Assembly (NCBI GenBank): GCA_904063045.1
Contig: CAJFCJ010000007.1
Span: 554,819 to 618,818, forward strand
Reading direction: 5' to 3'
DNA length: 64,000 bases
Source: Dimorphilus gyrociliatus
Taxonomy: Eukaryota > Animalia > Annelida
Positions within the stretch are counted from its first letter, which is position 1. Each line of letters begins with the position of its first letter. The translations under genes were made by a program, and so were the position numbers. The notes under the pieces were generated by a model that did no database searches, was not told the origin of the DNA, and worked only from the letters and a program-made list of their open reading frames with translations. Positions 1 through 64,000 of the stretch are shown here, in pieces.

Positions 1-1625
1 TTTTAAATAATTCAAAAGATATTCACAAGATAAAGTAAATATCAGGTTTATACAATTAAAGAACTAAAGGTTTTCTCAAACTATGATAAATACTAGGGAT
101 TGCATATTCTATTAACATATATATTGCTGAGCAGCTTAGCTTAAGAGGAAACTAATATTCTTTTGTTGATATGAAATACAGCATCGAATAGGCAAAGCGT
201 TCCTAAGGGCTGGCGAAAACGGGTATTAATTGCGAACTCTACATTACATTTTAAAGCCTAAGTCTAACGTCTAATCAGCAAATGTTATAAGAAATATCTT
301 TTATTAAAAGGAGATAATAAGTTTGTTTATTAGAAGAGGCCATGACATGTGAATATTAGTGTAAGTTGCTCATTTTTTATATGAGATTTATTGTACAGAG
401 AGCGGAGTTTGGCTGTAGTTTGTATGAGTTTGCCATAATGTTTATTATAAACATACTCTGTTTTTGAAATATTAAACATCGAGATTTTCATTTTGCACTT
501 GTACGATAAAAATCTATTATTTCATACTTTTCACCTGGTTTAATGATGTACAACGATTTATTGTCATTGATAGAATCAATGTTTTCTATTCTCCTTGAAC
601 CAATTTCTTTTAATGCATATAATTTGTCCGTGTGTTTTATTTTAATTATAATACGTACATGTAATATTGCATTTATTTTTTATTTTGTAATTTTAAATTA
701 TATTTTTATTAATAATGAATAGGTTAAAAACCTAAAACTCCTTACATATGCCATAATCGATCAATAAAACCCGCTGCCACCCCCTTGGACTAGTCCATAA
801 GGGTAGAACAGATTCATGTTCTATACAATTGCAAAGATATGATACACTGATTGCTGGATATTAAATACTGCTCAATTTTATAACAGTTAGTTTTTATTTA
901 ATGTCGATTAGGAATTGTGTTATCTGAAAATGTTTGTCATATAAAATGATGCTTGCGTGGGCGTGGATTTATAGGAAAAGCGTAGCTGAATGAGAAGGAT
1001 ATAGCATATGTAATATGTTTTTACCTGAGTTAAGCGGACTGCAAACAACTACTCCACACTTTGGATAAGGGATATTGTTTGTGTTAACTTTTCCTTGTTT
1101 TTAATCCCGAAAACAACGATTTTACTAAACTCATAGCCGTTGTAAAACAGACGGCATATGTTTTTGTATGCAACAGCATGTTATAGCTGGATTCTTGATT
1201 AATAATTATATTTTGTATATGAAATATCACGAAAATAGCGAAAATTTTCTTAAAATTTATTCAAACTTGCTTTTGGCATATGCGTATATAAGTCAACAAA
1301 TGTATGCAGTAAATATATATATATATATATATACTGTATATATTACAATTGCTGCTGTATAGAATAGCAATGATAACTATTAAAATTATACATATATCTC
1401 CTGAATATTTACTGTACTGCATTTTTATTTATTCAATATGCATATGCAACTGCAAATTTATGATATAATGATAAAATATTAATAGTACTTTATTTTTTTT
1501 TTCACCTCTTTTTACAGACGTTTAGAATGGTCTTGCATAACTGACTGGCTTGAATTTAAATTAATAAATAAATAAAAATAATCGTAAAAAGTTATTAGGG
1601 AACGAAAGTATAAACATAAAAAATC

Positions 1626-4600
1626 ATGCAAAGGATATTATTCATAATCTTTTACGCAACTTGGATTCTTTTACATAATGTTTACGGTACTATAACTGGT
1701 AGAAAAGGTACTCAATTTTCAACAGCTGAATCTGAAGAGAAAATTTTAATGCCTGGTGTCCATCCATCAGTTGTAAGCCGAGATTGTTATTAATGATATT
1801 ACTTTTTCTAATATTTTATTTATTCTCCTAGGAAGATGAATATTTTTGCATCGGAAAAAAACTACACAATTATGAACAATATATAAGTTAGTTTTTGTGT
1901 TTGACTACATTATTTCATAGTCTCAACTGTTTTTAATCTTATCTTTTACATTTAGCATCGTTCGAAGCTTTGGGAAATTCAACGTCTATCCATCATCTAC
2001 TTTTATATGGATGTAAAACACCATACTCGAAGAGTGGAGGATGGTGGAAATGCGGCGCCATTTGCGGTGAAGGAGGACCATCTATTTTATACGCTTGGGC
2101 GAAGAACGCACCACCGGTACAAATGCCACCGAGTAAGTTTTTTCGACGGGTTAATTGGATTTCTTTCAACCTAGATGTACTAATATTTATCCTCTGACAT
2201 CTACAGATGTAGGATTTCACGTTGGCGGTAAAACTCCTGTATCCTATATTGTAATGCAGATCCATTATAAGCATCCCATCGACAGTGAGAATTAAATATA
2301 TATTATATAAATTTTCACTTAGCTAACAAATTATTTAACACAATATCCAGAATCTCAACCAGGTGATAAATCGGGAGTAAAACTAAAAATGACGACAAAA
2401 CCTCAAAAGTTTTTAGCCGGAATTTACATTTTGATGAGATACTTGTTTACAATACCTGCTCATTCAAGTGGAGTTCATTCTGATGTATCTTGTCGATATT
2501 CCGGAAATTCGAAACTATATCCATTTGCGTTTCGGGTTCACGCCCACTCTTTGGGAAGAGTTATATCAGCTTATCAGTATAACGACACAGGCTGGCATAA
2601 ATTGGGTAAAGGAAATCCTCAATGGCCGCAAGCCTTTTATCCCATTAATGAGAATTTAGTGATAAAACCAGGCGATCGATTAGTTGCGAGATGCACTTTT
2701 GATGCTAGAAACAGGAACACAGATACACATATTGGGTAAGTGTTTTCTATTTAGCTCTTTGTTTTTGAATATACTAATTTTCTTTATGATCTTCTCCTCT
2801 TTAGTTCAACTCATAACGACGAAATGTGTAACTTTTACTTGATGTACTATACTCCAGCAACAGTTGGCGGCTCTTATTTCCAATGTGGCGGCGACAATAT
2901 ACCACGATTATCGGATAAGCTTCCAGACGAATCGGATAGCCCCCTCCCACCTAATCCTTTATTAGAGAACTGGGCAACAGGAATTTTATCTTCAGGTAGA
3001 CCAGCTTCTCACTCAAATGCTGAAAATTATGATATTCTTTACGATTATTACGATGTGGATAAACCAAAATATGACTATTATTACGACTCTCCTAACTTTT
3101 TTCCATATCCCTCTTACCGAAAACCCGTAATTCCGAATGTTCAAAGGAAACCACTAATTAAACAGCCACTTATGCAGAGGCCTCACCATGATAACATGGT
3201 AGACCATGGTTCAGTGGAGGCATCTAGAAACAGGGTAACAGAAAAAGTTATCCCTGAGAAAGTGAAAACAGTAAAAACAGTTTGTAAGTTAAAACAAAAC
3301 AGACAGTATGTTGTAATGTAATTTTTCCTGCTTTAGTGTTGTTGGGTTAAGCAATTCAATTAACAAAAAGAAAAACACCAAAATTTTCCAGATTTCCTTT
3401 ATCTTTTATATAATTTCCCCCAAGAAGAGAATATATTAGTACTTGTGTTTCAAGGACTCTTGATTTATTTATCTATTATATTTAAACCTATTTCGTGTTT
3501 CATTTTTCATTTTTTGTTTATATTATAAATGTATTATCTGAAGTGTGGCTGATAATTTAATCATTTTTTCTTTTTCTTCTAATTTCTAATTGAAAAGCCC
3601 CCAAGTACGTGAAAAATTGGCCTAAAGCAGGAATCAAATTTGGACAAATATCAGGCATTGGAACAGATTCTAAGGGAAATGTCCATATTTTCCACAGAGC
3701 CGACAGAATTTGGGATGTAAAGTAGGTTTCTAAGCTTTTAATAAATCATATTGTATGATACGAATAGGAAGTAAGATAATTTTTTTCAGCTCGTTTAATA
3801 GCGACAATACCCTGTATGAGAAGACTCCTATAAAAAACGCAACAATTCTGATATTTGATCCAAAAGGAAACTTAATCAAAAGTTGGGGATCGAATATGTT
3901 CTATATGCCTCATGGACTACATGTTGATAAAGACGATAATGTTTGGGTTACGGATGTTGGCTCACACCAGGTAAAATATTGATTATTTATTCCATATCAG
4001 ACAGTACAGCTACATAAATTATCCAATTTCTTTAAATAGCCATAAAGCGGTACAAGGCAATTTAATTTATCAATTAAAAATTAATATATACAATTACACT
4101 ACGTAAATAATACCTTTATTTGAAAGAGATAATTTTTTTTTTATAGAAAAAAAAGTAAGGTTGTCTCATAGACAATACAAAAAATATTCTTCTCAGACGC
4201 ATGTAGTTCTCTCTCCCATAATAAATGCTCTTAGGTCAGGCGGTGGTGTATCAATAGTATTTATGTAATCCATTCCCAGTAAAACTGGATAATCAACATT
4301 ACTCAAAATAACAAATAGATGATCCCTAGCTGGTTGAAGTCCGTCTATTCTGACTGCTATTTCAGCCATTCCAATAGCATCTTTCCATTGTTGGGAATGA
4401 ATACGAGCTACCTTGTGTAACTTGGTAGATAAAAATTCAGTTATAGGATAATTTCCAAACGATTCGAAAAGAGTTTGAGAAATATATGAAAAATAATGAA
4501 ATTTCGAAAAAGCTACAGTCTTAATTCGTTTGCGATTGATAAATACTCTGCTAGTGAATGTTTCTATTAAAGCAAAATCTTGAAAATTAATTTTATCATT

Positions 4601-7600
4601 CTCCGGAAAGGCTAAACCTCTTGTCCTATAATCAACATTGTCATATATCGGTACTTCAGAATTTTCTTCCAAAACAATTTTTATATCTTTATTTTCAATA
4701 TGCGTCTTTGTCTCTTTTATTTCGCATTCGACACTCTTACAAATCCAAACTATAAGGTCAACTATCAAAGTTATTGTTATGTAGCTTGTCAATATCTGTT
4801 TAATTTCAGAGAGCATTTCCAATTGTTAATTAAAAGTTAATTGAAAAAGTAACTTACCGTTACTATGAGATATCCATAACTTTTACAATGTATAGTTTCA
4901 TGTAATCTACTTATCATTACAAATAATGATATAAGTAACGATACTACTAGAATTAATTTCTTCATTACGAAAGTTCTTTTAATTCTTTTGAATATAAAGA
5001 AAACAGCTGATAGATTGAATATTAGCAGACTATATATGACACATGATAAACTATTAATCTTTTCCATTAATTTACAAATACTAGTATCGACATTTCCATT
5101 GCGTTTCTTTAAGTTTTCAATTTGAAAAATGGCGAGTGGAATTATTGCAATTGAGGCAAACTAAACAGGAAAAAACAGTTAATTTCTTTTTTTATATATA
5201 TAAAAAAGTTACAAAGATTAAAAACTATTGTATATATTTGTTAGTTTATAATACAAAGTATACTTTTTATAGTTAGTTACACAATGGAATGCTACGTAAA
5301 TTGGCCCGTGAATGATTTATTTTTAGCTAAAAAATTACTTTAAAACATACATGACGACTTATTCTCCTATATATGTTTGTATATATAATATAAGTTTCTT
5401 CTACTACATTCATTTGACAACGTATAAAACTGTTCAAACAATAAATTAATCAACTTACCAATCTTGATAGTAAGAGAAAATAATCAAGACAAATCAAACG
5501 TTCCATCAATGCTATTTGTTTTACAGTTATTCGAGCTTCTCTGACTATTGTACTTTTAATTGGTCTTTTTTTTACGAAATAAATTTGTGTACTACTCTTT
5601 TAACAGGTTTTTAAGTTTCCGCCCAATTCAGCAACGCCATCTTTAATCTTGGGAACAAAATTAACTCCTGGAGGTGACGTAAAACACTTTTGTAAACCCT
5701 CCGACGTGGTTACTCTGTCGACTGGAGAATTTTTTATTGCCGATGGGTTTGTAGTTTTAATTCTATTTTACTCAATTTCCTTTTATTCCATTGTATTGTT
5801 TGTTTGTGTTAGGTACTGCAATTCTAGAATAATAAAATATTCGGCTGATGGAAAAGTTATCACACAATGGGGCGAAACACCGGAACCTGGAGAACAGCGT
5901 AATTATTCCTCTAAAATTAAAAAAGAGAAAAAAATGTTATCCTAAATATTAATGAACTAATTTACGTCTTAGTTGACAAAGATGGATTTCCAGCTCCAAA
6001 TAAGTTGTTGGTTCCACACTCACTTGCGGTAAATGAGGATAAGAAATATTTATACATTGCTGATCGAGAACATGGCCGTATTACTACTTTTGATTTTGAA
6101 GGAAATTTTATCTTTCAAACTCATCCTAAAGAGTTTAGCGGAACATTATATTCGGTATCTTACGATAAATCAGCTGGTAAGTATATACTCATAGAAAAAG
6201 TGTCTCAATAAACGGAAAATATCACATATTCAGAATTAATTTATGCCATCAATGGACCTAGTATTTACAAAGCACTCACTGCTGGAGGCTTTACCTTAAG
6301 TTCTACAACCGGTGAACTATTAGCTACATGGTCACCACCTCAAGGTTTTAACCGACCACATGATATCGCAGTCAGCAAGGACGGAACTTCTCTCTATATT
6401 AGTGAAATAGGACCAAACGTCATACATAAGTTTCAATTGAACAATTCAGGTATGCTTACTATATTTGTATTTGTTATAAGAATGCATTACTTATTATGCA
6501 TGGCTGAACCATAATTTATTCGTTGTAATGCACATATGCTTATCCTTCACGAATGCATGTTCCTATACAACTAACGCAGGTATTGCCTTACCTTCGCATG
6601 CGAATCATGTATCTCAACAACACAACCACGCTCAACCATCATATGATAAGGCTAAGAGCGATTTGAATAGTTTTAGGGATCATCCAAAGCATCAGCCTAC
6701 CTTTGGGACTTACAGTAAGAATAGAAATGGTAATCGATTTTCAGACAAAACGATAAGGAGGAAAGGGCATAAGAACGACAATATCGACTTATTAGAGTTA
6801 ATTTTGAGTGATAGAAAAGGGCAATATAAAAATTTATTAGATATCTTAGCTAATTCAGAGGAAGTTGAGACTTTAAAAACAACTTACGAAGACATTATGA
6901 AAGAACTATTGGGAGAATTAAAATCTCAAACTGCTGTTGTGCCCCTTAGCGAGCTAAAAAGTATTGCAAATGCTAGAAATAACACATCAACGCAAAAAAA
7001 ATTAAAAAAATTATTGACGATCTTGAATGGAACAGAGGAAGAGACTATAACATTGGTCGGAAGCATTATCGATGTTGTTACCCACCCTTTAGGTTCTGTT
7101 TACTCTTTACTTTTTCATGGAATTAAATATACTGTATATTGTAAGTTTCGAAATGTAACATTACAAATTTTCTATTAGATAAGCGAAGCTCAACAAAGAC
7201 GACCGACTTTATAACTTCTTCAAAACCAAGTATAATGAAATCTGAAATAAAAGACGATGATATGAAAGCATCAATTATAATTGGATCTTTACTGCTAGTT
7301 CCCGTTATAGTTATCGTTATTGTTGTGGTAATTTTAAGATTAAAACGAAGTGGTAAGTAGGAAAGATAAATAACGCTATTTGGTTCTCGTAATTCTATAT
7401 CAAAAGCAAGCTTTTATTAATAATATTGATTTTAATTAGAATAGTTTCTGGCTTATAGCAGATATTTTGTAGAGTATTTATAAGGAGCATATTGAATGAA
7501 ACCAGAAAGTAATTAATACGCCCTATCAAATCTTTATCTAATCCTATGCTTTTATTAAGAAAATTCAAAAGTATTATTTATAAGTGTTATCATGTATATC

Positions 7601-7970
7601 CTATTATTATTGGTTATATCATGTAGTATAGGCTGATAAGAGGAGAAAAATAGAGAGAAAGAGATGTATTAGAAACAAGAAATTGTATATAGTGCGACTT
7701 CCCAGCTTGAAGGATTATTTTATCTCTTTATTTATTTAGAATTATAAGGTACTATTACATAAGTAATTAATCTTTTTAGGTAAAATATCCTACATCGACG
7801 CAACTGCATCATTTGGTAAACTCAATAAAAATAGAAGAAATTTCAACATTGGTCAAATATTTAACCGACATAAAGGATTTGACAGACTAAGTCAAGAGGA
7901 CGGTGAACTGGATCATTTAAACTCTGATTCCGAGGTTGAAGACTATTCTACTACTGAACAAAAAGCATAA
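1626..7970 (+). CDS. PAM: Peptidylglycine alpha-amidating monooxygenase, bifunctional PHM-PAL with TM and cytosolic tail (multi-exon)
   Basis: Signal peptide [21 protein letters not shown] from ATG 1626. PHM Cu-ligand motifs [39 protein letters not shown] repeats [80 protein letters not shown]. Tail [32 protein letters not shown] ending TAA 7970. Confidence 0.95.
4193..5067 (-). CDS. Nested antisense 2-exon gene, about 270 aa: three hydrophobic segments plus a degenerate retropepsin (retroviral-type aspartyl protease)-like domain
   Basis: ORFs 4837..5067 and 4193..4822 join in frame via a 62-nt phase-0 intron (ACG|gtaagt at 4857 ... aaacag|ATA at 4796). C-terminal [10 protein letters not shown] resembles the retropepsin psi-loop motif. 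AATAAA on the minus strand at 4115-4120. Lies inside PAM intron 3971..5606. Confidence 0.7.
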
Positions 7971-8618
7971 AGAATGAATGATAAGAAAATTACTGTATAC
8001 GAAAATATATATTATACAGTGACTAACTACTTTTACTAGTAAATCTATTGTATAGTTTATTGTACTTCTTTATTGCGTGTCCTAATGTTGTTCATGATCA
8101 TATAAGACTGTTTTTTTTTTAAAACAGTATAAAAAAAGAAACTAAAACAACTTTTGTCAAATATTTTACTGATATCCCTGCACATGTTTATAAATAAAAC
8201 AAACTAACAATATAATATTTCTTTAATTTTTATCCAAAATCTAGACGTTTTAGTGTAAAGTAAAGAATTTCTAAGTAACATAATTACTTCATAATGTTAC
8301 CAACTTGTATAAATATAACATTTTTAAAGGGTGTAATTCAAGTCCACATCTTAAATGGCTGCCAAGGTCTGATTCTATCAATTGTTTTAGTTTTTATTTT
8401 TTCTTTAACACTCGTTGAAATAAAACAACCAAAGTAATTTGGCCCTTTAAAGTGTTCTAGAATAATTGGCCTATTTCGGCCTGTATAGTTTTTAAAGCAT
8501 CTAATCAGTTGTATTTGTAGCAGTTTTATAAAAATTGGCAGTTGGTTAGTATCGATTAAAGAAGTTTCGATTTAGAAAGTGAGTTCTTAGCAGAGACAAC
8601 AGTAGCTTTGGAAACAAG

Positions 8619-10757
8619 ATGGCCTCCAAAAGTATTAACATCTTTGATATCCTTAATAAGAAGTCTGACGGTTCAGAATTGGAAGATGAAGAAATTCAGT
8701 GGTTTGTCAAAGAAGCCTCAAAAGTAACTAATTCGGCAATAAATGATAGTCAAATAGGTATAACTATTTTTTTGTCATCTTTTACTAACAATGGAATATC
8801 GCCAGAAGCACGTATTCTTAGCTTAAAGTCTTTATTTAATCTAAGATAGAAAAAAGAAGACAACAGTTACGGTGTATGATTACGCTCTGATGTTTCACAG
8901 AATCCTTTCAGTCAGTCTTTGCGAAAACTATTCAATAAAATAATGAGAACATTCTGTCAAGCTACACAACGTTTTCTTCTCGCTTTCGTGCCTTTCATTA
9001 GATGCTATCTTCTTTACCTCAATAATTCTTTCAATAATAATCTTTAGATAGTGAAAAGCTGTAAAAGAATAAGTTTTAAAAAAAAATGGTCAATTCGATA
9101 AAAGCTTTAAAATGTCATTTCAACAAGAATAAAAGTATCTTTAAGGCTAAAAAAATAATGTAACGTTATCGTAAATGATAAGGAAGAGATTTTTAAATAA
9201 TTTAATCAATTTTTTATTATCTATTTTAGGTGCTATGCTAATGGCTATAAAACTTAACAAAATGACCCCAAGAGAAGCGGCTTCTCTAACCAAGTCAATG
9301 ACATTTAGTGGCACAGTGCTGCAATGGCCCGAGGAGTGGCAAAACATCCTGGTTGATAAACATAGTACAGGCGGTGTTGGGGACAAAGTCAGCCTTGTTT
9401 TGGCTCCGGCCCTGGCTGTATTCGGTTTAAAAGTTCCTATGATATCTGGTAGAGGGCTAGGTCACACTGGGGGAACATTAGATAAATTAGAATCAATTGA
9501 AGGTTTTCAAGTTCAACAAAGCGAAGAGAGAATCAGAGAGTAACTACATTACTTTTGCTTCATTTAATTAACACCTTTTTTATACAATTGACTGTTGCTT
9601 TTTAGAATTGTAGAGCAGATTGGATGCTGCATAGTTGGTCAAACAAAGAATATAGCACCCTGCGATAAAAAGCTCTATGCAATTCGCGATGTTACAGCAA
9701 CTGTTAATAGTAATTCTTTAATTATAGGCAAGAATCTCCTTTCATAAAACTGTTTAGCCATTAACTCTTTATACTAATATCCGTCCAGCATCTATTTTAT
9801 CGAAAAAAGCAGCAGCTGGTATAAAAACGTTAGTTATGGAAATGACTTATGGAGAAGGAGCTTTAATTAAAACTAGACAATTATCTGAAGAACTCGCAAG
9901 AGAAATAGTAAAATTTCTATTCATTCATATTTTCCTTATCACGCATACAGTCATTTAAATGGCTTTGTTTATTTGATTAATAAATTTTTACTACTTATTT
10001 GCACAGATTGATGTTGGAAAAGAACTTGGTATGAATATCATTGCTGCCATGACCAAGATGGTCTCTCCTATTGGAAAAACCATTGGAAATGCTATTGAAG
10101 TGTTAGAAGCGGTTGACACTTTAAACGGCAAAGGGCCTAAGGATCTTATAGATGTTGTTTGTAAATTGGGAGCTTGTCTCCTTCAATCGACAAATATTGC
10201 AAAATGTTTTGAAGAAGCAGAAAAAATGATGAGATCTACTTTAAATGATAATTCGGCGGCTGAAAAGTTTCGTTTGATGATTATCAAGCAAGGTGTCGAC
10301 GCTAAATTAGCATCTCAGCTTATGAAGGACCCTAGAGAAGTTCTCAAGCTGGCTAGTAGAAAAACAGAAATAAAAAGCAATTCAAATGGAATTGTAAACG
10401 TAATTAGGGGTCTTCCCCTAGCAAAAGTGCTAAGAGAACATCACGCCGGAAGGTTTAGCGTAGAGGATCAGCTGGATTATAAAGTTGGAATAGAAATTTT
10501 AAAAGATGAAGGTGATAAAATAGAAAAAGGTTGGTTATTTAAAGTTTAGACTTCATTATAGCTCAGATATCTTTTATGGCCTTTAATAAAACTAGGCTAT
10601 TATCACATTAAGTATATTTTTGAACGCAATGACAGATGAAACTTGGGCGGTACTATATCACGAAGCAGATTTAACAGCTGACCAAAAAGAGAATATAGAC
10701 TCATCTATAATCATTTCCAGTGAGAAGGAAGAATCTAAAGTCTTTTTACTAAAATGA
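8619..10757 (+). CDS. TYMP: Thymidine phosphorylase (6 exons)
   Basis: [89 protein letters not shown]. Stop TGA 10755-10757. Confidence 0.93.
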
Positions 10758-11586
10758 AAAAAAGCTACAAATTAACCAAACCTTTTATTGATTAATGATA
10801 CACATATTCGCTATTAATAAAATTACATATAGAATTGTTAAGATAAAATTCTAATTAAATATGCAGCTTTACCAAATAAAAAATTTTTTAACGAAAGAAA
10901 CATAAAATATCACAGGTTAGCGTCCAATCTATTATTAGTATTTTAACCATTTTCAACACGAAAAAAGAAGAAAATCCCCATATTTATATAATAAAAGCTC
11001 TTTCTTTTTGTTTCATTATTCTAAAAATATCATAATTGGTTATTGGGTATATTCAGATTGTTGAGGAGGTAAACATTTAATAAAAGCTTAGTTTTGAACA
11101 TAGATAGCTTAAATAGAACTTTAGCACTAACAATTTTTAAACTTAGGAATCATGTTATGTAGTTATAGCCGAAGCTTTAATGTAATTTATTCTAAATAAA
11201 ACAAACGGATAGTTGAAACTGTTGGAAAGTTAAAATTTCACTTCTATAAATAATTTTCGTTTCTGTTTATACTTCATGACCTCATTGCTACTGATTACAT
11301 CAGTAGGAGATCTTTTTGTCAGAAGCTTATGATGGATATATTTAAATGTAACAGAGTTAATTAAATATAAGATTATTTGAATTAAATAAGCAAAGTTTTT
11401 TTTTGACCAATTTTAAAGGCAATATACTTTTCATTTAAGCCTAACACAAACAGTAGAAAAGATGAATGAAGTGTGAATCCTTGATTTGAAATTGGTATTC
11501 TATTCTTTATTGTGATTTTAGAAAATAACCTCAGAAATAACCCAACAACCAACCTGTAACGTCTTTAAACGGAAAATGCAGGAATG

Positions 11587-12746
<1,160 letters not shown>

Positions 12747-13374
12747 TTTCGTTATCTAATAGTAGTATATTCAACTGAAAAAAAATAAACATGGCGAACT
12801 TCACTTTCACGTTTCGAGTAGTTGATTTAGAGACAGTAATTTCTCTCCATTTCATACTTACAACGTTTTAATGTTATTATTAAATCTAATGGTTTATTTT
12901 AGTAAACTTTGAAAGATTTAGAGCATTTTATTTCAACCTTCTATAATGCTTACATGCACTGTCTAGCCCGCACTGAAAATTTATCCGCAGATGATTGAAC
13001 GTACTCAATTCATATGCAATAATTTATTCTCGTACTTTTTCCGCTAAATCGAACTTAAATAAGACATAGTTTTCATTTACTATCCATTTTTTAGTTAAAT
13101 TATTATTAAGTTTTAGTATTCTTACATAGCAAAGACAAAATACACATAAAAATCCAGGTGAGATCGTGTCAGAGTCAATGGACGGTGGCGTTCCTATTGG
13201 TAGTATTCTATATACTAAGCGGTCTAGTGAAATATAAATATATGTGGCGCCGCCTATAAATAATACACATTTTCTGGACGTTTTAATATTTTCAAGAAAA
13301 ATCAAGATTAAAAGCTTAATTAACGACCATCTTAACATATTTAATTTACTTTACTTTCGGGAATAGTTGAAAAC

Positions 13375-14278
13375 ATGAATATTTTACATCATAAAAGGTT
13401 ACAAGTACTCTATTTTGGCCTGTCATTTTTAATAACTCTTTTTATCGCTCAATAGCTGGCACGTAAGAAATAGGAATAATATTGAAAGAGTGAAACGAGA
13501 TGAAGCTAAAGCAGCCGAAGAAGAGAAGGAAAAGGAAAGAAAAAGGTCTTTAGCCGAGCAAGAGGCAAGGACAAATTATTTGCGAAATCAAGCTCGTTTA
13601 CGTGGTTCTGAACCTGCTGCAACATTAGTTCCGAAAGAAAGTCGACATATTAATTTTTTTGCCGAAGCTGAAGCAGGTTTAAAAGGTAAGGAAGTGAACG
13701 AAGAACACGAAAAAGAAAAAAAGGAAGAAAAGGAAGCTTATGAGAAGAAAATTGGACTTTTGACTTATATTGGTCAAAGTGCTGTAGAATCACAGAGTAA
13801 GCTTTGTTTATTTTTTATTCAATCAATGACATAATAATTTATTAAAATATTTATTTTTTTTCTTTAAACAGCTACTAAACCTTGGTATTTTAATCCGAAG
13901 ACACAAAAACGTACTAGAGATTCTTCATCTGATTCGGAGGCAGATGAGAAGCGCAAGGATTTCTTGGATCCAATGAAAGCCGTTGAAAAGCATGTTAAAA
14001 CTTATAAGAGAGAGAAGAAGAAGAAGAAAAAGAAAAAGCATAAAAGATCATCACCATCGCCACCGCCATCAAAAAAAAAGAGTATAGAAGAGCTTAGGGC
14101 CGAACGTTTGAGAAGAGAGGCTACTGAAAAACAAAAAGTTAAAAAACTCTTTGGAGAATTAAGGGGTGAAAAACCTAAAGATGATATAATTATGGACGAT
14201 CGAGAAAGAAGATATAATTCTCAATTCAATCCTGACTTTGTTCGAAGACCAAAAAAGAGATATGAACCACAATATTAA
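13375..14278 (+). CDS. LENG1: Leukocyte receptor cluster member 1-like (CIR N-terminal domain), 3 exons
   Basis: [81 protein letters not shown]. Confidence 0.85.
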
Positions 14279-14439
14279 GTTCAATAATAATATAAAATGT
14301 GTATAGAATGAATAAATGTACATAGAATAAAAACTGTTGGGTTGGAAATTGTGGTCGAATTTTATTAAAGTATCATCCTCTAAAAGAAAATAATTATTAA
14401 ATTTACTATTTGAAAGGTCTATAATTATTTAATCAACTT

Positions 14440-15434
14440 TTATGTCTTTTTTGATAAAAGGATGCTTTGAAATTTAAGATCTCCTAATTTCTTTTTTATT
14501 AACTTGAGTAGTTTCCCCTCGAAAGCTTCAATTTGAAAGAAAACTTTTTTTGCCTAAGGAAAGATACAATTATCCCTAAAAACTACAAAAGTTCATCTAT
14601 AATACATACGGTTTTCATCCATCTTTCCTTATCCGTTAAAATTTCAAAACAATTATTCTCCTTTAAAACTTTAATGAGTCGATTGCCTTTCGCAGATGTT
14701 TCTAAATTATCTTTAGATTCTATATTAAAACATGCAGAGCTTTGTGATAGTTTTTTCTCTACAGCGTCCTCTTCATTTGATAAATTTTGAATGAACATCT
14801 CTTCCTCTGATATACCTTCCATAAGTCTCTGAGCTTCAATTAATGCTTCATTAATATTATTGCGAATTTCCTTCATTTGAACAAATTGATAAAGTTTGGA
14901 ATATTCATAAAAATACCCCTCCGATTCAGCATTTTTTATCATGAAGAGTAAGTCTGGTTGAGAAATTGCAGTAGATTTAGCGTCGATTCGAACTTTTGTT
15001 AGTAACAACTCTGTTTTGGTTTTAAGCTCCTTTTCCATATCATAATCAGAAAGAAAGAGATTTTTAGAAAGGGCTTCAGCTTTATTTCGAACTAAAAATT
15101 TTAAATGAACGTAGTAACAATTTAAGTTGAAATTTTCTGATTATGTTTTCATACCTCTTCCCTTTTTACTATCAAGACTTGCTCCGGAAGATCTGGAATC
15201 AGTTCGAAAGTGCTCTACAATTCTTTTATTGCCTAAATGCCCTAGATTACCATTTCGGACATCTTCTGTTGGCTTTAACTCTGATAAAAGGTCGGTCGCC
15301 GCATGTTTACTTGATTTTTGAGCATCAGTTGTTTCAACCGGAATAAGTGGAGAAGGTAAATTATTATCTATTTTTCCCAGTTCAATTAGCTGTTCATACG
15401 GTTTTGCATCAGATACTATATTATTGTTTGTCAT
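14440..15434 (-). CDS. Uncharacterised coiled-coil protein, about 290 aa, 3 exons
   Basis: ORFs 15141..15434 and 14583..15038 join by a phase-1 intron (GGAAGAG|gtatga ... ttttag|TTCGA at 15091). A phase-0 intron after WMKT leads to a final exon AKKVFFQIEAFEGKLLKLIKKKLGDLKFQSILLSKKT*. Family not recognised with confidence. Confidence 0.7.
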
Positions 15435-15715
15435 TGTTTGTTAATGATTTGAAACCTAAATCCCATAAATTAACTTTTAAATTTAATTACTAGACTGATG
15501 TGGCTGAGTTTGAAATTGAAGAGATCTGTAATTTATCAAAGTGTAAGTACTTTAAGTATCATAGACATAAATGTCCACGTAATCAAACGAACAAGTTTTA
15601 TTAATTGGACAATGGATGAGTGTGCAACTCTACTTTCCAAAACACATTTAACATGTATAGCTTATTGTATTTTCAATTTTTGAATGAATGAAACAAAAAT
15701 TATGTCACTTGTACA

Positions 15716-16739
15716 TTAATCTAAGGCTTTTTGTAGAGCTTCGTAGCACTCGACAGCTATTTGGGCTTCTGCCTTAGCGGTTTCGCCGCTTGCGGATTGC
15801 AGTTTTTGTGTTGCTTGATTCAGACCATCACGAATGGCTGCTGAATCTAACTCCGAAATTTCTGCCAATTCCTCAGCCAAAACTTGGACAGAAGAATCTT
15901 CATTGACGCTTACTGATCCAGAGCTGACTATAAGTTTATAATATATTGTCATTTTGAATATAATAATATTTATCACTTACCGAAAAACTTCTTTGTGGAT
16001 CCGCTCTCCTCATACACTGTCAAAACACCTGGTTTAATTGCGGCCAAAATAGGTACGTGCTGGGGTAAAATTCCAAAGCTACCAGAAAATGATGGTACAT
16101 CAATTTGCTTCACGTTAGCGTTTTCATATACCACCTATGAAGGAAATACATTTATATAAATCCAGAAAACTAATATATACCCAAATATTTCTAATGTATT
16201 TTATATATCGAAAAATTAACAAAAACACAATATTTGACCTAAGACTGCTCTAGTTCTTTCTTTTTGTAGTTTAAATAGAGAGCCACGAATGAAAGAATAA
16301 AGAAATTTAAGTTTAAAGCGATGCAATTAGCCACAATAATGCCCTTGATTGTTCGATTATCATGTTCAAGCTATCCTAGTTAGGTTACCAAGTATAAAAA
16401 AGTGAAGGTTATAGTCTAAAACAGTTTTATTTTCTGCTCAACTTTAATCTTTATAAACTTTAAAATATTATTTATCGAGATTTATAAAAGCCGAAAAGTG
16501 CAATGGTGTTATATCAGTTTTATAGCAAAGTCATAATTTTAGATTAGAGTAAAATTCGTAAACTTGCGTATTATCGTCCTGAAAATTAAAGACTGGGGAA
16601 TAGTTACCTGAGCGGGTGATGACAGCGTAAATGACATATCGGCATAATTTCTCTTAGTTACGTGTTGCGAAGATAAAACACGAAAAGATTGGCTAATTCC
16701 TCTTGTTGGTAAACGGGAAAATGATCTAAGCAGCGACAT
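15716..16739 (-). CDS. ATP5F1D: Mitochondrial F1 ATP synthase subunit delta, 3 exons
   Basis: Arg/Ser-rich transit peptide then MSFTLSSPAQ, VKQIDVPSFSGSFGILPQHVPILAAIKPGVLTVYE, FVSSGSVSVNEDSSVQVLAEE, AEAQIAVECYEALQKALD*. Confidence 0.96.
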
Positions 16740-16748
16740 TTCGGAGGT

Positions 16749-16759
16749 CAAAATGGCGG
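16749..16759 (+). promoter_or_regulatory. YY1/Pho-like motif in the ATP5F1D/SF3B6 bidirectional promoter
   Basis: CAAAATGGCGG within the 238-nt gap between the divergent start codons. Confidence 0.5.
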
Positions 16760-16977
16760 ATGTGTATAATAGGACGGCACTTAAAATTACTTTATAAAAA
16801 AACTTTAAATAGCAGTTTTTAATTAGGCTTTACCTATATACATATATATTTCAATTTATTTATTAGATTTTTTGTTAAAAAATTATTTTTATAAAGTAGA
16901 GTTACCAGACGTTGAGAGACCGTCCTATCTGCTTCTGATTATACAATATTCAAATTGTTTCCTAATTGTTCACCAAA

Positions 16978-17618
16978 ATGGCTATGGGAAAAAAAGCAAA
17001 CGTAAGCTTTATATATATTTGTTTTTCTGATTCGGCTTAAATTCTATATTTTCTTTTAACTATCCACATTTCTTTGATGTGATTCTTTTAAATGGACGAT
17101 AATATGGGTAAAACTTAAAATTGTTTCTTTTTGACAGGTTCGACTACCCCCTGAGGTAAATCGAATATTGTACGTCAGAAATCTTCCTTATAAAATAACT
17201 ACTGATGAAATGTATGATATATTTGGAAAGTATGGCGCAATTAGACAAATCAGAGTGTAAGCTTTACTTAGAAATTTCTAACGTGATGTAAATAACTGAA
17301 TATTTACTGGTATTACAGGGGAACAACAGCTGAAACAAAGGGTACAGCATATGTAGTTTATGAAGACATTTTCGATGCGAAAAATGCATGCGATCATTTA
17401 TCTGGATTTAATGTTTGCAATCGTTACCTCGTCGTTTTATATTATCAATCTAACAAGGTAATTTATATTCTTTTATTTAGTTCTGTGAATTCTAATTTAA
17501 AAATTCCTATCAGGCCTTCAAGAGAATGGATGCCGAACAAAAAGAAAAAGAACTAAATGATTTAAAAGCAAAATATGGATTAAATACCCCAGATTTTAGC
17601 AGTGGTAAACGTAAATAA
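16978..17618 (+). CDS. SF3B6: Splicing factor 3B subunit 6 (p14), 4 exons
   Basis: [91 protein letters not shown]. Confidence 0.97.
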
Positions 17619-18099
17619 ACTATCTCTAAATAGTATATTTTTATGCTATTTGTTTGTATTTCTTATGGATTATTTGTAAAATTAGGTTATTTATTATGTA
17701 AAATGTCAAAAAAAATTGTTATGTAAAAATATATTAATTTTTTTGGTTTTGTACTATGTAATAAAAGTTATTGATGTCAAATCGTGACTTGCAGCAGCAG
17801 CAAAGTGATACAAGAAGTTAAATGTTATTAATCAATTATTCATTTACGCAGTGTAATATAAGACTCTTAAATATTTCAAGTGTTTTTACCAAAAATATTT
17901 CGTTTTGTCATAAAACTTTTAATCGTGACAGTTTTTATTATTGTGTCTTTTTTCTGGAAATTTAACTTGATGGTAAATCCATAGAATATAGGCTTCTACG
18001 AAACTATTGATAGCTCAAGTCTTTCCAATCTATCTATATATATATATATATATCTCAATAAAAAAAGGTGAAAAACATTCATTAAATATAATGAATAAT

Positions 18100-20579
18100 T
18101 CAATCAACATCAGTTTTAATACCCGTTTGACAAATATTTGATATAAGTGCTAGTTTTTTTACTAAGAGTAGTGACGTCATGAAAGTCACCTCCTTAAGTA
18201 CGGCTGAGGTAAAGGACGCGGTATTTTGAGGATAAGCATCGTTCAAATGTAAATTATTCGTGTTCTGAATAAAAGCGTATTCTTCCAGGCAGTCGCGGAT
18301 ACTCTCAAAGACACAGTACTTGACTTCATTCAAATCCCCTCGAACGTCTAATATATACAAAAAAAAAGCTGAATAATTGCAATTTTATACAGTCAGAGTT
18401 TTCAACCTTTTTGCATTACTTTTTCGAGTCGTTTACAGCACAATAGTTCGATGTTTCCATTTGAGACAGTAGATATACTATCACTTTCATACAATAGATA
18501 TGAAAGGTTATTCAATTTATGTAACAATTCTGACTCGATCAAACGACGCATTTGTTCAACAGGATGTCCAAAAATCACCGTCTAAAAAGAAACAAATTTT
18601 ACATTGTTAACGTTTTTACTCTGGAGAAAAGAGGAAAACAATTAACTTGAAAATTGCAGTTGGGAGCTTTAATATAAATAAAATCTTCGCCGATATTAGT
18701 TTTTTGAAAAGAAAATTTCCAATAATCTCTCCAGGGTTTCACTTCAATATCGTTTGCAACATGATCCTTTAGATTGAACGAAATATAAATATTTAACAAA
18801 ACATGAAATAGAATTTACCTTAGTACACTCAAAAATGTAAGCACCAGCATCGCAATTCGACGTTTTTGCTATTGATCTTAAAATATTTGTCGGTACGTTC
18901 GCTATGCATAGAATTCCTAATCCTTCGCAAGAACTCGCTAAATCATCATCAATTTTTCCTTTACTTATTATAACATTGATAGATAACTAGTAAGAAGATG
19001 AAAAAGTGTTTTCCAATGGATATTAATAAAAACTTTTGATTAAATACCTTCTTTAACATATCAATAACTTTTCCAACCCAGTTAGGTTTTTCGACCAATT
19101 CAGGCTTAACTGTTGCAAAGTTGGTGTATGCTTTGTAGCCAGTGTGCTTAAAATTTTCCGTTACATCGCCTTCTATTAACTAAAGAAGAATACACGATTG
19201 TTACATTTAGCCCTTCACTCTTTTTGCACTTACCAAACACGAGCAACGTTTTCCTTCTAAACTAGCACAGACAGACATTTGCGATGGTCTGTTATTTTGA
19301 ACGATTAGATGAGGAAGGACATCGCATTTGTTGAAAGGGATTGAATGAATTATTACATTTCGTGAGGACAATCTATAAAAGAGAACGTAAAATTAAATAT
19401 TAAATGTTATCTAATCAATTGATTTAAGCAAAATTTAATGCTTACTGAATATTTTCTTCCATAGTAATTTCTAGTAAACGCTTTAGTAGCTTATTAACTA
19501 ATTCAATATTAGAAGACATTCTTTCAATTACGGCTTGCTGACTTATTTCATTACTTGACTTATTAACTACATTGTCTTCTGACTGGGAACAATCTGAAAA
19601 AGGTTAAACTCAAATAGAGAAAGTTTTAATAGTTTCAATACGTGCTTTCCATTTGGAAATGGCGGCTAGATTGGAGTACCATTCTGTGCGATACGTTGCG
19701 TAGTTTCTTTAGTCTGAGATCTAGATCTTTGAGATTAGGTTTAGCGGATGAAAATAATTTCGGGTCTAGTTTAGCTTCTTCATTAAAATGATGAAAATCT
19801 TTTGTTCGCCCATCCGTAACTGACAGAGAGATTAACATACCGCATATGAAACGATGTCATTTATTTAGTTTGCTCTTCATTTAACCTACTTAGTCGAAAA
19901 TTTTCCACTCTTAATCTAATTTCACTGATACATATTTGAAAAGCTTCATCAATGTTATCCAGAATTAGATGCAGAGGTATTCCCTTTTTGATTGAAATAT
20001 ATAGTTTTTATATTTATGAATTATTAATAATCCGATAATCTAAATATATACTAATATATATAAAATGAGAAAGAAATAAATCTACTTGATCTTCAAGCCG
20101 CCAAACCATTTTAATTAAAATATAAAATAGGGTTGTAATGTCGTTGCAGCCATTCCCATAGATTTCTTTGTGACTTTGAATAATTTCATTAATTATATGA
20201 CCTATTGGCCTCTGTATTTAAAATATACATAGGAAATTAATTAAATAACCTCAAAGTTATAAGATGGCAATCCTATAGATTAGTATATATATACATATAT
20301 GTATATATATATATATATTTAAAACATACTTGAGACAGATTTACTGCTTTTAGAAGATCACATATACAATTCGTTAATATATATTCATTCTCCTCTGTTA
20401 CACACTTAACACTAAAATAAATAACTGATTAGAAATTTAAAACAAAATACTCAATTATCGAACAAATATAGCTACCATTCTAAATTCTGAAGGAGATTTT
20501 GAGACCATGTTCCTGCAATTAATTTCACTTATTTAGGAAATGTTCTATTATAGACAATTAAAAAGTATTAATTGTATAA

Positions 20580-20610
<31 letters not shown>

Positions 20611-20725
20611 TTGATATAAATGTTTAATTTTTACCTATTATATGTATAATATGTGTACTTATTGAACTGCTGTTTACTCTTTCCAAATTCATTAAGGATC
20701 ACTTGTTTTTTGTTCGATCTTTATA
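18100..20725 (-). CDS. BBS12: Bardet-Biedl syndrome 12 chaperonin-like protein (multi-exon; 5' end uncertain, may extend to about 20.9 kb)
   Basis: Spliced translation gives PIGHIINEIIQSHKEIYGNG, GIPLHLILDNIDEAFQICI, LIEGDVTENFKHTGY, TVILGHPVEQMRRLIESE, VSNGNIELLCCKRLEKV and a C-terminal chaperonin-like KEVTFMTSLLLVKKLALISNICQTG. These match my recollection of BBS12 motifs (LIEGDLTENYRHLGF, TAVLTNPV, GGGAVEFLC). Mostly missed by the ORF track. Confidence 0.8.
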
Positions 20726-22174
20726 ATAATTCTAAAGATCTATTCTTAAATTTTCTCGCAAAATGTTTCGAAATTCTCTAGTGAGTTAAAAGAAAGTAGA
20801 GGCTAATGAAGAGTAAACACAATTTTAGATTAACCTTGAATCTTGGAATAAATCAACTTCAAGAATGACGAACGGCGAATAATGTTCTACTGAATTAGAA
20901 TAATTATAGTATATTGAAATCTAGATGTTTCCATTAGCATTTAATAGAAACGTATAAACTGTTTATTTTGCAAGAAAATAAGACATTATTATTAAATAGT
21001 AGTATTCTCAAACTTTCATTTTTAAGCATTTTTCACATCGAAAGTTATTCTTAAATCCTAATATGGAGCGGTGTCCATAGTCCAGACAAATGTCACAGTT
21101 CGAATCAGGGAAAGTTTGATCATATTGATTAATGTAAAGATTTTTTATATAGTCGGTAAAATCTATTAAAACCGAAAAAGAGACCATATGCTAATATATT
21201 ATTGAAAAGCAAGAGTGAGAATATAATGGAAACGATAAAAAAAAATTGTAAATAATAAAACATTAACGAATTTTCGTTTTAGTTGATATAAATATGATAT
21301 TACTATTTGCTATCTATTTTCTATTCTACTTTTAATATTAATGAAACCAATAATGAGAGGATAAAATGTATTTCTACTTCAAAAGCCCTCCACTTTAAAA
21401 GAGCATATCGTGTGATTTTTGACACCCGAAACAGAATCAATATCTGTTGTAATCATAATTAAAAGTCATATTCAAAGAAATATCGCTTTAAGTTTTTTAA
21501 GTACGTATTTAGATAAATGCAATTCATGATAAATTCGATACGACTTCGTGAGCAAAAGACTAAAAAAAATGCCTATGTACACAATTTTATGTGAAAAAAA
21601 CACATTCGCTGTCTCTGCAAGATATCCCCTAAAGGAACATTCTGTAGACCTTATCATATATTATATTACAACATTTACTCGAATTTATCCTAATTACCGT
21701 ATTTAACTGAGACTTTTTAGCAACAGCATCTTTAATTAATCTTGTTCTAGAAAATAACGAAAAAGGAAAAAAATCGTTCTAGAACATTTCTATTTCTGTT
21801 TTATTTCATTTTTATAGAACAATAAAGAAAGTTTCAGGTTTTAAAAACATGAATAAATATAATAAAAAAATAGAATACTATTGCTATATTGGTATACTAT
21901 TATTCATGGGGTAAGTTTATTATTCTAAAGATTATTATAAATTATTAATGAAGACCGATAATACAGTACGTTTAGATAGAAGAATTGATGGAAGAAAATT
22001 AGCAAAAAAAAGAAATTAAATGATAAATTTTTATAGTCGTAATTTGATCTATTTTTAGAACAGTAAAACAAAGTTATATAAATATATATACAAATATACT
22101 GTATAATATTTATATAAATACATATTTTTGTTATCTTTTATCATATTTATATTATCAATAATGTATACCAAAAA

Positions 22175-22207
<33 letters not shown>

Positions 22208-22439
22208 CATAGGGTTTATACATAACAATAAATACTATACACCCTATTATACAATGCATAGTAATGCTTTAATTTAAAAAAATTCTACAATTAGCTGTCC
22301 ACTAAGTGGGTTTTTTTTTCATTTTGTTTGCAAGTTTTTCTTTGACAAAAAAGGAAGTTTGTTTTCAATTTTCAGTATGAAAAAACGACTTTGAATAGAA
22401 ATTAGCAATGAAAATTGAGGCAAAACAAGCCAGAACTAG

Positions 22440-25400
22440 TCACACAACTGTCGAAGCTGATATAGGTGTTCTATTATTTTCTAATAGCTGTTGTTGCCTT
22501 CTTGCCAATAACATTGCTGTTTTTGTCATACTTTCTTCCATAGGATTATTTTCGTCACCTTGAACTGCTTGATAGTTAAATGGAACTACGACTGCTTCTC
22601 TTCTACCGCAGTTTTCATTCTTGTCTTCTTCCATATCTAATTTAGTAAACTTATTAACGTCATCTAATTTATCATATGTTGAACTTCTTGTTGGTGGCCT
22701 TGTAAAAGTATTTTGCTTTTGGGGAGGAGGCGGGGGAGGAGTAGTTGTTGGTCTTTTAGACGCTTTAACCGTTTTGCTATTAACAAATTTTTTTGTTGGA
22801 ATGGCTGATTTCGCCTTTCCTTTTATTGTTTTAGCGTCAGAAGTTATATTGGCATTGATTTCGTCTTCATTCGATGTTTTTTTCACTATGTTATTACTTC
22901 CGTTGGTAATTTTGGATTGATTGATTTTTGATGTTTTGACCTTTGAGTTACTCTCTTTCGTTGGTTTTATTATTGTTAACTTTTTCGTATCCTTAATGTT
23001 CTTACTAATTTTTGATTTGTCCTTATCTGTCGACGGTTTCGGTGGAGTTTCCCATCTTGTTAATATTTTCGGTTTAACAAAACTGAATTTTGATTTTTGC
23101 GATGACTTTTTTATAGGCTGGACTAGTTTTGAGACATTTTTTTCAGCTTTATTCAGCTTCTTTTCCAATTGTGAATTCTTTCTAACAGGAGCTTGCTTTT
23201 GATGTGCTTTCCCTGTTCTTATTGTTTTTAAATCTGTATGCTCGAAAGATTTTAGTATTCTTGGTCCTCTTTTTGGTTTCTCGTCTTCCTCAGTTTCTTT
23301 TTCTTCTTTGATAATTGTGGCAGTGTTCTCATTTTCTGATTCTGTTTTAGCTATTTTATTATCGTCAAGTTTATTGCTATTGGCTTGAGAATTCTCAATT
23401 TTTATTCTATTAAGTATTTTACTAGCGTCTTCTTCTAACTGATTGAACATTTTTTCAGTTTGGTTCCTTTCGAACGACTCGGAAGTTTTAATTGATGGTT
23501 CCTCTTTTTGTGTGCTATCCTGCGTGATTACCTCTTTAACCGGCTCTTCTGGGAAATTCACTGGACAAGAGAACTCAGGAGGTGGTGGAAGAATATCAAA
23601 GTTATCTGGAAGAACGTGGCAGGAAGTAGATGGTAGAACTATTTATTTAGGTAAAAAATTAAGTTTAGCATGCACAAGTAAATAAATATAAAGAGGGTTT
23701 GGTTTCTTACCAATTTCCTTCTTCTCCCATAGTGTACTATTAACGACTATAGAAGCCGGTCTTGTGGCAGCCTTAACCTTCTGACCACCTTTTAATTGTG
23801 ATGAGCAAGATCTTCTCACTCGTGGAGTAGATACTTGTGCGCATTTTGCCAAGAGATTTTCTTCGCTAGCCGATATGCGGACAATACCCTCAAAAGTTGT
23901 CTCTAATTCCCTTGGCTCACTTCCTTCGCAGCCCTCTGATAATAGAGTCGAGTTTCTGGGCGTTGCCTGGTCATCGTGGGCGTCTATACCAACTTCTAAT
24001 TCTTCCTCATCCTCGTCATGGAAGATTATTTTTTCGCCTAGAAATAGGAAAGAAAGGAAATAAAATTGCCATTTTAAATATTTTAATGTCCTCATTATTT
24101 AAAAAGGAAAGAGAATGAAACTAAAGAAATGTCCTTATCAATCAACAAAAGTGCTTTTTTAGTATAACGGCGTATTTAGTACAATTTGCCTAAGGTTTTA
24201 TCATTCTCTTAATTATTAATATTATTTATATTTAAATATCTCTCATTTCGAATCGATAAGCTTTAATTAAAACTAGCATAAGTACCATGCTCGAATTGAA
24301 TGAAAATAGGCTTATCTACGTCTTACCAGCAAATAATATAATTAATTCTAACCTGTTTGGCTGGAGTGAACGTAAGTTGCGGAGACTAATGAAAGAGGGC
24401 GCTGCTGCCATCTCTGAAACACTGGAGAATGTTTAGGCGATGCTTCGGGCGATGAAATTGGACTATCGACGTTATCGCAAGTTTCGCCAAGACCATTTCC
24501 TTGTTCTTCCAATTCCTTTTCGAAGGCCCTCAATTTCCTTACATATAGACCGGGGGCAGCGGGAGAAGTCGCTGGTCTCAAAGCCATAGCAGCAGCATGT
24601 TCCGGAAGTGCTTGTAAAAGATTTCTTAAAGCGGCCGTTGACCCCATACTTATCATTTTATGTTTGGAATGAACAAGATTCCTAAGCATTGGTATAGCTC
24701 CTAATTCGACTAATTTGTGTTGATCTTCGTTATTTCGAGCTGATAAATTCCACAGAGTTCCACAGGCGTTACTAACAATAGTTAAACTTGACGAAGTTAA
24801 ATGTGACAATAAGACGGGTAGGGCACCATGGCTTCTTAGAATAGTTCTATACTCCTCATAAATTGCCACATGCGACGAGACGTTCCGAAGAATTCCACCT
24901 CCATTCTCAACTATTGCTAAAGCTGTTGATGGACCCCCAGACAGAGGACTATGGGATAGAGACGGCTTATAAGTCAAGGTTGCGACGAGAAAAACAAGTG
25001 CTCCATCAACGCCACAGACGTCCGCCTTATTATGGGTGCAATGAGCGCTCAGATTCCATAAAGCTGAAAGCATACTTTTAAGTGTTGCTTCCTTGACCGA
25101 ACTCATAGCGGCTCTAACAAGAGCTTTAACTGTACCAACTTCCCTGAGCGCCTTTTTAGATACAGGATCGGCTCTCCATGATAAATTTCTAAGAACTGAC
25201 GCGGCGACTTGTCTGAGATCATCGCTAGATGACTTTAACTGTTCCACTAATGCGTTTAGAGCTTTCTTCATCTCGGGACTGCACAGCAGACGCTTATTGT
25301 GAGCGTCACCAAAAGTTAAATTTGTTAGCGCCATACAGGCGTATCTCCTCATAGTAACGCTTTGCTGGTCAGTGGCATATAATCCGACCATTTCATGTTC

Positions 25401-26314
25401 CGCTTGAAGTAGGTCGGCAATAGCTTGCAAACCACCAAGCCTACATATTGCTGCTCTGTATTATATTTATTAATAGAAATCAATTAGTTGGTTTGTCCAG
25501 TTCGATTAACCTTAATTAATAAAAAGGAAAAAATATTACCTATGCTGTTCATCGAAACTTAGCTTCATTAACGTAGCTATAGCAGGTCCAGGCTGGGGAT
25601 CAGATTGACAAGGTTGGCGAGTTCTAAGAAAGTCGCAGTGCAATCTAATTTGTTCTAATAATCTCAAAACTCGAATTTCCCTTCTGGAATTTCTTTCGTC
25701 TAACTGAGAATGAACTAGGTTATGTAAAGCAGCCGAAGAAGTTCTCCGTGCCGATGCTGTTGTATTTGGAGCATGCATCAATTGCACTAAGAGAGCTATG
25801 CAACCGCATTGTCTCATTGCGCTGCAAGCCTCTATTGACGTCGATAAACTCAGCAATGTTTTGCTTAATTCATCTGGATCATTAGTTCCCAGCATGGTCA
25901 ACAAGGAGTATACCATTTCCTGAGTAGGCCATTGAGACTGGCTAGTGTTATCCTCTTCATGCTCGCTATGATCGCAAGTTCCAGAATCTCTTTTTTCAAG
26001 TGAAAGAACAGATTCCTATAGGGAAATAATAATAAAATTATTAAGAAGAAGAGAATGAAAGAAAGGAGTCATAAGCTATCTAAGTCGACGGAGACTATTT
26101 CTATCAAAGCTTTTAAAGGCGCGAGTTTATGCTGTTACTTATCGAATAAGTTTGGTAATAAGGCGTTTAGTTTCTATTTCTCTAACATCTTAACTAATGT
26201 ATAATAGATAATATTTTAATAGCTTACAATAGCTCCGCAAGACCAAACAAGATGCTTTAAGATGTCATCTATATGCCGTGAGAAAGTTAGCTCTCCCGAC
26301 CGTCTAGTCAGCAT
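22440..26314 (-). CDS. APC: Adenomatous polyposis coli-like protein, strongly shortened (about 1063 aa, 5 coding exons)
   Basis: MVYSLLTMLG, RREIRVLRLLEQIR, PAIATLMKLSFDEQHR, RRYACMALTNLTFGD, ASVLRNLSWRAD, LSALWNLSAHC, IVENGGGILRNVSS, IVSNACGTLWNLSAR, LVHSKHKMISMGSTAALRNLL, GETCDNVD, RGPRILKS, VVPFNY, C-terminal STVV*. Exons 26314-26228, 26015-25540, 25455-24353, 24037-23711, 23638-22440 sum to 3192 nt. Confidence 0.9.

Positions 26315-64000: not shown

Follow-up and report, generated by a model that had tools for sequence, protein, structure and literature searches.

A conserved antisense gene nested in a PAM intron of Dimorphilus gyrociliatus encodes a predicted multi-pass membrane protein with a candidate degenerate retropepsin-like tail

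The bifunctional PAM gene, which encodes the neuropeptide-amidating enzyme of the miniature annelid Dimorphilus gyrociliatus, raises the question of what occupies a single very long intron in a genome that has been pared to about 75-78 Mb and in which introns are otherwise about 50-80 nt. We analyzed a window of 64,000 nt (contig CAJFCJ010000007.1, positions 554,819 to 618,818), to which all coordinates refer. The PAM host intron (3971..5606, plus strand) measures 1636 nt and lies inside the PAL/NHL-repeat coding part of the gene. GT..AG borders mark the junction of 3967/3970 with 5604/5607 in a spliced PAM contig, the exons flanking the intron encode NHL-type PAL peptides, and the PAM introns next to it measure 68 and 66 nt, in agreement with an initial annotation that had singled this intron out by its size. 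Opposite-strand genes lying wholly within one intron of animal genes are a general phenomenon. The same annotation placed such a gene here, and described its product as a membrane protein of about 270 aa that carries a catalytically dead retropepsin-like domain of retroelement ancestry.

The nested antisense gene is genuine, spliced, expressed and protein-coding. Transcript contigs and their translation define a minus-strand gene of three coding exons and 317 codons, with two GT-AG introns of 62 and 298 nt present in RNA. All three exons are spanned by one 1272-nt transcript contig (run X1), which covers 3943-4795, 4858-5160 and 5459-5573 and whose joints read CT..AC on the plus strand, equivalent to GT..AG on the minus strand. 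Read on the minus strand, a minimal 5' UTR (5507..5573; the contig extends to 5573) is followed by coding exon 1 (5459..5506), whose 16 codons from the ATG encode the first part of hydrophobic helix 1 and are joined to exon 2 in RNA. Intron 1 (5161..5458; 298 nt, GT-AG, phase 0, contig joint 5160/5459) precedes coding exon 2 (4858..5160), with 101 codons running from the remainder of helix 1 through the start of helix 4. Intron 2 (4796..4857; 62 nt, GT-AG, phase 0, contig joint 4795/4858) leads to coding exon 3 (4193..4795), where 200 codons plus the stop encode helix 4, an acidic linker and a conserved C-terminal domain. The 3' UTR region (3971..4192) belongs to the same contig and holds candidate AATAAA signals at 4120-4115, 72 nt beyond the stop, and at 3991-3986, between which the contigs cannot fix the true 3' end. 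The position of the second signal, 16-19 nt from the PAM exon, is kept in the orthologue described below. The 3' end of the nested gene adjoins the host PAM exon and may overlap it. The host intron contains no further long ORFs, and a search of 3900-5700 against Rfam gave no match.

Much of the originally proposed gene model stands. Both of its minus-strand ORFs exist (4193-4822 and 4837-5067), the 62-nt phase-0 GT-AG intron between them (4857-4796) is found in the sequence and used in RNA, an AATAAA does follow the stop, and the peptide motifs quoted at the time all occur in the translation. The size of the product had to be revised from about 270 aa with three hydrophobic segments to 317 aa with four, because exon 2 starts at 5160 and an extra exon (5506-5459) lies upstream of the 298-nt intron. 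The ATG at 5067 used in the earlier model is internal to exon 2.

The nested synteny is kept in a related genome. In a second dinophilid-like species the orthologue, 58% identical in exon 3, shares the three-exon structure and likewise runs antisense between the PAM NHL and Cu2_monoox_C exons, inside a PAM intron of 1647 nt. Splice sites are conserved between both species, and the reading frame is intact over all three exons in each. Coding exons align without indels at 64-75% nucleotide identity vs 39-52% in introns and UTR. Within similarly diverged non-coding DNA (39-52% identical), a 36-nt 5' block at 5571-5536, which includes a CCAAT motif, is conserved. Amino acid identity is 75% for exon 1 and 69% for the 126-aa C-terminal domain, and differences in the exons are in excess at third positions (88 vs 50 and 34). 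Ratios of dN to dS were computed exon by exon from this one species pair, for which dS is saturated. Pairwise pN is 0.247 and pS 0.715 for the nested gene, with pN reaching 0.43 in the linker; the flanking PAM exons have a pN of 0.14 at equal pS. Because pS (0.72) is saturated while pN is 0.25 (0.19 in the tail domain), a ratio far below 1, the comparison indicates that the gene is under purifying selection. An exhaustive HMMER search with a two-sequence profile of both orthologues against 1.84 billion (1.84e9) protein representatives returned no relative beyond the one orthologue, by which measure the gene is lineage-restricted.

The locus is not a transposable element (TE) remnant. The nested gene is single-copy in the 78-Mb genome, so that no dispersed degenerate copies accompany it, and it has no TE flanks. 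No LTR, gag or RT and no TE ORFs were found around it in the ORF list, and a repeat scan of 2500-7500 gave no LTR- or TIR-like pairs, as the initial annotation had stated for gag, RT and LTRs. Like other nested antisense genes of animals, it lies whole in one host intron, has introns of its own and probably its own promoter. It differs from the usual case in that an intron of about 1.64 kb is kept in two species amid introns of about 50-80 nt, and in that its 3' end adjoins a host exon.

The product is predicted to be a multi-pass membrane protein, as had been proposed. Four hydrophobic segments are predicted in the 317 aa, and the N-terminal ~140 residues make up four predicted membrane helices. 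Exon 2 encodes, in order, the remainder of helix 1, a first conserved-Cys loop, helix 2, a basic loop, helix 3, a second conserved-Cys loop and the beginning of helix 4. The helix 2-3 loop is strongly basic and includes an 11-residue segment; by the positive-inside rule, both termini would lie in the cytosol. A linker of about 50 residues, acidic, fast-evolving and poorly conserved, separates helix 4 from the C-terminal domain (4196..4573, minus strand; 126 aa), a candidate for a degenerate retropepsin-like domain from which D-[ST]-G is absent.

The case for a retropepsin origin of this tail begins with the stretch at 4253..4375 (minus strand; G..v.v.idg ... FVIL ... VLLGMDY), which aligns to Ty3/gypsy proteases by BLASTP, SW and hhalign. 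BLASTP of the tail against Ty3/gypsy protease from the same genome gave E values of 1e-5 and 3e-5, with significant similarity spanning about 20-40 C-terminal residues (FVIL...VLLGMDY). The retroelement copies were compared pairwise as natural sequences, and these pairwise E values overstate the evidence because the retropepsin hypothesis was picked after the motif had already been seen. SW alignments against gypsy proteases reached z 4.5-8.2 against shuffles, and up to 8-10. The similarity is collinear, since C-half against C-half gave z 6-10 and crossed halves gave z about 0. None of 281 real decoy segments from the same genome reached a score of 45, and the tail domain scores 57-58. The C-terminal strand and the hhhG-x-[DN]-hh helix motif of clan AA are found, collinear with the family, and an 18-residue tail segment was aligned to FIVMENLDIAIILGCDFL in a comparison of clan AA C-terminal motifs. 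Both orthologues show this C-terminal similarity. Clusters annotated with clan AA Pfam families, mostly PF08284, PF13975, PF13650 or PF00077, predominate among the ESM-Atlas neighbors, at about 22 of the 30 closest to the nested protein and 23 of 30 in the case of the orthologue. Their scores are 0.92-0.95 (nearest 0.94-0.95), a lead and not proof, as by the tool's own calibration a few percent of proteins still score 0.94-0.95 after shuffling; shared-feature counts of 145-172 lie mostly within the tool's range for chance or distant relatives.

Profile and fold methods gave a different picture. In Pfam searches of the exon products, the 126-aa domain and half-domains of both orthologues, none of the clan AA families, PF13975, PF09668 and PF13650 included, gave a match even with E allowed to rise to 10; matches to PAP2, OST3_OST6, TYW3 and GDH_HM1 (E 0.06-0.55) were dismissed as noise. 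An NCBIfam scan gave noise only. Sequence searches of the PDB, with single sequence and profile, gave no retropepsin match even at E 10, and matches to Cas12c1, DUF507 and ATP synthase b (E 0.4-1.3) were taken as chance. In genome-wide scans with PF13975, PF00077, PF08284 and PF09668, the nested-gene locus was not among the matches listed. Using hhalign, the two-sequence profile matched single natural gypsy proteases over 17-21 columns at a probability of 1.6-14%. The two-orthologue domain HMM, run against 406 ORFs from the window and loci, found protease ORFs at E 0.1-0.9; its top non-self match, a 67-aa window ORF (LAFSKF..., 11.6 bits), was dismissed as chance. AlphaFold2 with the two-sequence alignment gave models too poor for a fold search (pLDDT 36.0 for the exon-3 product and 33.9 for the 126-aa domain), and a complex prediction with two domain copies scored 0.02, which is evidence neither way.

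The catalytic site had been described as lost and replaced by FSK or, in an alternative register, ETF. By direct reading, no D-[ST]-G occurs in exons 1-3 of either orthologue. The proposed replacements gain no consistent alignment support: with FSK as the catalytic triplet z is about 0, and with ETF z is 4.6-5.5 here but 0.6-2.2 in the orthologue, and neither register was accepted. The N-terminal half of the domain has no conserved alignment with the catalytic-loop region. Retropepsin ancestry of the tail is thus suggestive only, backed by the C-terminal block and the ESM-Atlas neighbors and lacking a profile match.

On balance, we favor, with moderate confidence, a lineage-restricted, membrane-anchored, non-catalytic protein derived from a retropepsin. 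The C-terminal domain would most likely be a highly diverged clan AA (retropepsin-type) domain whose nearest counterparts are Ty3/gypsy proteases and whose catalytic D-[ST]-G has been lost. Having no D-[ST]-G, it would be unable to cleave peptides, and may serve as a membrane-tethered dimerization or peptide-binding module. The nested protein may also be linked to PAM.

A possible, if unlikely, alternative accepts a real nested gene for a taxon-restricted tetraspan protein and makes its C-terminal domain a novel, non-retropepsin fold, the hhhLGxDY block being a chance or convergent likeness. It would account for the lack of Pfam, NCBIfam, PDB or fold support, for the confinement of significant similarity to some 20-40 residues, for an exhaustive HMMER search that yields no relatives beyond the orthologue, and for ESM-Atlas scores within reach of shuffled proteins. 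It fits poorly with two different methods pointing to one clan, and with a similarity that is collinear, seen in both orthologues and unmatched by any real decoy from the same genome.

Quite improbable, in our estimate, is a retropepsin-like tail of non-retroelement origin, drawn from a host DDI1-type gene or from a transferred bacterial membrane retropepsin of the APRc type. PF13975 and PF00077 do also match bacterial control genomes, and Rickettsia APRc (RC1339) has a comparable layout, in which three TM helices at the N-terminus precede a soluble C-terminal retropepsin domain of about 130 residues (PMC4140852). APRc is catalytically active with a DTG, and its D140A mutant is dead (PMC4140852). 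The likeness to APRc is one of layout only, N-terminal TM helices and then a C-terminal domain; the nested protein, unlike the bacterial one, has no DTG and no NCBIfam or Pfam match that would place it in the APRc type (TIGR02281-like), and is encoded by a eukaryotic gene with spliceosomal introns and an AT-rich, host-like composition. As for DDI1, its protease exons from the same genome align to the tail at z about 2 (<= 2.2), weaker than the gypsy proteases with z up to 8-10. A decaying TE fragment or a non-coding antisense transcript with fortuitous ORFs, which the abundance of Ty3/gypsy protease copies in this genome (at least 88 PF13975 matches) might have suggested, is effectively refuted by the single copy free of LTR, gag or RT, by a frame intact in three exons of two species despite saturated synonymous sites, and by a pN/pS far below 1 over indel-free exons with conserved splice sites.

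If the tail is indeed retropepsin-derived, the nested gene would resemble ASPRV1/SASPase, DDI1/DDI2 and NRIP2/NRIP3, animal host genes with a retropepsin-type domain outside retroelements, in being a cellular gene. ASPRV1 is annotated as membrane-associated; the catalytic D-[ST]-G-A is retained in ASPRV1 and DDI1/DDI2, and Pfam recognizes each of these families, NRIP2/NRIP3 included. The nested protein differs from ASPRV1 and DDI1/DDI2 in lacking D-[ST]-G-A, and from all of them in having no Pfam match. To our knowledge, a tetraspan N-terminal anchor is absent from the ASPRV1, DDI1/DDI2 and NRIP2/NRIP3 families. The Ty3/gypsy LTR retrotransposons of this genome have been described as the 'Dingle' family (PMC7854359). 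Own-genome Ty3/gypsy proteases give the best pairwise match, share the collinear strand followed by hhhLGxD[FY]h and have a similar domain length. The nested protein is set apart from them by the absence of D-[ST]-G, gag, RT, integrase and LTRs, by falling below every profile threshold, and by a single-copy, intron-bearing gene in which the domain is fused to four TM helices.

A fuller history, which we regard as doubtful, would have a Ty3/gypsy protease captured before the split of the two dinophilid lineages, fused to a tetraspan anchor and, with catalysis lost, kept as a pseudo-protease; nesting in PAM would tie its expression to peptidergic secretory cells, and its task there would be to bind or sort peptide precursors or PAM itself. 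Were both the capture and the peptidergic role true, it would mark the first case in animals of a dead retropepsin anchored in a membrane, and one with a neuropeptide role. If the four-helix anchor does carry a dead retroelement protease as its tail, the protein would add a new architecture to the few domesticated retropepsins (DDI1/2, ASPRV1, NRIP2/3) and another example of a pseudo-enzyme. The second gene that it houses accounts for the near-constant length of the 1.64-kb intron in two species, an illustration of how nested genes constrain genome compaction. As a search of 1.84 billion protein representatives detects no relative, the locus is also a clear example of a nested gene that is young, constrained and taxon-restricted, and it is accessible to study in a laboratory annelid.

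The bifunctional PAM gene lies on the plus strand of the window, C7:554819-618818, with a signal peptide near 1626 and PHM-type exons followed by NHL-type PAL exons, and the latter flank a nested antisense gene on either side. The genome of Dimorphilus gyrociliatus (73.8 Mb) has short introns and abundant Ty3/gypsy elements (PMC7854359). The host intron is very large, as the initial annotation had it: a single PAM contig of the 2017 run X1 joins 3967/3970 to 5604/5607 over 1636 nt (GT..AG; 3971..5606), and likewise skips neighboring PAM introns of 68 nt and 66 nt. Run X1 can be read as a transcriptome, since introns are missing from its contigs. A separate X1 contig of 1272 nt covers 3943-4795, 4858-5160 and 5459-5573; the sequence at both joints is CT..AC on the plus strand, which makes them GT-AG introns of a minus-strand transcript. 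The two minus-strand ORFs first noted in the PAM intron are present in the sequence, and the 62-nt GT-AG intron between them is real, since it is spliced out at the 4857/4796 junction of this contig. The product of about 270 aa was incomplete: the contig revealed a second intron (298 nt) and an additional upstream exon, giving 317 aa, and the ATG at 5067, proposed as the start, is an internal methionine. Coding begins at 5506, and coding exons 1 (5506-5459), 2 (5160-4858) and 3 (4795-4193), all on the minus strand, comprise 16, 101 and 200 codons; the two introns are both phase 0. We regard the nested gene itself as practically certain.

A word search returned a single relative, protein P0002 of a second dinophilid-like species, which is 58% identical over 200 aa and whose contigs (L002-L004) are DNA assemblies of three runs. 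The orthologue has the same arrangement, with a 16-codon exon 1 (ATG start, ending at GTAAGT), a 102-codon exon 2 and a 201-codon exon 3, and the same position and orientation, antisense inside PAM between exons matched by NHL and by Cu2_monoox_C, in a host intron of 1647 nt versus 1636 nt. Downstream of PAM, the window contains a thymidine-phosphorylase-like gene (8600-10550, plus strand) with Glycos_transf_3 and PYNP_C type peptides; such exons follow in the same order in the orthologous contigs, so local synteny is kept over at least three genes. Nucleotide identity between the species is 64-75% in the three exons, essentially gapless, versus 39-52% in introns and 3' UTR, where gaps reach 7-23%. 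Substitution is not neutral: Nei-Gojobori counts summed over exons for the two species gave pN 0.247 and a saturated pS of 0.715, and the two PAM exons flanking the intron gave pN 0.14 and pS 0.71. Differences in exon 3 at codon positions 1, 2 and 3 number 50, 34 and 88.

The 5' limit of the nested transcript contig is 5573. Just inside it, some 35 nt from the PAM exon, a 36-nt block conserved in both species (5536-5571, minus strand; GACCAATTAA.AGTACAAT.GTC.GAGAAG) contains a CCAAT motif and may serve the nested gene as core promoter or 5' UTR element. A second conserved non-coding block (5290-5332, minus strand; AAAAATAAATCAT, then GGCCAATTTACG), also found in the orthologue, lies within nested intron 1 and could be a regulatory element of the nested gene or of PAM. 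On the nested strand, AATAAA occurs at 4120-4115 and again at 3991-3986. The second copy lies 16 nt from the PAM exon, and the orthologue keeps its position (L002 6682-6687; 19 nt). Cleavage at this second signal would give a tail-to-tail overlap of the nested 3' end with the PAM exon. The 1272-nt contig continues into that exon, a run-on that may merely be graph overlap or pre-mRNA reads.

Hydropathy, computed per exon, gave four hydrophobic segments. The first joins the end of exon 1 to the initial 12-15 residues of exon 2, the second and third lie within exon 2 at residues 38-58 and 63-87, and the fourth runs from the end of exon 2 into exon 3 (residues 1-22). The linker that follows (exon 3 residues 23-74; pN 0.43) is acidic and poorly conserved, and leads to the tail domain (residues 75-200; 4196..4573), which is 69% identical between the two species (pN 0.19). 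Each of the two outer loops keeps one cysteine in both species. From the strongly basic loop between segments 2 and 3, the positive-inside rule predicts a cytosolic location for that loop, for both termini and for the C-terminal domain.

Descent from a retropepsin is the best single reading of the tail, and we consider it fairly probable; a serious rival, though a somewhat unlikely one, is a novel domain unrelated to retropepsins. The product was searched and folded exon by exon. Pfam, NCBIfam and PDB sequence searches returned no match to the retropepsin clan AA at E up to 10. Four clan AA models run over the whole genome detected many retroelement copies and DDI1, with the nested locus missing from the list. 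Exhaustive HMMER searching of 1.84 billion representatives with a two-sequence profile found no relatives beyond the orthologue, and AlphaFold2 yielded unusable models from a shallow alignment (pLDDT 36 and 34). A 67-aa ORF at about 42420-42620 (minus strand) gave an 11.6-bit match to an HMM of the tail domain and was judged a chance match of AT-rich sequence. In an ESM-Atlas feature search, about 22 of the 30 neighbors of the tail domain carry PF08284, PF13975, PF13650 or PF00077, and 23 of the orthologue's 30 nearest neighbors have clan AA families. The tail domain's neighbors scored 0.94-0.95, values also reached by a few percent of shuffled proteins, and most of the shared-feature counts (145-172) fall where the tool expects a 'chance or distant relative'.

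The profile searches did not bear out the ancestry proposed initially; C-terminal similarity to Ty3/gypsy proteases is suggestive of it. Retroelement copies were compared pairwise only, using natural protease segments of this genome's Ty3/gypsy copies as found. Smith-Waterman scores were 42-58 (z 4.5-8.2 against shuffles), and BLASTP of the two orthologues gave E 1e-5 and 3e-5; these pairwise statistics are weakened because the retropepsin hypothesis was framed with that same motif already in view. The match is collinear: comparing C-half with C-half gave z 4.8-10.8 for the closest four copies and 2.1-4.0 for another two that are more distant, and crossed halves stayed near 0. No decoy among 281 real segments taken from the window and L002 scored above 42. 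The aligned stretch of 21-41 residues reads G..v.v.idg, then FVIL, then VLLGMDY; in retropepsins this corresponds to the final strands and to the helix that IIGRNLL forms in HIV protease.

Origin of the tail from DDI1 is possible and less supported, as the DDI1 protease exons of the same genome fit less well than Ty3/gypsy segments (z 2.2 or less). The same standing is given to origin from a bacterial membrane retropepsin of the APRc kind, in which TM helices precede the domain as they do in the nested product (PMC4140852). A TE remnant or a fortuitous ORF is excluded by single copy number (77.9-Mb, 349-contig genome), a repeat scan finding no LTR-like or inverted repeats around the gene, the lack of further long ORFs in the host intron, synteny, exon versus intron identity, pN/pS and codon positions together. 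Rfam showed no RNA family at the locus.

D-[ST]-G, initially described as missing, is indeed absent throughout both orthologues, so the tail domain, if it is retropepsin-like, is catalytically dead. The alignments lend no support to a replacement of the motif by FSK (z about 0). The alternative, ETF, fared unevenly: in D. gyrociliatus the alignment of ALIETF with ALIDSG or ALCDTG is good (z 4.6-5.5), in the orthologue it is poor (z 0.6-2.2), and in this register the domain would exceed the usual length by about 24 residues. Elsewhere in this genome (C2:1629043-1630284, plus strand; L020:613-1854), a single 413-aa ORF carries at its C-terminus a retropepsin-like domain that falls just short of the PF09668 cut-off (E 7e-5, 23.4 bits) and has I-S-S-A where D-[ST]-G-A is expected; this ORF too may be a domesticated, dead gag/protease-like gene. 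The tail domain of the nested gene would be membrane-tethered, cytosol-facing and non-catalytic, and may dimerise or bind peptide segments.
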